A program made the position numbers and the translations under genes. 64,000 nucleotides of DNA from Chloroflexota bacterium (lineage in GTDB: Bacteria > Chloroflexota > UBA11872 > VXNJ01). The notes under the pieces are model-generated. The model was not told the DNA's origin, ran no database searches, and worked only from the letters and a program-made list of their open reading frames with translations. Location: NCBI GenBank assembly GCA_965261345.1, contig OZ253449.1, positions 1,088,001 to 1,152,000 of the forward strand, written 5' to 3'. This document shows positions 1 through 64,000 of the stretch, piece after piece (positions within the stretch are counted from its first letter, which is position 1; every line of letters begins with the position of its first letter).

Positions 1-129
1 GATGATATCGGTCGCACGGCCGCGTTTTTGGCCGATCCAGCCGCCAGCTACATCAGCGGCGAAATCATCTATGTCGATGCCGGTTTAACTTCCAAGATGG
101 CGCTCTCCGGCGGTGCTACCCGGGCTTGA
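1..129 (+). CDS. SDR family oxidoreductase, C-terminal fragment (truncated by window start)
   Basis: Frame 1 reads DDIGRTAAFLADPAASYISGEIIYVDAG...RA*, the typical SDR C-terminus (FLAS..A.YI.G..I.VDGG). Confidence 0.75.
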   Translation, partial: DDIGRTAAFLADPAASYISGEIIYVDAGLTSKMALSGGATRA

Positions 130-148
130 GCAGGAGCCTGCCGCCCCG

Positions 149-1096
149 TCAATCGCCGGTTTCTAGGAAGGCCAACTGCCCGGCGGCCAGCTCGATGTCG
201 GCCGCTTGCAGGGCCTCATCGAGCTCGGCTTGATTGGCCGTCCAGAACACCCCCAGCGAACCAAATTCCTGGTTTAGGGTGTAGGCCAGGGCAACCTGGA
301 CCGGTGAGATCCCCAGTTGCGCGGCCAACTGGCGGGCGCGGGCCAGTCGATCCCAGTTTTCCGGCACGTAGTAGGAATCGACCATCGATTGGTTGGAGCG
401 GTCGGCAGGATCGTAAATACCGGCAAAGAAGCCGCCACACTGGGCCGACCAGGCCAGATTGGGTTTGCCGGTGGCCCGCAGCCGCGCACGCTCGCCAGGT
501 TTTACGTTCAGGCAGCCCGCGAATCGCGGAACCCGTTGCGTGGCCAGTCCGAAATGGTTGGACAGCAGCGCAAAGCCGGTCAGCCCGGCGTTGGCGGCAT
601 AGGCGTTGGCGCGCTCGAAGCGATCGAGCGACCAGTTCGAGGCCCCGACGGCACGGATCCTGCCGGCGTCAAGATGCGGGTTGACCCAATCCATGATCGC
701 GCCCACATCGACTTCAGGATTGTCGCGGTGGAAGAGCCACACGTCGATGTAGTCGCTTGCCAGCGCGTCCAGGCTGGCGGCGATGTCGGCGTCAATTTCA
801 GGCTTTGTAATGCGACCCAGCGACTGTCCGGAAGGCGGGTGTATGCCCTTGGTAATCACGATGATCCGTTCGCGATTTCCCCGCTCGGCCATCCATTTTC
901 CGATCACCGATTCCGAATAGGCGATCCCGTCGCGTATGGCATATATGCGGCCCGAATCGAGCGCATTGCCGCCGCCGGCAACATAAGCATCGAGCATTGC
1001 CGCATGGTGATCGAAGCTTTCCGGAAAGTAATCTTCAGTCCCCAAGACTGCTTGCGAAAGCGGAATTTTCGCTCCGGCAACCTCTACGTATCGCAT
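149..1096 (-). CDS. Aldo/keto reductase
   Basis: GGNALDSGRIY, ITKG, YIDVWLFHRD, VGASNWS, QVALAY motifs; start moved to MRYVEV (ATG 1096). Confidence 0.85.
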   Translation of the reverse strand: MRYVEVAGAKIPLSQAVLGTEDYFPESFDHHAAMLDAYVAGGGNALDSGRIYAIRDGIAYSESVIGKWMAERGNRERIIVITKGIHPPSGQSLGRITKPEIDADIAASLDALASDYIDVWLFHRDNPEVDVGAIMDWVNPHLDAGRIRAVGASNWSLDRFERANAYAANAGLTGFALLSNHFGLATQRVPRFAGCLNVKPGERARLRATGKPNLAWSAQCGGFFAGIYDPADRSNQSMVDSYYVPENWDRLARARQLAAQLGISPVQVALAYTLNQEFGSLGVFWTANQAELDEALQAADIELAAGQLAFLETGD

Positions 1097-1228
1097 CGCT
1101 CTTAAACCCGATTCGACTATGCCCCGCACCCCTGCGCCCGGCAGGCCCCGGAGCATTTATTCTGACCCGCATTCTTGCCTGAACCGGTCGCCGATCAGTC
1201 GGCCAATTCCCGACCAGCCCGGCGCCCG

Positions 1229-2182
1229 TTAGCCGGATTCGAGGAAATCCAACTGCGCCGGCGTGAGCGTCACGCTGGCAGCTTCCAAGGATTGCTCCAG
1301 CTCGAATCGGTCGGCCGCCCAGAACACCCCCAGCGACCCAAAATCCTGGTTAAGGGTGTAGGCCAGAGCAACCTGGGTGGGGGCGAGCCCCATTGCCCTT
1401 GCCAGTTGCCGTGCGCGGTCGCGGCGGGGCGAAGTTGCCCGGGTGCGCGTAGGCGGCAGCGAACTCCCGATCAACGCCGGCCGATTGGTTATCAGTGGAT
1501 GCGAAGAAGCCGCCACACTGGGCTGACCAGGCCAGGTTGGGGACCCCCAAACCGGTCAACCGGGCGCGGTCAGCCGGGTCGACATTGCGTGCGCCCGGCC
1601 AGCGCGGGGCCAGCTGGGTGGCCAGGCCGAAATGATTGGACAGCAGCGAAATTCCCGGCAGGTTGTTGGCGGGCGCGTATTGGTTGGCGGCCTCAATTCG
1701 ATCCAGCGACCAGTTGGAAGCCCCCCGCACACCGATCGGCTGTGCGCTGATATGGGCGCGGGTCCAACTTCCGATCGCTGCCACCTCAACATTCGGGTTG
1801 TCGCGATGGAACATCCAGATGTCGATGTGGTCAGTCCCCAGCCGGTCGAAGCTGGACCTGATGTCGTAGTCGATGTAGGCCTTAGTCGTTCGCGCCAGGC
1901 CGAGACCGCGCGGACGTCGGTGCGCCCCCTTGGTGATGAGTACGACCCGGTCACGGTTGCCGCGTTCGGCCATTCAGCGGCCCAGCAGCAGCTCGGCCTC
2001 GCCACAACCGTTGGGCCAGCCCCGACCGCGCATTGCATAGAGGCGGGCGGTATCGATCGCGTTCCCTCCACCACGCAGATAGGCATCAAGCATTCGGCCG
2101 CGGAAAGCGTAGTCGGAAAGAAAATATCGCTCGGTTCACAGGACCGCTCGGGCGACCGGTCGCCCGATCCCAAGAATCTCAA
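1229..2182 (-). pseudogene. Aldo/keto reductase pseudogene, tandem paralog of 149..1096
   Basis: Homology spread over several frames: MLDAYLRGGGNAIDTARLY, GEAELLLGR*MAERGNRDR (TGA at the Trp position), FHRDNPNV, LSNHFGLATQ, QVALAYTLNQDFGSLGVFW; several frameshifts plus a nonsense codon. Confidence 0.8.
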
Positions 2183-2293
2183 GGCAGCGCATCAGCAACC
2201 GTTCCAGGCGGCTGGATTTTCGCCCCCGCGTGGGAGAATCGCAGGTTGATTGGGGCCAGCGCATATTCTGGCCGCCACGGACGGAAGGTCAAG

Positions 2294-2749
2294 TTGGACG
2301 CAGCCGATATCGCTCCCGATTTTCAGATTCCCTCCACCGGCGGGGGTGATGTCTCGCTTGCTGCAGCAGTAGCGTCAGGCAAGGTCATACTCGCTTTTTA
2401 CCCCAAGTCGTTTACAAGTGGCTGCACCCACGAGATGGAGGTTCTGCGATTCCTGCACCCACGCTTTGCCGCCGCCGGGGTCGAGATCTTTGGCGTCTCG
2501 GTTGACGACATTGAAACCCAGCACCGCTTCAAGAAAACGCTCGGCCTGCCATTTGAGCTTTTGGCCGACGATGACAGCGCGGCGCGGGCGCTCGGTTGCC
2601 TGCGCGAATCGGGCAAGGCCGAACGCGACGTATATGTCATCGGACCCGGCCGCGAGATTGAATACGCGGTCCACAAGCTAGACCCGCGCTCAGAGGACCA
2701 ATACCGGTCACTTTTGGTAGCAGTCGGCGCTGATGCCGAAAACCTCTAG
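2294..2749 (+). CDS. Peroxiredoxin, BCP/AhpC-TSA family
   Basis: APDF, FYPKSFTSGCTHE peroxidatic motif, GVSVD; GGAAGG SD before TTG 2294. Confidence 0.85.
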   Translation: MDAADIAPDFQIPSTGGGDVSLAAAVASGKVILAFYPKSFTSGCTHEMEVLRFLHPRFAAAGVEIFGVSVDDIETQHRFKKTLGLPFELLADDDSAARALGCLRESGKAERDVYVIGPGREIEYAVHKLDPRSEDQYRSLLVAVGADAENL

Positions 2750-2764
2750 TCGAGGATTTCGGCA

Positions 2765-3634
2765 TCAGCCGGATTGCGGGAAGTCGCGCCACGCCGTCAA
2801 CAGGAACCCAAACCCCAGCAGCACCAGCGCATAGACCGAGAGCAAACCAATCGCCTGCGGTCGGGTAGGTCCGGAATAACCAGCGGAGAAATCACCGTCA
2901 TCGGCAATCCCGGCAAAGACCTCCATTAGAGTGCCTTGTCCGTAGGCGGTCGGCTCGAGTCGGTGCGGTAGGTAGTCGGGCAGGGCGTCCCAGAACCCGT
3001 CCCCGACGGCGGCGGCGATCTCGGTGATAAATGGCACGAAAAGGAAGAACACGAACGGTATCGCCATCCCGGCGGCAGCCGAGCGGGTGAGCACCGCGGT
3101 GGAGAAAGCGACAAATCCGTAAAAGAGCAGGATCCCGATCGAGGCCGCGAAGCGGTCGGCCAGATCGACTAGGAAGCCGCGCGGCGGCGAGATCGATATC
3201 GTGTCGAAGATGTAGTCGCCGGCCAGCATGAAAATCCCGGAGAGGACCATCGTCGCGGTCACCGCCATCACGACCGAGCCAACCAGCGCCAGGAGCTTGG
3301 CCAGCAACACCTCGTGCCGGGCCGGCCCGCGCGCAAACAGCTGGCGGATCGTACCCCAACTAAATTCAGATCCGACCGCAAAAGCGGCGAAGATGACCGC
3401 CAAGTAGGAGCCGAACTGGACATTTAGCGCCAGCACAACCAGAAACCCCTGCGGGAAGCCGATCAGCGACCCTAGGGTCTGGGTCAGCCCGACGTCGTCA
3501 TCCAGCTGGATTTGCGATACCAGCTTGAAAAGCACGATCGTGGCCGGACCGATCAGGAGCAACAGGGCAAGCAGCACCCAGGACATCCGGCGGCCCAGGA
3601 TCTTTTGGAATTCGGCCGCCACGAGGCCGCTCAC
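2765..3634 (-). CDS. ABC-2 type exporter permease
   Basis: Multiple TM helices, AEFQK start, GSEFSWGTIRQLFARGPAR..VLLAK motif; overlaps ATPase stop. Confidence 0.85.
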   Translation of the reverse strand: MSGLVAAEFQKILGRRMSWVLLALLLLIGPATIVLFKLVSQIQLDDDVGLTQTLGSLIGFPQGFLVVLALNVQFGSYLAVIFAAFAVGSEFSWGTIRQLFARGPARHEVLLAKLLALVGSVVMAVTATMVLSGIFMLAGDYIFDTISISPPRGFLVDLADRFAASIGILLFYGFVAFSTAVLTRSAAAGMAIPFVFFLFVPFITEIAAAVGDGFWDALPDYLPHRLEPTAYGQGTLMEVFAGIADDGDFSAGYSGPTRPQAIGLLSVYALVLLGFGFLLTAWRDFPQSG

Positions 3635-4596
3635 GCTTCTCCCCGATCCTTAGTCTGGTCGAGGAAGAACGTCTCCAGATCGACTCCGGCCGAGGCGATT
3701 CCACTCACTCGCACGCCGGCTTCGACCAGGGCCGCGTTGACTTTACCCGCGTCTAGCTGATCTACATGAACGACCAGTTCGTTATTTAGCTCACGCGAAC
3801 TCGACCACCCGTTTTCGCCCAGCACGGCGATCGCGGCGGCGGGGTCGTCCACGCTAAAGCGCACCCCGCGCCCGCTGGTTAGCAGGTCTGACACGCGTCC
3901 CTGCACGACGGTTTTGCCAGATACCAGAATGCCGACTCGATCACAGGTTTGCTCTACTTCGGCCAACAGGTGCGAGGAGAGGATCACGGTGGCCCGGGAG
4001 TTCTGGGCGACGCTGCGGATGAGGTTGCGAAACTCGTGGGCGCCGGCCGGGTCCAAACCGGCGGTCGGCTCGTCGAGGACCAGCAATTCCGGATCGACCA
4101 TCAGCGCGTTGGCCAAACCAAGGCGTTGGCGCATGCCGGTCGAGTAGGTCTTGAATTTGGAATCGGCGCGGTCGAGTAAGCGGACCGCATCGAGCACCTC
4201 ATCGATCCGGCGACGCTCGATCGAGCCCCAGTAACGGCCCATTACTTCAAGATTCTTGCGCCCCGAAAGATAGGGGTAGAAAAGCGGCGCCTCGATCACC
4301 GCGCCAACGCGGCGCAGCAACTCCGGGCGACCTTGCTTGATGTCCTGGCCAAACAGTTCGATCCCACCAGATTGCGGCTTGATCAGGCCCAGGAGCACGC
4401 CCAGAAACGTCGTCTTGCCGGCCCCGTTGGGTCCCAGCAACCCGTACACGCAGCCGCGCGGCACGTCCAACTCCATTCCCGCGAGAGCCTGCACCCTGCC
4501 GTAGCGCTTGCTCAGCCCACGCGCCCGAATGGCCAGTTGATTCCCACCATCGTTTCGATTGACGACGGTCGGCGCTGAATCTTGGAGGTTCTGCAT
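3631..4596 (-). CDS. ABC transporter ATP-binding protein
   Basis: Walker A GPNGAGKTT, signature YSTGMRQR, LVLDEPTAGLDP, SSHLL; exact start uncertain. Confidence 0.9.
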   Translation of the reverse strand: MQNLQDSAPTVVNRNDGGNQLAIRARGLSKRYGRVQALAGMELDVPRGCVYGLLGPNGAGKTTFLGVLLGLIKPQSGGIELFGQDIKQGRPELLRRVGAVIEAPLFYPYLSGRKNLEVMGRYWGSIERRRIDEVLDAVRLLDRADSKFKTYSTGMRQRLGLANALMVDPELLVLDEPTAGLDPAGAHEFRNLIRSVAQNSRATVILSSHLLAEVEQTCDRVGILVSGKTVVQGRVSDLLTSGRGVRFSVDDPAAAIAVLGENGWSSSRELNNELVVHVDQLDAGKVNAALVEAGVRVSGIASAGVDLETFFLDQTKDRGEA

Positions 4597-4768
4597 ATGG
4601 CATCGCCATTCTCGCACGCAATACCCGCGCCGATGGGGTGGGGGTTGCTCCCGGTGGGTTATCCGAACCGCAATTTTGGGGTCCGATTGGGCCGCCCGCG
4701 GGGCGCCTTTGGCAAAATTGGAATGAACGCCTCCGCAGCGGGCGCGGCCAGCGCCAGGACCAAGGTTC

Positions 4769-6256
4769 GTGCGCACCCAGCTAACGATCGACCGACACAA
4801 CCAAATCGCCCGGGTCCAGCCCAAGCTCTATAGCCATTTCATCGAACACCTGGGCAATTGCACCTATCCCGGGATCTGGGTAGGGCGGCAGTCGCCAATC
4901 GCCGGCCTCGATGGTCTGCGCCGGTATACGGTCGAAAAGCTGCGCGGGGTCAGCCGGGGGACCGTCTACCGCTGGCCCGGCGGCTGTTTTGCCGACCATT
5001 ACCACTGGCGCGACGGCATCGGTGACCCGGCCGAGCGCCCGGTTACCCGCAATATCTGGTGGGGTGGACCGGAAACCAATCAATTCGGAACCCACGAATT
5101 CATGCGTTTTGCCCAGGAGCTGGAGGCCGACACCTATGTGTGCGGAAATATCGGCTCGGGAACACCTTCCGAAATGATGGATTGGCTCGAATACTGCAAC
5201 GCCGCCGAAGGCGAACACAGCCTGGCCCGGCAGCGGGCGGCCAACGGGCATCCCGCTCCATTCGGGGCCAAGTGGTGGGGAGTGGGCAACGAGAACTGGG
5301 GTTGCGGAGGGACCCTGCGGGCCGAAGAATACGCCGCCGCCTTCCGCCGCTACGCCAACTACCTGGGGAAAATCCGCCAGGGGGCCGAGCTGGTGGCGGT
5401 CGGGCACACGCCGGAGTGGAACCGACGGTTTCTAAGCGGGCTGCGCGGCGAGCGGTCTTTTGCCAATCTGGACCACCTCTCGCTGCATCGTTACCTCTTC
5501 AACGGCGGACCCGATGTGGGCTTTAGCGACGAGGACTATTACGCCTTGATGTCCGAGCTGCAGGTGGTTGAAGACGACCTTATCCGAGCCGATGGAATTC
5601 TGGCCCACCACGAGGATCCCGGCAAGCCGATCGGGATCGTATTTGATGAGTGGGGCGTATGGTGCCGCTCGGTGGCGCGCCCCGAAAATAGAGTTGAGCA
5701 GATAAACACCGTGCGCGAGGCGATTTGCGGGGCGGTAATGCTCGACTACTTTACGAACTATTCGCACCGGGTCGTAATGAGCAACGTTGCCCAGACTGTA
5801 AACGTGCTCCAATGCCTGGTGAAGGTCGACGGCCACGCCAACTGGACAACTCCCAACCTGGACATCTTCGAGTTCTACCGCTCGCACGTGGGCAACGATG
5901 CGGTCGCGGTTGCCGACGACGGCCCGTCGCTCTTCGCCTCCGGCGACGCCGGCCGGCCGGTCCGGCAGATCAGCGCCTCGGCCTCGATCGCCCCCGACGG
6001 ATCATCGGGCAGTCTCTGCCTAACCAACCTGCACCTGACCGAATCGATTCGGATCCGCGCCCGGGTGGTCGAATCCGGAGTTGTATCGTCCAGCGCTCTG
6101 GTTCTGAGCTCGGGCGACCCAGGTCACCACAACAGTGCTAACGATCCCGACCGGGTGCGATCGCAGATTCATCCCTCCCGGGCAATCGACGGCCAGCTGG
6201 AAATCGACGTCCCCCCGCACGCCACGGTGCAGGTGTGGCTTGAACTTGCCGCCTAG
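4769..6256 (+). CDS. Alpha-L-arabinofuranosidase, GH51
   Basis: FIEHLG, RWPGGCFADHYHWRDGIG, WGVGNENWGCGG (acid/base E), FDEWGVW (nucleophile E), AQTVNVLQ. Confidence 0.92.
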   Translation: MRTQLTIDRHNQIARVQPKLYSHFIEHLGNCTYPGIWVGRQSPIAGLDGLRRYTVEKLRGVSRGTVYRWPGGCFADHYHWRDGIGDPAERPVTRNIWWGGPETNQFGTHEFMRFAQELEADTYVCGNIGSGTPSEMMDWLEYCNAAEGEHSLARQRAANGHPAPFGAKWWGVGNENWGCGGTLRAEEYAAAFRRYANYLGKIRQGAELVAVGHTPEWNRRFLSGLRGERSFANLDHLSLHRYLFNGGPDVGFSDEDYYALMSELQVVEDDLIRADGILAHHEDPGKPIGIVFDEWGVWCRSVARPENRVEQINTVREAICGAVMLDYFTNYSHRVVMSNVAQTVNVLQCLVKVDGHANWTTPNLDIFEFYRSHVGNDAVAVADDGPSLFASGDAGRPVRQISASASIAPDGSSGSLCLTNLHLTESIRIRARVVESGVVSSSALVLSSGDPGHHNSANDPDRVRSQIHPSRAIDGQLEIDVPPHATVQVWLELAA

Positions 6257-6283
6257 AAGAGCCCCGATCCCAGGGACGACGCA

Positions 6284-7183
6284 GTGAAAATCCTGGTAAC
6301 CGGCGGCGGCGGTGACATCGGGTCGACGGTGGTGCGGCGGCTGATGGCCGACCACAACATCACGATTCTGGATCGGTCCCGATCGCCCGATCATCCCGAT
6401 CTGCCGCATTTGCTGGTGGACCTTGAAAACGCCAAAATGACCGCCTCGGTGGTGCGCGGGTTCGACCGGGTGGTGCATCTGGCCGCCATCCCCGACCCCT
6501 CATCGGGCCCGGCCGACGTCGTGTTTCGGGTAAATACGCTAACTACCTTCAATCTGCTCGAGGCTGTCCGCGCCAACCGGATTGCCCGGATCGTCTACGG
6601 CTGTTCGGAATCGGCTTCTGGATTTGGCATACACAACCGGCGCTTCAAGCCGCTGTATCTGCCAATCGACGAAAGCCATCCGTCGATCCCGCACGAAGCC
6701 TACGGATCGAGCAAATTGATCGGCGAGATCCTGTGTCGCCAATATGCCCACGCCTACGACATCGAAGCGATTTCCCTGCGCTACGCCTGGGCCTGGGGCG
6801 GGCGCCGCAACCGCGAAAGCTGGCTGAAGATCCTCTCCCGTGGGTCTGGCGGCGGGAGCAAGGACTGGTTGGGGGCCTGGATTGCCCATGACGATATCGC
6901 CCAGGCGGTTCAGCTGGCCTGCGAGTACCAGTTTCCGCTTCCGCTGCCGAGATTCGAGCGCTTTTACCTAACCGCCCGCGACAATTTCACCGACCTCGAT
7001 TCGCTGGCGCTGGCCAATCGCCATTGGCCGGTCGATCCACCCGAAATCGTTAAGCCCGAACTGTTTGCGCAGAATCCGCAGGCCTCGCTATTTGACCTGG
7101 ACAAGGCCAGGCGGCTGCTCGGTTACAGCCCGCAGGTCGCGATGGCCGATATGCGCTCCCGCTTCGGGGTAGAGCGGGCATGA
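6284..7183 (+). CDS. NAD-dependent epimerase/dehydratase
   Basis: ILVTGGGGDIG, VVHLAAIP, YGSSK (YxxxK). Confidence 0.88.
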   Translation: MKILVTGGGGDIGSTVVRRLMADHNITILDRSRSPDHPDLPHLLVDLENAKMTASVVRGFDRVVHLAAIPDPSSGPADVVFRVNTLTTFNLLEAVRANRIARIVYGCSESASGFGIHNRRFKPLYLPIDESHPSIPHEAYGSSKLIGEILCRQYAHAYDIEAISLRYAWAWGGRRNRESWLKILSRGSGGGSKDWLGAWIAHDDIAQAVQLACEYQFPLPLPRFERFYLTARDNFTDLDSLALANRHWPVDPPEIVKPELFAQNPQASLFDLDKARRLLGYSPQVAMADMRSRFGVERA

Positions 7184-8046
7184 GCGTGCGGATCGCTTTC
7201 CTGGCTGGACTGGGCTTTGCCTGCTGGCCGGTCGATCGGGTAGTTAAGACGCTCGGCGATTTGGGCTACGAGGGTATTGAATGGACGACCGCCCATTTTT
7301 CGCCGCGGGATCCGGCCAAGGCCCGCCGGGCGGTCGAGCTGACTCGCGGAGCGGGCCTTGAGGTTTCGCGAATCATGGCCCACGAGGATTTCGTCTGCCT
7401 AGACGATGCCGAACGCGAGCGTCGGATCGATGCGGTGATCGGTTCAGTTCAGCTCGCCGGCGAATTGGACGTTGCCACGGTCGGCTCGATGACCGGCCCG
7501 GCCCCCTGGGATCGCGGGGCTCCAAGGGTGGGCGTTGACATTGCCGAGGGCGAGGCCTGGGAAATGGCGCTGGACGCCCACCGGCGGATCGCCCGGGTCG
7601 CCGAACGAAGCGGGGTCACCATTTCGTCGGAGGGTGTGTTCGGAATGCTGGCCCACGATTTCTACTCGCACCGCTACCTGCTCGAACAGGTTGATTCGCC
7701 CGCGCTGGCGGTTAACTTCGACCCGTCGCACGGAATCTTAAGCGGCAATCTTGACATTGCCTGGATGATCGAACGGTGGGCGGGCAATATCGTTCACTGC
7801 CATCTAAAAGATGCGGTCGGGATTTCGCAGCGGGTTGGCGAATTCGTTTTTCCGCTTCTGGGCGAGGGTCGAGTTGACTGGACGGGCTTCTTCCAGGCCC
7901 TGGAGAAGATCGGATACCAGGGATTCGCCTCGGTCGAATTTGAAAGCTGGGACTATCTGCGTCAGGTACTTGGCAACGACCCGGCGCGCGCGGCGGCCAT
8001 CAGCATCCGCCAGGTAAGGGCGCTGCGCGAACAGGCCCGCGCCTAA
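7180..8046 (+). CDS. Sugar phosphate isomerase/epimerase (xylose isomerase-like TIM barrel)
   Basis: GYEGIE, NFDPSH, HCHLKD, LGEGRVDW, GYQGFASVEFE; ATGA overlap with upstream gene. Confidence 0.85.
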   Translation: MSVRIAFLAGLGFACWPVDRVVKTLGDLGYEGIEWTTAHFSPRDPAKARRAVELTRGAGLEVSRIMAHEDFVCLDDAERERRIDAVIGSVQLAGELDVATVGSMTGPAPWDRGAPRVGVDIAEGEAWEMALDAHRRIARVAERSGVTISSEGVFGMLAHDFYSHRYLLEQVDSPALAVNFDPSHGILSGNLDIAWMIERWAGNIVHCHLKDAVGISQRVGEFVFPLLGEGRVDWTGFFQALEKIGYQGFASVEFESWDYLRQVLGNDPARAAAISIRQVRALREQARA

Positions 8047-8097
8047 ACGGACCTTTCCCGGACCGGACAAGCCCAGTGGGCAACCCCGGCACGACCC

Positions 8098-8970
8098 CTA
8101 GGTCGGCACGATTGCCAGGCGCGGTTCGGCAAACCGCGGGTGGTGGCCGGCAACTACCGCCTGCTGTTCGCGCCCATTAAGGCGCCGGAACCGCTCGGCG
8201 GCAGAAATGAGGTCTGGCAGCAGCGAGACCTCGCCGGTACCCGGCGCGGTGTGCACCCGCTGGGAAAAAAGCCAGTTGGCGGCATCATCGATTTCGCCGC
8301 TCTCGCGCAGCGGGTCATACCAGGTCGTACAGTCCTTTTCAGCCGATCCCCAGCCGCCGCGGACAAGAATCTTTATGCACTGGATGCCCACATCGTGCTC
8401 GTTGCAGTAGTCGATCAGCGCCTGGGCGTCTTGGCGGTATTGGCGGTTGCCCCACAGACCCTTGGCCACCGGAAACATGACCGTGTCGAAGTCAAAGCGC
8501 TTCAATCCAGCCAATATCACCGACGGTACATACGGACCATGCCCGGTTATCCCCAGCCAGCGGGTGTGGCCCTGCTCACGCATTTCCCGGAGCGCGGCGA
8601 TGGCCCCGTCCGGATCAAGCGCGGCGTCCAACTCGGCCATCGTGGTGACCGCGTGCAGCTGGAACAGATCGAATCGATCGGTCTGCAGACGCTCAAAGGT
8701 CGTGCGGATGTCGGCCCAGGCCTCGGTCTTGGTGCGCCCCTGGGTCTTGCAACCCAAAAACACCTTCTCGCGGATCCGCGGTAGCCAGCTTCGCATTCGC
8801 TCCATTGCCTGGCCGTAGGCCGGGGCGATGTCGACGTGGTTGACACCCGCGTCAAGGTAGTGTCGCATTGCCGTATCGACCGCAGCCTGGTCGACGCGGC
8901 CGAATGCGGCGGCACCGACGGTGATGATTGTGCTCTGGTGGCCGGTCCGGCCAAGCCTTCGCTGTTCCAT
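8098..8970 (-). CDS. Aldo/keto reductase
   Basis: RRLGRTG, GVNHVDIAPAYG, FLGCKT, DLFQLHAV, LGITGH. Confidence 0.88.
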   Translation of the reverse strand: MEQRRLGRTGHQSTIITVGAAAFGRVDQAAVDTAMRHYLDAGVNHVDIAPAYGQAMERMRSWLPRIREKVFLGCKTQGRTKTEAWADIRTTFERLQTDRFDLFQLHAVTTMAELDAALDPDGAIAALREMREQGHTRWLGITGHGPYVPSVILAGLKRFDFDTVMFPVAKGLWGNRQYRQDAQALIDYCNEHDVGIQCIKILVRGGWGSAEKDCTTWYDPLRESGEIDDAANWLFSQRVHTAPGTGEVSLLPDLISAAERFRRLNGREQQAVVAGHHPRFAEPRLAIVPT

Positions 8971-8979
8971 GGTGGTTAC

Positions 8980-10425
8980 CTACCAAACTGAGAGCCGCTC
9001 GGGCAGGGGATCGACGGTAAAGGCCATCCGGTCGGCCAGGCGCTCATAGAGTTCAAGTTTTAGCGACCGATGTTCGGCGCTGTCCCAAAGATTGGTGTTT
9101 TCGCCCGGGTCGGTCCGCAGGTCGTATAGCTCCCCGCTCCCGGTCCCGTGCGCCACCACCAGTTTTGCATTGCGGGTGCGCACCATGGTTACCTGGGCCG
9201 ATGGCTCCATGTGCCAGGGCATGGCGTTGTAGTACTCCGAATAGATATCCTCGCGGTGCCGATGCCGATCCGCCTGGCCGGTCAATATCGGCCACAGGCT
9301 CTGGGCCTGCATTCCGGGCGGGCGCGCTTGTTCGCAGGCATCCAGGATGGTGGGGGCGATGTCGGAGAGTTCCACCAGCGCGCCGGACCGCACCCCGGCG
9401 CCGACCCGGCCCGGCCAGGAAACGATCAGCGGGACCCGCAGCGCGCACTCGTACATGTACGGACCCTTCCAGTAGATGCCGTGGTCGCCGAGCATCTCGC
9501 CGTGATCGGACATAAAAATCACGATCGTATTTTCGGCCTGACCACTCTCTTCCAGGTGGGCAAGCAGGCGTCCGACCTGGTCATCGACCAGGTCGCACAT
9601 CGCAAAGTAGGCAGCCTTTATCAGGCGGTGATCGTAATCGGACATTTCCGGGTAGACGTGGGCCTTCGCGGTGGCGTAGGCGCCCTCGTGATCGATTCGC
9701 TGGAAGTGCGGCTTGTTGGCCAATTCGCCATCCACGAAATTGGGCAGCGGTAGGTCGTTTAGTCGGTCCAAGTAACGCTCCAGGTATTCGCGTGGAGGAT
9801 CGAACGCGTGATGCGGGTCGAAGATGTTTACCGAATAGAGCCAGGGGGCTTCAAACCCCGCCCGGGCATTGATAAAGTCCATGGCCTTATTAACGCACCA
9901 AGTGGTCTGGTGCCACGGGGCGTCCATCGCCACGTTCACGTGCGGGTTCCCCTGGTAGGGTTCGCTCTGGTAGGAGAGGCCGTTCTGTTCGAGCCAGTTG
10001 ATGTATTGATTGTTGGGCCAATTGCGCCCGGGATGGTGTGACCAATCAAAGACCGCGTACCCGTCGTCAATGCGGCGCTCGCCAACCGGAGCCGCTTCCT
10101 CGTTGCAGGCCGAGATGTGCAATTTGCCGGAGAGCCCGCAAAAATATCCGGCATCGGCAAGCTGCTTGGTGATCAACAGCTCATCGGCCGGAATGTTGGC
10201 TCCGTTTTGTCGTCCGCGGCAGGTCCGCGGATAACGCCCGGTCAAAAAACTGGACCGCGAAGGGGTGCAGACTGAACTCTGCGAATAGCACCAGTCAAAG
10301 GTGGTGCCCGATTCGGCCAAGCGGTCGATATTCGGGGTTTTGACCCAATCGTTGCCGTAGACGCCAAGGGTGTCCCAGCGCTGTTGGTCAGTACAGATCC
10401 AGAGGATGTTGGGGGGTTGGGACAT
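8980..10425 (-). CDS. Sulfatase (Cys-type, S1 family)
   Basis: PNILWICTDQQR, CTPSR formylglycine motif, GKLH, FMSDHGEMLGDHG, ELYDLRTDPGE. Confidence 0.92.
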   Translation of the reverse strand: MSQPPNILWICTDQQRWDTLGVYGNDWVKTPNIDRLAESGTTFDWCYSQSSVCTPSRSSFLTGRYPRTCRGRQNGANIPADELLITKQLADAGYFCGLSGKLHISACNEEAAPVGERRIDDGYAVFDWSHHPGRNWPNNQYINWLEQNGLSYQSEPYQGNPHVNVAMDAPWHQTTWCVNKAMDFINARAGFEAPWLYSVNIFDPHHAFDPPREYLERYLDRLNDLPLPNFVDGELANKPHFQRIDHEGAYATAKAHVYPEMSDYDHRLIKAAYFAMCDLVDDQVGRLLAHLEESGQAENTIVIFMSDHGEMLGDHGIYWKGPYMYECALRVPLIVSWPGRVGAGVRSGALVELSDIAPTILDACEQARPPGMQAQSLWPILTGQADRHRHREDIYSEYYNAMPWHMEPSAQVTMVRTRNAKLVVAHGTGSGELYDLRTDPGENTNLWDSAEHRSLKLELYERLADRMAFTVDPLPERLSVW

Positions 10426-10624
10426 TGGAACCTAATTAACTCCAGCAGCAACCAAAGTGCCCCTGCATTTTTGCCCGAACGCTCATTCGAAGCAGCCGTC
10501 AAACCGACCGGATACCGATTCGTCGATAGCGTTGCCGCGTGTGACGCGACGAATAAACGCCTCTCCCGAGGGCAGCATCTATTACATTTTTTACTGAAGG
10601 CATTTAAAAACTAGGGGCTGGACG

Positions 10625-11512
10625 ATGGACGATACGAAACCGACTGTTGCGTTCGTGGGGGTGGGGCGAATGGGCTCCAATATGGCACTTCGCCTAAACG
10701 ACTGCGGTTACCAGATCGCCAGTGTGTTCGATGCCAACCTGCACATGGCCATGGTGTTGGCAAACAACATCGGCTGCCAAGTCGCCGAGAGTCTGGCGGC
10801 GGTGAGCGCGAGCGCCGCGGTGATTTTCACCGTGGTCAACGACGACGCCTCGATGCGGGATATCTTCCTGTCCGGAAATGACAATCTGCTGGTCGGAGCG
10901 GCCGGAAAGCTTTTTATCAACTGTGCCACCCTTTCGCCCGCGATCCACCGCGAAGTCGATGCCGCGGCCGCCGCGGCCGGCGCCGAATCGCTCGAGGCCT
11001 GCATGGCATCGAGCATCCCGCAGGCCCGCGCCGGGACGCTTTACCTGATGACCGCCGGCTCCGATTCGGCCCAGCAGCGGGCTGCCGGCCCGCTCGCCGA
11101 CCTGGGCATGGTACGAACGATCGGTTCGGTCGGGCAGGCCGCCCAGGTCAAGGCCCTAGTCAACATGGTCATGAACATCAACACCGCCGGCCTAGCCGAG
11201 GGCCTGGGCCTGGCTGACGCGCTGGGGCTCGATCTGGACACGGTCATGGAGGTTTTCTCACAGACCGGGGCCAATTCGCGGGTTCTGGAGACCGACGGCG
11301 CCGATATGCGCGATCGCGACCATGAGGTCTATTTCTCGGCAGCCCACGCGGCCAAGGACTCATCGATCGCCATCGACCTGGCCGAGGAGGCCGGGCTGCG
11401 GCTGCCGCTAGCCAACGCCACCCGGGACCAGTTCCTAAGGTTGATCGCGGACGGCAAGGCCGACCTCGACAAGAGCGCGGTCGCCGAGCTGACCTTCAAG
11501 GGCCGCAGCTAG
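10625..11512 (+). CDS. NAD(P)-dependent beta-hydroxyacid dehydrogenase (3-hydroxyisobutyrate dehydrogenase family)
   Basis: FVGVGRMGSNMA Rossmann motif, catalytic K in QVKALVNMV, HAAKD. Confidence 0.85.
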   Translation: MDDTKPTVAFVGVGRMGSNMALRLNDCGYQIASVFDANLHMAMVLANNIGCQVAESLAAVSASAAVIFTVVNDDASMRDIFLSGNDNLLVGAAGKLFINCATLSPAIHREVDAAAAAAGAESLEACMASSIPQARAGTLYLMTAGSDSAQQRAAGPLADLGMVRTIGSVGQAAQVKALVNMVMNINTAGLAEGLGLADALGLDLDTVMEVFSQTGANSRVLETDGADMRDRDHEVYFSAAHAAKDSSIAIDLAEEAGLRLPLANATRDQFLRLIADGKADLDKSAVAELTFKGRS

Positions 11513-11786
11513 TACCTCCCCCCGCCTGTGCGGGGACGAAGTAGACCGTTGAACCCTCCGGGACGCGGGTTCGCACGCCGCTGGCAAGATCATGGCCGTC
11601 TAGCCAGACCGCCAGCCCTGGCCGCAGGCCATGGGTGGTCTCGTTAGAAACCAGGCGTTCACGCACCCCGGGATAAGCCGCCTCAAGGGCGTCAATCAAC
11701 TCCCCGACCGTTCGGCCGGGGAGCTCGACTTCAACCTGCCCACCGGTTTGTTCGCGCATCGCCCGGGGGACATGGACGATTGGCAT
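11496..11786 (-). CDS. MoaD/ThiS-family sulfur carrier protein
   Basis: Ubiquitin-like pattern TVGELIDALEAAYPG...LRPGLAVWLDG...VYFVPAQAGG; directly downstream of molybdoenzyme subunit. Confidence 0.85.
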   Translation of the reverse strand: MPIVHVPRAMREQTGGQVEVELPGRTVGELIDALEAAYPGVRERLVSNETTHGLRPGLAVWLDGHDLASGVRTRVPEGSTVYFVPAQAGGGTSCGP

Positions 11787-11811
11787 GGGCGGTTACTTTG
11801 GCAGTGGCCCT

Positions 11812-14097
11812 TTAGGACCCGTTGGCAAGGGCGGCTTGCAATGCCGGCGGCGACATCGGAAGCGCCCGCAGGCGTTTGCCGGTGGCCGCAAATATCGCGT
11901 TGGCAATCGTCGCCGGAGGCGGAACGATGCTTGATTCGCCCACTCCGCGCACGCCGTAGGGGTGTCCCGGGTTGGGCACTTCGACGATGATGGTTTCGAT
12001 CATCGGTAGATCCAGCGCGGTGGGCAGCCGGTAATCTAGCAGGCTGTGGTTGCGTAGGCGACCCTGGTCGTCGTACCAGTAACCCTCATTGAGGGCCCAG
12101 CCGATCCCCTGGACCACGCCACCCTGCATCTGTCCCTCAACGTAGGGCGGGTATACCGCTTTACCGGCGTCCTGGGCGATCGTGTAGCGGAGAATCTCGA
12201 CCTTGCCGGTTTCCAGGTCAACTTCCACGTCCGCCGCGTGGGTCGTAAACGACGCCCCGCGTTGGGTCGGAGTGACCGTGGCGTTACCCACAATTTCGAG
12301 TTCGTGTTCGCCCAGCAGGGCGGCCGCTTGGGCGAACGAGAGTTCGTTGCCGCCGCCGACAAAATATCCGTCGGAGGCTTCGACGTCGGCCGGATCCACG
12401 TCCCAGAGACCGGCCAGCGCGACCCGCATCTTGGCAAGGATCTCGCGGGCGGTCTCATAGGCCGCGTAGCCGGTGGCAAAAGTCACGCGTGAACCGCCGG
12501 TCACCGCGGTGAAGGCGACCTCGTCGGTGTGGCCCACGATTGGGATGATGTCCTGCTCGGAGATCCCCAGCGCTTCGGCCATCTGCATGGCAATCGAGGT
12601 TCGCGTGCCACCGATATCGGTCGATCCCTCGATCAGGGTCACCGTACCGTCGGCGTTAACCCGCCCCGAGGCCGAGGAGGTCATTCCGGCGTTGAACCAG
12701 AAGCCCGAGGCCATCCCGCGGCCGCGCGCTTTGTTCGGTTCGGAGGATTCACCCAGTTCACTCTGCCAGTGGGCTGAATCGCGAATCGCCTCGACGCATT
12801 CGATGTTGCCCACCCGCGGGAAGGGCGGCCCATCGGCTCGCCAGTCACCTTCCTTAGAAGCGTTCTGCAGCCGGAAGGCGATTGGGTCAAAACCCAGTTT
12901 TTCACAGATCTCGTCGACCGTGGTTTCCACCGCAAACTCGCTCATCGTCGCCCCGGGGGCGCGGTAAGCGTGCGAATGCGGTTTGTTTACCAGAGCGTCG
13001 TATCCGTCAACCCGAACATTGGTGGTCGAGTAGGGGGCAAAAGCGCAGACGCAGCCGGGGTGAATCGGCGATCCCGGGTAGGGCCCGGCCTCGAACCAGA
13101 ACTCGCCTTGGACGGCGGTAATCTGGCCTTCATTGGTTACACCAATCTTGACCCCCATCCAGGTGCCCGGAGTAGGGCCGGTGGCCCGGATTACCTCATT
13201 GCGGTCCATCGCCATCTTGACCGGGCGCCCGGTCCGGCGCGACATTACCGCAGCCAGCAATTCCAGGTAAGAGGTCGTCTTGCCGCCGAAGCCGCCGCCG
13301 ATTTCCATCGGTACGACCTTGATCTTGGAGACCGGGATCTGCAGCAGATCCTCCAACTCGTTGCGGATTGCAAAAGCGCCCTGCGATGAGCACCAGACTT
13401 CCAGATGCCCATCCTCGTGCCACAGCGCGGTGGCATTGTGGGTTTCGATGTATCCCTGGTGGACGGTGGCCGTCTCGTAGACGTTCTCGAAGACGTGGTC
13501 GGCGGCCGCAAAGCCAGCCTCGACGTCACCTTCCTCATAGATTCGGTGCTCGGCCACGTTCGACGGTTCCTCACCGGCCTGGCCTTCGGTCATGGTCCGG
13601 ATCTCGCTCAGAATTACCGGCCCACGGCCTTCCCGTACCGCCCGCGCCGACATGACCGGCTCGAGAATCTCATAGTCGACCTTAATCAGGCGCGCAGCCG
13701 CTTCGGCGGCGTGCGGATCGCTGGCCGCCACCGCTGCAATGGCGTGACCGTCGTAGAGGACCTTGTCGACCGCCAGCAGGTTCATGGCTTTGAACTTGGT
13801 AGATTGCAGTCCGCCTTCGCCGATATCGGTCAGTCCGGCCTTGGGTTGGGGCAGATCGGCGCTGGTTATTACCGCTCGCACGCCGGGATATTTTTCCGCC
13901 TCCGAAGTGTCGATCGAGCGGATATTGGCATGGGCGTGCGGGGAGCGCAGGACCTTGCCGTAGAGCTGACCGGTCAACCAGATGTCGGAGCCATAGGCTG
14001 CTCGTCCGGTGACCTTGTCAACCCCGTCGTGTCGGACCGGCGATTTTCCAAGGACCTTGAAGTCACCAGTCTTAACCAGTAGGGATTCGGTTGCCAT
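11812..14097 (-). CDS. Xanthine dehydrogenase/CoxL-family molybdopterin-binding subunit
   Basis: DKVTGRAAY, VHQGYIETH, IGGGFGGK, AYRAPG, VEGQMQGGVVQGIG, GVRGVGE. Confidence 0.92.
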   Translation of the reverse strand: MATESLLVKTGDFKVLGKSPVRHDGVDKVTGRAAYGSDIWLTGQLYGKVLRSPHAHANIRSIDTSEAEKYPGVRAVITSADLPQPKAGLTDIGEGGLQSTKFKAMNLLAVDKVLYDGHAIAAVAASDPHAAEAAARLIKVDYEILEPVMSARAVREGRGPVILSEIRTMTEGQAGEEPSNVAEHRIYEEGDVEAGFAAADHVFENVYETATVHQGYIETHNATALWHEDGHLEVWCSSQGAFAIRNELEDLLQIPVSKIKVVPMEIGGGFGGKTTSYLELLAAVMSRRTGRPVKMAMDRNEVIRATGPTPGTWMGVKIGVTNEGQITAVQGEFWFEAGPYPGSPIHPGCVCAFAPYSTTNVRVDGYDALVNKPHSHAYRAPGATMSEFAVETTVDEICEKLGFDPIAFRLQNASKEGDWRADGPPFPRVGNIECVEAIRDSAHWQSELGESSEPNKARGRGMASGFWFNAGMTSSASGRVNADGTVTLIEGSTDIGGTRTSIAMQMAEALGISEQDIIPIVGHTDEVAFTAVTGGSRVTFATGYAAYETAREILAKMRVALAGLWDVDPADVEASDGYFVGGGNELSFAQAAALLGEHELEIVGNATVTPTQRGASFTTHAADVEVDLETGKVEILRYTIAQDAGKAVYPPYVEGQMQGGVVQGIGWALNEGYWYDDQGRLRNHSLLDYRLPTALDLPMIETIIVEVPNPGHPYGVRGVGESSIVPPPATIANAIFAATGKRLRALPMSPPALQAALANGS

Positions 14098-14102
14098 ATT
14101 CT

Positions 14103-14600
14103 TTATTCCTCTTTTCGCATTCGTTCGCCCGCGTCGATTACCGCGCGGACGATCTTGTCATAGCCGGTGCACCGGCACAGATTGCCAGCAAGCCAGAACC
14201 GGATCTCGTGTTCGCTGGGGTTGGGGTTTTCCTCAAGCAAGGCCTTTGTCGAAACAATAAAACCCGGCGTGCAGATCCCGCACTGGAGGGCCGCGTTTTC
14301 CAAATATGCTTGTTGGATTGGGTGCAGCTGATCCGGTGCCCCGACGCCTTCGATCGTGGTAATTTCGCTGCCGGCCGATTCGATCGCGAGCACGCAGCAG
14401 CTGTTGACCAGGCGACCGTCCATGATCACGTTGCAGGCCCCACAGTTGCCGTTGTTGCAACCTTCCTTGGCCCCATACAGGTGGAGCGTCTCGCGCAGTA
14501 CGTCAAGCAGGCTCTCGCGCGGCTCGCACAGGTAGTCGTGCTGCTCTCCGTTGATCGTGGTGGTTACGTGGGTCTTGCCGGAAACTAGGTTAGTGGGCAC
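14103..14600 (-). CDS. (2Fe-2S)-binding subunit, CoxS-like
   Basis: GCNNGNCGAC...NSC, QCGICTPG, GNLCRCTGY. Confidence 0.93.
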   Translation of the reverse strand: MPTNLVSGKTHVTTTINGEQHDYLCEPRESLLDVLRETLHLYGAKEGCNNGNCGACNVIMDGRLVNSCCVLAIESAGSEITTIEGVGAPDQLHPIQQAYLENAALQCGICTPGFIVSTKALLEENPNPSEHEIRFWLAGNLCRCTGYDKIVRAVIDAGERMRKEE

Positions 14601-15474
14601 TGTAGGACTCTCCTCTGGCGCGGGCGACTGCGCCGCGCAAGGCGCGTTTGGTCAATATGCCGCTTAAGTGTTTACGGTATTCGATGGTTCCGCGCATGTC
14701 GGTAATTGGTACGGCCGCCGCGATCGAGTGCCCGGCAGCCAGCTCGCAGGCGGCCTCGTCGGCAACCTGGCCGATCAGCGCCGCGCCAGCTTCGGCAACG
14801 TAGAGCGGGGTCGGGGCGACCGCGCCCAGGCCGATTCGCGCGGCAGTGATTACGTCTCCGTCCAGCTGCACCCAGGCCCCGGCCGAGACTACCGCGATGT
14901 CCATCTCGTTGCGCGGGATAAAGCGAAGGTAGAAAGCCCCCGAGTTGGCCGCTTGCGCGGGGATCGTGAGCGAGACCAGCAATTCGTTGTCAGCTAGCAC
15001 ATTGCGGCCCGGGCCGGTGCAGAAATCCTCGACGGGCACCGTCCGCATCCCTCCTGGACCGGCGATGTTGCAAGTTGCCGAGTAGATGATCAACGGAGGC
15101 GTCGAATCGGCGGCCGGCCCCGAATTACACAGGTTGCCGCCCATTGAAGCGCGGCCTTGAATCCCGGTGCCACCGATTATCGAAGCGGCGTCCACCAGGC
15201 CCGGAAAAGAGCTTTTGACCGTCTGGTCGGCGTAAATGTGATAGCAAGGAACCGCCGCACCCAGGGTCAGCGAGCCGTCCGCGGCAACCGAAATTTCAAC
15301 CAGTTCCGGAATGTGCTTGGCGTCAACGAATACGCTGACATCGCGTGCCCATTCGCGCACTTGCACAATCAGGTCGGTACCGCCAGCCAGCATCCTGGCT
15401 TGGGCACCGTGTTGATCGAGTATTTCGACCGCATCGGCGATGCTGGTGGGCGCCGCGTATTTGATTGCTTGCAA
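14590..15474 (-). CDS. FAD-binding subunit, CoxM-like
   Basis: LAGGTDL, ASMGGNLCN.PAAD, RIGLGAVAPTP, DMRGTIEYR; GGAG SD before TTG 15474. Confidence 0.92.
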   Translation of the reverse strand: MQAIKYAAPTSIADAVEILDQHGAQARMLAGGTDLIVQVREWARDVSVFVDAKHIPELVEISVAADGSLTLGAAVPCYHIYADQTVKSSFPGLVDAASIIGGTGIQGRASMGGNLCNSGPAADSTPPLIIYSATCNIAGPGGMRTVPVEDFCTGPGRNVLADNELLVSLTIPAQAANSGAFYLRFIPRNEMDIAVVSAGAWVQLDGDVITAARIGLGAVAPTPLYVAEAGAALIGQVADEAACELAAGHSIAAAVPITDMRGTIEYRKHLSGILTKRALRGAVARARGESYSAH

Positions 15475-15652
15475 GGCAAACTCCAAATTCGTACATGGCG
15501 CTGTTGACGCGTTGTTGATCCTTTTCCAAAAAAGGTCACTTCACAACACGCCAGTAAAAGAATAAGGAAAACGCGATGGCCAAGCGGAGTAGGCCGGCCC
15601 GCCTATGCTTTAAAAATGTCGCAGCGGCCACTTTACGCCAGGAATTGCCAGC

Positions 15653-17122
15653 TTGCAAGATCTACCCCCGAACATCATTCTGATGATCACCGACCAGCAG
15701 CGGTTCGACACGATCGGGACGTTGGGGAGTCCCTATGTGGACACTCCCAACCTTGACCGCCTGGTCGCCGAAGGCATAGTTTTCGGGAACGTTCACATCA
15801 ACGCCCCGGTCTGCGCCCCTGCGAGGGCCAGCCTTTTTAGCGGACTTTCGCCGCACAACACCGGCGTGCAGCGCAACGATTCGACCTGGCCCGACGGTTG
15901 GGTTGCCACCCTGGCCGAGAGCGGTTACTACTGCGTCAACATCGGCAAGATGCACACCGGTCCGTACACCGCACCGTTCGGCTTCGACGAGCGCTACGTG
16001 GTTGAAAACAAGGATCGCCAAGGCCTTCCGATCAAGTTCTTCGACGAACTGGACCGGGCGATCGCGGCCCACGGCCTGGAGAAGCCCGGCCGGCCGATGT
16101 ACGAGCGTGAGAACGCCGATTGGCAGGAACGGATGGGGGCCTTCGAATGGCCGATAGCCTCGCACCTGCATCCCGACGAGTTCGTCGGCGATACCGCCCT
16201 CTGGTGGCTCGATCAACGTGGGCGCAGTTACCCGCTAAAGCAGCCGCTCTTTTTGGAAATTGGATTCCCGGGGCCGCACCCGCCATTCGATCCGCTCCCC
16301 GAATTGGCCCAGAAATGCATGCAGCGCGAGTTCCCGCTGCTGGAGGTTACCGAGGATGAATTGGACGCCCAACCCAAAGGGTCGAAGCGTTTGCGGCAGC
16401 ATTTTGAAAGCTTCGTCCACGACCCGATCGTCCATGACGCCAGGGCCCCCCACGCCCAGCGTCAGCGTCAGCGGGCCTACTATATGGCCAACTGCGAGAT
16501 GATTGACCGCAAGGTGGGCCAGATCATCGACCGCCTAGACGACCAAGGGCTTCTGCAAAACTCGGTAATGATATTTACCTCCAACCATGGCGAGAGCCTC
16601 GGCGATCACGGCCTGATTGAAAAATGGAACATGTACGACTGTGTCACCCGGGTGCCCACGATTGTTTGGGGACCGGAACGTTTTGACGGCGCGAGGGGGG
16701 TCGACGACCTCTACAGTTGGTTCGATTTGGGGCCGACCATCCTGCAGGTCGCCGAGATCGAGCCACCACCTTATTTTGAGGCGATCAGCATGCTTCCACA
16801 TCTTCTCGGCGACCAGGAAGCCAGCGGGCGTGAGGCGGTTTTTTGCGAGGCCGCGCGCGACCGGACCATGCGCGACATTGAGTACCAGATCATGATGCGT
16901 ACCCGGGACTACAAGTGGGTTGAATTCTTGGGCGAGGAACGCGGCCAACTTTACGACCTGGCCGAGGATCCAGACGAGTTGCACAATCTTTGGGACGAGG
17001 CGGACCGGCGGACCGATATGCTGGCCCAGATCGACAGCTGGTACGTTCGCTCCTCGGCCAAGGCGAACCTGCGTTTCGCCCGCACCGGGATCGATCCGCT
17101 GATTGCGGACCGCCGCAACTAG
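15653..17122 (+). CDS. Sulfatase-like hydrolase (Cys-type)
   Basis: PNIILMITDQQR, CAPAR, GKMH, GPHPPFD, FTSNHGESLGDHG. Confidence 0.9.
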   Translation: MQDLPPNIILMITDQQRFDTIGTLGSPYVDTPNLDRLVAEGIVFGNVHINAPVCAPARASLFSGLSPHNTGVQRNDSTWPDGWVATLAESGYYCVNIGKMHTGPYTAPFGFDERYVVENKDRQGLPIKFFDELDRAIAAHGLEKPGRPMYERENADWQERMGAFEWPIASHLHPDEFVGDTALWWLDQRGRSYPLKQPLFLEIGFPGPHPPFDPLPELAQKCMQREFPLLEVTEDELDAQPKGSKRLRQHFESFVHDPIVHDARAPHAQRQRQRAYYMANCEMIDRKVGQIIDRLDDQGLLQNSVMIFTSNHGESLGDHGLIEKWNMYDCVTRVPTIVWGPERFDGARGVDDLYSWFDLGPTILQVAEIEPPPYFEAISMLPHLLGDQEASGREAVFCEAARDRTMRDIEYQIMMRTRDYKWVEFLGEERGQLYDLAEDPDELHNLWDEADRRTDMLAQIDSWYVRSSAKANLRFARTGIDPLIADRRN

Positions 17123-17143
17123 GTTTGCCGGGGTCAATCCGCG

Positions 17144-18229
17144 ATGAGCAACACTTTCGGGACCGCCCTAAGGATCACGACCTGGGGCGAATCACACGGG
17201 GAGGCGATCGGAGCAGTCATCGACGGTTGCCCGCCGCGGCTGGCGCTCTCGCCGGCCGACATCCAACCCGATCTCGACCGGCGCCGACCGGGTCAGAGCA
17301 GCATCACCACCCAGCGTCGCGAAGCCGATCAAGCCGAAATTCTCTCGGGAGTATTTGACGGGCTGACCCTGGGCACCCCGATTTCGATCCTCGTTCGCAA
17401 CGCCGACGCCCGTGGCAAGGACTACGAGTACATGCGCCGACTGTACCGCCCCTCGCACGCCGACTACACCTACCAGGCCAAGTACGGCATACGCAATTGG
17501 CGCGGCGGCGGTCGCGCCTCGGCCCGCGAGACCATTGGACGCGTTGCCGCCGGCGCGGTCGCCCGCAAATTGCTCGACCAGGCCTTCGGAACCGAGATCG
17601 TTGCGTTCGTAAAGCGCGTTGCCGAAATCGAGGCGCCGGATTGCACCGCCACTGTCAACCGGGCCCTGGTTGACGCCAGCCCCACCCGGGTGCCCGACCC
17701 GGTATCGGCGGCGGCCATCTTTGATCGCATCGACCGGGCCCGCCGCGCCGGGGACTCGCTGGGCGGAGTCGTCGAATTCGTATGCCGCAACGTCCCGCCC
17801 GGCCTGGGTGAACCGGTATTTGGCAAGCTGGATGGCGAGCTGGCCCTGGCCATGCTGTCGCTGCCGGCTGCCAAGGGGTTTGAGATCGGTTCCGGATTTG
17901 CCGGTACCTACCTGTCCGGATCAACCCATAACGACGAGTTCTACATGGATGGCCAGCGAGTGCGCACGCGTACCAATCGCTCGGGCGGAATCCAGGGCGG
18001 GATCTCCAACGGCGAGGCAATCGTCGGCCGGGTCGCCTTCAAACCCACCGCCACAATCCTCAAACCCCAACTGACGGTCGATGAAGACGGCGGCGCGGTC
18101 GAATTCGGCGGGCGCGGTCGCCACGACCCATGCGTGCTGCCGCGGGCGGTTCCAATCGTCGAGGCAATGTGCGCCTTGGTCCTGTGCGATCAGGCTCTGC
18201 GCCACCAAGCCCAGAACGACTTTCTGTAA
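17144..18229 (+). CDS. aroC: Chorismate synthase
   Basis: [51 protein letters not shown]. Confidence 0.97.
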
Positions 18230-19525
18230 GTGACTGACGAGTCCGGGGCGAGGGCGGCCTACCGCCAGCGTGGCCCGGTCGCCTCGCTGATGCTCTTCCG
18301 CCTCAATCTCTATTGGTTGGGGCTTTCGGTGCTCTGGGGAGGTCTCTCGATCGTCTACCTGCCCGACCGGGTCGAGGCCCTGGTCGGCCCCGACATCAAG
18401 GGCACGATGTTGGGGCTCATCACCGCGGTGGGAGTGACCGCGGCCATCGCCGTGCAACCGCTGGCCGGTGGGCTTTCCGACCGGGCCTGGTCGCGGTGGG
18501 GACGGCGGCGGCCGATGATGCTGGCCGGGGCATTGGCGACCTCGGTCTTCATCTTGCTGCTCTCGCTAACCGCCAGCTACGCCGCCCTGTTGGCGCTGAT
18601 CCTGTGCGCGCAGATCTCGGAGAACACATCACGGGGGGCATACAAGGGGGTTTTGCCAGATCTGGTCGGGATCACCCAGATGTCCCGGGCCTCGTCGGTG
18701 AACGGAATTTTCAACATCTCAGGGGTGGCAATCGGCGCCGCCATTGCTGGCGTCATGCTCGACGCCGGTGTGGTCTGGGGGTTCCTGATCGTCGGGGCGC
18801 TCACCCTGGCGCTTTCGGCGATCGCGTCCTTTGCGCTGATTCCGGCCGGCCCGCTCTTTCCGGCCGGCCATCAGCCGCGGCTGCTAACCGAATTGGGCCA
18901 GGTCGTATCCCAGACCCGCGCCCACCCCGGTTTCGTGCGGGTGATCATCTCGCGCCTGGTATTTTTCGGGGCGGTCCTGGCATCCGACAACACCCTGCTG
19001 TACAACCTGCGCGATCGGCTGGGAATTGACAACCCCGGACAGGCGACCTCGGTACTCTTGGGGATCCTGCTCATCAGCGCGGTCCTGGTGGCCTGGCCGG
19101 CCGGAATGTTCGGTGATAGGTTCGGCCGCAAAAAAGTCGTTTACGCGGCCTGCGGGCTGGGGGTGATCGCTTCGCTGAGCGCTGCTTTCATAGTCAGCTT
19201 TGGCGGGATGGTGGTCGCGGTCTCACTGCTGGGAATGGCTCTGGGGATGTTCACTGCCGGTGATTGGGCCTTGTTAGTCGATAAGTTGCCCAAGCCCGAT
19301 AGCGCCGGCCTCTACCTGGGACTGGCCAACTTCGCCGGCGCCGGCGGGGATGCGCTGGGTACCCTCTGGGCCGGGATCGCGCTTGACCTTGGCAATCGCG
19401 TCGGACACCTGTGGGGGTTTAGCGCGGTCTACCTGATCATGGGCGCCCTTATGGCCCTGGCCGCGTTCATCCTGCGGCCGCTGCAGGACGAAGTGGCGGT
19501 CCTGGCGGTTGACCCGGCCGGCTGA
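18230..19525 (+). CDS. MFS transporter
   Basis: About 12 TM segments, GGLSDR..SRWGRRRP motif A and GDRFGRK repeat. Confidence 0.88.
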   Translation: MTDESGARAAYRQRGPVASLMLFRLNLYWLGLSVLWGGLSIVYLPDRVEALVGPDIKGTMLGLITAVGVTAAIAVQPLAGGLSDRAWSRWGRRRPMMLAGALATSVFILLLSLTASYAALLALILCAQISENTSRGAYKGVLPDLVGITQMSRASSVNGIFNISGVAIGAAIAGVMLDAGVVWGFLIVGALTLALSAIASFALIPAGPLFPAGHQPRLLTELGQVVSQTRAHPGFVRVIISRLVFFGAVLASDNTLLYNLRDRLGIDNPGQATSVLLGILLISAVLVAWPAGMFGDRFGRKKVVYAACGLGVIASLSAAFIVSFGGMVVAVSLLGMALGMFTAGDWALLVDKLPKPDSAGLYLGLANFAGAGGDALGTLWAGIALDLGNRVGHLWGFSAVYLIMGALMALAAFILRPLQDEVAVLAVDPAG

Positions 19526-19547
19526 ATTTAGACGGCGCCTTTTTGAT

Positions 19548-19769
19548 CTAACGGCGGCCGGTCTCCAGATAGTCGAGCGCCTTGGCGTAACTGTGTTTGG
19601 CCAAAAAATGCGCGAGCTGGCGGTCCGGCTGACGCTGGGCCAGCGTCGCCACCTGCTCCATTGCCATCCGCAAAGGCCCGGCGGAATCGGTTTTGCCATC
19701 TCCCAGTTGCTCGGTCAGCTTGGCGATCGACCTAAGCGCGAGGGTGATTTCTTCGGTCAGATCAGTCAA
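19548..19769 (-). CDS. Small hypothetical helical protein
   Basis: 73 aa, 4-bp overlap with upstream M20 gene, C-terminal LAHFLAKHSYAKALDYLE looks protein-like. Confidence 0.65.
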   Translation of the reverse strand: MTDLTEEITLALRSIAKLTEQLGDGKTDSAGPLRMAMEQVATLAQRQPDRQLAHFLAKHSYAKALDYLETGRR

Positions 19770-20899
19770 TGAGGCATCCCTTGCGCGTACCGCCGTACGA
19801 CATCTTCATAGAGGTTGACACAAGCTGCGACCTGCCCGAGCTCGACGTATTCACGGGCCGAGTGCGCCTGGGCGATGTCGCCCGGCCCCAGGACCACGAA
19901 ATCCAGTCCCCGAGGCGCATAGGCGGCAGCGTCGGTGCTGTAGGGGACCCCGATCGGTTCGACCTGGCCGGCCGGTTGGCAGGCCCGCATCGCCGCCCGC
20001 ACGATGGGCGCGGCCGGATCCGATTCCACCCCCGGCTCGGCGGCGTAGGGATCCTCGACCAGGATCGCCGGGTTGGCGGCCAGCAGGTCGCGGATCGTCC
20101 GATGGACCGCCATCGGGTCCTCGCCGGGCAGCATTCGCCGGTCGACCATTGCCCGACAGCTGGCTGGCACCACGTTGACCTGGACTCCGCCGCTGATAGT
20201 TGAAACCGTCAATTTGGCCTCGCCGCACAGTCCGTGCGGATGCGCCGGCATTATCTGATCGGGCAACGTCCGAAGGTCGGCAATGGCATCTAACATCGCA
20301 TAGATGGCGTTGCTGCCCAGTTCGGGGTTGGCGGTGTGGGCGGACTTCCCGGACGCGGTCAACCCAAAGCGCAGTATTCCCTTTTGCGCGATAACCGGCG
20401 CCAGGCCGGTGGGTTCACCGACGATGACCGCATCCGCGGAGACATCGGCGGCCAGGTGGTGCGCCCCGCGTTTTCTATATTCCTCGTCAACCACTCCGGC
20501 CAGGATCACGTTGACCGGCGGTGGGTCGGCGACCAGGCGCTCCAGCATCAGCAGGGCCGCGGCCATGGCTCCCTTAACGTCGCAGGCGCCGCGGCCGTAG
20601 AGACGTTGGCCCTCGCGTACCGGACGGGCACTACCCAGCTCTCCCTCCTGCGGTACGGTATCGAGATGGATGTCAAAAAGCAGGGTGTTGCGATGCCCGC
20701 CGTCAAGCGCGAGCAGAACGTTCTTCCGGCCGTCAACTACCAACTGGCGGGTTACCGCGAGCCCAATGCGGGCACCAAATCCGGCGACAAAGTCGCCGTA
20801 ATCGTTCTCGCCCGCCCGCCCGGCGGGCATATCGGGATTAACCGATTCGATTGCAATCAGTTGGCTGAGCAACTCGGCGGCGCGCTCACCGTCATTCAT
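19766..20899 (-). CDS. M20 family metallopeptidase (ArgE/DapE-like deacylase)
   Basis: IESVNP, HLDTV, GRGACDVKG, VDEE, VGEPT, GPGDIAQAH. Confidence 0.9.
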   Translation of the reverse strand: MNDGERAAELLSQLIAIESVNPDMPAGRAGENDYGDFVAGFGARIGLAVTRQLVVDGRKNVLLALDGGHRNTLLFDIHLDTVPQEGELGSARPVREGQRLYGRGACDVKGAMAAALLMLERLVADPPPVNVILAGVVDEEYRKRGAHHLAADVSADAVIVGEPTGLAPVIAQKGILRFGLTASGKSAHTANPELGSNAIYAMLDAIADLRTLPDQIMPAHPHGLCGEAKLTVSTISGGVQVNVVPASCRAMVDRRMLPGEDPMAVHRTIRDLLAANPAILVEDPYAAEPGVESDPAAPIVRAAMRACQPAGQVEPIGVPYSTDAAAYAPRGLDFVVLGPGDIAQAHSAREYVELGQVAACVNLYEDVVRRYAQGMPH

Positions 20900-20977
20900 A
20901 TTTGGAAATCCGCGGACTCGGCTGCAACATGCGGGCTTGGGCACCCAAGCCCTAGTTTGACCGGGCCGCCAAACCTA

Positions 20978-23833
<2,856 letters not shown>

Positions 23834-23903
23834 TCAATTCTTAGCTAAAAATTCCAAATACAAGCACAGCCAAACCTATTCAGTGAGATCAGAAACCACT
23901 CTG

Positions 23904-23929
23904 GAATTGCATGAAATTTCATGCAATTC
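23904..23929. promoter_or_regulatory. Perfect 26-bp palindrome upstream of nrdA
   Basis: GAATTGCATGAAA|TTTCATGCAATTC is its own reverse complement; ~70 bp upstream of nrdA start in an AT-rich region; function unknown. Confidence 0.55.
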
Positions 23930-24038
23930 GGAGGATCATTTTGGCGACACCGTGTAATACGGAGTCTAACGATATATCATAAATTCGCATCGACCAAGCG
24001 CAATTGGATGGAGTTTTGTAATAAATGTCCACGCCGCC

Positions 24039-24054
24039 ACACCATATGTTGTGG
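24039..24054. promoter_or_regulatory. NrdR box
   Basis: ACACCATATGTTGTGG matches the NrdR consensus acaCwAtATaTwGtg; ~200 bp upstream of nrdA. Confidence 0.75.
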
Positions 24055-24264
24055 TGATCGATAAATTTATAGGACCGCTGATTGGGCTGAGATTACGCTT
24101 TATTCACTCAAAAAAGGCACTGGATCGCCGCTCATTGAGCCGCGTCCACCAATTCACTGGAAATCGCAAGCTTGCCGTCCCACTTACGGATTCCGATGAC
24201 ACGATTTACATTCGCCTTACAAACCCCTATATGAAGCTGCGAAATACGCCAGTGCGACCTTTGT

Positions 24265-24645
24265 TCAGCTGACCGATTTTCGACCGGCAAACCCCTCTTG
24301 CGGATAGTGCCAATAGGTAATGTCGGGCTCGCCCAGGCGATAACACCAACAAACGTCGCGATCGGCTCTGCGGCCAGGGAAGTCGATGATTCCCTCATCT
24401 AGATCGCGAACCAACACTCCCTCAGCAGCGAGTTCAACCAGCAGATCGCCGACCGCTTGCAACAACTCGGGCAGACCCTTGGCCGGGCTGTCATCGCCAG
24501 AGAGACCTTCAATGGCCCGACCCCAAGCACGTAAATCGGCGCGGTGTCGGGCGATCTGGTCCAGGCGCTCGATCGTTGCCGGGAGCGCCGCGCGGGCCTC
24601 GGCCAGGCTGTAAACCCGGTCGCGGTCACCTGGCTTTCTCGGCAA
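24265..24645 (-). CDS. DUF2203 family protein
   Basis: YSLAEARAALP...VRDLDEGIIDFP...CWCYRLGEPDITYWH...GFAGRK. Confidence 0.85.
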   Translation of the reverse strand: MPRKPGDRDRVYSLAEARAALPATIERLDQIARHRADLRAWGRAIEGLSGDDSPAKGLPELLQAVGDLLVELAAEGVLVRDLDEGIIDFPGRRADRDVCWCYRLGEPDITYWHYPQEGFAGRKSVS

Positions 24646-24657
24646 CTTGCTAGTCAG

Positions 24658-25731
24658 CTATTCGTCGTCGTCGGGCGAGGACTTGCCGCCGCCGGCGAAC
24701 TTTGGAGGCTGGCGGTTCCAAGGGTTCCAGCCGCCCTTGTCGGCGATCATCATCTCGTCGGCGACAAGGCGTTGGAAGGCCGCATCGGATATCGCCGCGA
24801 CCTCGGCGAGGAGTTCATCCGACAGCTTCCACTCGGCTGCCCGGGCGGCGTCGTTAACCTCCGCGGGGGTTCGGAATCCAACCAGCGCGGTGGTAACGAC
24901 CCGGTGTGAGAGCACCCATGCCAGCCCCAGATCGGGCAGGGTGTGGCCCTCGCGTTCGGCAATCGCTCGCAACTCGTCCTGGGTCTGCACGTTCAGCGGG
25001 AAATGTTTTTTGCGATCAAAGAACGGCATCCCGAAGGCGTGCCCCGAATCTCGCCAATCCCAGGAATCAAACTCATGGTCGGCGGTCATGTTGCCGGCCA
25101 GCAGGCCATGGGCAAGCGAACCGTAGCTCATGATGCCAACCGCGTTTTGCTCGCACCATGGCATCACGTCGCGCTCGATCCGGCGCTCCAGCATCGAATA
25201 ACCCATCTGGTTGGCGACCAGTTTTACGTGCTTGGAGCATTCGTCCAGCATCTCCGGCATGAAATTGGAGACCCCGATGTAGCGGATCTTGCCGGCTTTC
25301 TGTAGTTCTTCCAGGGCCCGCATCGTCTGCTCAAACGGCGTATCGACGTCCGGCCAGTGGATCAGCAGCAGGTCGATGCGGTCGGTCTGCAGGTTTTTCA
25401 GGCTCTGTTCGCAGGATTCGAGCACGTGAGCGCGGGTGCCATTTCGCTCCATCCGTTTTTCGGCATCGTTCCAGGCGATCCCGCATTTGGTAACTATGAT
25501 CACCTGGTCACGGATCGGTTTCAGCGCTTCCCCCATGACCCGCTCGGAGTGTCCCAGTCCGTAACCGGCCGCGTTGTCAAAGCAGGTAACTCCCAGGTCG
25601 AATGCCCGCATCACCGCAGCCTGGCCCTCGCCATCGTCGACCGCCCCGTATTGGGTGCCCCCCATTGGCCAGCCGCCAAAGCCGACGACCGACACCTCTA
25701 GGTCGGAATCGCCAAACTTGCGATATTCCAT
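24658..25731 (-). CDS. Aldo/keto reductase
   Basis: MEYRKFG.SDLEVS, FDNAAGYG.GHSE, IVTKCG, DLLLIHWPD, GKIRYIGVSNF. Confidence 0.92.
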   Translation of the reverse strand: MEYRKFGDSDLEVSVVGFGGWPMGGTQYGAVDDGEGQAAVMRAFDLGVTCFDNAAGYGLGHSERVMGEALKPIRDQVIIVTKCGIAWNDAEKRMERNGTRAHVLESCEQSLKNLQTDRIDLLLIHWPDVDTPFEQTMRALEELQKAGKIRYIGVSNFMPEMLDECSKHVKLVANQMGYSMLERRIERDVMPWCEQNAVGIMSYGSLAHGLLAGNMTADHEFDSWDWRDSGHAFGMPFFDRKKHFPLNVQTQDELRAIAEREGHTLPDLGLAWVLSHRVVTTALVGFRTPAEVNDAARAAEWKLSDELLAEVAAISDAAFQRLVADEMMIADKGGWNPWNRQPPKFAGGGKSSPDDDE

Positions 25732-25867
25732 TGGTACCACCATTCCTTGCGGGCAGTTGCCCAATAACCAAAGCCCACGGGCGTTGAAACTCCTTGCCGA
25801 TTATTGACAATCCGGCCGCCGGGCCGGCCCGGCGCGGCCCCATTGCGCGGCCAGAATCGCGCGGGCC

Positions 25868-26428
25868 ATGATCGCGTTCTGGTTCAAGCTCGCCGCCGCC
25901 ACTGTGGCCGTTGCGCTGCTTTTGGCAGTCGTCTATCTGGTTTATCTTGCCTCGGTAGCCGGCCTGGTCCAGGTCCCGGCCCTTGCCGGAGTATCCGGCG
26001 AGAGCGCCGCCGCCCTGGGTGATTCCGGGGCTACCGCCACGCCGGCTTCGTTCACCCGGGTGCTGGAGGCCTCGGCGGTGGTCGAGAGCCCCCAGGGTTG
26101 GACCGATATCGGCATCTCAGCGGTGGCGTTCAATCATTACGTGGCCGCTAGCGGCCGGGCGAGCCCGCAACTTGAATGGGCGCGGGCGCGGGTGGCCGGT
26201 GCCAGCGTGGCGGTCGAGGGCGAGCTTCGTGGGCACCTAAACGTCCCTTTCGCCGGCCATTTACAAACCAGCGTCGAAGGCCAGGAATTGATCCTGCATC
26301 TGGCAGTTGAACGATTCGGCGTCCTGCCGCTCCCGCAGCTCCTGTTCGGCGACGGCGTACAGGTGCGCGTTCCCGCCAGCCGGTTCCTGCTCTCACTGCT
26401 CGGCCTCGGCCGGGCGGCGGTGGGGTAG
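25868..26428 (+). CDS. Hypothetical membrane-anchored protein
   Basis: N-terminal hydrophobic helix; fills the gap and converges on the cNMP-binding protein gene. Confidence 0.55.
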   Translation: MIAFWFKLAAATVAVALLLAVVYLVYLASVAGLVQVPALAGVSGESAAALGDSGATATPASFTRVLEASAVVESPQGWTDIGISAVAFNHYVAASGRASPQLEWARARVAGASVAVEGELRGHLNVPFAGHLQTSVEGQELILHLAVERFGVLPLPQLLFGDGVQVRVPASRFLLSLLGLGRAAVG

Positions 26429-26429
26429 C

Positions 26430-27425
26430 TTAAACCGGGTGCTGGTCGGACCGCTTGAGCCAGTTGACGCTGGTGGCCTTGGTCCCGCGGACCAGGCGGC
26501 GCACCTCGGCCCGGCGGGCAGTCGGCAGATGCTGTTTTTCCAGCCAGGCCCGCGAAGCTACGTACTTGGTCATTGCCACCTCGATCGGCAGGCGCGAATC
26601 CGGAAATTGCGCATAGAAATCAAGTAGTTTCTCACGCTGGATTGTCAGGGTCGACAGCGCCGTTATCGCCTGCACGGTGGCCGGGCGGGCGGTTTGCCCC
26701 AGCAGGGCCAGCTCGCCAAAATGGTCGCTTTCGTCCAGCTCGTGATATCGCGTCCGTGGTCGGCCCTGGCGCCGGTCATAGCTGACCACATCGAGGAGCG
26801 CCCGACCACGCCGGATATAGTGCAGGTCGACGCCATAGTCGCCCTGCCGGAATACGAACCGGCCGGCTGGAAAGTGGCCCCAGGCAAATCTTTGTGCCAG
26901 CGACTCAAGCTCGTTGGCCGACAGATGCGAGAAATAGTCCAGTTTGCGCAGATAGGCAGTCAACACGGTTCGTAGGTACGACTCGTTTAGCGCCCGGACA
27001 AGCTCGGATTCCTGTCCGAGCGGGCCCACCAAGCGCGACAGATCCAGCACCAGGATTTCACTGCCCGTTTCGGTGACCGCCAGGATCGGATCCGGATGTC
27101 CGATCGCACTTTCGAAATTTCCAAATACCGCAAGCTCTCCGACCACCCGGCCGCGCCGCTCGCGCTCATCGGGGTGCGAGGGCGTCGAAATCCGCACCTT
27201 GCCGGTCGCCACCACGTAGAGACTGTGATCGCCGATCCCCGGTTCGGTGATGACGGTGTTGGCCGGCGAGACCAGCAAGGTGCCGCGGCGCGCCAGTTGA
27301 CGCCGCAAGTTCGGCGGCAGCGAATCGAATATCTCGATCTCCGCCAGCGCCTCTTCAAACCTTCCGGTGCGAATCTTCCAACCCAGTGCCCGGACGGCGT
27401 AGGAGAGCGAGTCAATCAGCCCCAA
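26430..27425 (-). CDS. Tandem cyclic nucleotide-binding domain protein
   Basis: Two CNB domains: LYVVATGKVRI...VFG (degenerate cassette) and VFRQGDYG.DLHYIRRG...HFGELALL...RPATV (canonical); GAGGAG SD right after the pafA-like stop. Confidence 0.85.
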   Translation of the reverse strand: MGLIDSLSYAVRALGWKIRTGRFEEALAEIEIFDSLPPNLRRQLARRGTLLVSPANTVITEPGIGDHSLYVVATGKVRISTPSHPDERERRGRVVGELAVFGNFESAIGHPDPILAVTETGSEILVLDLSRLVGPLGQESELVRALNESYLRTVLTAYLRKLDYFSHLSANELESLAQRFAWGHFPAGRFVFRQGDYGVDLHYIRRGRALLDVVSYDRRQGRPRTRYHELDESDHFGELALLGQTARPATVQAITALSTLTIQREKLLDFYAQFPDSRLPIEVAMTKYVASRAWLEKQHLPTARRAEVRRLVRGTKATSVNWLKRSDQHPV

Positions 27426-27442
27426 AAACTCACACTCCTCTT

Positions 27443-28999
27443 CTAAGGCTCTTCTATGGCGCGGTCGGTCGGTTCAACGTCCTCGTCTGGTCCTCCCGCC
27501 GGCGGCAGCGCCCGCAGGAAATCGCCGATCTCGTCAGCGAATTCGCTTGACTGGTCATCGTAGCACTGGAACGGGTCGGCAATGCTTAGAACCTTCCCGT
27601 TTACGGCGATCGATTCCCAGTCCAGCACATACGGCACCAGATCCCAGACCCCGGCTGCGGCCACCTCCCGCCAACCGTCAATGTAGGAATAGACGCGGTA
27701 GAGGCGACCTTCCCAAAGTGCGTAATCTGATAGTCCGTGGCGCAATTCGGACCAATCGACGTGTTCGGCCGCGTCAGCCTTAGCCAGCGCCCGCAGGACC
27801 TTGGCGCGGGCATGGGCGCGGGTGTCCAATGGCGGCTCGGAAACCGCCCGCTGGGCCACCGGGGTCGGCAACAGGAAGCGCATCCGGGAATGCTCGCGCA
27901 GCGCCGTAAATACGCTCTGGCGGGGGTCGATGATGTGGTATGCCTGATCCACCTTGAGCAGATCACGGTCGCTCCACCCGAGGGAGCTGCCGTCGGCAAA
28001 TTCGCTAAGCACCTTCTTTTTGGAAACCCAGTCCAAATGGCCATCTAGCGTCATTGGATCAGATTCGAGCTGATCTAGGACCTGTTCCCAGTTCTCAAGG
28101 GTCCATGCGGTATCGGCATCTCTGCCCGCAAACCGCCGGGTGGCCTCGTTGAGGTATTGGCGCTGCACGTCAACCGCCGCAATCGATCCGTAGCGCTCCT
28201 CCGAGACAGTCCAGTCGCCCACCGTGTTGGCGGCAATTTGGCGCAGATCGCGCACCGGCGCTTCAAGCTGGAGCGATTGCGACCAACCGGCGTCGAGCAA
28301 CTGGGCCACTAGGGCGGTGGTGCCGATCTTGAGGGCAGTGGCAAATTCAGACCGATTGCAGTCGCCGATGATCACGTGTAGGCGCGGCCGGGAACCCAAC
28401 GGCTCATCGCGCAAGTTGATGATCGGGCGGCCGCCGTAGCGCACCCGCCGTGAAACGCCCACATCGGCGAATCCGGCGCGCTGGCTCAGTTGGTATTGCC
28501 CGGGCCGGCCGCGCCCGGAAAAACTGATCAGGCCGGCACCGGCAAAGATCTGGCGGGTCACCAGAAAGGGCATTAGCCCGGAAACTACCGTCTCGTCGTC
28601 GGGACGGCGGCGCATCGAATAGCTCTCATGGTACCCGAAGGTGTTGCCGCAGTAGTCGGTGTTGCTCTTGACAAAGTAGATCGGGTCCTGCCGCTGCAGG
28701 CGTGCAAGTGTTTCCAGCAGAATCGGTTCGATCGCCAGCTCATGGGCCACCAGAGCGGCCAGGCTGCGGCATTCGGCAGTGGCGTATTCAAGGTGCCCTG
28801 AGTCGATCAGCAGGCGCCCGCCGTTGAACAGGAACCCGCCGTTGGCCGGGGTTTCGCCCCACTCGCGCGGCGCCGGGTCGACGACCCCGTAGCGGTATCC
28901 GTCAAAGATGTCGGTCTTGACCAATGCCGCCGCCAGCTCCGGTTCCACCGCACCGGTTACTCCGAATTCGATCTCGGTGCCGAACAGGGCATCTTGCAT
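27443..28999 (-). CDS. pafA: Pup/UBact-protein ligase, PafA family
   Basis: FGTEIEFG, FLFNGGRLLIDSGHLEYATAEC, NTDYCGNTFGYHESY, PFLVTRQIFAGAG, LSQRA, RPIINLRDEP, RLHVIIGDCN, LKIGTT, PPLDTRA, DPF; no Dop loop. Confidence 0.85.
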   Translation of the reverse strand: MQDALFGTEIEFGVTGAVEPELAAALVKTDIFDGYRYGVVDPAPREWGETPANGGFLFNGGRLLIDSGHLEYATAECRSLAALVAHELAIEPILLETLARLQRQDPIYFVKSNTDYCGNTFGYHESYSMRRRPDDETVVSGLMPFLVTRQIFAGAGLISFSGRGRPGQYQLSQRAGFADVGVSRRVRYGGRPIINLRDEPLGSRPRLHVIIGDCNRSEFATALKIGTTALVAQLLDAGWSQSLQLEAPVRDLRQIAANTVGDWTVSEERYGSIAAVDVQRQYLNEATRRFAGRDADTAWTLENWEQVLDQLESDPMTLDGHLDWVSKKKVLSEFADGSSLGWSDRDLLKVDQAYHIIDPRQSVFTALREHSRMRFLLPTPVAQRAVSEPPLDTRAHARAKVLRALAKADAAEHVDWSELRHGLSDYALWEGRLYRVYSYIDGWREVAAAGVWDLVPYVLDWESIAVNGKVLSIADPFQCYDDQSSEFADEIGDFLRALPPAGGPDEDVEPTDRAIEEP

Positions 29000-29005
29000 G
29001 CGGGA

Positions 29006-29197
29006 CTACTGCCCTCCCGGTTGCGGCGTGGGGTTGGGAATCTCACGAATGATTCGCCGCACCCTCTCGCCTAGCTCCTCTTCCTCGCTCTTGTCCGGCG
29101 AATGGGCGGGGTCCTCGGTCTCGGTTTCCGGTTTACTCGGAGCTTCAGTTTCCAACCCGATGCGGACGCTCAACATGGCGCGTTGCTCTGCTTTCAA
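29006..29197 (-). CDS. Pup/UBact-like prokaryotic ubiquitin-like modifier ending in GGQ
   Basis: 63 aa from TTG 29197 (GGAGGA SD at 29207-29212); acidic, Pro-rich, disorder-like composition; C-terminal PGGQ; lies between dop-like and pafA-like genes. Confidence 0.8.
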   Translation of the reverse strand: MKAEQRAMLSVRIGLETEAPSKPETETEDPAHSPDKSEEEELGERVRRIIREIPNPTPQPGGQ

Positions 29198-29255
29198 TTT
29201 GCCCCATCCTCCAACGCCGGACGGATACCATGGCACCCGTCATTAGATAACATTT

Positions 29256-30800
29256 TCAACCAACGACAGCTTCGGACCCCATAAGCGCCCCGACTAGTTC
29301 GTCCACGTCGGCGGCCGCCTCAACCTTTTCGGCCAGGGCTGCAATAGTTCCCGAATGGACCTGCGAGAGGTCCAGGTGAAACCGCCGGCCGGAAATTTCA
29401 AGCGTCGCCGAATCCCATTCCATCTCCTTGACGTGGCCGCCAAAGTGCGAGATAAGCCTTCCGCGCAGGCGCGCCCGCGTGTCGCCGGGCGGTTGTTTGA
29501 GGTGGGCCCGGGCTTCTGTGGGGTCAAGCAGGGTGCCGATTCGACCCTCGGCCACCAGCTGGTCATAGATCGAATACCTTGGGTCAAGGTAGTGGTAGGC
29601 GACGTCTAAGCGCCGCAGTGTTTCGGCCGGCAGGCCTGCCTGGCCGGGTGCGACTTGCTCAATCAGCTGCAATTTGGCGCACCAGTCGAGGAAATCACCG
29701 GCACCCTCCGGATCGCGACGTAGCAGATCGAGCAGGCGTCGCCACTCGGCGGCAATCCAGTCGCGCTCCGGTCCGCGCAGATCGGCTTCCTCAATCGCCT
29801 GCAGGTAGATTTCCAGCACGTCGAGCATCCCCAACTGGCCGCGCGAGGTCGGCACCATGGCGCAAAGCGCGGGGTCGCGTGAAAACGTCCGGATCGCCTG
29901 CAGCGGGTCGTTGAGGGCGATTCGGAAGTCGTGCCCCTGTTCGACTAGGTCCAGCACCAGCGAGGTCATTCCCACCTTGAGCGCCGTCTGTAGCTGGCTG
30001 CGGTTGGCATCGCCGCAGATCACGTGCATCCGGCGATAGGCCCGGCGGTCGGAATGCGGCTCGTCGCGGGTATTGAAAATCGGACGCTTTGCAGTCGTAT
30101 TTATCCCGGTTATCTGTTCAAAAAAATCGGCCCGCTGGGAAATCTGAAAAGTTACCGCCGGGTCGGCGAAGCGGCCCTCGCTGCCGGCCTTACCGGCACC
30201 GGTCAGGGCGATTCGCGAGACCAGGAAGGGCACAGTCTGGGCGATTAAGAAATCCATCCCGACCGACCGGTTCAAAAGGTAGTTTTCATGGGTTCCGTAT
30301 GAACGGCCGTGATAGTCGGTGTTGTTCTTGACCAATAGCACCTCGTCGGTCGAGCGGGCGTTGCGCTGGCGCTGACAGGCAAGTAGGAGTTGTTCGCCGG
30401 CGGCGTCCTGGCGGGCGACCTCGAATGCCGAACGGGTGGCATCGGTGCAGTACTCGGGATGGTTGTGGTCGTTGTAAAAGCGCGCGCCGTTGGGCAGGAT
30501 CGTATCGGCGATCAGCTCGGCCCGGGAGAGCCTGGCACTCTCGCCCGCCACCGCGGCCAGATCGTGCGGGTCGCGGGCCAGGCGGTGACGCCGGCCGAAG
30601 AAATCCAGGCGGCCGTCCTCGCCCGAATAATCCCAGCCGCGATGAATCGGACGCAGGCAGAGCGAGCGGACCAAGGTCGAGGCCAGGAACCCAAAATCCA
30701 CTGGCTCGGCAAAACCCTGGCAGATCATCCCGTATTCGGTCTCGATTCCCATTGGGCGCAGCCCGCCGAGTTGACCGTTTGGCAGCTGGAAGGCGGTCAC
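29256..30800 (-). CDS. dop: Pup deamidase/depupylase, Dop family
   Basis: MGIETEYG, Dop-loop-like WDYSGED, LPNGARFYNDHNHPEY, KNNTDYHGRSYGTHENY, ISQRADFFE, TTAKRPIFNTRDEPH, RRMHVICGDAN, PPGDTRA. Confidence 0.88.
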   Translation of the reverse strand: MTAFQLPNGQLGGLRPMGIETEYGMICQGFAEPVDFGFLASTLVRSLCLRPIHRGWDYSGEDGRLDFFGRRHRLARDPHDLAAVAGESARLSRAELIADTILPNGARFYNDHNHPEYCTDATRSAFEVARQDAAGEQLLLACQRQRNARSTDEVLLVKNNTDYHGRSYGTHENYLLNRSVGMDFLIAQTVPFLVSRIALTGAGKAGSEGRFADPAVTFQISQRADFFEQITGINTTAKRPIFNTRDEPHSDRRAYRRMHVICGDANRSQLQTALKVGMTSLVLDLVEQGHDFRIALNDPLQAIRTFSRDPALCAMVPTSRGQLGMLDVLEIYLQAIEEADLRGPERDWIAAEWRRLLDLLRRDPEGAGDFLDWCAKLQLIEQVAPGQAGLPAETLRRLDVAYHYLDPRYSIYDQLVAEGRIGTLLDPTEARAHLKQPPGDTRARLRGRLISHFGGHVKEMEWDSATLEISGRRFHLDLSQVHSGTIAALAEKVEAAADVDELVGALMGSEAVVG

Positions 30801-31549
30801 CCGGCGACCTCGGCCAGCTCAAGCAGATGCGCCCGCGGGCGACAGCGCAGTCGCAGCGGAATTCCGGACCAGCCGAGGCCAATGCTTACGTGGCAGAGCC
30901 GGCCACCCAGGACCATCACCCCATCGGCGGCCGGCAATCGATTGCGGGTGTTGGTCGGGGTCGGCAACATCGGGATGTTGAGTTGGCCCCCGTGGGTATG
31001 GCCCGAAAGGGCCAGGTCGCAGCGGTAATCGCCCACATCAAATACACCGTCCGGTGAATGGGTCAACAGAAGGGTGCCGAGGCCCTGGTCTGAACCGGCG
31101 TAGGCACTTGCGATATCGTGGCGTGCGCGATGCGGGTCATCGGTGCCGATCAGGTTCAGCCTCCGGTCGCCAATCCGTACTTGGACCGACTCGTTTACCA
31201 GCAACCGTACCCCGCTGGCGGCCAAGACGTTGACAACTTGCCCCGGGTCCAGCAGCAGATCGTGGTTGCCGAGGCAGGCGAATGCCCCCAGGCGCGGCCT
31301 GATTCGACCAAGCGCCCGGGCGGTTTCGGCCAGGGCCGGGCCATTTTCAGCGATGTCGCCGGTAACGCACAGGAGATCGCAGGCGACCGGGGCCAAGGAC
31401 CGCAGAGCGCGCGACGGGAAATCGTCGGCGCTACGGGCATGAATGTCTGAGACATGCAAGATCGAAATCCCGGCCAACCCCGAACCATTGGGGAGCGGCA
31501 GGAGGATTTTCTCCAGGATATTCCCGGCCCCCGGACTTGTTTGGTTCAT
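30797..31549 (-). CDS. Calcineurin-like metallophosphoesterase (YkuE/YaeI-like)
   Basis: SDIH, TGD, LGNHD, LTHSPD, LSGHTHGGQ; 4-bp overlap with the dop-like start. Confidence 0.88.
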   Translation of the reverse strand: MNQTSPGAGNILEKILLPLPNGSGLAGISILHVSDIHARSADDFPSRALRSLAPVACDLLCVTGDIAENGPALAETARALGRIRPRLGAFACLGNHDLLLDPGQVVNVLAASGVRLLVNESVQVRIGDRRLNLIGTDDPHRARHDIASAYAGSDQGLGTLLLTHSPDGVFDVGDYRCDLALSGHTHGGQLNIPMLPTPTNTRNRLPAADGVMVLGGRLCHVSIGLGWSGIPLRLRCRPRAHLLELAEVAG

Positions 31550-31599
31550 ATTTGTCTATTGAATTGATCGACCCGATTACCTAGAAAGTTTGACCGCAT

Positions 31600-32649
31600 A
31601 TGGACTCCGGCCACATCTCCAAGATCGGTATCCTCACCGGCGGGGGCGATTGCTGTGGGCTCAACGCTGCAATCCGTGCGGTCGTCCTGCTGGCACATCG
31701 TCGCTCGTGGAGCGTGCGCGGCTACCTAGACGGCTGGGCCGGGGCGGTGGCCAACCATTGGCGTGAGCTAACTCCGGACGCGGTGGCTGAGATCATCTAC
31801 CAGGGTGGGACTATGCTGGGCACCTCGCGCACCGATCCGCGTTCCGACGCGAGCGCATATGCCCGGGTCGAGGCGCTCTTCGCCGATGGCGGGATCGACG
31901 CCCTGGTTGCCATCGGCGGCGACGATACGCTATCGGTGGCGGCTCAACTGGCCGCCGATGGCAACCCGGTCGTCGGCGTTCCCAAGACGATGGACAACGA
32001 CGTTACCGGCACCAACTACTGCATCGGTTTTCACACCGCCATTACCCGCGTTACCGAAGCCATTGACAGCCTGCGCACCACCGCCGCATCGCACAGCCGC
32101 GCGATCGTTGTGGAGACGATGGGCCGCGACGCCGGCTGGGTCGCTGCTTATGCCGGGATCGCCGCCGCGGCCGACTTCGTCCTCCTGCCGGAAAAAGCGA
32201 CCGCGATTGCGGATGTAACCAACGCCCTGGCGCGACGCCATAGCCGAGGGCAGCGCTACGCCCTGGTGGTGGTGTCAGAAGGCGCCCAGGTCTTGGGCCT
32301 TGCGGCGCCGGCGGCGGCGGCGGACGCCAACGACCAGTTCGGGCACACGCTCCTGGCCACCCGTCAGCTGGGGGCCAGGGTGGCGGCCGCCATCGATGCC
32401 GCCACGCCGTATTCAACCCGCGAGGTGGTCCTAGGTCACACCCAGCGCGGCGGGATCGTAAGCGCCTATGACCGGGTGCTCGGAACCCGCCTCGGACGCG
32501 GCGCGATCGTCCTGGTGGAGCGCCGCCATTGGGGGTACATGCCGGCATTGATCAATCAGGCGATCGCCGATTTCCCGCTCGCCGCCGCGGTTGGGACCAA
32601 CCGCAAATTGATTCCCCAGATGCTCGACGTCATCGAGGACTTCCAGTAG
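31600..32649 (+). CDS. 6-phosphofructokinase, PfkA family, PPi-type signature
   Basis: GILTGGGDCCGLNA, GGTMLGTSR, GGDDT, PKTMDND, ETMGRDAGW, LGHTQRGG. Confidence 0.9.
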   Translation: MDSGHISKIGILTGGGDCCGLNAAIRAVVLLAHRRSWSVRGYLDGWAGAVANHWRELTPDAVAEIIYQGGTMLGTSRTDPRSDASAYARVEALFADGGIDALVAIGGDDTLSVAAQLAADGNPVVGVPKTMDNDVTGTNYCIGFHTAITRVTEAIDSLRTTAASHSRAIVVETMGRDAGWVAAYAGIAAAADFVLLPEKATAIADVTNALARRHSRGQRYALVVVSEGAQVLGLAAPAAAADANDQFGHTLLATRQLGARVAAAIDAATPYSTREVVLGHTQRGGIVSAYDRVLGTRLGRGAIVLVERRHWGYMPALINQAIADFPLAAAVGTNRKLIPQMLDVIEDFQ

Positions 32650-32655
32650 GGGTCG

Positions 32656-33618
32656 CTAGCGCTCCCCGCTAACCGGCAGATGCCTGAGGTGCTCGACCCC
32701 CATCTTCCGGTACTTGTCATGACGCCTGGCCACGAGCTCGTCGATCGGAACCTGCGAGAGCGCGGCCAGCTCGCCAACGAGGGCTTCGCGCAGCTGGGCT
32801 GCGGCGGCCGGTCCGTCGGTATGGGCACCGCCTTCCGGCTCGGGCACGATGGCGTCGATTACCTTTAGCCCGAGCAGGTGGGTAGGGGTCAGCTTAAGCG
32901 CGGCGGCGGCGGTTTCGGCGAACTTGTAGTCACGCCAAACGATGCTGGCGGCCCCCTCCGGAGAAGCTACTGAGTAGACGGTGTTCTCCTGCATGAGCAC
33001 TCGGTCGCCCACCCCCAAAGCCAGCGCCCCGCCCGATCCGCCCTCACCAATCACGGTAGACACGATCGGGGTCCTTAGCCCAGCCATGGTCAGCAAGTTT
33101 TCGGCGATCGCCCAGGCCTGGCCGCGCTCTTCGGCTTCCAGCACCGGGTTGGCACCGGGAATATCTAGCAGGGTCACGACCGGCATCGCAAATTTTTCGG
33201 CCATCATCATCAGGCGGCGGGCCTTGCGGAAGCCTTCGGGGCTGGCCATCCCGAAATTACGGGCCAGATTCTCGCGCGAATTGGAACCCTTCTGGTGGCC
33301 GATGAGCATCACCGGGCGACCAGCCAGGAAAGCCGGCCCGCCGACGATCGCCGGGTCATCGCGGAAATTTCGGTCTCCATGCAGTTCGATGAATCCGGAA
33401 AAGGCCCAGTTGGCGTAATCGAGGGTGTGCGGGCGATCCGAGTGGCGCGCCAGTTGCACACGATCCCAGTCGGAGAGTTTCGAAAACACCGCATTGGTTT
33501 CCTTGCGCAGCCGCCGCCGCAGGGTCTCGATGGGGCCCGGTCCCTCGCCCTTCCGCTGGAGGGAGGAAAGCTCGGCCCGTAGCTGCGCTAACCCGACCTC
33601 GAATTCGAGAATCTTCAC
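32656..33618 (-). CDS. accA: Acetyl-CoA carboxylase carboxyltransferase alpha subunit
   Basis: ARH.DRP.TLDY, ELHGDR.FRDDPAI, RNFGM.SPEG.RKA, GEGGSGGAL, SPEGAASI. Confidence 0.95.
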   Translation of the reverse strand: MKILEFEVGLAQLRAELSSLQRKGEGPGPIETLRRRLRKETNAVFSKLSDWDRVQLARHSDRPHTLDYANWAFSGFIELHGDRNFRDDPAIVGGPAFLAGRPVMLIGHQKGSNSRENLARNFGMASPEGFRKARRLMMMAEKFAMPVVTLLDIPGANPVLEAEERGQAWAIAENLLTMAGLRTPIVSTVIGEGGSGGALALGVGDRVLMQENTVYSVASPEGAASIVWRDYKFAETAAAALKLTPTHLLGLKVIDAIVPEPEGGAHTDGPAAAAQLREALVGELAALSQVPIDELVARRHDKYRKMGVEHLRHLPVSGER

Positions 33619-34463
33619 TGCGCGACCGAAGCTTCCGACCGGTCGGGGGCCAACAGCTGGATCAGTTGAATAATGGTTGGGCGCAAGGCACTGCGGATGG
33701 TGACCAGGTCGATCATCCCACGCTTTTGCATGAATTCGGCAGTCTGAGCGTCATCGGGTAATTTCTGCTTGGCAATCTGTTCGATCAGTCGCCGCCCGGT
33801 AAAGCCCACGGTCGCCCCCGGCTCGGCGATGATTACATCGGCCAGCGAGGCAAAGCTGGCCGTAACCCCGGCCAAGGTCGGATCAGTCATTACCGAAATG
33901 TAAAGACCGCGGTGACGGCCCAGGCGCTCGAGTGCGGCGGCCGTCTTGGCCATCTGCATCAGCGAAAGCATGCCCTCCTGCATCCGCGCTCCGCCCGAAC
34001 AAGATACGATCACCAGCGGAATTAGTTCGGCCCCGGCCTGCTCGATGGCCAAAGTGACTTTCTCTCCTACCACCGTACCCATCGAGGCACCCAGAAAACG
34101 AAAGTCGATCGTGGCCAGGGCGATCTTGCGGCCACCGATAAAACCGGTCCCGGCCACCGCAGCCTCGCGCAATCCGGTCCGCTGCTGGTAGCTGGCCAGA
34201 TGATCGGGATAGGCTAAGTCGCCGCGCCGGAAAGATAGCGGATCGCCCGAGGCCAGCTCGGCTCCCAGCTCGCTAAAAGTCGCCACATCATCGAGTAGCA
34301 GCTCCAGTCGCTGTTCGATTGAGATACGGCCGTGCCAATTGCACCTGGGGCAGACATGCAGGTTCTGCTCAAATTCACGCCGCCGATGCAGCATCCGCTT
34401 GCACTTGCCGCATTCGACCCAAAGATCGGGGCTGTCGCCGGGCCGCTTGCCCAATAGTTTCAA
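33615..34463 (-). CDS. accD: Acetyl-CoA carboxylase carboxyltransferase beta subunit
   Basis: LWVECGKC...CPRC zinc finger, GASMGTVVGEK, SGGARMQEG, GVTASFA; start trimmed to TTG 34463. Confidence 0.93.
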   Translation of the reverse strand: MKLLGKRPGDSPDLWVECGKCKRMLHRRREFEQNLHVCPRCNWHGRISIEQRLELLLDDVATFSELGAELASGDPLSFRRGDLAYPDHLASYQQRTGLREAAVAGTGFIGGRKIALATIDFRFLGASMGTVVGEKVTLAIEQAGAELIPLVIVSCSGGARMQEGMLSLMQMAKTAAALERLGRHRGLYISVMTDPTLAGVTASFASLADVIIAEPGATVGFTGRRLIEQIAKQKLPDDAQTAEFMQKRGMIDLVTIRSALRPTIIQLIQLLAPDRSEASVAQ

Positions 34464-34563
34464 GCCGTTGCGCTCACACGAAAGAGGAAAATTAGATCGA
34501 GGGTCAAAACTAAAAGCTAACCGATCTGGACGGGCGGCGCATCGCTGTCGGCAACTTCCAATT

Positions 34564-36618
34564 TCACTGGGCCGTGACCGCGTGCGCTTCCACCGTAAAT
34601 CGCCCGTCGTGGAAGTCCACTGCATAGCAACGGTCATCGTCGGGACCGGCGGCAATTAGCGCGGAAGCTAGTGCTTGCTCGATATCGTGCTCGATGATCG
34701 CCCGCAGCGGACGAGCCCCTTCCCCGGCCGCCAATGCGCGCCGAACCAACTCTCCGAGCACCACGCCGGCAATCTCAACCTCTTGGCCAAGGGCGGCGAG
34801 TCGTTTGGCCATCGCCGCGAGCAGGCGGCGGGCAATTTCGCGGAAATCTTCCTCACCAAGGTCGGCCAACGGAACGATCCGGTCCAGCCGATTGACAAAT
34901 TCGGGCGATAGCCGCCGACGCATATCGTTCGCCAAACGGACCGGGTCGGATGCCGGCGAGCGACCGCCGGCGGGATTGGCGAACCCGATCGTCCCGCCCG
35001 AGCGGCTGCCCACGGTTGAAGTTAGCAGGATGATCGCCTGGGCAAAGCTGGCGCTGCGCCCGCCGGCATCGGTCAATTTGCCCGAGTCCATGATCTGCAG
35101 CAGCAACGAAAGCACCTGCGGATGGGCCTTTTCAATGTCGTCGAAGAGAACCACCGAATGCGGATCGCGTCGGATGGCCTCGGTCAACCGACCCGCTTCC
35201 TGATAACCCACGTATCCCGGCGGGGCGCCGATCAGGCGCGAGGTCGAGAACGGCTCCGATAGCTCGGACATGTCGATGCGGATCAGTTTGTCACGGCTGC
35301 CGGAAACAAATTCGGCCAGCAGCCTGGCCATTTCGCTCTTGCCCACCCCCGACGGCCCGAGCAGCAGCAACGACCCGATCGGCCGCTCGGGCGCCTTGAG
35401 CCCGGCCGCAGCCCGCTTGAGCGAATTGGCCACCTGTCGGATGGCGTTGCCCTGGCCGATTAAGCTTTGGCCCAACTTGGCTTCAAGTTGCAGATAGCGG
35501 CCCGACTCGGCCTCCGTCAGGTCAGCCATGTTAATACCGGTTGCACTGGCGACGACCTCGGCTATGGCCTTGTCATCGATCGGGGTCGCGCTTTGCTGCA
35601 ATTGTTTGTACCAACCGCGGCGGGCCACGATCAGTTTTTCGCGCAACCGCGACTCGGCCGCATATTCCTCCAGGAGAAGTTCCTGGTTGTCGCCCTCCAC
35701 GGCTAGCTCGGAACGCCGCTTGCGGAAAGTTGCCACCTGGCGGCGCATTGCCTTGATTTCCTCCGGGGGCACCAGGCGGTCGGATTTACGCCGGGCCAGC
35801 GCCTCGTCGATCAAGTCGATGGCCTTGTCGGGAAGTCGGCGGTCGGTAATGTACCGGTCCGAGAGCCGGATGGCGGCGGTGATCGCCGAATCGGCAATCG
35901 GCAGGCCATGAAATTCTTCATAGGTCTCGCGCAGTCCCTCCAGCACCGCCCGCGTCTGGTCCAGGTCGGGCTCTTCCACCGCTACCGTTTGGAAGCGGCG
36001 GTGGAGGGTCGCGTCGCGCGAAAAGTAACGCCGGTACTCGTTCCAGGTGGTGGCCCCGATAACTCGGATCTTGCCGCGGGCCAGGGCCGGTTTAAGCAAC
36101 CCGGCTGCGTCCAACGTGCCACTGGCCCCTCCGGCCCCCAGAATCGTGTGGATCTCATCGATAAATAGGACCACATCACGCGCTTCGACCACCTCTTCTA
36201 GGAGTTCCTTGACCCGTTGTTCAAATTCACCGCGATACCTGGCGCCAGCCACCATCGCCGCCAGATCCAGGGTTATGAGCCGGGTTTCGAGCAACTGCAC
36301 CGGCACCGAACCACTTACGATCTTTTGCGCCAGTCCCTCAACGATCGCGGTCTTGCCGACCCCGGCGTCGCCCACCAACAGCGGGTTGTTCTTGTTGCGC
36401 CGCAGCAGGATTTCGGCCACCCGCATCGTCTCGGCCGCGCGCCCAACCACTCGATCAAGCCCGCCGGCGCGAGCCCGTCGGGTCAGATCGGTCCCATACT
36501 GGGCCAGCCGGGAGATGCGTTCGCGACCTTTTCCGCGGCGTTGTTGCCCGGTTCCCGAGCCGCCCGGAGAGCGCGAGCGCATCTGCCAGGGCCCGCGTCG
36601 AGTTTGGAGGGAGCCCAA
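34564..36618 (-). CDS. ClpC-like AAA+ ATPase lacking the Clp N-terminal domain
   Basis: KNNPLLVGDAGVGKT, GARYRGEFE, FIDEIH, LPDKAIDLIDEA, coiled M-domain, GPSGVGKS, GAPPGYVGY, IGF loop, GARPLR. Confidence 0.88.
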   Translation of the reverse strand: MGSLQTRRGPWQMRSRSPGGSGTGQQRRGKGRERISRLAQYGTDLTRRARAGGLDRVVGRAAETMRVAEILLRRNKNNPLLVGDAGVGKTAIVEGLAQKIVSGSVPVQLLETRLITLDLAAMVAGARYRGEFEQRVKELLEEVVEARDVVLFIDEIHTILGAGGASGTLDAAGLLKPALARGKIRVIGATTWNEYRRYFSRDATLHRRFQTVAVEEPDLDQTRAVLEGLRETYEEFHGLPIADSAITAAIRLSDRYITDRRLPDKAIDLIDEALARRKSDRLVPPEEIKAMRRQVATFRKRRSELAVEGDNQELLLEEYAAESRLREKLIVARRGWYKQLQQSATPIDDKAIAEVVASATGINMADLTEAESGRYLQLEAKLGQSLIGQGNAIRQVANSLKRAAAGLKAPERPIGSLLLLGPSGVGKSEMARLLAEFVSGSRDKLIRIDMSELSEPFSTSRLIGAPPGYVGYQEAGRLTEAIRRDPHSVVLFDDIEKAHPQVLSLLLQIMDSGKLTDAGGRSASFAQAIILLTSTVGSRSGGTIGFANPAGGRSPASDPVRLANDMRRRLSPEFVNRLDRIVPLADLGEEDFREIARRLLAAMAKRLAALGQEVEIAGVVLGELVRRALAAGEGARPLRAIIEHDIEQALASALIAAGPDDDRCYAVDFHDGRFTVEAHAVTAQ

Positions 36619-36623
36619 CTGGC

Positions 36624-36824
36624 CTATATCCCGGGCAGCGGAACGGGCAAGGCGTCAATGAGTCCCTGCAGGGCGGCCGGGATCGCATCGCGCAGAGCGC
36701 CGTAAACGACGACCAAGACTAAACAGAACGTGGCCAGGGTAGCGGCAAATGCGGCCACTCCGGGCCCCCGACTGGCAGAACCGGACATTTGGGTAAAGAC
36801 CGCCAATATACAAGGAGTTGCCAA
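36624..36824 (-). CDS. Small hypothetical membrane protein
   Basis: One hydrophobic helix (VAAFAATLATFCLVLVVVYG); stop 5 bp upstream of the Clp ATPase ORF; start uncertain. Confidence 0.45.
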   Translation of the reverse strand: MATPCILAVFTQMSGSASRGPGVAAFAATLATFCLVLVVVYGALRDAIPAALQGLIDALPVPLPGI

Positions 36825-36892
36825 AGGTTACTTTGTAGTTAGTTTGCCCGGTCAATACCACACGTATACCTAACGTGGTCCGGTTTAATTCG

Positions 36893-36898
36893 TATAAT
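36893..36898 (+). promoter_or_regulatory. Putative sigma70 -10 element for moaC-gyrA
   Basis: Perfect TATAAT in an AT-rich divergent intergenic region ~32 bp upstream of moaC; no clear -35. Confidence 0.4.
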
Positions 36899-36930
36899 TA
36901 GGCGAATCGCAAACGAGAGCAAATCAGGCT

Positions 36931-37443
36931 TTGATAACCGCTCCCAAGTCGCCGCTTTCACACCTCGACCGCTCCGGCCATCCGCGCATGGTCGATGTAT
37001 CTAGCAAGCCTGAAACCCTCCGCACCGCGCTCGCCAGCGGCACGGTGAAATTAAGCGATCAGGCATTCGCCGCAGTCCAGCAATCGGCGGAGGGCCAATC
37101 GGCCGGATCGGGCAAGGGAAACGTGCTGGTCACCGCCCAGCTGGCCGGCATCATGGCCGCCAAAAAAACCTCCGAAATCATTCCGCTCTGCCATCAGCTG
37201 CCGCTCACCAACGTGGAGGTAGGGGTGGAGCTTGACCCGGCGGCTTGCCAGGTCCGAATCCTGGCCCGCGCCCGCGCCCATTCCGCCACCGGTGTCGAAA
37301 TGGAGGCGTTGACCGCCGTCAGCGCCGCAGCCCTGACCATATACGACATGTGCAAGGCGATCGACCGCACGATCACGATTTCACAGATCCGCCTGTTGGA
37401 GAAAACCGGCGGCGCCGGCGGCGATTTCCATGCCGCCCTCTAG
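36931..37443 (+). CDS. moaC: Cyclic pyranopterin monophosphate synthase
   Basis: LSHLD, MVDVS.K..TLR.A.A, AGIMAAKKT..IIPLCH, TGVEMEALT, YDMCKAID, KTGG. Confidence 0.95.
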   Translation: MITAPKSPLSHLDRSGHPRMVDVSSKPETLRTALASGTVKLSDQAFAAVQQSAEGQSAGSGKGNVLVTAQLAGIMAAKKTSEIIPLCHQLPLTNVEVGVELDPAACQVRILARARAHSATGVEMEALTAVSAAALTIYDMCKAIDRTITISQIRLLEKTGGAGGDFHAAL

Positions 37444-37471
37444 CCGGCCATAGCAAGGTCCTAAATACGCA

Positions 37472-39946
37472 TTGAACCAGATCCCACAGTCGCAAAATCT
37501 CGGCCACACCAAGGATGTCGTGTTTGAGCGCGAGATTGGGGAGGCCTACCTCGACTACGCGATGAGCACGATCGTCGCCCGGGCCTTGCCCGACGTCCGC
37601 GACGGTCTAAAGCCGGTCCAGCGCCGGATACTCTTCTCGATGCTCGAGCTGGGGGCCCGCGCCGGCAGCCAGTACCGCAAGAGCGCCCGAATTGTCGGCG
37701 ACACGATGGGCAAGTACCACCCGCACGGCGACGGGGCCATTTACGACGCCCTGGTACACCTGGCCCAGGACTTCTCGATGCGCCTGCCGCTGATCGACGG
37801 CCAGGGCAACTTCGGGTCAATCGACAACGACCCGGCCGCAGCGATGCGTTATACCGAAGCCCGCCTCAACGGGATCTCGGAGGCCATGCTCGAGGACATT
37901 GGCCGCGACACCGTCGATTTTGTCGAAAACTTCGACACCACCGCTGAGATGCCCGAGGTCCTACCCGCCAGATTTCCCAACCTGGTGGCCAACGGCGCCG
38001 CCGGGATCGCGGTCGGGCTGGCCACCAAGATCCCGCCGCACAACCTGGCGGAGGTGGCCAACGCTATCTGCGCCATGATCGACAACCCCGAATTGACGAT
38101 CGACGAGTTGCTGGAGCACGTGCCCGGCCCCGACTTCCCCACCGGCGCCATCATCAACCGCGAGAACATCAGGACCGCTTATCTTTCCGGCCGCGGCTCG
38201 ATTCTCATGCGCGCCCGGACCGAGACCGAGACCGCCAACGACGGCCGCGAAACGATCGTGGTCACCGAACTGCCCTACATGGTCAAGAAGGCCCGCCTGA
38301 TCACCAAGATCGCCGAGTTGGCGCAGGCCAAGGTGATCGAGGATATCTCCGACATCCGCGACGAATCGGACCGCAACGGCATGCGGATCGCGATCATCCT
38401 CAAGCGCAACGCTCACGCGACCAAGACCCTCAACCAGCTGTTTAAGCACACCGCCCTGCAGGCGACCTTCGGCGTAAACGCGGTCTGCCTAGTCAACGGC
38501 CAACCGCGGACCTTGGGCATACGCGAAATGCTCTCTGAATTCATCGCCCACCGCGAAACCGTCGTCGAGCGGCGGGCCCGCTTTGAGCTGGCGCGGGCGC
38601 GGACCCGCGAACACGTTTTGGTGGGGTTCATCCTGGCCCTCGACAACATCGACGCGGTGGTTGAACTGATCCGTCGCGCGCCAACCACCGACGACGCCCG
38701 CGAGCAGCTGGTGGAACGGCTCGAGCTGACTGAGATTCAGGCCAACGCGGTGCTGGACATGCAACTGCGCCGCCTGGTCGCCCTGGAAACGCAAAAGCTG
38801 CGTGATGAGCTGGCTGAAATCCAGGCCCGCATCGCCGAACTGGTCGATCTGCTTGCCGATCAGGGAAAGATCCGTGAGGTTGTCCGCGAGGAGACCCTGG
38901 ACCTGCAGGCCCGATTCGGCGAACTACGCCGCACCGTGATATCCGACCAGCTAAGCGGAACCCTAACCGAAGAGGACCTTACCCCCGACGAAGAGTCGGT
39001 GATAACGATCTCCAAGCGCGGCTACGCCAAACGGCAGCCGCTGACCACGTTCAAGTCGCAGGGGCGCGGCGGCAAAGGAGTCCGCGGGGTGGCAGTCGCC
39101 AAGGACGAGGACTCAATCGACCACCTGGTGATCACCAACACCCACGCCCATCTGCTGCTGTTTACCAATCGCGGCCGGGTCTTTAAGCTGCGGGCCTTTG
39201 AGATCCCGCAGATGTCGCGCCAGGCCCGTGGTTATGCCCTGATCAACACCCTCAACCTAGAAAAGGGCGAACGCATTACCGCCCCGATCGCGATCAGGCA
39301 CTTCGAGGAGCATTTCAACCTGCTGTTTGGAACCGTGCGCGGTTATGTAAAACGCACCGCCCTGAGCCGCTACGCCGCGGTCCGCTCCAACGGACTTCTG
39401 GCGATGCGTCTGGAGGAAGACGACGAGCTGCGCTGGGTACGCACTTCCGACGGCGACAATCGAGTCATGTTCCTGACCTTTCAGGGCATGGCGATTCACT
39501 TCCACGAGGACAACGTGCGGATCTCCGGCCGCACCAGCGGCGGGGTGTTCGGTATCCGCTTGTCCGACGACGACTCGGTCGTGGGGATGGACCTGACCAC
39601 CGACGACGATTACGTAGTAGTGATCACCTCGCGCGGCTACGGCAAAAAAATGCAGGTGAGCGGATTTCGCCCGCAGGGCCGCGGCGGCAAGGGCCTCAAG
39701 GCCATCAACCTGCGACGCAAGACCGGGCAGGTGGTCGCCGCCCAGGTCTTTGCCGACGCCGACGCGCAGATGTTCCTGCTATCTACTACCGGCCAGATGA
39801 TCCGCCAATCGCTGGGCCAGTTGCGCCCGCAGAGCCGCTATGCGCAGGGCCTGATCGTCCAAAGGCTCGATCCAGGCGAGGAAGTTGCGGGCCTGGCGGT
39901 ATCGGAAGAGCTAATCGACGAGGAAACGCTGGGCCGGGCCGAATAG
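37472..39946 (+). CDS. gyrA: DNA gyrase subunit A
   Basis: [29 protein letters not shown] catalytic Tyr, GyrA-box QGRGGKG, beta-pinwheel repeats. Confidence 0.95.
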
Positions 39947-40024
39947 CCTTCCCGGCCAGGGCCGGGATTGGCAGACAATATCGGCGAGGTTGCCTGCGGC
40001 CAGGCGCTGGCGCCATGTGCCTCC

Positions 40025-40100
40025 GGGCCGGTAGCTCAGTTGGTAGAGCAGCGGACTTTTAATCCGTTGGTCGTGGGTTCGAATCCCACCCGGCTCACCA
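40025..40100 (+). tRNA. tRNA-Lys (anticodon UUU)
   Basis: 76-nt cloverleaf: GGGCCGG acceptor, AGCTCAGTTGGTAGAGC D-arm, GCGGA-CTTTTAA-TCCGT anticodon arm, GGTTCGAATCC T-arm, encoded CCA. Confidence 0.97.
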
Positions 40101-40217
40101 TATTCGGTCCGCGCGGCAAATCCAATCATCGCGGCGTTGCCAGATGCAGCAATAATCCTTAAGGGCCGGTGGTGGCCCGGAAAAATTAAAAGTAATCGTC
40201 GATGGGAGCAAGAACCG

Positions 40218-40598
40218 ATGCGGATTTTTAGGATCGCGTTGCTCCCGTTGTCGCTAATCCACCTAGCGGCCGCGGTCTTTACCGCCCTGGTGGGAAGTTT
40301 CGCCGATGGCGGGGACTTCTTCGCGCGTTTGGTGCTGGTCGTATTTCACCCGCTCGGCGCCGTCGGTCTGGTCCTGTTGCTGGTCCTACCCCGACCAGCG
40401 CGCAGGTTAACGATTGCCGTTGGCGGGCTTCTGTTCGCAAGCCTGGCCGTTGACCTGGTCGCAACGATTCAGATCGCTACCGGGTACGCGCGCGGCGACT
40501 GGTGGCTCCCCTTGATCTTTTGGCCAATCGCGCTGCTCGGGCTAATCTACGCCTGCCTGCGGATCAGGCAGGCCGCCGGAGCCGAGCAGGCCGAATAA
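40218..40598 (+). CDS. Hypothetical 4-TM membrane protein
   Basis: Four hydrophobic segments; GGAG SD upstream of ATG 40218. Confidence 0.65.
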   Translation: MRIFRIALLPLSLIHLAAAVFTALVGSFADGGDFFARLVLVVFHPLGAVGLVLLLVLPRPARRLTIAVGGLLFASLAVDLVATIQIATGYARGDWWLPLIFWPIALLGLIYACLRIRQAAGAEQAE

Positions 40599-40758
40599 CT
40601 CCCGGCCAAACCGGCTCATAGCGGGTTTCCCAAGCCGGGGCGTCGCAGCGCCATGGGGCCGGCAATAGAATGCTCTTCTGCGGGATTGGACGCCACCAGC
40701 TGCATCCCGCAACCGGCGCGTCGCGCCGGGCAAAAACTCGTTTTCGGCAGAGGTTTAC

Positions 40759-41604
40759 ATGGCCATTCAAATAGTTACTGATTCAACCTGCTCGGTTCCA
40801 GCCGCAGAGGTGGAGGGCCGCGGCATATTGGTTGTTGCCCAGCACGTTCTCTTCGGGACGACCGATTACCGGGACCAGGTAGATCTCGAACCAGACGCCT
40901 TCTATGATCTGCTCGAGAGTTCGTCGCACCATCCCACGACCTCGCAGGCCACGCCGACCGAGGTGGCCGAAGTCTTCCGGGGCCCGGTCGAGGCTGGCGA
41001 TTCGATCATTGGAATTACGATTTCGGCCAAGCTGAGCGGTACCTTCTCATCGTTCACGCAGGCCGCCGAGCAGTTTCCCGATAGCCACATCCACGTCATC
41101 GATTCGCAGACCGCCTCGACCGCCGCCGGGTTGCTGGTGCTCACCGCCGCCAAGATGGCCGCGGCCGGCGACGACATCCATTCAATCTGCGACCACATCG
41201 AGCAATTGCGTGATCGGGCCCGCATGGCTCTGGCGGTACCCACCCTGGAGTACCTGCGCAAGGGCGGTCGGATCGGCAATGCCCGCGCGCTGATCGGGAC
41301 GATGCTCGGATTCAAACCGATCCTGCAGCTGCGCGAGGGCCAGTTGGAGCCGGTGGCGCGGGCGCGCAGCATGCGTCGCGCAATCTCGATACTAGTTGAC
41401 CTTGCCGTTGAAAACTCGCCCAACGGGATCGTCGACATCGGGTTCGTCAGCTCGGGCAGCAGATCACAGCTCGAATCGCTGCGCACGGCAATCCTGGCGC
41501 GGGTCGAAGTTTCCGGACAGTGCTATGAGGCCGAACCGTTGAGCCCGGCGTTGGGCGCCCACGTTGGCCGGGAGGCGCTGGCGGTCGCCTTCATCAGCGC
41601 CTAG
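40759..41604 (+). CDS. DegV family fatty-acid-binding protein
   Basis: IVTDST, PTTSQ, ISAKLSGT, IDS, LEYLRKGGRIG, KPIL, GAHVG. Confidence 0.93.
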   Translation: MAIQIVTDSTCSVPAAEVEGRGILVVAQHVLFGTTDYRDQVDLEPDAFYDLLESSSHHPTTSQATPTEVAEVFRGPVEAGDSIIGITISAKLSGTFSSFTQAAEQFPDSHIHVIDSQTASTAAGLLVLTAAKMAAAGDDIHSICDHIEQLRDRARMALAVPTLEYLRKGGRIGNARALIGTMLGFKPILQLREGQLEPVARARSMRRAISILVDLAVENSPNGIVDIGFVSSGSRSQLESLRTAILARVEVSGQCYEAEPLSPALGAHVGREALAVAFISA

Positions 41605-41607
41605 TCC

Positions 41608-42060
41608 ATGGACGGGCGCTGGGGACGGCGGCGGTTATTCGTAACCGGAGCTGCGATGGCTCTCTTTGCCTGCCTGGCGGCCACTTGTTCCAGCGACCCT
41701 CACGGGGCCATTACGATAACCGAGTTGCACGAACTGGGCCAGGCGCGCTACGGCCGGCGCACGACCATTACCGGCCAAGTCCTGCCGGGGTCGTTCAAGC
41801 GCCCGCCCGCCGGATCTCGGGTCGACCTCATCCCGCTTAGCCCCGACGGACTGGTATTCCAGCTAATTGACGCTCAACGGCGGGTCCAGCCGGTGCTCCT
41901 GGCAAGGGTTGATGATTTGCAATTTACGCAACTTTCGACCCAACAGCAAATTACGGTGACCGGAAAAGTCCATCCCACCGGGATGTATTTCGCCGACGGC
42001 GTCTATATCGAATCCGACCTCGTTCCGGTCCCGACCCCCACCCCGGGAATCTTGCTCTAG
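41608..42060 (+). CDS. Putative exported lipoprotein with CcmE-like OB fold
   Basis: Signal peptide with lipobox-like LAATC; G.V.PGS...F.L.D...V.G......A..V pattern reminiscent of CcmE; no heme-binding motif. Confidence 0.45.
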   Translation: MDGRWGRRRLFVTGAAMALFACLAATCSSDPHGAITITELHELGQARYGRRTTITGQVLPGSFKRPPAGSRVDLIPLSPDGLVFQLIDAQRRVQPVLLARVDDLQFTQLSTQQQITVTGKVHPTGMYFADGVYIESDLVPVPTPTPGILL

Positions 42061-42075
42061 CCACGCGCCGGCGGC

Positions 42076-44622
42076 CTATTGCGACCTGGATCCGCTGATG
42101 ATCTCGGTGCGCCCGCCCCGGCTTCGATCGGCGACCAATTGGATGCCGTCATCGATCCTCTCCTTGACTGCCGGCACATGCGAGACAACCACCACCAGCC
42201 GGTCTTCGGTCTCGGATGCCAGCTGCTCGATTCCGGCCATCGCAGTATCGAGGTGCTCCTCATCCAGGCTGCCAAATCCCTCGTCGAGGAAAAAGCTGCC
42301 CAGCCGCCCGCCCTGGCCGGCCACCAGGTCAGATAGCGCCAACGCCAAGCCCAGCGAGGCCAGAAAGGTCTCGCCGCCCGAGAGCGTCTCGCAGTTGCGG
42401 GTGCGAAGCTCGGGGTCGCCGGCAAAGTGATCGACGACCGCAAATTGCCCGTCGCCCGAGAATTCATAGCGGTCGCCGGTCAGCTGCCGGATTCGTGCGC
42501 TGCCCAATCTGGCCAGCTGCCCGCGCTTGCCGTCAAGCAGGTACTTTAAAAATCTTCTATCACGCAGGTGCTCGACCAGGTTCTGGCAATCGAGGCGCCG
42601 CCGCGCCAGCTTGGCCGCAACCGGTTCCAGCCCGGGAATCTGCCCGTGCAGCTCGCGCTGCGAGCGCAACTGTTCAGCCAGCCGCGCGGCCTCGGCATGG
42701 GCCGCGACCGCCGCGCCCGCCGGATCGGCGTCGGCGCTAAGCCCGGCCTCAGCGCACCGTCGCGCGCGCTCGCGGACAAGCGAGATCCGTCTTTGGGAAA
42801 GTTCCTGCAAACGTTCCTCGGCCCGCTTGAGTTTTTCACTAACCGCCCGCCAGAGTCCCTTGGTCAGGGGGAGCAGATCGCGATCCGATTGCGATCGGCG
42901 CAATAGATCAAGCTCGTCGAGGCGGCCGCCGCAGCTGGCCAGATCGCGCTCCGCCGCAGCCGTCGCCGCCCGCTGCGTATCGGCCGCGCGGGCAACCAGG
43001 GCCGCCTTTTCCTGGGCCGCCGCCAAGGCGCGCCGCGCCAAATCCAGTTTGACCGAGAGATCAGTTATCCATTTTTGGCGCTCGGCCAGGCGCGCTTTGG
43101 GGTCGCCCGCTCCGAGCCGCTCGTTGGCCCGGGATCCGGCTCGGCGCATCGCCTGCGCGCTCTTGCGCATCTGCGCGATCAATTCGGCGTCGGTTTCCCG
43201 CGCCGCTGCCAACTCGAAACCAGCCTGCTCGATTCGAGCGCTCAACACCGCAAGTTCCTGACGGCCCGCCGACAGCCCCGCGGCGGCGGCCTCGGCATCC
43301 CGTTGGAAGGCCCCCAGCGCGGCACGGGCCGATTCCAGATCCCCGCTGACGTGTTCACGCGCAAGCTCGCCTACGCGGTTGCCGCAGATCGGACACTGGT
43401 CGCCGGCGACCAGTCCGCTGGCCAGCGTGCCGGCCAGGTCCTTCCGCTCCAGTTGGGCCAGTTCGGCGGCAGCGTCGGTCGCCCGTCGCGCCGCGGTCGC
43501 TGCCGCGGCGGTCAGCAAGGTAACCGCCTCGCTTGCTTCCGCCTCCCGGGCCCGCAGGCCCCCAACCCGCAACTCGAGCGCTGGCAATTGGCGCATGTGT
43601 CGGGCTTGGGCTTGGATGTCGCCTTCAGATTTCGTGGTGGCCCGGATAAATTGTTCCACCAGCGCCCCGGCTTGATCGAGACCTTCCCGCCCGCCCAGCC
43701 GGGCAAGTTCCTGCGCAAGCATTTGTTCCACTCTGGCAACCTGAGCATGAGCATGGCCGACCCGCGCCTCGGCCGACGATGAGCGCTCGCGCTGGCTCTG
43801 AACGGCCCGAGTCAGATCGGCGATTCGGCCGGGCTCGGGCAGATCGCCGGCTACCGACTGCAGTGTCGACACGCTCCGGTCAAGTTCGCTGATCGCTCGC
43901 TCGTGGGCAAAATCGTCCTTGTCGATTCGCGCGATTTCGGCCTGCAACCGGTCCAAATCACGCGCTCGTGATTGGGCCAGCTTCAACCTCGGCAGCAGTG
44001 CGGCGGCGTTCTCGCCGGCCGCCCTGGCAACCGCCAACCGGGTCTCGACTCCTTGTGCGTCGGCATCAAGCACGGTCAAACGCTCTTGCGCCAATTGGCG
44101 CATTCGTCCAACCCGTTCCAGTCCGAACACGCCCTTGAGGACACCGTCGCGGTCGCCGGGCGAGGCCTTCAGGAAATTGGCGAACTGGCCCTGGGGTAGC
44201 AGGATCGACCGGGAAAACGCCGCAAAGTCCATCCCCAGGATCTCTTCGACCTTGCGGGTTACCGGCTGGGATTTGGATATGACCCCCAGCATGTCCTTCT
44301 CCCCGTTGGGACTTGACGGGAACAGCGAATGCAGGCCCTGGCCCCGGCGCCTGATTACCCGCTCAACCTGCCAATGGGCCTGCCCGACGGCAAAGTGCAA
44401 CTGGACCGCCGCCTCCGACTCGCCCTGGTTAATCAGCGAATGCAGGTTGCGCCCGATCTGCGGGGTCTTGCCGTAGAGCGCATAGGCGATCGCGTCTAGG
44501 ATCGAGGACTTGCCGCTGCCGATTGGGCCGCTGATCGCCACCAGTTTGCGACCGCGCCAGTCGATCGTATGCTCGCCGACGTAGGAGCGGAAATTTTTCA
44601 GCGTCAGGCTAATCGGGCGCAT
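42076..44622 (-). CDS. sbcC: Rad50/SbcC SMC-family ATPase
   Basis: LKNFRSY, GPIGSGKSS, Q-loop LPQGQF, zinc hook CPICG, LSGGE, FLDEGFGSLD, VVSH. Confidence 0.93.
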   Translation of the reverse strand: MRPISLTLKNFRSYVGEHTIDWRGRKLVAISGPIGSGKSSILDAIAYALYGKTPQIGRNLHSLINQGESEAAVQLHFAVGQAHWQVERVIRRRGQGLHSLFPSSPNGEKDMLGVISKSQPVTRKVEEILGMDFAAFSRSILLPQGQFANFLKASPGDRDGVLKGVFGLERVGRMRQLAQERLTVLDADAQGVETRLAVARAAGENAAALLPRLKLAQSRARDLDRLQAEIARIDKDDFAHERAISELDRSVSTLQSVAGDLPEPGRIADLTRAVQSQRERSSSAEARVGHAHAQVARVEQMLAQELARLGGREGLDQAGALVEQFIRATTKSEGDIQAQARHMRQLPALELRVGGLRAREAEASEAVTLLTAAAATAARRATDAAAELAQLERKDLAGTLASGLVAGDQCPICGNRVGELAREHVSGDLESARAALGAFQRDAEAAAAGLSAGRQELAVLSARIEQAGFELAAARETDAELIAQMRKSAQAMRRAGSRANERLGAGDPKARLAERQKWITDLSVKLDLARRALAAAQEKAALVARAADTQRAATAAAERDLASCGGRLDELDLLRRSQSDRDLLPLTKGLWRAVSEKLKRAEERLQELSQRRISLVRERARRCAEAGLSADADPAGAAVAAHAEAARLAEQLRSQRELHGQIPGLEPVAAKLARRRLDCQNLVEHLRDRRFLKYLLDGKRGQLARLGSARIRQLTGDRYEFSGDGQFAVVDHFAGDPELRTRNCETLSGGETFLASLGLALALSDLVAGQGGRLGSFFLDEGFGSLDEEHLDTAMAGIEQLASETEDRLVVVVSHVPAVKERIDDGIQLVADRSRGGRTEIISGSRSQ

Positions 44623-45787
44623 TGATCGCCGCAGCGTATATGGAGTGGAATTCGGCCAGCAGGTGCTCAGGGGCAGCCTTGCCGGTCGCTTGAGCGAAAT
44701 AGCTGCTGAAAAGGTCGTTCCAATCATCCTCGAGCCGCAACTCGGATCCCTCGGATTCGGGCGCGGTCGATTCCTCTCGGGCACGCACCAAGAACGGGAA
44801 GATCTCGGCCGCGCGCTGGAATACGGCCGGACCCGATTCGTCGCTTGAAACCGTCAGCGCCACGTAGTCGTCGCCTACTTCCGCCTGGCGGGAACGGATC
44901 CGTTCCCAGGTCCCGCTTATCTGGCGTAGGCGCTTGAACCCCGGCGTTGCCAGATCGATCGGCTCAATCCGGGCCGATCGGTCCGGTTCGGCTTCAACGA
45001 TTACCACCTGCTTCCGGTCTTCGCTTTCGCCGAAATCGAGCGCCAGCGGCGAGCCCGAATAACGGGTTGGGGCGGCGGCGAGCACCGGCTGTCCGGCGTG
45101 GATGTGGCCGAGCGCGTTGTACTGCGAGGTGGTTGGCATCTGCTGGGCGTCCAACACGTAGGCGTTGCCGATGGTCAGTGCCCGTTCGCCGCGCTGGGCA
45201 CCCGAAGGGTTGCGGATCGAGAGCACCGCCCCGTCGGTGGCCAGGTGGGCAACCAGCAACCGCACGCAGTCCGGATGGTTGGCCAGCTCGGTATCGAATG
45301 CGGCCAGGATCCTTCCCACTTTCTGCTGGTAACTGCGGTATCGTTGCGAGCTGTCGCTGGCAAAATCCACCACCACGTTCTCGCGCACGAAGGGGCAACA
45401 GGCGACCGCCGCGGGACCGGACCGGGTCGAAATTACTCGGACGCCGCCCTCCTCCGGCCGCTGCAATCGCCCGGCTAAGTGGACGCCGTGCAGTTCCGAG
45501 AAGCGGTGCAGGTTTTCAAAATAGTCGGGCGAATCATGATTCCCGGCGACCGCCACGACCTTGGCGCCGGTACCGGTAATTTCCTTTAGGGTGGCGGTCG
45601 CGGCCCGCAGCGCCCGATTGGAGGGCGAGGGCGAATCGAAGACGTCGCCGGCAATTAGCACCAGGTCGACCTGTCGTTCCCGGCAGATGCCGACCAATTC
45701 GTCGCTAAATCGGGAAAATTCGTCGAAGCGTTCAAAGCGGCCCAGTTTTTTGCCCAGGTGCCAGTCGGCGGTGTGCAGGATTACCAC
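44609..45787 (-). CDS. sbcD: Mre11/SbcD nuclease
   Basis: LHTADWHLG, IAGDVFD, AGNHDS, ALGHIH, YSGSP..DFGE. Confidence 0.93.
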   Translation of the reverse strand: MVILHTADWHLGKKLGRFERFDEFSRFSDELVGICRERQVDLVLIAGDVFDSPSPSNRALRAATATLKEITGTGAKVVAVAGNHDSPDYFENLHRFSELHGVHLAGRLQRPEEGGVRVISTRSGPAAVACCPFVRENVVVDFASDSSQRYRSYQQKVGRILAAFDTELANHPDCVRLLVAHLATDGAVLSIRNPSGAQRGERALTIGNAYVLDAQQMPTTSQYNALGHIHAGQPVLAAAPTRYSGSPLALDFGESEDRKQVVIVEAEPDRSARIEPIDLATPGFKRLRQISGTWERIRSRQAEVGDDYVALTVSSDESGPAVFQRAAEIFPFLVRAREESTAPESEGSELRLEDDWNDLFSSYFAQATGKAAPEHLLAEFHSIYAAAINAPD

Positions 45788-45794
45788 GGTTTGC

Positions 45795-47531
45795 CTAGAC
45801 CAACCCGCCGAAAGCATCGTCCCCCGGGTCGGCGGCCACCTCGTCGGAGCGTGTCGCCCACGGCGTTCGGGGGAAACGCAGGGTCAGCGGCACCGGCACC
45901 GCCGGTTGGTAGAGCACCATCTGTCCGGGGCGCAGCAGCCGCACCCGTTCGCGCATCGTCGGCAGCATCCAACCGTATTGGTCGTGCATCACCTCGGCCG
46001 CGTCCATTCGCCCGACCACCTTGATCGCGGCGTTGTCGAGGACGCTGGGGTCGACCCGCGACGCGCTCTGCTGGGCGCCGACCAGCAGGACGCCCAGCGA
46101 CCGACCGCGCTGGGCGATATCGACCAGCATCTCCTTGATCGGCGAATTGCCCGAGCGCGGGGCGTACTTGTTAAGTTCGTCGAGCATCACGATTGCCAGC
46201 GGCAACCGCTGCCCGGTTTCCTCCTTTTCCTCGAAAGTCGCCTTCAGGATCGCCCCGACCACGAACCGTTGGGCATGCTCGTGCAGGTTGGCGATTGAAA
46301 CAACCGTGAGGTTGGCCGCTGACCGGTCAATCGGGCGGGCGGGCCCGCAGCGGACCAGTTGGCCGAGCCGGTTTCGAGCCGAGGCCGCCAGGAGGCGACG
46401 AATGAAGGCCGAGATTGTTCCCGACGCCACCCGCCCGGTCCAACCCTGGTCGGGTTCCCCGCCTTCTTCGGGTTCTAGCCGCGATTGGATCGCCGCCGCC
46501 AGGCTGGGCAGGTCAAAGATCCGCCGTCCGTCCAGGCTGAGTCCCCCTTGCTCTCCCTGCGGTTGGCATTCACGTTGCAGGCGCGCGCGCACCCGCTCTT
46601 CGATGAAGCTGATCTGCGAACGCTCATCGGCAGGGTCGGTGAAGACAAATCGGAGCAGGCCCTCTTTGACGAATTCGGCCGGAGTCCAGTAGAACGGGAC
46701 AACCCCGTCCTGGCGCGAAGCCACGTCCGGGATAACGGTGTCGGACGAAGAACGCCGGGGAGGGGCCCAGTAGGAAACGGTCGGGCCGGAAGCGGCCGGG
46801 GGACGCGAAGGACTGCCAGCCAGCGCGAACGGGGCGGGTTCTAAACCCAACTTCCGCCAGAGCGAGCGGTCGGCATCGGAAAACTCATTCGAGTGCTTAT
46901 CGAGCCAGAGAAGATCCTCGCCCTTTACGTTGAAGATGAGGATCCGGGTATTGGCGGCATGGACACCCAGCGGGGTGCCGCCACCGACCAGCATGCGCAG
47001 GAAAAACAGGGCGTAGGTGGTCTTGGTTGCCACACCGGAGATTCCCGAGATCGACATGTGGCCGCCGCTGTCGCCATCAAAAAACCGCACGTCAAGGTAG
47101 ACCGGCTCACCGCTGGCATCGACCCCCACCGGTAACGCCCGGTCGCCCATCGCGTCGCGGTAGATTGCCTGTTCGCGGCTCGCCCCGGAAACGCGGTGGA
47201 CGCCGGATCCGGGACCGGGCGCCACCCAGACCTCGGGGACCATCCGGGTCACGGCGACCTGGGCGGTCCGCACCAGCTGGGCCGGCGTCAGTCCCCCGTC
47301 GCTTATGCGGTGGGTGTCGGAATCGTACTGCGCCCCCTCCATGGTCGCGTGGTTTTCAATCACGATTCCGTAGGTCCTTAGCGGTTGCGCCAACCCGGGG
47401 ATCTGGCTGGTTACGCAGACCAGGTCATCGACCGCCAGGTGGGCATTCTCATCGAGAACCACTGCGAACTTGCCGCTGGCGGCCGGATCGGTGCCGCTTA
47501 CCAGACCTACCCGCTCGCCCAGATCACTCAT
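45795..47531 (-). CDS. herA: HerA-family helicase/translocase ATPase
   Basis: N-terminal HAS-barrel-like region, variant Walker A SGISGVATKT, IFNVKGEDL, Walker B MLDELNKYAP, RGRSLG..LVGAQQ. Confidence 0.87.
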   Translation of the reverse strand: MSDLGERVGLVSGTDPAASGKFAVVLDENAHLAVDDLVCVTSQIPGLAQPLRTYGIVIENHATMEGAQYDSDTHRISDGGLTPAQLVRTAQVAVTRMVPEVWVAPGPGSGVHRVSGASREQAIYRDAMGDRALPVGVDASGEPVYLDVRFFDGDSGGHMSISGISGVATKTTYALFFLRMLVGGGTPLGVHAANTRILIFNVKGEDLLWLDKHSNEFSDADRSLWRKLGLEPAPFALAGSPSRPPAASGPTVSYWAPPRRSSSDTVIPDVASRQDGVVPFYWTPAEFVKEGLLRFVFTDPADERSQISFIEERVRARLQRECQPQGEQGGLSLDGRRIFDLPSLAAAIQSRLEPEEGGEPDQGWTGRVASGTISAFIRRLLAASARNRLGQLVRCGPARPIDRSAANLTVVSIANLHEHAQRFVVGAILKATFEEKEETGQRLPLAIVMLDELNKYAPRSGNSPIKEMLVDIAQRGRSLGVLLVGAQQSASRVDPSVLDNAAIKVVGRMDAAEVMHDQYGWMLPTMRERVRLLRPGQMVLYQPAVPVPLTLRFPRTPWATRSDEVAADPGDDAFGGLV

Positions 47532-47576
47532 TGCGGCGGGAATTTAGCTCGGCCCGAGTTTGCAGGGTTGACGCGA

Positions 47577-48581
47577 TCATTCCGGTCGCCATTGCGCCGC
47601 GGCCGCATCGATCGCTCGCCGCATCAATCCGGGATCGCCAAGCTCCCGGCGCAGCCGCCGCTCCAGGGCGGCGATCGGGGCCAGGTTCTGCGGGGCGCGG
47701 CTTTCGCGCCAGGACGGAAGCACCGCCATCGGCAGAAGGCGGGCGGTCAGATCGGCCAACCCGGCCGCCTCCTGCCGGCCCGCGCCAACCAACACTTCGC
47801 AACGGGCAATCGTAGTCCAAGGCGGCGGGTCGGCGCGCCCACCGAGGCCAAGATACCAGCCATAACGCTTGAAATTTTCGCCCCAAGAAAATAGCGGGGT
47901 GCGCTGGCCGCGCCCAAGAAACCCGGCCAGGCGCAGCTGGTCGGGATCGTCTAGGTAGGCGCGGTGTTGCGATTTGATGTAGCCGATGACCTGCCCCCTG
48001 GAGGCCGACCGGCCTAGGGTTCCATCGGCGATAACCAGGTTGCCGGCGGCCGCTTCCTCCCCGGTTACGTACGCCTCGAGTTTGCGCATCTCGTCCATGA
48101 GCTCTTTGGCCAACTGCGGGAAGTCGGCCGCCTCGGTCCGAACACTTTCGAATTCAACTCCGCCAACGACTGGCAGATCAACTTTGATGCCGCCGCCAAA
48201 TAGGCAAAGGTGAACGGCTTCCAGGCGGCCGAATTCGGCTCGCCTGGGTTGCTCGCCGGCATGCCAGCGGCAGCTCCCGGCGGCAACCGAGGCGCAGACC
48301 CCGCGCCGCGGACCACCGTCCGGCCGCCAGTAAATTAACCGCCGGGCAAATCGCCGCACCCCGTCCACAAAACAGATCGTCCTGGCATCTCCGACCGGCG
48401 GGGGCTCAATTGCCCGCCAAGGCTGATCGGTCTCCACCCGCGTGTCAACCGCCTCCGGCGCGGGATATTCGTCCGGCGGGGAGGATTCGAGGTCGAACTG
48501 CGCGGTCGAATGCTCCCAGGTGTCCACGGACAACCTGGCTGCGGGGCGGGCGGCGGGCGGGCGGGCTGGGGTTGGAATCAC
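47577..48581 (-). CDS. nurA: NurA-family nuclease
   Basis: FVDGVRR, IADGTL, GYIKSQH, GQRTPLF, RAPQNLAPIAALE; directly upstream of herA. Confidence 0.8.
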   Translation of the reverse strand: MIPTPARPPAARPAARLSVDTWEHSTAQFDLESSPPDEYPAPEAVDTRVETDQPWRAIEPPPVGDARTICFVDGVRRFARRLIYWRPDGGPRRGVCASVAAGSCRWHAGEQPRRAEFGRLEAVHLCLFGGGIKVDLPVVGGVEFESVRTEAADFPQLAKELMDEMRKLEAYVTGEEAAAGNLVIADGTLGRSASRGQVIGYIKSQHRAYLDDPDQLRLAGFLGRGQRTPLFSWGENFKRYGWYLGLGGRADPPPWTTIARCEVLVGAGRQEAAGLADLTARLLPMAVLPSWRESRAPQNLAPIAALERRLRRELGDPGLMRRAIDAAAAQWRPE

Positions 48582-48627
48582 TGACCGGGCGGGGAGAGAC
48601 TAAGGCGGTTTATTGTCGGCCCGGCGG

Positions 48628-49398
48628 TTAGCACATGTGGATTCCGCCGCAGATGTTGACCGACTGGCCGGTCATGTAATCAGCGTCCGGCGACGCCAGA
48701 AAGCTTACGAATTTGGCAACGTCCTGTGTTGTTTCAATCCGCCCCAGTGGTATACCGTCGATCGCCGCGGCCAACCCGGATCCGGGTTCGGAATCCATCA
48801 ATTTCGAGCGCACTTCGTCGATGTACACCCACATATCGGTGTCGACGATTCCTGGACAGTAGGCGTTGACCGTGATGTTGTCGGCGGCCAGCTCGAGGGC
48901 CAGGCACTGGGTAATGCCCACGACCGCAAATTTTGATGCACAGTAGATCGAATTGTTGGCGCTTCCGCGGTGCCCGCCGATGGAGCCGGCATTGATGATC
49001 TTGCCACCGCCCTGCTCCCGCATGGTGGCCACGACCGCCATGTTGCAGCGCCAGACTCCGACCGTGTTTACCGCCAGTATCTGTTCGAATTGTGCCGGGT
49101 TGAGATCCTCGGCCCGACCAGCGATGCAGATGCCGGCGTTGGCCACCTGCACGTCGATCCGCCCGAAGCGCTCGAGGATCGCCGCCACGTTGCCATCCAC
49201 CGAGGCCTGATCGGTAACATCGCCCCAAAGCGCCAGCGCCTCGGCCCCGTCGTTACCGATATCGGCGGCGACCTGCTGGGCGGCGTCCAGGTTCAAGTCG
49301 CTGAGCACGACCGAAAATCCATCGCTGGCCAGGCGCCGCGTGATCGCCTCTCCGATGCCGCGGCCGGCGCCGGTGATCCAAGCTACTTTTTGCGTCAT
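48628..49398 (-). CDS. SDR oxidoreductase (acetoin/diacetyl reductase-like)
   Basis: TGAGRGIG, ANAG, YCASK, VNAYCPGIVDTDMW, DYMTGQS. Confidence 0.92.
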   Translation of the reverse strand: MTQKVAWITGAGRGIGEAITRRLASDGFSVVLSDLNLDAAQQVAADIGNDGAEALALWGDVTDQASVDGNVAAILERFGRIDVQVANAGICIAGRAEDLNPAQFEQILAVNTVGVWRCNMAVVATMREQGGGKIINAGSIGGHRGSANNSIYCASKFAVVGITQCLALELAADNITVNAYCPGIVDTDMWVYIDEVRSKLMDSEPGSGLAAAIDGIPLGRIETTQDVAKFVSFLASPDADYMTGQSVNICGGIHMC

Positions 49399-49499
49399 CA
49401 GTGCTTCCCTCTTGAGAATTGCGCCGTGCCCGCGGCCGGCGGACGGTCGTCAATTTTGCCTATGCCGCCATGGGCGGGCAATTGGCGCCAAGTACCAGG

Positions 49500-50045
49500 A
49501 TGGTGAGCTTGGACAGGAGGTCCTGGCGCAAATTACAACCAGCGATGGCCCAAAGATCCCACGCCGCGAACTTGACCGCGAAGCAATCACACACTAGCAG
49601 CGGAAAATGTCGGCCCGCAAAAGGGCAGCCGGCGCCGGCGCGTCCTGGCCAACGCGTATGTATGGCCGCGGGCTAGGCGCCGCAACCGGTGTCATCGGAC
49701 AACTTCCCATCGGGTCTTATTAACGAATACGGCCCGATCGTGCTTGACGCGTCAATCAAGCCGGCCCAGACTCAAGGCCGGCGGCGGCAGAAAGCGCGGA
49801 TTGAACCGCGCCACCGCTGGAACAGAGTTGATGACGAACCGTCAGACAACTTGTACAAAAGGCGGAATGGGCCGGGCGCAGGTTGGTGCTGGTAGATCCC
49901 AAGGGCACCGCTGGAATGGAGCAACTGCAGCGTTAGGGTGCCCGAGAACCCGGATGCCAGGCGACAGCATTGCGCCTGCGGCCGGGAACTGGACCGCGAT
50001 CACTATGCGGCCTTTGGCATTCCGGGCAAGGCCTCCTACGGGTGA
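49500..50045 (+). mobile_element. tnpB: Degenerate TnpB (IS200/IS605 family) remnant
   Basis: Ordered TnpB motifs across frames: ITTSDG.KIP (~49532), QRKMSARK/KGSRRRR (~49598-49641), LINEY..IVLD, KRGLNRA (~49792), KAEWAGRRLVLVDPKGT (49859-49909), SNC...CACGRELDRDHYAA (to 50012). Confidence 0.78.
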
Positions 50046-50207
50046 GGCCATCCTCGCGACCGTCCCGGAGGCGGCATTAACGTATGCCTCTGCGCCAAAG
50101 TGCGTTAGGTTTATAGTTCCCGAATAATTGTTCCGGCGCGTAGCTTGCAACTTGGGCAAGTTATCCAAAATCGGCCGGCCCCGACCATCAATTGAGGTTT
50201 ACCACCG

Positions 50208-50582
50208 GTGCACAAGTTCCTCCACACCCGGGTCCGCGTCGCTGACCTGGACCGTTCGATAAATTTCTACGCCGACCACCTGGGGTTCGTCGTTAAGTCA
50301 CGCAGCGCCCGCTCCCCGCACGGCAACCAGATCGTGCACATGGAGCTTCCCGGTAACGATCACACCCTGGAACTTACCTATTCACCCGATTACGAGTTGA
50401 CGGTTCCCGAGGACCTGATGCATTTTGCGGTTGGGGTCGATGACCTTACCGCCTTCTGCCAGGATCTTGAGAACAAGGGGATCGCGATCTGGCCAGACGA
50501 ATGGAAGACCGAATTCGCCAACCTGAAGATGGCCTTCATCGACGACCCCGATGGGTATGAGATAGAGCTTCTCGAGAACTAG
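50208..50582 (+). CDS. VOC/glyoxalase family protein
   Basis: FLHTRVRVADLDRSINFY, LELTY, HFAVGVDDL, AFIDDPDGYEIEL. Confidence 0.9.
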   Translation: MHKFLHTRVRVADLDRSINFYADHLGFVVKSRSARSPHGNQIVHMELPGNDHTLELTYSPDYELTVPEDLMHFAVGVDDLTAFCQDLENKGIAIWPDEWKTEFANLKMAFIDDPDGYEIELLEN

Positions 50583-50614
50583 GCCGGGTTCTAAGTCCCT
50601 CCCGGCGGCGATTG

Positions 50615-52147
50615 ATGCGGCCCGGCGACGGGAGCGCCAATCCACCCAGCTTCCTGCTGATCATCTATGACCAGCTCTCGGCGGTTTGGCTTGAGGCCGG
50701 TCTGCGCGGGGCGGCCGATCTGCCCAACTTTGCCCGCCTCGGACAGCAGGGCACCTATTTCCCGCAGTGCTTTTCCAGCAATCCGGTCTGCTGTCCCGCC
50801 CGCGCCACGATAGCTACCGGCCTGCGCTCCTGTGGGCACGGTGTAACCCAGCTGGGATACCAGCTCAACCCGGCCGTGCCAACCTTCATGCGGCAATTGA
50901 GCGAGGCCGGTTGGCATACCGCCGCCTGCGGCAAGGTGCACCTGCGCGCCCACCTCGAGAGCCTCTACCCCGACTATCTGCAATACGGGTTCAGGGAGCA
51001 GCACATCACCGAGGACCCGCGTGGCGGGTCCTGGCTTGATTGGGTGCGATCACGCCACCCCGAACACTTTCGGGCGGCGCTGCGAACGGTCGGGGGGAAA
51101 AACCTCCCCGAGTATTCCAGCTACGGACCGCAGCGGGAAGATTTGACCGAGCTGATGGCCGATCTCCCAACGCTGGGCGGTACCTATGAGTTGCCGTTCC
51201 CCGAGCAGGCCTCGCAATCCAACTGGATTACCGACCGCGCCGTCGACCAGATCCTGGACCAACCGGCGGGAGCTCCCCTCCTATGCCAGGTCGGCTACGT
51301 CCAGCCCCATAACCCCTATGCGCCGCCGCGCGGGTACCGGCGCTTCGTCAACATGGACCTGGTGCCGGCCCCCTTGGCAGCGGAATGGCATCAGGCGCCG
51401 CTGGCTACCGGGGCCTTTGCGACCCGCGCCCGCCGGGCCGAAGAATTTGAGTGGAAAAGTTCGCGCGAACACTACTTCGCCGATCTGGTCCACCTGGACC
51501 GCCAGCTCGGCAGGATGCTGGATGCGCTGGAGGATTCAGGGCGCGCCGCCGATACGTACGTGTTGGCGCTGGCTGATCATGGCGACCTGCTTCTCGATCA
51601 CGGGCTGATCTTTAAGGACGCGTTTCACTACGATGCCTGTGTTCGGGTTCCGCTGTTTATTTCCGGTCCCGGACTGGAACGCGATCAGGTGCGCGGTGAA
51701 ATCGTCCAGCTGGAGGACATCTACCCGACGATCCTGGATGCGGCCGGTCTGGACCCGGCCGGTCCAGATGAGCATTACACCGTCCCCGACCAGCCGGCGG
51801 TCCCATTCAGCCCCGGGAGGTCGCTGTTGCCGCTGGCCTCCGGCAAGCCGGTTGACGGCTGGCGCGATGCCGCCTTTATCGAGTCCTACAACAACATGGA
51901 TTCGCGGCGGCCCAGTTTCTGGGTACGAACGATTCGAACCGCCGACGCCCGTTACAGCGTATATGGAGATGGGGGCGGCGAGCAGCTCTTTGACCTTGCG
52001 GCCGATCCCGACGAGCAAATCAATCTGGCAACCTTGGGTTCGGCGGGCGGTCTGCGCCAGCAACTGCGCGACCGATTACTCGACCACTTAATTACCGAGC
52101 AGTACCCTCATTCACCGCGCGATCTGTTCAAGCTCGGCGCCCACTAA
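50615..52147 (+). CDS. Sulfatase-like hydrolase (Cys-type)
   Basis: IIYDQL, CCPAR, GKVH, QPHNPY, ADHGDLLLDHG, QLFDLAADPDE. Confidence 0.88.
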   Translation: MRPGDGSANPPSFLLIIYDQLSAVWLEAGLRGAADLPNFARLGQQGTYFPQCFSSNPVCCPARATIATGLRSCGHGVTQLGYQLNPAVPTFMRQLSEAGWHTAACGKVHLRAHLESLYPDYLQYGFREQHITEDPRGGSWLDWVRSRHPEHFRAALRTVGGKNLPEYSSYGPQREDLTELMADLPTLGGTYELPFPEQASQSNWITDRAVDQILDQPAGAPLLCQVGYVQPHNPYAPPRGYRRFVNMDLVPAPLAAEWHQAPLATGAFATRARRAEEFEWKSSREHYFADLVHLDRQLGRMLDALEDSGRAADTYVLALADHGDLLLDHGLIFKDAFHYDACVRVPLFISGPGLERDQVRGEIVQLEDIYPTILDAAGLDPAGPDEHYTVPDQPAVPFSPGRSLLPLASGKPVDGWRDAAFIESYNNMDSRRPSFWVRTIRTADARYSVYGDGGGEQLFDLAADPDEQINLATLGSAGGLRQQLRDRLLDHLITEQYPHSPRDLFKLGAH

Positions 52148-52195
52148 ACGACCGCTGCCGGTTGGCGGTGGCATCAGCTATTTGGGAAATCGACA

Positions 52196-53029
52196 TTGAA
52201 TCTGAAACTGACCCGCGGCCGCGTCTTCGCCGCCGCCGCCGTGCTGCTGGTCATTGCGGCCGCGGCAACATTCAACTTCTGGTGGAGCCAAGGGTCGCCC
52301 GAACCATCCGGCCCGACCCTGGCCCCGACCCTGCAAGTTGCCAGCCCGACGCCAACCGCGCCGCCGATCGTCCAATTGACAAAGACCCCGCCGGCGGGCG
52401 GCGGCGCGGACGCGCCCGACCTGGAACCAGCCCCTACCGCGACTCCCGATTCCCGCCCCACGGCGTCCGCCCGTTCGGCCGAAGCCGCACTTTACCGGAT
52501 CGGAACTGGAAGCGGGACCGCGAGCTTTGCCGTAAATGAAATCCTCAATGACGAACCGTATACCGCGGTTGGCCTAACCGGCGAAGTGGCCGGCGACTTC
52601 ATCATCGACTTTGGCGACCCCCAGGCCTCGGAATTGGGAACGATCGTGGTCAACGCCCGCACCTTCGTCACCGATTCGAGCTTTCGCGATCGGGCGATTC
52701 GCAATGCCATCCTGCAATCGAGCCAGGACCGTTACGAGTTCATTTCCTTCAGTCCGACCAGGCTAAACGGGATTCCCGACCAGATCGCGATCGGCCAGAC
52801 TATTGAAATTGAAATCGTTGGCGACCTGACAATCCGCGATATCATCCTCCCTGCCACCTGGCTGGCCAGCGTTACCATCGAGTCCGAGCAGCAGATCTCG
52901 GCCCGCGCCGATACCCGGGTCCTTAGGTCGGACTTTGGACTGGAAATTCCCAGCGTGCCTGCGGTGGCCGGGGTCGATGACGAAGTTGCCCTCACCATCG
53001 AATTTTCCGCCCAGCGGGTCGAGCAGTAA
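52196..53029 (+). CDS. YceI family protein, membrane-anchored with Pro/Thr linker
   Basis: Signal/TM, PT-rich linker, TDSSFRDRAIR, GDLTIRD, RSDFGLEIP. Confidence 0.85.
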   Translation: MNLKLTRGRVFAAAAVLLVIAAAATFNFWWSQGSPEPSGPTLAPTLQVASPTPTAPPIVQLTKTPPAGGGADAPDLEPAPTATPDSRPTASARSAEAALYRIGTGSGTASFAVNEILNDEPYTAVGLTGEVAGDFIIDFGDPQASELGTIVVNARTFVTDSSFRDRAIRNAILQSSQDRYEFISFSPTRLNGIPDQIAIGQTIEIEIVGDLTIRDIILPATWLASVTIESEQQISARADTRVLRSDFGLEIPSVPAVAGVDDEVALTIEFSAQRVEQ

Positions 53030-53064
53030 CTGTCAAATTACCCTGGAAACCGCGGCTGGTGCGC

Positions 53065-55662
53065 CTAAGCCGCGACCGTTAGGTTCACCGTACTACCGGC
53101 TGTAACGACCAGCGGGGAGGCGAAATCTACCGCGCCGGCGCCGGAAAGCGAAAAGCGCGACAGTTCGACTTTCCCCTCGATGCAGGAGAGCGCGATATGC
53201 CAAGCCGCCTCCCTGCGCTCAATTCGGCAGCGGCCAAAAGCCGTCCCGTTTGACCAAAAGGCATGCTGGTCGGTAGCGGCGAACCGCATCCTCCTAGAAA
53301 CCCCGGAATAGTCAAATCCGAACAGGGCCAAGCTTGCCCCCCAGACCGCCATCGCCCGGGCATAGTGGTGGCCACACTCGGCCTCATCAAAAGGGTTGCG
53401 CCGCAATCCGTCATAGCGGCGACGGACCGCCTCGATCACCTCGAGCCCGTCGTCGACCTGGCCCTCCAGCAACATCCCCACCGCTGCCGTGTACTCAAAA
53501 CCGGTCATTACTTCGTTGCAGTAAGGGAACGGCCGTGTCGGGCGATTACCGTTCGGCCAGGTGGCCATCAATAGCGCCGATTCGTCGTTTAGAACATACG
53601 AGCGCATGTGATTGAAGTGGTGGTAAAAGTCACTCCGCCAGTTGTAGCGCTTAATCGACCGGTGGGCGGTGGCCACGTTTTCGCTATCGAGCAGGTAGCC
53701 AAGCCCGTTTAGGTGGGCAAAGAACTGGCCGACCAGCTGGTCGACTAGGCAGCCTGGTCCCAGCTGCAACTCAGGGTCGGAAAGGTCCCTGGCACCCATC
53801 TCGGGATGGCGCAGCCCCGGGGCGATCGCGCCGGCGTCGGGAATCGGAATCACCTGCTGTTCGTAGTACTGGCCATTAAACAGGTTGGCGTCCGTCCAGG
53901 CGCTCCCGCGTACAAACAGCGCCCGGCATCGATCGGCAAATTCGTTATCGCCCAAATGTCGGGCCATCTCCTCGCCCGCCCGCAGGGCGCCCAGGTACCA
54001 GCCCTGCATCTGTGGATTGGGGCCGTAGTACTCCACATCCATGGTGTTGTGCTGGCAGCCCTCCATTACTCCATCCTCATCGCCGTCCCAGCCGCCCCGG
54101 ATCCAGCAGAACTCCAGCGCCCGGCGGCCCGCCGGGTACAGCTCGGAGAGGAAGTCGTCGTCGCCCGATAGGCGCCACTCGCGATAGAGCTTCATCACGC
54201 ACCCCATCTGGCCGTCGGCGGCGGCGATTCCGAATTCATTGGCCCGCTCGGCCAGCGGCAGCAGCACCCTAAAGGACATCAGGCCGTTGTCGGCGAGCGA
54301 ATGGGCGAACTCGACCCGGCGCATGCTGTGCGCCAGATCGGAGAACAGGAAAGCCAGCGATTGCTCGTAATTCCAGACATGGGTGCAGGATCCAGGGCAA
54401 CAGCCAACCTGATCGCTGCAGCCCTCCCACCCGTAAAAATTCCCGTCCGGGGTGCGAAAGCAGGTCTGGGTCTTAAGGGTGGAGAGATTAAACAGGCAGG
54501 CCTCCTTGACCGCGGCCGGCAGATCGGTCCCGCAAAATGCCTTCACAAACTCCAGGGTTCGGACCTCCAGGGCCTGGAGCTGTCCAGCCGCCGCCACGGC
54601 CGCCGACCAAGCGTCCTCGAACCGGGTGGAATAGTAGTTGCCGATCCAGTCCGGATCGCCTTCCTGACCGCAGCAGGATTCGTCCCCGGCTTGCCCGCAG
54701 CAGGTCGGGGCTGCTGCTTGCCCGCAGCAGCCCGATTCGGCGGTCCGGTGCATGTCCCAGGTCAGGCGGTTGGGGAAGTGCCAGGCCAGCAGGAAGGTGA
54801 CCGACGCCTCGTGCCCCGGGGCCACCTCGACCGGGACGGCCAATGACGCGATCGGCAGTTGCGGACCCAATGCGGGCTCGGTCAGCTGTCCGGCGGCGGA
54901 GAATTCGTCCCAGAAATCGAGCAGCGAGTCGCCCCAATTCAGATCCTTCCAAGCGGTCCGGAAGCTGGCCCCGGGGTTGGTGGTGGCCAGCGCCAGGCTG
55001 CCCCATTGCTCGGCCGTCGGGTCCAGTTCGGGGGCATCCATGAAAATCCCGGTCAGGCCCGTCGACCGGCGGAAGCGGTTTCGGTTCGCACCTGGCTGGC
55101 CAAAGGCCCCATCGGTGCCGATGAAGTTCTCCAGGCTGCCGCAAACCGATGCGCAAAGGATTTGGTCGCCCTCGTTGGCAACCACGAATCGAAGCATCGC
55201 AAACGGCATTCCACTGGCCTCGGAATCGCCCGGGATCAGCGGATTGAAAGCCTCGATGCGAACTGAGGCCGGAACCTGCGGATCCGACAGGCACACCTGC
55301 CCCAACGGGTAGGCGGCGTGGAAGGAGCATTCCCGCCAGTGGGGCAGCCCGTGATTGGGCACGGTCGCCCCGGAGGCCCCTTCAAAATCGGCCGCCTCGA
55401 TCGCCCCCTCCAGCGCCAGGGTGATCGGATCCTGGCCTTGCGGGGCCAGACGGATGGCAAAAAAGGTGGCGCTGCCCCTGCCGCCTCGCGGCGAAAAGCC
55501 CTTGGCCGGGCGATTGACGATCTCCCAGTCGCGCAGTTGGCCGCGTCCACCCAGACTCACGCTGCCGGTGCCGATGCCGCCGATCGGCATGCCGATCGCC
55601 CTCAGTCGGTCCTGGGGGTAGCTGCGCAGCACTGGCCAATTGGAATTTGTTGGGAGCGGCAT
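53065..55662 (-). CDS. GH116 family beta-glycosidase (non-lysosomal glucosylceramidase-like)
   Basis: MPIGGIGTG, RGQLRDWEI.NRP, GWEG, GSCTHVWNY, AADGQMG, HNTMDVE, DQLVGQ, RNPFDEAECGHHYARAM. Confidence 0.87.
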   Translation of the reverse strand: MPLPTNSNWPVLRSYPQDRLRAIGMPIGGIGTGSVSLGGRGQLRDWEIVNRPAKGFSPRGGRGSATFFAIRLAPQGQDPITLALEGAIEAADFEGASGATVPNHGLPHWRECSFHAAYPLGQVCLSDPQVPASVRIEAFNPLIPGDSEASGMPFAMLRFVVANEGDQILCASVCGSLENFIGTDGAFGQPGANRNRFRRSTGLTGIFMDAPELDPTAEQWGSLALATTNPGASFRTAWKDLNWGDSLLDFWDEFSAAGQLTEPALGPQLPIASLAVPVEVAPGHEASVTFLLAWHFPNRLTWDMHRTAESGCCGQAAAPTCCGQAGDESCCGQEGDPDWIGNYYSTRFEDAWSAAVAAAGQLQALEVRTLEFVKAFCGTDLPAAVKEACLFNLSTLKTQTCFRTPDGNFYGWEGCSDQVGCCPGSCTHVWNYEQSLAFLFSDLAHSMRRVEFAHSLADNGLMSFRVLLPLAERANEFGIAAADGQMGCVMKLYREWRLSGDDDFLSELYPAGRRALEFCWIRGGWDGDEDGVMEGCQHNTMDVEYYGPNPQMQGWYLGALRAGEEMARHLGDNEFADRCRALFVRGSAWTDANLFNGQYYEQQVIPIPDAGAIAPGLRHPEMGARDLSDPELQLGPGCLVDQLVGQFFAHLNGLGYLLDSENVATAHRSIKRYNWRSDFYHHFNHMRSYVLNDESALLMATWPNGNRPTRPFPYCNEVMTGFEYTAAVGMLLEGQVDDGLEVIEAVRRRYDGLRRNPFDEAECGHHYARAMAVWGASLALFGFDYSGVSRRMRFAATDQHAFWSNGTAFGRCRIERREAAWHIALSCIEGKVELSRFSLSGAGAVDFASPLVVTAGSTVNLTVAA
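54664..54729 (-). repeat. Three 27-bp-period repeats encoding CCGQ inside GH116
   Basis: CTGACCGCAGCA (54664), TTGCCCGCAGCA (54691), TTGCCCGCAGCA (54718) encode CCGQAAAPTCCGQAGDESCCGQ. Confidence 0.85.
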
Positions 55663-55831
55663 CAACGGTCCCTGCTCTGGGAGGAATGGAATTGCGTCGT
55701 TCTTAGCAGGTTAGGCTCCGCCGCCCACCGATGTGCGACGGGCCAACTAGAATCACCGCGACCGAACCGAGGGAGCCTGCTGGCTGGCGGATTCGGCGTA
55801 AATCTCCAGAGTCCAAATTGCATCAATATAA

Positions 55832-56275
55832 ATGGCTAGTTGGCGCACGTCTGAGTGGGTGGAAGCATCCCCGAAGACGGTGTTTGCAGCATTGACCGAC
55901 TTCGAAAACGGCGACAAATGGTCCAACGACATCGTCTCCGCCGAGAAGATCACTCCCGGGCCGGTTGGCCTGGGCACCAGATTTCGTGAAATCCGCAGAA
56001 TTAACGGGCGCCAGGCCACCGCGGTGATTGAGGTGAGCGCATTCGAGCAGGGGCGCAGCTACTCCGCCGAATCGCGGGCTATGGGCATGACATGTTCCTA
56101 TCACTACGCTCTGACTGAGGAATGCGGCGGGACCCGCATCGACCTTGAGATGGAGGTTTCCGGCAACCTGCTGATGCTACCGATGCGCAGATTCATGCTG
56201 TCGGTCCTTAAAAAATCCGATGCTGGGCACCTCAAGACATTTAAGTCCGCGATCGAATCAATACCGGCACAATAA
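55832..56275 (+). CDS. SRPBCC (START-like) family protein
   Basis: ASPKTVFAALTD....W, GPVGLGTRFRE, GGTRI pattern. Confidence 0.85.
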   Translation: MASWRTSEWVEASPKTVFAALTDFENGDKWSNDIVSAEKITPGPVGLGTRFREIRRINGRQATAVIEVSAFEQGRSYSAESRAMGMTCSYHYALTEECGGTRIDLEMEVSGNLLMLPMRRFMLSVLKKSDAGHLKTFKSAIESIPAQ

Positions 56276-56351
56276 CTTAGCCAACAGCTAGTCGGTTAGC
56301 GCAAAAGTGGGAGCATCATTGCCCCCAGCCCGCACCCGGGGTGCCAGACCA

Positions 56352-57548
56352 ATGTCGCCGTTCGACGCCCTCTCCCAGCGCGGGTTCGTAGCCCTCTGGC
56401 TATCGACCGGGATCAATCACTCCGGTCAGTTCCTGCGCGGGACGATCCAGAGCTGGCTGGTTCTGCAGTTGACCAATTCCTCAGCCTGGGTCGGAGTGGT
56501 CAACGGGTTTCCGGTGCTCGTGAGCGCCCCACTTTCGTTTTTGGCAGGCGCCCTCGCCGACCGGTCCGATCCGCGCCGGATCCTGCTGTGGACGCGCGCG
56601 GCGACCTCATTTTTCTGTTTTGTGACCGCTTATGCGATAACCGCCGGGTTTGTCAACGTCTATCTACTGGTGGTGTTGGCGACCATCCTCAACGCTTCCT
56701 ACTACCTATCCTTCCCTTCCAACCAGATCTTCATCGTGGCCCTGGTCGGACCCGAACGCCTCCTGGCCGCCAATGCCTTGATCAATGGGGTCGGCTTTGG
56801 CCTCAACTTCATCCTCCCTTCGGCGGCCGGTTACATGGCCGCCGAGTTCGGGATCGATTCGATCTACTACGCGCTGGGAATCGGCTATCTGGTGGCGCTG
56901 GTGGCGGTCTATTTCACGCCGGCCAATACGGCCGTTGAACGGTCGCCGGGCGGAAATTTGATCCGGCAGGTATTGGCTGGAATCGCCTACGTTAAGACCC
57001 GGCCCGGATTGGCCTGGATCTTCTACATTGCCTTGCTCTCGATAACGGGATCCGGCTTCATGGCCATCCTGCCGGCGATGGCACGTGATGAACTGGGGCT
57101 CAGTGCCGCCGGCTTTGGACTCATAGCCGGCAGCCAGGGAGTCGGCAGCCTGGTCGGCTCGGGGATCCTGCTGGCCCGCGGTGAGATCAAACGCAAGGGG
57201 GTCGCGATGCTGACGGGAGCGCTCATCTGGGCCACCGGGATGATTGCCATCGGACTTTCAACCGAGCTCTGGCAGGCGGTCCTGGCAGGGGTAATGATGG
57301 GTTTTTCACCGCCGCTGTGGATGAATTCGGTCCAAACCGTGATCATGACCGCGGTCCCGCCCAATATGCGCGGCCGGATGGCCTCACTCTTTGCCTTGAC
57401 CTTCCAGATGGTTCCGCTGGGCTACCTGGTCGGCGGAATCGTGGCTGACCGGGTCGGGCCTGCGAACGCCCTCATGATCCTTGGTACGGTCGGCATATTA
57501 CTGCACCTTCCCCCGCTGTCATCGCGCGAATTTCGCGAGATCGGCTAG
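56352..57548 (+). CDS. MFS transporter
   Basis: About 12 TM, GALADRSDPRR motif A, VPPNMRGRM. Confidence 0.88.
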   Translation: MSPFDALSQRGFVALWLSTGINHSGQFLRGTIQSWLVLQLTNSSAWVGVVNGFPVLVSAPLSFLAGALADRSDPRRILLWTRAATSFFCFVTAYAITAGFVNVYLLVVLATILNASYYLSFPSNQIFIVALVGPERLLAANALINGVGFGLNFILPSAAGYMAAEFGIDSIYYALGIGYLVALVAVYFTPANTAVERSPGGNLIRQVLAGIAYVKTRPGLAWIFYIALLSITGSGFMAILPAMARDELGLSAAGFGLIAGSQGVGSLVGSGILLARGEIKRKGVAMLTGALIWATGMIAIGLSTELWQAVLAGVMMGFSPPLWMNSVQTVIMTAVPPNMRGRMASLFALTFQMVPLGYLVGGIVADRVGPANALMILGTVGILLHLPPLSSREFREIG

Positions 57549-57562
57549 CTGGCCGCCCCGAC

Positions 57563-59533
57563 TCAAGCGGGCTCGGCGGGCGGGCGGTGTCGCGGCATCC
57601 AGACAGCCATCTGGACCGCGGCGTCACGATTGTCCCAGGCAAAGTAGGGGATCGCCTTCAGCCGCGTCGGATCGGGATCGGGTCTGGGGGCGTCGGCCGG
57701 CCGGTACAGAAAGGCCCCATCCGAATTGGCAACCAGGGCTGGCGCCTCAAGGGTAACCACACCACCGAGCAGCTCTTCCCGGTGCTCAATCTCGACCTCG
57801 CCACTTGCGAGTCCGGCCGGGAGCCGCAGCTGGCGCAAATTGATTCCGGGATTGTCAGACCCTTCGATCGCATAGACGACCGGGCCCCGCTTTAGGGCCA
57901 CGCTGTCACGGGCCTCTGCCACCGCCGGATCGGCGACCAGCATTTCGACCGGCATCGCGAGCGACAGCAGGATCTCGTCGCCAGGCCGCCATTCACGCTC
58001 AATTTCGAGGTATTGACCAGGGACCGCGCTCAGCGGCCGGCCGGCCAACTCGGCGCTGGCCGCGCGGGCCCAACCCGGGATGCGCAGGTGGAGGCGGATC
58101 CGCGCCGCCGGGGCCTCCCGGATGGTCAGCGAGATCCGGCCGTCCCAGGGGTAATCGGTTTGCTGGCTAAGGCGCAGGCGCCCATCGGCCAGCCCAACGT
58201 CCAATTCGCTCTGACCGTACATGTGCACCCAGAGGGCATTGGGGCCGGTCGAATAGAAGTAGGCCGGCAACTGGGCGATGCTGCGGGTCAGATTGGGCGG
58301 ACAGCAGGCGACTCGGTACATATGGCGATATTCCGGCCGATCAACCCAGAACCATTCCTGCCGGGTGGGAGCCGAAAGCCAACTGTGATAGTACTCGTAG
58401 TCGTGGCGGGCCGGCGTGAGGGCGGGTCGCCAGGGGTCAAAGTAGCCACGCCCGCTCGACTGCAGCGGGTTGTCGTAGAAAAAACGATTTCCCTCGAGGT
58501 TGACCCCGCAGAGGATCGAATTGTGCCAGCAGAGCTCCATCAGGTCGGCGAAGCGAGCCTGGCCGGAAACCTGCAGGGCCCGCAGGCTCCACATCGCCGA
58601 GCCGATCGCCGCGCAAGTCTCGGCATATCCGTGTTCATGCGGCAGTTCGTATTCGTGCCCCATCGCCTCGCCCAGGCGCCGCCCGCCGATGGCCCCGGTC
58701 ACGTACATCTTGCGGGTCACCATATCCTGCCAGAGCCGTTCACTGGTCTTCCAGTAGTGCTCCTGGCCAGTTTCGGCGTAAGCGTCGACGATTGCGCAGG
58801 CCAGGAACGCGATCTGGACTGAATGGCCGGCGATCTCGGGAAATTCAAGTGCTCCGACCTGATCGATAAAGTAGCGCGCCAGCTGCAGATAGGCGCGCTT
58901 GCCGGTTACCCGATAAAGCTCGATCAGGGCCATCTCGACCTCCGGATGCGAGGGTCGCATGGTGTTGCCGCCGGGCAGAAAAACCTCGCACATGTGATCG
59001 GCCGCCCGCCGAGCCAGTCGCAGATAGCGGTCCGATCCGGTGGCGCGGTGGTGGGCGACGCCCGCCTGAATCATGTGGCCGGTTGCGTAGAGCTCGTTTA
59101 AGGCCCCGTCGCGCCAGCGTCGGTCGGCCAGTTGACGGGGCGCCAGGTTGGCATGCAAATATCCGTCAAAATCGGCCGCCGGTTCGATTACCTCCAAGCC
59201 CTCCTCGATCCAGCGATGGGTTCGCGGGTCGTGATCGTGGGCAAGCGAGCTGGCGGCCGCCTCCAGCGTGCGGTGCAGGTTGGCCTCGCGCCCCCGCCTG
59301 GACCCGGCGGGCGGCTGGTCGGGAGCGTAAGTGGGGTCGCCGGCCCGACGAAATTTATCGAATAGGTCCTCGCGCACATGCTCGAAAACGTGCGGGATCG
59401 TAGCCTGCCAGTTGGTCGCAAAAACCCTACCCCAAAGGCCGCCGGTAAGCCGTACCGCCGACAGCGGCACCGGGGTCATCAACCCCTTGGGACTGGCCGC
59501 GTAGTCGATTAGGAGGGGGCCGTCGGCATTCAT
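57563..59533 (-). CDS. GH127 family beta-L-arabinofuranosidase-like hydrolase
   Basis: ELYATGH, HPEVEMAL, GHSV, KMYVTGAIG, YAETCA, FFYDNPL, ACCPPN, YPWDG, RGPVVY, IPYFAWDNR. Confidence 0.9.
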   Translation of the reverse strand: MNADGPLLIDYAASPKGLMTPVPLSAVRLTGGLWGRVFATNWQATIPHVFEHVREDLFDKFRRAGDPTYAPDQPPAGSRRGREANLHRTLEAAASSLAHDHDPRTHRWIEEGLEVIEPAADFDGYLHANLAPRQLADRRWRDGALNELYATGHMIQAGVAHHRATGSDRYLRLARRAADHMCEVFLPGGNTMRPSHPEVEMALIELYRVTGKRAYLQLARYFIDQVGALEFPEIAGHSVQIAFLACAIVDAYAETGQEHYWKTSERLWQDMVTRKMYVTGAIGGRRLGEAMGHEYELPHEHGYAETCAAIGSAMWSLRALQVSGQARFADLMELCWHNSILCGVNLEGNRFFYDNPLQSSGRGYFDPWRPALTPARHDYEYYHSWLSAPTRQEWFWVDRPEYRHMYRVACCPPNLTRSIAQLPAYFYSTGPNALWVHMYGQSELDVGLADGRLRLSQQTDYPWDGRISLTIREAPAARIRLHLRIPGWARAASAELAGRPLSAVPGQYLEIEREWRPGDEILLSLAMPVEMLVADPAVAEARDSVALKRGPVVYAIEGSDNPGINLRQLRLPAGLASGEVEIEHREELLGGVVTLEAPALVANSDGAFLYRPADAPRPDPDPTRLKAIPYFAWDNRDAAVQMAVWMPRHRPPAEPA

Positions 59534-59678
59534 CTGCTGTCCGCCTGATATATCCGTGCGTTGCGCCAGGCCCATTATCCGGATGGCTTGGGCGCTAAAT
59601 ATTCCAATTGACGGCAAAATTTGGAGTGGCCGCAATTTGTCGGCCGCTCAATCTCGACCACCGCAAAAGTAACGCTTC

Positions 59679-61313
59679 ATGCCATCGCGCCAACCAAACA
59701 TCGTGCTCATCTTGGCCGACGACATGGGGTTCTCCGACATCGGCTGCTTCGGTTCGGAAATCTCCACGCCAACCCTGGATCGGCTGGCCAGCGGCGGAGT
59801 GCGTTTTTCGCAGTTTTACAACTACGCCCGCTGTTGTCCCACCCGGGCCGCGATCCTGACCGGCCGCCACCCCCATCAGGTCGGGGTGGGGCACATGACT
59901 ACCGACTTCGGGCTAGCTCCCTACCAGGGACACCTCAACGACAACTGCGTAACCGTCGCCGAATCGCTTAAAACCGCCGGTTACAAGACCTTCATGTCGG
60001 GCAAGTGGCACGTTGGCGGCGATCATCCCGAAAGCGGCTGGGAGGCCGGTGACGCAACCCACCCCACCCCGTACACACGGGGATTCGACCAGCACTACGG
60101 AATCCTCACCGGCGGTGGGAGCTACTACGACCCGATAACCCTGGTCCGCAATGATGTGTCGGTCGCGGTGGCGCCCGAAGATGACTATTTCTTAACTGAC
60201 GCCATTGCCGACGAAGCCCTCACGATGATTGATGGCTGCGGCGGAGAGGGCGACCCTTTCTTCCTCTACATGGCCTTTACCGCCCCGCATTGGCCGCTGC
60301 ATGCCAGTCCCGAAGACATCGCCAAATACCAGGGGCGCTATGAATACGGCTGGGATGAGCTGCGCAAAAGGCGCCACGAAGAGCTCAAGGGCTTGGGGGT
60401 GCTGGACTCGCGATGGCCGATCGCCCCTCGCAACGAGCTTTCCACCGCCTGGGAAAACAGCCCGCGGCAGGCTTGGGAGGCTGAACGGATGGCAGTTTAC
60501 GCGGCCCAGATCGAGTGCCTGGACCGCAATATCGGACGGGTGGTGACCCACCTTGACCGGGCCGGTATCCGTGACGATACGTTGATAGTGTTCCTGTCCG
60601 ACAACGGCGGTTGCGCCGAGTTCCTGCACGAGGACGGACACATCGAGATTTGCCCGACGCAGACCCTCGATGGACGACCGGTGACCTACGGAAACCGCTT
60701 TGCGGCCACCCCGGGGCCCGAAGAGTCCTTCATGAGTTACGACCTGCCCTGGGCCAACGCATCCAACACCCCCTTCCGGCTGTTTAAGCACTACGTCCAC
60801 GAGGGTGGAATCTCGACCCCATTCGTCGCCAATTGGCCGGCGGCGATTCCTCCAGGCGGAATCGTCCATTCGCCCGCCCACATCCTCGATTTGCTGCCCA
60901 CCTTCAACGCCGCCGCCGGGGCCGATTACGCGGCGGCGGCCGGTGGGCGCGACATACCGCTTGAAGGCGAGAGTCTTATCGCCCCGCTGACCGGGCAGCA
61001 GTGGAACCGCGAGCGGCCGATCTTTATCGAGCACGAAGGGCACTGCTGCGTCCGCGACGGCGACTGGAAGCTGGTCCGCCGCCACCCCGGCCCCTGGGAG
61101 CTCTACAACCTTGAGCTCGACCGGACCGAGCTCTACGACCTGGCCGAGAGTGAAAAAGGGCGGGTGGCGGCCATGAGCCTGCAATTTGACGAGTTCGCGA
61201 ACCGCGTCGGGGCGATCTCGGGCGCAGAATTCGACCGGCTGGTTGCCAAATCGGGCTGGGCCGCAAATGACAACGCGGTCCAGGCGTCGCGCCCGGGCGG
61301 TTTCGCCCAATGA
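59679..61313 (+). CDS. Arylsulfatase
   Basis: PNIVLILADDMGFSD, CCPTR, GKWH, APHWPLHA, FLSDNG, HEGGISTP. Confidence 0.93.
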   Translation: MPSRQPNIVLILADDMGFSDIGCFGSEISTPTLDRLASGGVRFSQFYNYARCCPTRAAILTGRHPHQVGVGHMTTDFGLAPYQGHLNDNCVTVAESLKTAGYKTFMSGKWHVGGDHPESGWEAGDATHPTPYTRGFDQHYGILTGGGSYYDPITLVRNDVSVAVAPEDDYFLTDAIADEALTMIDGCGGEGDPFFLYMAFTAPHWPLHASPEDIAKYQGRYEYGWDELRKRRHEELKGLGVLDSRWPIAPRNELSTAWENSPRQAWEAERMAVYAAQIECLDRNIGRVVTHLDRAGIRDDTLIVFLSDNGGCAEFLHEDGHIEICPTQTLDGRPVTYGNRFAATPGPEESFMSYDLPWANASNTPFRLFKHYVHEGGISTPFVANWPAAIPPGGIVHSPAHILDLLPTFNAAAGADYAAAAGGRDIPLEGESLIAPLTGQQWNRERPIFIEHEGHCCVRDGDWKLVRRHPGPWELYNLELDRTELYDLAESEKGRVAAMSLQFDEFANRVGAISGAEFDRLVAKSGWAANDNAVQASRPGGFAQ

Positions 61314-61398
61314 TCCGGCCGTCATGCGGCTGCGCCCAAGGCGGACCAGAGGCTATCATGCTTGACGCATGTTGTTGTGGTTGCAAAGGATTGGGCGC

Positions 61399-61842
61399 AT
61401 GGGAAAAATGATTCCGCTTATCGGATCGAGTGAAGCCGGGCCGCTGGGGGCGATTCACCTGCCCAGACTCTGGCTAAAAGTCACGCTCGCGACCGCCGGC
61501 GCGCTCAACGAGGATTACGACGAGTGCGGCGGGGGCTTTGACCAGATGGTGCTCGACGGCCTTTCGGTAGATCGCGAGGCGGCGCTGGACTATCTCCGAT
61601 CAACCAAGCCCACCTATCCGCAGTTTGAGCAGTGGGTCATCGACCAAAACGGTGGCAGCATCGACCAGTCGGTAATCGATGCGTCGAACGCGGCCATTAG
61701 TGGATACAACCACGCCGCCGAGACGGTTGCCGGCATCTCCGAGGCGGCAGGAACCAACGCCGACGGGGCGATTACCGGCGCAGTCACCCTGAACGCGCTT
61801 GACGACTGGAGCGAAGTTCACGCTTCGGTGACCGGAAGCTAG
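61399..61842 (+). CDS. DUF5069-like protein
   Basis: GPLGAIHLPRLWLK...GFDQM...PTYPQFEQWV, C-terminal LNALDDW; family recalled, not searched. Confidence 0.65.
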   Translation: MGKMIPLIGSSEAGPLGAIHLPRLWLKVTLATAGALNEDYDECGGGFDQMVLDGLSVDREAALDYLRSTKPTYPQFEQWVIDQNGGSIDQSVIDASNAAISGYNHAAETVAGISEAAGTNADGAITGAVTLNALDDWSEVHASVTGS

Positions 61843-61847
61843 GCGCC

Positions 61848-62040
61848 CACCTCCCACAGCTGCCGGGAGCCCTTACCGGGAATGCGGGTCGGCCGGAAGC
61901 CGACCCTTAGCAGGTGGCCCGCTCCGCCAAGTTCGATCCTTACGGCGGCGGGCCCAAGGCGAACTCCGCAACCCTGACAATCGGCAGTTAAAGTCATTCC
62001 CGCTCGGGTCAGCGGCTAAAACCAGGCCCGGGGCGGAGGA
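61848..62040 (-). ncRNA. ssrS: Probable 6S RNA
   Basis: ~190-nt rod: stem 61877-84/61995-62002, central bubble with AU-rich unpaired 5' strand and 3' hairpin 61886-61906, CAGG/CCTG pair, terminal stem 61916-22/61948-54; CCACCUG and CGGCA motifs on minus strand. Confidence 0.55.
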
Positions 62041-62069
62041 GCCCTGCGGCCGGAGTTATCGCAGCGGAG

Positions 62070-62405
62070 CTAGAACCCGGCGATGGCCTCGTCGGGCGAT
62101 TCGACCACCGTAATTACCTGGTCAAATCCCGAAATGGCAAGGATCTCGCGAATGCGCCGCGGGACCGCGGCGATGGCAAAGCGCCCCTCGTCGTCGTTGA
62201 TTCGTTGAGCTACCACCAGTAGAACCCGCAATCCGGCGCTGGCGATGTAGGTCAATTTCGCGCAATCGAGAACCAGTCGATCCGCACCCTTGTCGATTTC
62301 AGCCACAACCGCGCGCTCGAATTCGCCGGCGTTCTTCGCTTCCACCCGTCCGGCCACTGCAAGTACGAGTGCACCCTCGCGCTCGGCAGCCGACAGTTCA
62401 ATCAT
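62070..62405 (-). CDS. STAS domain anti-sigma factor antagonist
   Basis: LVLDC.KLTYIASAGLRVLL with conserved phospho-Ser, ILAISGF. Confidence 0.9.
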   Translation of the reverse strand: MIELSAAEREGALVLAVAGRVEAKNAGEFERAVVAEIDKGADRLVLDCAKLTYIASAGLRVLLVVAQRINDDEGRFAIAAVPRRIREILAISGFDQVITVVESPDEAIAGF

Positions 62406-62508
62406 CAAACATTCCCTCTTCGCAAGCTGGAACCGGGCCTTCCGCCTGCGACCATTGCGAACCAAATACTAGATCCCTCTGATTCTGGGCTAGCCGCCAA
62501 GCGTTTGG

Positions 62509-63702
62509 TCACATCGATTTGACAACTCCCGCATAGCGCCAGGTGAGGCGATTGCCGCCGCGCCAGGGATGCGCCGCAATTTCCGCTTCATCCAGGTCGG
62601 TGCCCCAGCCGGGAGCATCGCCCACCTCCAGGTAGCCGTCTTTAATGACCGGTTTCTCGGTCACGTAGCGGTCGCGCAGCGGGCAGGAATCGACATCGGT
62701 TTCCATGATTTTGAGGTGCGGCAGGGTCGCGCACAGATGACCGGACATGAACGTGGCCAGGTGTGAGTAGTAATTGTGTGGGGCCACATCGATTTCCTGG
62801 ACCCCGGCCTGCGCGGCGATGGCCAGCGAGTCGGACATGCCGGTCCACGGCAGATCGAACATGGCCACATCCATCGCCCGAATGTCTAGGAAGCGCTTGT
62901 AATCACGGTAGGTGTTAACGCTCTCGGCCGAGCAGATAGTAAGGGTCGTTGAATCGGTTATCTGCTTGATCGAGTCGGGCTCGAACGAATCGACCTCAAG
63001 CCAGAGCATGTGCAGGTGCTCTAATCCCGCGGCAATCCTGACCGCCTCGTTGGTTGTAAACCAAAAATTAATGTCGAGAGCGGTATCGAAGTCGTCGCCG
63101 GCGCCGCGCTTGAACGCTTCAAGCTGGGCCAAAGCCCGCTCGATCGTCGGCCCGATTGACCGACGTTCCTCGGTCGTCTGAGTCCACGCCGGGTCGCCGG
63201 GCACAAGGATGTTGGTCTTGAGCGCGGTGTAGCCCCGGTCGACCACCTCACGCCCGAGAGCCTCGATGTCGTCGTAGGTCCGCAGCGGCGGCGTACCCAT
63301 CATTTCAGACCAGCGCGCGCGATAGGTGCCGCAGTGCGACCAGTAGAGCCGCACCCGATCGCGGACCTTGCCGCCAATGAGGTCGTAGGCCGGCACCTTG
63401 TAGGCCTTCCCCTTAACGTCGAGGAGGGCCAACTCGATACCGGCAATCGCGCGCTGGGCGATTCCGCCGGGCGATTGCTCCGACAGCCGCAGCATGTCGG
63501 CCAGCCGCGCTCCCGTATCCAGCGCGTCGGCTCCGACCAGGATCAGGGCCAGATCGCTAATCGCGCCCACCATCGCATAAGGCATTCGCCAGTCGGTGCA
63601 TTCGCCATAGCCGGTTATCCCGGCGTTTGTTTCCACCTTCACATAGCAATAGGGCGCCCAGCCGCCATCGGCCAGCAGCGCGCTAACGTGGGTAATTTGC
63701 AT
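62509..63702 (-). CDS. Mandelate racemase/muconate lactonizing enzyme (enolase superfamily) dehydratase
   Basis: VETNAGITGYGE, AGIELALLDVKGK, GYTALKTN, LDIN, WLE, AES, APHN, PGWGTDLDE. Confidence 0.9.
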   Translation of the reverse strand: MQITHVSALLADGGWAPYCYVKVETNAGITGYGECTDWRMPYAMVGAISDLALILVGADALDTGARLADMLRLSEQSPGGIAQRAIAGIELALLDVKGKAYKVPAYDLIGGKVRDRVRLYWSHCGTYRARWSEMMGTPPLRTYDDIEALGREVVDRGYTALKTNILVPGDPAWTQTTEERRSIGPTIERALAQLEAFKRGAGDDFDTALDINFWFTTNEAVRIAAGLEHLHMLWLEVDSFEPDSIKQITDSTTLTICSAESVNTYRDYKRFLDIRAMDVAMFDLPWTGMSDSLAIAAQAGVQEIDVAPHNYYSHLATFMSGHLCATLPHLKIMETDVDSCPLRDRYVTEKPVIKDGYLEVGDAPGWGTDLDEAEIAAHPWRGGNRLTWRYAGVVKSM

Positions 63703-64000
63703 GCTTTTACCTTGAGCCCTTAACTTGCGGTGCCGATCGCCCGGTGCGATTTTTGCCCGGCGGCGGGTGCGGCCTTCGGTAATTTTGAATTGCCGCTGCA
63801 ATCGAGCCGGCGGCCGGTCCATTTTTTATTACAAGTCGGTCGGTCGATCCGGCCCGTTGGATCGAGAAACTTCCGCTAGCGGAGGACTTTTCCCCCGGCA
63901 TTGGGCATCGGTCGGCGGCCAAGAATTGATAATGAATGCGCTAACGCCTTCGCGTTGGCGCCGTGCCTTCCACCGTCGGAGCCAATTGCAAGTGAGTACA

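Follow-up and report, generated by a model that had tools for sequence, protein, structure and literature searches.

Three adjacent genes in the 64-kb stretch of Chloroflexota DNA analysed here (the window) encode two enzymes of the Pup-ligase family, the first of them Dop-like, and between these a small protein with a GGQ end. We interpret the three genes as a minimal variant of Pup/UBact tagging that is spread through a whole Chloroflexota class, is uncoupled from the proteasome and would serve reversible regulatory or steric tagging of lysines, a reading based on sequence comparisons to which we give about an even chance.

The original prediction placed five co-oriented minus-strand genes between window positions 26430 and 31549, and the ORF list and family models confirmed them there. 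They encode, in the direction of transcription, a YaeI-like metallophosphoesterase of 250 aa (30797–31549), a Dop-like enzyme of 514 aa when read from the GTG at 30800 (29256–30800), a small modifier (29006–29236) whose length is 76 aa with a GTG start or 56 aa with the likelier start, the ATG at 29176, a second Pup-ligase-family enzyme of 518 aa (27443–28999) and a two-domain cNMP-binding protein of 331 aa (26430–27425). The predicted spacings of 6 nt between the tag gene and the ligase-like gene and of 17 nt between the latter and the cNMP gene were correct. A 4-bp overlap predicted between the phosphoesterase and Dop-like genes holds with the GTG start at 30800 and turns into a 44-nt gap with the alternative ATG start at 30752. 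The distance between the Dop-like and tag genes, given earlier as about 60 bp, was measured as 19 nt (GTG tag start) or 79 nt (ATG). The genome is a single contig of 2,393,548 bp (2.39 Mb) scored 95% complete, and its two Pup_ligase genes both lie in this module.

The first enzyme matched Pup_ligase (PF03136; cut-off 25 bits) with 416.6 bits. It scored higher with the Dop model (TIGR03688, 363 bits) than with the PafA model (265.7 bits), while remaining under the equivalog cut-offs of both (492.3 bits for Dop), and its best solved relatives were Dop (282 bits) rather than PafA (168 bits). Alignment identified a conserved Dop-loop-type insertion that is longer than that of actinobacterial Dop and forms a loop of low confidence (residues 57–84) in the structural model (pTM 0.86). 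The Dop-loop is described, in a section of Hecht 2020, as an insertion of ~40 residues that is not found in PafA. On these comparisons we predict that the Dop-like enzyme is the deamidase and de-conjugase of the tag.

The second enzyme also matched Pup_ligase far above the cut-off (342.3 bits). Its family assignment is ambiguous because the TIGR models for Dop (266 bits) and PafA (TIGR03686, 260.8 bits) scored nearly alike; the PafA score falls under the equivalog cut-off of 551.3 bits and represents no better fit than Dop. Against the sequences of solved structures it scored 216.6 bits with Dop and 184.4 bits with PafA. As in PafA, there is no Dop-loop, and a PafA-like C-terminal DPF motif is present. 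The alpha-loop of PafA is, according to a section of Hecht 2020, a helix carrying Thr-Thr-x-Arg residues in common with Dop. The equivalent region of the second enzyme (...VSRRVRYGGRP) is one residue longer and lacks the Thr pair, unlike both Dop and PafA, and the pLDDT of its model drops below 50 at residues 185–192 within this region. The model as a whole (pTM 0.82) resembled Dop structures (TMq 0.64–0.72) and PafA structures (TMq 0.64–0.71). Free trees placed the second enzyme on the Dop side with UBact-locus enzymes, and an AU test did not reject a single clade of all second genes (p 0.40 and 0.37). The second enzyme is a predicted ligase of the tag, and the slightly higher Dop than PafA scores and the divergent alpha-loop region count against this assignment. 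Such a loop-less enzyme, closer to Dop than to PafA, would be nature's parallel to the conversions of Dop into a ligase engineered in Hecht 2020.

Twenty-six columns were invariant in an alignment of 22 Dop, PafA and related sequences that included both window enzymes. Examples are D111/D66, H114/H69 and E116/E71 (first/second enzyme), and we take the invariant columns to include the catalytic Asp and nucleotide-binding positions. The second enzyme and its Chloroflexota orthologues formed the sister group (SH-aLRT 99) of the second enzyme encoded in a UBact locus from a different family of the same class, and the first enzymes fell together in one 21-row clade (support 93). Judged by these trees, the nearest kin of both enzymes are the UBact-locus enzymes and not actinobacterial Dop and PafA. 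Databases call each of them simply a 'proteasome accessory factor PafA2 family protein'.

Weaker fold matches of the second-enzyme model were to glutamate-cysteine ligase, YbdK and glutamine synthetase, carboxylate-amine ligases with small-molecule substrates. This common fold would be compatible with a gamma-glutamyl ligase or peptide-natural-product-like pathway, in which a small peptide acts as a scaffold or precursor, its C-terminal Glu being amidated with a small-molecule amine or a peptide and the Dop-like enzyme serving as amidase. The confinement of strong conservation to the last ~20 peptide residues, the CN_hydrolase neighbours in some subgroups and the Peptidase_S9 gene in three of five congeners point the same way. 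However, the characterised Pup_ligase pairs with an intervening GG[Q/E] or G[E/Q] protein are all described as protein taggers (Pup, and UBact by annotation), the module has no conserved biosynthetic neighbours, and the locus of the nearest enzymes carries Mpa-like and 20S genes. We consider the small-molecule route unlikely.

The small protein has an acidic N-terminal half rich in Pro, Thr and Glu, followed by a short basic segment (RRIIREI) and a Pro-rich tail running to the terminal GGQ. Its gene sits between the two enzyme genes in all 30 Chloroflexota loci that hold both, and the tail ...RIIREIPxPTPQPGG[Q/E] is kept in every one of them. Among 27 distinct sequences, 19 end in GGE and eight in GGQ, so that GG[Q/E] is found in 27/27; the terminal residue is Gln in the window genus and Glu in most relatives. 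Fourteen columns are invariant. Over the last 22 codons, the 27 distinct copies showed 2898 synonymous and 1339 non-synonymous differences between codons, compared with 278/4274 and 297/4060 (synonymous/non-synonymous) when the same stretch was read in either shifted frame. As the synonymous excess occurs solely in the gene's own frame, we conclude that the small ORF is genuine and under selection at the protein level.

The tag matched no Pfam or NCBIfam model even at E≤10, including the Pup models (PF05639 and TIGR03687) and UBact (PF20513). Canonical Pups used as controls scored 46.6 and 71 bits with a Pup model (cut-off 41.45), and two further Chloroflexota tags scored nothing. Profile comparison with hhalign gave probabilities of 1.2% against 14 Pups and 1.4% against 27 UBact sequences. 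The tag shares the GGQ end and the position between the enzymes with Pup, and by the models and the profile comparison it is neither Pup nor UBact. A search of 1.84 billion proteins returned 25 representatives, nearly all of them 55–100 aa long and matching at their C-terminal end, and annotated records either leave the tag without a name or do not call its gene. By these searches the tag is a new family that annotation pipelines have missed.

The original prediction had noted that no arc/mpa, prcAB or pafBC gene occurs in the window. This absence extends to the whole single-contig genome, within the limits set by HMM sensitivity and the 95% completeness score: there were no matches to the 20S family (PF00227) or to the PafBC-type WYL family (PF13280), and the best match to Mpa/ARC (TIGR03689, the pup_AAA model) reached 143.9 bits, short of the 504.75 required by the cut-off. 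The TIGR03689 matches were two FtsH proteins and one ClpX, FtsH being the best. The searches detect Mpa and 20S genes where they are present, since positive controls scored as such: a Poribacteria genome gave an Mpa of 701 bits and two 20S genes within its dop-pafA locus, and three genomes with a Pup-related tag gave nearly full-length Mpa-like ATPases (256–332 bits). The pup_AAA model exceeded its cut-off in exactly one of 14 control genomes, with C. glutamicum among those matching.

Of 98 class genomes, 93 hold the enzyme pair, representing 19 of 20 genera; it was found in none of 268 other Chloroflexota genomes sampled from 65 families. This distribution identifies the module as a lineage trait and not as one half of a split locus. 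No class genome had a pup_AAA match above the cut-off (0/98). A nearly full-length Mpa-like ATPase occurred in a single one, inside a true UBact-proteasome locus. PF00227 matched in 12 of the 98; eleven of these gave single weak matches of 22–46 bits, three of which were inspected and proved to be ORFs of ~250 aa, and the weak matches from the window's own order lay far from the module. Only genome G323 among the 98 was shown to carry 20S genes inside a conjugation locus. An arc-prcBA cluster elsewhere in the genome, named in the original prediction as the sign of an ordinary split Pup-proteasome locus, was looked for genome-wide and was not found. With no PF00227 match in a single-contig genome, pup_AAA matches limited to FtsH and ClpX, and no full-length Mpa in 97 of 98 class genomes, we regard an ordinary split locus as virtually excluded.

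Loss of the proteasome arm, together with the lack of the enzyme pair in five of the 98 class genomes, could also be taken to mean that the module is a decaying, functionless relic of a former Pup/UBact-proteasome system. This explanation is very improbable. The module ORFs are intact and free of internal stops in every match listed, the 26 enzyme columns, shared active-site positions among them, are invariant, the 14 invariant tag columns coexist with synonymous turnover, and the module has been kept in 19 of 20 genera.

The predicted minimal module of deamidase-like enzyme, modifier and ligase-like enzyme was thus upheld, and the three-gene core is the part of the proposed five-gene order that is conserved. 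The flanking genes were originally viewed as unusual partners of the system; they fall outside what is conserved, the phosphoesterase being a neighbour at the family level and the cNMP-binding protein at the genus level. In other Chloroflexota groups the flanks hold unrelated genes, for instance CN_hydrolase in some subgroups. Because the flanks differ among subgroups, we treat the three genes as the unit.

The phosphoesterase gene lies upstream of the Dop-like gene in family-f1 loci, with a Peptidase_S9 gene between the two in L045, L046 and L049 and a distance of ~5 kb in L052. The protein scored 40.6 bits with Pfam Metallophos and 115.2 bits with NCBIfam YaeI, below the latter's cut-off of 188, and no solved relatives were found by sequence. 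The cNMP gene is located directly 3' of the ligase gene in all five congeneric loci and overlaps it by 4 bp in at least four. Its product (cNMP_binding, 74 bits over two stretches) is the sole PF00027 protein of the genome and has two domains and no output domain. The motif FGELALLG...A.V of the second domain, presumably the phosphate-binding cassette, is invariant in 6/6 orthologues; the first domain is degenerate. No class III cyclase was found in the genome. The cNMP protein is a genus-level operon appendage that may gate the module, a link that we grade as weak given the missing cyclase and an adjacency confined to one genus.

For the Pup/UBact-type variant that we favour, the following scheme can be drawn. 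The 56-aa tag would be made with a C-terminal Gln in the window genus and directly with Glu in most relatives, and the Dop-like enzyme would deamidate Gln to Glu. The second enzyme, which is without a Dop-loop, would then use ATP to activate the gamma-carboxylate of the terminal Glu and join it to lysine side chains of targets, and the Dop-like enzyme would act again to remove the tag. In the window genus the cNMP-binding protein, joined to the module operon, might gate these steps. We infer the tagging chemistry from homology; the non-degradative fate and the cNMP control are predictions as well. A stronger version, in which an unnamed modifier family beside Pup and UBact, conserved across the class and operating with no unfoldase or proteasome, serves as a purely regulatory, reversible lysine modification, is attached by a UBact-descended ligase and is cNMP-gated in the genus, is possible but rather doubtful.

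The mark is most likely not a ticket to the proteasome, because Mpa/ARC and 20S genes are absent from the genome and nearly so from the class, and because the tag has no detectable likeness to Pup beyond the terminal GG[Q/E]. It could still be a degradation or unfolding signal read by ClpXP, Lon, FtsH or a Clp/Hsp100-type ATPase, with the disordered, acidic Pro/Thr/Glu-rich N-terminal half as the handle. The genome does encode ClpP beside ClpX, three Lon-type proteins and two FtsH proteins. Moreover, a 684-aa two-ring Clp-type ATPase without an N-domain is encoded at window positions 34564–36618, 3 kb upstream of the module, and is syntenic, being full-length in seven of ten family-f1 loci and partial in an eighth. 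Between the Clp-type gene and the module, however, lie accD, accA and a PFK gene on the opposite strand, and the flanks of other subgroups do not contain the Clp-type gene except in L067, where a partial match stands at the far end. Nor is any AAA+ gene a conserved neighbour of the module throughout the class. In favour of such a reader, Pup systems known to be without the 20S proteasome still employ an unfoldase: the role of pupylation in C. glutamicum is described, in a portion of PMC8223512, as independent of degradation, with ARC dismantling tagged ferritin. Weighing these points, we consider a reader of this kind to be improbable, though a good deal less so than the small-molecule route.

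The regulatory module that we propose can be compared with several known systems. Like UBact loci (PF20513), it has the order enzyme, small protein, enzyme, and these loci contain its nearest enzymes. It differs in the tail of the tag, PQPGG[Q/E] instead of RYRQRSGE, and in lacking the Mpa-like ATPase (453 bits) and the pair of 20S genes that the UBact locus of the class contains. UBact loci were reportedly described in 2017 as usually carrying both kinds of gene. With the actinobacterial Pup system the module shares two paralogous Pup_ligase enzymes, one with and one without a Dop-loop, and between them a small, probably disordered GGQ/GGE tag that occurs in Gln and Glu forms. In contrast to that system, its enzymes fall under the Dop and PafA equivalog cut-offs and its tag misses the Pup models, and the genome lacks the Mpa, 20S and WYL-type PafBC counterparts of Mpa/ARC, PrcBA and PafBC. 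The module resembles that of Corynebacterium glutamicum in its contiguous dop-tag-pafA arrangement with no prcBA between (gaps of ~180–200 bp in L076 and L089), but Corynebacterium keeps ARC and a canonical Pup, and the Chloroflexota class has neither. The 'RQxGG[Q/E]' loci (L099–L115), from Acidobacteriota, Latescibacterota, Verrucomicrobiota, Planctomycetaceae and Myxococcota MAGs, likewise lie outside Actinomycetota and encode a small GG[Q/E] protein between the two enzymes of a pair. Their tags are related to Pup (hhalign 95%), whereas by the same test the Chloroflexota tag shows no kinship with theirs (1.8%), and the three of their genomes tested contain the Mpa-like ATPases recorded above as controls.

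The list of taxa with pupylation in the available part of Hecht 2020 does not include Chloroflexota, and a full-text literature search combining pupylation terms with Chloroflexi names returned nothing on pupylation there. The module is also present in a MAG labelled Thermoflexus hugenholtzii. A strain of this species is in culture according to PMC8129789, which opens the way to proteomics on cultured cells.

In the current view, bacteria use pupylation and UBact tagging to deliver proteins to a proteasome. Corynebacterium is, to our knowledge, the one studied exception, and even there the ARC unfoldase is needed. In the present case a whole class keeps a predicted writer, a predicted eraser and a selected tag without the reader and the protease, which makes other roles of Pup-like tags directly testable. 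As neither a proteasome nor a partner unfoldase is present, the tag probably has a non-proteasomal role. The findings widen the known range of these systems to Chloroflexota and add a new tag family.

Five minus-strand ORFs were found at window positions 26430–31549 by ORF calling and by Pfam and NCBIfam searches, exactly as the original prediction had described them. The first (30797–31549) carries the Pfam name Metallophos and will be called the phosphoesterase. The second (29256–30800) and fourth (27443–28999) matched Pup_ligase at 416.6 and 342.3 bits, respectively; with the NCBIfam models, which gave scores below the equivalog cut-offs throughout, the second ORF scored higher with Dop (363 bits) than with PafA (266 bits), and the fourth was undecided (Dop 266 bits, PafA 261 bits). 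The third, small ORF (29006–29236) has no Pfam name and ends PQPGGQ; its product is referred to as the tag. The fifth (26430–27425) contains two cNMP_binding stretches. The tag ORF may start at a GTG at 29236, its maximal form of 76 aa, or at an ATG at 29176 (56 aa) that stands just ahead of the stretch which relatives conserve. The phosphoesterase and Dop-like genes overlap by 4 bp or are separated by 44 nt, the Dop-like gene is 19 or 79 nt from the tag gene, and the spacers between the tag and ligase-like genes and between the ligase-like and cNMP genes are 6 and 17 nt. Among related loci the tag-to-ligase-like spacer was at least 500 nt in one subgroup (L060, L063 and L072) and 6–30 nt elsewhere. 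A scan of 25500–32500 returned one promoter-like and four terminator-like sites, not above shuffled sequences, and an Rfam search over the whole window gave a tRNA at 40025–40097 as its sole match.

The window organism's genome is a single contig of 2,393,548 bp (95.36% complete), and both of its Pup_ligase genes lie in the operon. A search of the rest of the genome for proteasome and ARC/Mpa genes, by which the original prediction was to be checked, found none. The 20S model (PF00227) had zero matches in the whole genome, and the Mpa/ARC model (pup_AAA, TIGR03689; cut-off 504.75) scored 143.9 bits at best, the matches being two FtsH proteins and one ClpX. A WYL-domain protein was likewise absent from the whole genome, which indicates that no regulator of the PafBC type is present. 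As a positive control, the same searches in a Poribacteria genome recovered an Mpa of 701 bits and two 20S genes within its dop-pafA locus, and in three genomes with a Pup-related tag nearly full-length Mpa-like ATPases scored 256–332 bits. The pup_AAA cut-off was exceeded in exactly one of 14 control genomes; Corynebacterium glutamicum was among the matching ones. Corynebacterium keeps ARC, which unfolds pupylated ferritin, according to the excerpted text of a review (PMC8223512). A split ordinary Pup-proteasome locus was rejected on the zero 20S matches and on the restriction of the Mpa/ARC matches to FtsH and ClpX.

The record titles of the related loci name Chloroflexota MAGs, one of them labelled Thermoflexus hugenholtzii. 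Both enzymes occurred together in 31 of 301 genomes of an even sample of the phylum, the window's genome included. Three families carried the pair in this sample (5/5 genomes of f1, the window's family, 16/18 of f2 and 9/9 of f3), and none of the 268 sampled genomes from 65 other Chloroflexota families did. In the full set of 98 available genomes from the class of the window organism, the pair was present in 93, representing 19 of 20 genera (f1, 16/18; f2, 35/38; f69, 1/1; f70, 9/9; f71, 14/14; f3, 17/17). None of the 98 exceeded the pup_AAA cut-off. At E ≤ 1e-55 this model matched two of them: G323, with 453 bits over nearly the full length, and G356, in which the matches were confined to the AAA core of a 721-aa two-AAA protein encoded on a contig other than that of its module. 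PF00227 matched in 12 of the 98 genomes, 11 of these with single weak hits of 22–46 bits (L027, L028, L031 and eight other genomes); three weak hits that were examined proved to be ORFs of roughly 250 aa, and those within the window organism's own order lie far from the tagging module. One genome (G005) has a weak PF00227 match yet no Pup_ligase at all. Among the 98 genomes, 20S genes were shown to stand beside conjugation genes in G323 alone. As these counts extend over the class, the absence of Mpa and 20S genes is a property of the lineage rather than an assembly artefact, and we conclude that their lack is a trait of this lineage. The prediction of a minimal tagging module without a proteasome stands, and is the stronger for holding class-wide.

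A small protein is encoded between the two enzymes in all 30 Chloroflexota loci that hold both (one further locus stops at a contig edge), and its tail reads ...RIIREIPxPTPQPGG[Q/E]. Alignment revealed 14 invariant columns, with a terminal Gln in 8 and a terminal Glu in 19 of the 27 distinct sequences. The invariant residues use 2–4 different codons each, and over the last 22 codons we counted 2898 synonymous versus 1339 non-synonymous codon differences, compared to 278 versus 4274 and 297 versus 4060 in the shifted frames. This synonymous excess in its own frame indicates that the tag ORF is translated and constrained as a protein. We assign very little probability to the module being a relic, or one part of a split locus. 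The tag has an acidic N-terminal half in which six residue types (Pro, Thr, Glu, Ser, Lys and Ala) account for 93% of positions 8–34, with a net charge of −6. Cleavage after the last Arg of the tail should leave the predicted tryptic remnant EIPNPTPQPGGE.

Searches of Pfam and NCBIfam with the tag at E ≤ 10 returned no model for it, the items listed (FtsA_C and GPS2_interact) being at chance level, and in the same test the canonical Pups of Corynebacterium and Poribacteria loci passed the Pup model. Searching 1.84 billion proteins with a profile of the 27 tags recovered only 25 representatives, of which 24 are 55–100 aa long; all of the 16 inspected share the tail except two broken ones. Word-based matching against 5.8 billion proteins gave five hits to the tag, none informatively named, and both the tag and one homologue were absent from the ESM Atlas. 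The query for the Pfam/NCBIfam and word-based searches, the alignment and the ESM Atlas look-up was 29006–29173 or 29009–29173, lacking the first Met, which did not affect the results. In profile–profile comparisons the Chloroflexota tag reached a probability of 1.2% against Pup, 1.4% against the UBact modifier and 1.8% against a class of tags ending RQxGG[Q/E], and this last class was related to Pup (95%, hhalign). UBact compared to Pup in the same way also gave no link (1.5%). Because the UBact–Pup test fails too, the blank result for the Chloroflexota tag marks a distinct sequence family and is not proof of separate origin. By these sequence comparisons the tag is a new family. RQxGG[Q/E] tags were observed between Pup_ligase genes of Acidobacteriota, Latescibacterota, Verrucomicrobiota, Planctomycetaceae, Myxococcota and unclassified MAGs (L099–L115), and all three that were tested miss the NCBIfam Pup model.

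An alignment of 22 sequences (Dop-type, PafA-type and related) has 26 invariant columns, and both window enzymes, publicly annotated as 'proteasome accessory factor A' or 'PafA2 family protein', conform to all of them. The first enzyme carries a conserved insertion of the Dop-loop type, modelled as a low-confidence loop, and among solved structures its best relative is Dop (282 bits versus 168 for PafA). The second enzyme has no Dop-loop and ends in a C-terminal DPF motif as in PafA; overall it is slightly nearer Dop (216.6 versus 184.4 bits for PafA among solved structures). Whether such an enzyme is a hydrolase or a ligase is decided by the alpha-loop segment and the Dop-loop, as stated in an excerpt of Hecht et al. 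(2020; PMC7947786). The alpha-loop region of the second enzyme, which is invariant within its group, resembles that of neither Dop nor PafA, being one residue longer and lacking the threonine pair that they share. AlphaFold models of the second and first enzymes had pTM values of 0.82 and 0.86, with low confidence in the alpha-loop segment of both, and Foldseek with the second-enzyme model matched Dop and PafA about equally. A strict rule for signature columns that part Dop from PafA yielded two only, too few for use. Architecture and position, rather than any diagnostic motif, are accordingly the grounds on which the second enzyme is termed a predicted ligase. An acceptor of the tag other than a protein appears improbable to us.

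In a first tree the two Chloroflexota paralogues joined each other (SH-aLRT 90). One genome of the class, G323, encodes on one contig (L125, G323:C2:58000-72000) an Mpa-like ATPase, a Dop-like enzyme, a small ORF, two 20S subunits and a PafA-like enzyme, in that order. The small ORF ends RYRQRSGE, and its homologues carry Pfam PF20513 (NCBI name 'ubiquitin-like protein UBact'). Three lone PafA-like paralogues were observed on other contigs of G323 (L126–L128), and a PQPGG[Q/E] tag was seen in none of its four regions (L125–L128). With G323 included, the Chloroflexota second enzymes were sister (support 99) to the second enzyme of the UBact locus plus its three lone paralogues, and the first enzymes fell within the same 21-row clade (support 93). 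A single ancient duplication giving rise to all second genes was not rejected by AU tests (p 0.40 and 0.37). The reduced trees excluded the row L075 and 13 loci, for speed or on account of a doubtful ORF start. The independent Dop-like duplication in Chloroflexota that the first tree had suggested was dropped, as each paralogue grouped with its UBact counterpart once this was added and the AU tests were neutral. The enzymes belong to the UBact lineage, and the trees are most simply read as pointing to an ancestor common to the module and a UBact-type system. The G323 locus includes an Mpa-like ATPase and two 20S genes, whereas the Chloroflexota module has neither, and the tail RYRQRSGE contrasts with PQPGG[Q/E]. 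On descent from such an ancestor the module would have lost the ATPase and 20S genes or would never have possessed them, and it carries a different tag; the change may have run in either direction.

The original prediction had regarded the phosphoesterase and the cNMP protein as unusual partners of the module, a view that comparison of gene order did not sustain. Only the three module genes are conserved across Chloroflexota subgroups; the phosphoesterase is kept at the level of the family and the cNMP adjacency at that of the genus, both being local additions. In family f1 the row consists of a Clp-type ATPase, accD, accA, PFK on the opposite strand, the phosphoesterase and the module. The cNMP gene follows the ligase-like gene in all five congeners, with a 4-bp overlap in at least four, and in another genus a homologue lies 2 kb further downstream. 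It encodes the sole PF00027 protein of the genome; the FGELALLG...A.V motif of its second domain is invariant, and the first domain is degenerate. The genome gave no match for a class III nucleotide cyclase (PF00211). A sensor/phosphodiesterase pair formed by the phosphoesterase and cNMP protein was considered and set aside as speculative, as there is no class III cyclase and no solved phosphoesterase relative, and the two are not co-conserved past the genus. From adjacency, a cyclic-nucleotide link to tagging is possible in the window's genus.

Neighbours in other subgroups are, variously, PCMT, CN_hydrolase, an iron-type alcohol dehydrogenase, Cys-tRNA ligase or UPF0182. The protein-L-isoaspartate O-methyltransferase (L055:5574-6344, plus strand) and the carbon–nitrogen hydrolase (L060:6519-7403, plus strand) are co-oriented with the module, about 1.6 and 0.6 kb upstream, and both perform protein or amide chemistry. 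In three of five congeners (L045, L046 and L049) a co-oriented gene for a 653-aa Peptidase_S9 protein of the prolyl oligopeptidase family (L046:5899-7860, plus strand) lies between the phosphoesterase and Dop-like genes, a curious pairing with a tag that has a proline-rich tail; no homologue was found in the window's genome. Downstream of the operon are an aldo/keto-reductase-like gene (24658–25764, minus strand), single in the window and present as 2–3 tandem paralogues in congeners (L033–L035), and then a DUF2203 gene (24265–24645).

The Clp/Hsp100-type ATPase (34564–36618, minus strand) is a two-ring protein of 684 aa with AAA, AAA_lid_9, AAA_2 and ClpB_D2-small domains and no N-terminal domain. 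Its gene shares a strand with the phosphoesterase, 3 kb upstream of it, and is syntenic in f1 (full-length in seven loci, partial in an eighth); two further paralogues are encoded in the genome (44–46% identity). That the tag is handed to some AAA+ machine other than Mpa is a reading we consider rather unlikely, and to name this Clp/Hsp100-type ATPase as a possible tag reader is only a guess.

Chloroflexi do not appear in the list given in the excerpted text of Hecht et al. (2020), which names Actinobacteria and Nitrospirae and, sporadically, NC10, Armatimonadetes, Verrucomicrobia, Nitrospinae, Firmicutes, Proteobacteria and Planctomycetes, and whose supplementary alignments may hold further non-actinobacterial sequences. 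A search of full-text literature on pupylation, PafA/Dop or 'prokaryotic ubiquitin-like protein' in Chloroflexi/Chloroflexota returned nothing relevant as judged by title or abstract, and a Thermoflexus genomics paper contained no Pup, pupylation, proteasome or ubiquitin terms. We give about an even chance to the tag serving as a reversible, non-degradative modification. The identification of the Chloroflexota genes as a putative minimal tagging module without a proteasome stands, and this main inference now applies to the whole class, beyond what the sequence of the window alone could show to the author of the original prediction.

Follow-up and report, generated by a model that had tools for sequence, protein, structure and literature searches.

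A probable Pup-type protein tag from a third sequence family, encoded between Dop-type and PafA-type genes in one class of Chloroflexota

Corynebacterium carries out pupylation without a proteasome, and the modifier UBact is reportedly encoded in loci of the order Mpa-Dop-UBact-PrcB-PrcA-PafA, said to have been described by Lehmann et al. in 2017. Actinobacterial Pup operates with PafA, Dop, an Mpa/ARC ATPase and, as a rule, a 20S proteasome, its terminal Glu being joined to substrate lysines by an isopeptide bond. Pupylation is conserved in Actinobacteria and Nitrospirae and occurs sporadically in a few other phyla, and Chloroflexi is not among the Dop/PafA phyla listed in the part of the source drawn on here (PMC7947786). 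When bound to PafA or Dop, Pup forms two helices within its last ~27 residues, and the sections of PMC8599861 used here describe a Dop-loop insertion before strand beta-2 that is present in all Dop and in no PafA. Here we analyze a locus of Chloroflexota in which the gene for a small protein, hereafter the tag, lies between two genes of the Pup_ligase family.

The locus was found in a 64,000-nucleotide stretch of DNA (the window) from a genome assembled as one 2.39-Mb contig and estimated to be 95% complete. On the minus strand of the window the gene order is Dop-type, tag, PafA-type (Table 1); 58 nt separate the end of the Dop-type gene from the tag gene, and the PafA-type gene starts 6 nt after the tag stop. 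The 63-residue peptide with a strong Shine-Dalgarno sequence that the initial annotation had quoted is encoded at this position, with the GGAGGA element upstream of it. Its start codon is TTG, read as M, and its stop is a TAG at 29008-29006, and GGAGG or GGAAGG boxes likewise precede the start in related loci. A longer frame of 76 aa, beginning at a GTG at 29236, was considered and rejected as the true start, as its 13 added residues are not conserved in same-genus relatives. In those relatives a start codon occurs at the position equivalent to the TTG of the window.

Table 1. Coordinates of the tag gene, its parts and the flanking enzyme genes in the window
Feature	Position	Strand	Basis and details
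Dop-type deamidase/depupylase homologue, 514 aa	29256..30800	minus	PF03136 E 1.8e-124; Dop alignment; Dop clade
Shine-Dalgarno-like GGAGGA	29207..29212	minus	9 nt before TTG start; read directly
Tag gene	29006..29197	minus	63 codons + stop; translation, family alignments, codon-position pattern, profile search
N-terminal box E16-T-E-A-P-S-K-P23, consensus ETEAPxKP	29129..29152	minus	E16, A19, P20, P23 invariant in 38 sequences
Predicted ligase-binding half, residues 39-63: helix E39-I53 + IPNPTPQPGGQ, terminal Gln63	29009..29083	minus	Alignment A2 + complex model
PafA-type ligase homologue, 518 aa	27443..28999	minus	PF03136 E 5.9e-102; PafA alignment; PafA clade

A short ORF with a TTG start, overlapped by ORFs on the opposite strand, could be a chance product of the GC-rich intergenic DNA between two enzyme genes. 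We therefore counted substitutions over the last 23 codons of the window gene and of the 36 loci retrieved from genomes (37 sequences, 37 of 37 differing in DNA). Variable sites at codon positions 1, 2 and 3 numbered 8, 5 and 23, respectively, and 17 of the 23 codons showed synonymous-only change, a result that we count as refuting a chance origin. This pattern indicates that selection works on the minus-strand tag frame, and therefore that the overlapping 112-aa plus-strand ORF (28908-29246) is spurious. Moreover, the peptide stays constant although the flanking enzymes drop to 45-50% identity, and it is found throughout nearly the whole sampled class (58 of 61 genomes). Strong selection at the protein level marks the tag ORF as a real gene, and a chance ORF is vanishingly improbable.

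Relatives of the tag were collected through a word-seeded protein search (8 relatives), scans of species-representative genomes (36 loci, each of them labelled Chloroflexota) and of metagenomes (26 loci), and a profile search run exhaustively over 1.84 billion representatives, which returned 24 matches at E ≤ 1e-3, 23 of them small relatives. The remaining match, a 700-aa repeat protein, was discarded as a false positive. Two family alignments were used, A2 with 38 rows and the wider A5 with 32 rows, and both revealed the same anatomy. A variable N-terminus of 10-45 residues precedes the ETEAPxKP box; an acidic, Pro/Thr-rich linker connects this box to an amphipathic helix with the consensus D/E-L-x-E-x-x-R/K-R-I-I-R-E-I; and the protein ends in the tail P-[DNG]-P-T-P-Q-P-G-G-[QE], followed directly by the stop. 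In A2, the residues L42, R47-I53, P54 and P56-G62 are invariant, and the stretch RRIIREIP[DNG]PTPQPGG[QE] is nearly invariant across the family, a conservation that is partly built in for the seed motifs because the scans used [VR]RRIIREIP and P[DG]PTPQPGG. The residue after GG and the stop lay outside the seeds. The Pro-rich PNPTPQP segment that had been noted ahead of the tail proved to be a family trait, with P54, P56, P58 and P60 invariant in 38 sequences.

The last residue was Gln in 24 and Glu in 12 of the 36 genome loci, Gln in 2 and Glu in 24 of the 26 metagenome loci, and Gln in 2 and Glu in 20 of the 23 library representatives, with a different residue in none, none and one, respectively. 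Thus, the Pup-type GGQ tail read from the single sequence recurs as GG[QE] in every one of the 36 genome loci and 26 metagenome loci and in 22 of 23 representatives, and the check for which the initial annotation had called, conservation of this terminus in orthologous loci, found it conserved. In the sole representative without GG[QE] (P0006), the sequence beyond residue 55 is unrelated, apparently through a frameshift in the assembly. The mixture of Gln and Glu at the last position fits a terminal Gln that needs prior conversion to Glu.

It had also been anticipated that standard annotation would leave such a gene hypothetical; the members that are named by a source are indeed called 'hypothetical protein', and no model in Pfam or NCBIfam covers the family. 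Within the open literature we found no description of the family, and the motif strings PTPQPGG and IREIPDP were found in no paper. As a side observation, the nearest clusters in the Protein Atlas are unnamed Chloroflexota entries ('hypothetical protein', scores 0.78-0.79), which we regard as a lead only.

To place the family within the phylum, we searched an even sample of 401 Chloroflexota genomes with the tag profile and the Pup_ligase model. The tag was present in 42 of them, all belonging to three families of one class. Pup_ligase matches above the cut-off were obtained in the same 42 genomes, two in each, and in one further genome of the 401 (G366). Three close kin (G342, G080 and G214) had neither tag nor ligases. 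Genome G366 represents a fourth family and carries four Pup_ligase genes, together with a true UBact instead of a tag of the new family. A denser sample of the class itself recovered one tag copy in 58 of 61 genomes, covering five of six families and 13 of 14 genera, and the class genomes without a tag were G080, G214 and G366.

Both genes that flank the tag match PF03136, and the landmarks of each were examined against solved structures. The upstream protein aligns over its full length to Acidothermus Dop structures, at 282 bits as opposed to 168 for PafA. It has the GhExE motif at G18-E22 and a Dop-loop with W56, and the distance from GhExE to the NGAR motif is 81 residues, versus 47 in its downstream paralogue. 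W56 aligns to loop residue W47, and R107, Y109, D111 and H112 to R90, Y92, D94 and H95 of Acidothermus Dop (numbering as in the part of PMC8599861 cited above), so that the upstream protein carries the R/Y/D/H of the NGARxYxDH motif. The string RFYNDH, read as a Dop motif in the initial annotation, corresponds to its residues 107-112, and NGGFLFNGGRL, read as a PafA motif, to residues 53-63 of the downstream protein. The latter has the GhExE motif at G7-E11, no Dop-loop, and a putative catalytic D66 within D-S-G-H-L-E-Y-A-T-A-E-C. It has D-x-G-(S)-H-x-EYATAEC in common with C. glutamicum PafA (4b0t, 4bjr), and its D66 lies opposite the catalytic Asp that is Asn in the D64N structure 4BJR; this D64N PafA mutant is named in the same part of PMC8599861. 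The downstream protein also aligns from residue 1 with the PafA of the G366 UBact locus (35% identity).

Both enzymes are nonetheless divergent. The window Dop-type protein scored 363 bits on TIGR03688, below the equivalog cut-off of 492, and the PafA-type protein scored 261 bits on TIGR03686, below the cut-off of 551, and 266 bits on the Dop model. For the PafA-type proteins of relatives the scores were 277-282 bits on the PafA model versus 252-263 on the Dop model, and the pair from the UBact locus of G366 was also under the equivalog cut-offs (Dop 481, PafA 321 bits). Two alpha-loop threonines reported as conserved in both enzymes, in the portion of PMC7947786 used here, are missing in the window PafA-type protein and missing too in the G366 UBact-locus PafA. 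A maximum-likelihood tree was computed from 30 sequences (10 upstream and 10 downstream proteins, the four from G366 and six database matches), rooted at its midpoint and composed of non-actinobacterial sequences. Two clades with 100/100 support each, Dop and PafA, were resolved, with all upstream genes in the former and all downstream genes in the latter, and the G366 UBact-locus PafA grouped within the PafA clade (100/100). The alignments and this tree show, on sequence grounds, an upstream enzyme of Dop type and a downstream enzyme of PafA type, and the earlier reading of a tag flanked by such a pair is borne out by the PF03136 matches, the Dop structure alignment, the PafA alignment and the tree together.

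Within both clades the enzymes of tag loci were monophyletic, on long stems (0.74 and 0.86), and split into the same three subclades. This suggests that the three genes were passed on together as one operon, with the two enzymes changing in step with the tag. Outside the tag-locus enzymes, the nearest database relatives were Armatimonadota proteins named as PafA2-family.

The arrangement of the locus was equally stable. By tblastn, a PafA-type gene lies downstream of the tag in all 36 genome loci and a Dop-type gene upstream in 35; at the 36th locus (L019) the upstream sequence is a C-terminal piece of a Pup_ligase cut by the contig end. With a simple ORF finder, the distance from the tag stop to the PafA start came to 6-12 nt in 32 of the 36 loci, and at the other four (L007, L019, L027 and L030) the finder chose a different PafA start or none. 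Among the 26 metagenome loci, the Dop-type gene was upstream in 24 and the PafA-type gene downstream in 24: two loci (L052 and L054) miss a flank, and at a third (L055) the upstream ORF is odd and the PafA-type gene is represented by its first residues only. Across tag loci, nothing but the order Dop-type, tag, PafA-type is constant. A metallophosphoesterase, a phosphofructokinase, AccA/AccD, a cNMP-binding protein and an aldo-keto reductase are common to the closest relatives only, and at distant tag loci we found no conserved partner genes, the neighbours being unrelated metabolic and toxin-antitoxin genes. A ClpB/ClpC-like ATPase at 34564-36618 was considered as a part of the system and rejected, its synteny being limited to the closest relatives.

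How this family relates to the two described modifiers was assessed with profiles. The models of Pup (PF05639, TIGR03687) and UBact (PF20513, NF033388) gave no match to the window protein at E ≤ 10, and none of 32 family members matched them at E ≤ 1. Control proteins were recognised by the same scans. The claim that the body resembles neither Pup nor UBact was upheld by this model scoring, apart from a weak resemblance of its helix to that of UBact (see below). Across the whole window genome, the Pfam Pup model (PF05639) likewise had no match at E ≤ 10, and its C. glutamicum control was positive. Against the PDB, the tag family profile found no Pup chain at E ≤ 10, and neither did the UBact profile; these tags are too short and too divergent for profile tests to be decisive. 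In other respects the tag resembles Pup: it has a similar length of about 60 residues, ends in Gly-Gly-Gln/Glu, is encoded just after dop, and is paired with two enzymes, one of Dop type that has the Dop-loop and one of PafA type whose catalytic Asp is aligned.

A UBact locus exists in the same class of Chloroflexota. In G366 the genes follow the order Mpa-like ATPase with both proteasomal OB domains, Dop, small protein, PrcB, PrcA, PafA. The small protein ends in RYRQRSGE and, with 79.2 bits on PF20513 and 77.2 bits on NF033388, served as positive control. For the two additional Pup-ligase paralogues of this genome (L044 and L045), a scan for small ORFs with G[EQ] ends gave none that was convincing. 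One may thus ask whether the tag is an ordinary, very divergent UBact (or Pup) orthologue that belongs in that family and behaves in the same way. Like the true UBact of its classmate it directly follows dop in the operon, and it falls in the same length class, and its enzymes branch beside UBact-locus and Armatimonadota-type enzymes, with the UBact-locus enzymes among the nearest outgroups in the tree. In addition, both proteins have an arginine-rich amphipathic helix: the best profile-profile match (hhalign) set EEELGERVRRI of the tag on TKELLRRMRRV of UBact, and the matched helix ends 14 residues from the C-terminus in both families. However, this match covers 11 columns with a non-significant E of 0.023, which rose to 0.22 with the wider alignment, and 0 of 32 members match PF20513 at E ≤ 1 as opposed to the 79 bits of the control UBact. 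The endings also differ. A UBact alignment (A4) was assembled from 34 of 63 retrieved members, which sample the range of E-values and exclude near-duplicates and longer forms; it ends in a near-invariant RYRQR[ST]G[EQ] with one Gly, which in the tag family is replaced by PTPQPGG[QE]. Finally, the tag loci are without Mpa, PrcB and PrcA, and both enzymes sit on long stems of their own. We consider it unlikely that the tag is simply a UBact or Pup orthologue. Descent from a common UBact- or Pup-like ancestor is a different matter, and the place in the operon, the register of the helix and the enzymes' sister position make it likely rather than demonstrated. The initial annotation had raised the possibility of a third modifier class; that idea stands as a third sequence family, matched by no Pup or UBact model, and does not stand as an independent invention, given the UBact-like helix register and the likelihood of common descent.

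The window genome also departs from Pup systems in what surrounds the tagging enzymes. It gave no match to PF00227, and so has neither a 20S proteasome nor HslV. For an Mpa-type ATPase, the best TIGR03689 match reached 144 bits versus a cut-off of 505, and the best PF16450 match was 17.7 bits, below its cut-off. PF17758, the Mpa-type OB domain, was found in one class genome of 61, the UBact carrier G366. PF00227 matches occurred in 10 of the 61, and only that of G366 lies between Pup-ligase genes; the others are weak matches elsewhere in 9 of the 59 genomes from tag-carrying families. Where tag and match are on one contig (G107, G152, G197 and G238) they are more than 1.6 Mb apart, so a distant protease partner is possible in some lineages. 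On the one hand, Corynebacterium resembles the window genome in having Pup ligase genes and no PF00227 match (the C. glutamicum control was positive for PF03136 and PF05639 and negative for PF00227). On the other hand, it has canonical Pup and an Mpa/ARC-type ATPase (control positive for PF17758 and PF16450), whereas the window genome has neither. The lack of a 20S proteasome at the locus and of an Mpa/ARC-type ATPase in the window genome and nearly all tag-carrying relatives suggests that the tag acts without the classical reader.

The binding of the tag to its ligase was modelled by folding the PafA-type protein (alignment A3, 16 rows) together with tag residues 28-63 (taken from A2). Three runs gave ipSAE values of 0.88, 0.87 and 0.88, and the best of three controls gave 0.00; part of the score may reflect likeness to the PafA-Pup complex already solved (4BJR). 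In calibration, 116 of 157 solved complexes scored this high, as did 2 of 215 mismatched pairs, a yardstick that is rough here since our own alignments were used. The runs share at least 94% of contacts, with a partner pLDDT of at least 70. In the predicted complex, tag residues 39, 42-43, 45-47 and 49-50 contact ligase residues 330-372 in a pattern that fits one helix face, and residues 52-63 run as a continuous stretch along ligase residues 11-21, 66-69 and 106-122, around the catalytic D66. The model thus supports binding, with the helix of the tag placed in the groove of the PafA-type protein and the Pro-rich tail at the catalytic Asp, and the ETEAPxKP box falls outside the modelled interface (tag residues 39-63). 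This placement, in the ligase groove with the C-terminus in the active site, is one that the modelled tag has in common with Pup. The predicted manner of binding differs, however: the second helix of Pup is replaced in the tag by P-x-P-x-P-x-P (residues 54-60, PNPTPQP), which cannot be helical, and the modelled contacts fit one helix (39-53) and an extended tail (52-63) in place of the two helices of bound Pup. As modelled, a single helix followed by a proline ladder is a real departure from the two-helix arrangement.

Alternatively, the peptide may never be conjugated to proteins and could be a regulator or pseudo-substrate of both enzymes, or a precursor whose C-terminus is modified by these enzymes of the carboxylate-amine ligase type. 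The absence of an Mpa or proteasome reader would suit this explanation, and the extreme conservation of the last 20 residues also fits a tightly bound ligand or precursor core. Yet Dop-type and PafA-type paralogues combined with a GG[QE] terminus are the hallmark of a reversible tagging cycle, the alternation of Gln and Glu at the end fits deamidation followed by ligation, and the terminal residues are predicted to lie at the ligase catalytic Asp, as expected for activation. We therefore judge a non-conjugated role very unlikely. From its genomic context, its terminus and the complex model, the gene probably encodes a Pup-type protein tag, belonging to a sequence family that is described by no model and acting without a classical reader.

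In the cycle that we propose, the tag would be made with a C-terminal Gln, or with Glu in many relatives, and the upstream Dop-type enzyme would deamidate Gln63 to Glu. The PafA-type ligase would grip the tag by its one amphipathic helix (approximately residues 39-53), the rigid PxPxPxP-Gly-Gly tail would be threaded into the active site, and the terminal Glu would be activated with ATP and joined to lysines of target proteins. The Dop-type enzyme may also take the tag off proteins, making the modification reversible. The tag may be a reversible regulatory mark or may work via a further reader, which perhaps docks on the conserved ETEAPxKP box as a candidate site. A fuller version of this scheme, which we advance tentatively and rate slightly below an even prospect, is that of a self-contained system for reversible lysine tagging, cut off from Mpa and the proteasome and inherited vertically through the class. 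In it, the proline ladder would have taken the place of the second helix, and ETEAPxKP would recruit a reader of a new kind or none at all, such that tagging would serve regulation and not degradation.

As the tag is missed by every current model, annotation pipelines under-count systems of this type. A tag and ligase that bind in a different way could moreover supply a second, non-cross-reacting pair for PafA-based proximity labelling (PUP-IT). For the Chloroflexota themselves, these results point to a set of tag, ligase and depupylase that is near-universal in one class and comes without the usual unfoldase and protease. This system would therefore offer a natural test of what tagging chemistry does without a proteasome.

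The phosphoesterase gene upstream of the triad shares 4 nt with the beginning of the Dop-type gene, and downstream the end of the PafA-type gene is followed after 17 nt by the start of a gene with cyclic-nucleotide-binding domains. Synteny of the former is limited to the closest relatives (loci L003 to L007), in three of which an insert of approximately 2.2 kb separates the phosphoesterase and Dop-type genes, and the position of the latter is likewise kept in the closest relatives only. The unfoldase closest to the tag locus is a Clp/Hsp100-type ATPase for which synteny also ends at close kin. Only about 80 residues precede the first AAA domain of this ATPase, which therefore seems to have little N-terminal domain. 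On the opposite strand, an ORF overlaps the tag gene, but according to the codon-position pattern it is not the frame under selection. Several tag-carrying genomes also encode a single weak PF00227-type (Ntn hydrolase) match (36-46 bits), distant from the tagging locus.

Features flanking or overlapping the tag gene in the window, and PF00227-type matches in tag-carrying genomes
Feature	Location	Strand	Remarks
Cyclic-nucleotide-binding protein, 331 aa	26430-27425	-	Two such domains
ORF, 112 aa	28908-29246	+	ATG start; spans entire tag gene
Calcineurin-like phosphoesterase, 250 aa	30797-31549	-	YaeI/LpxG-like, under cut-offs
Double-AAA Clp/Hsp100-type ATPase, 684 aa	34564-36618	-	AAA, AAA_lid_9, AAA_2, ClpB_D2-small
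PF00227-type match	G152:C1:1265122-1265565
PF00227-type match	G197:C1:481832-482275
PF00227-type match	G222:C10:85178-85651
PF00227-type match	G421:C1:901263-901739
PF00227-type match	G415:C1:2090244-2090720

One member of the tag family and one tag locus were atypical. The database protein P0006 (80 aa) matches the family through ...RRIIREIP and then continues into an unrelated end of 25 residues. This aberrant end most likely derives from an indel in its assembly, because a closest-relative locus (L005, 5995-6195) pairs an identical N-terminal sequence with a normal tail. In a metagenome contig of 1216 nt (L055), the ORF upstream of the tag (101-895) has an unrelated N-terminal part and retains a Dop-like stretch, under the tblastn threshold, only at its C-terminus; either chimerism of the contig or rearrangement of the locus might account for this.

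Genome G366, which belongs to the same class as the tag carriers and to a different family, harbors a full Mpa-Dop-UBact-PrcB-PrcA-PafA locus (L043, G366:C2:58000-70000, about 3490-10680), in which the UBact is canonical. Two more Pup_ligase paralogues (L044 and L045) lie away from this locus, and the PQPGG-type tag is absent from G366. Thus, one class holds two different tag systems.
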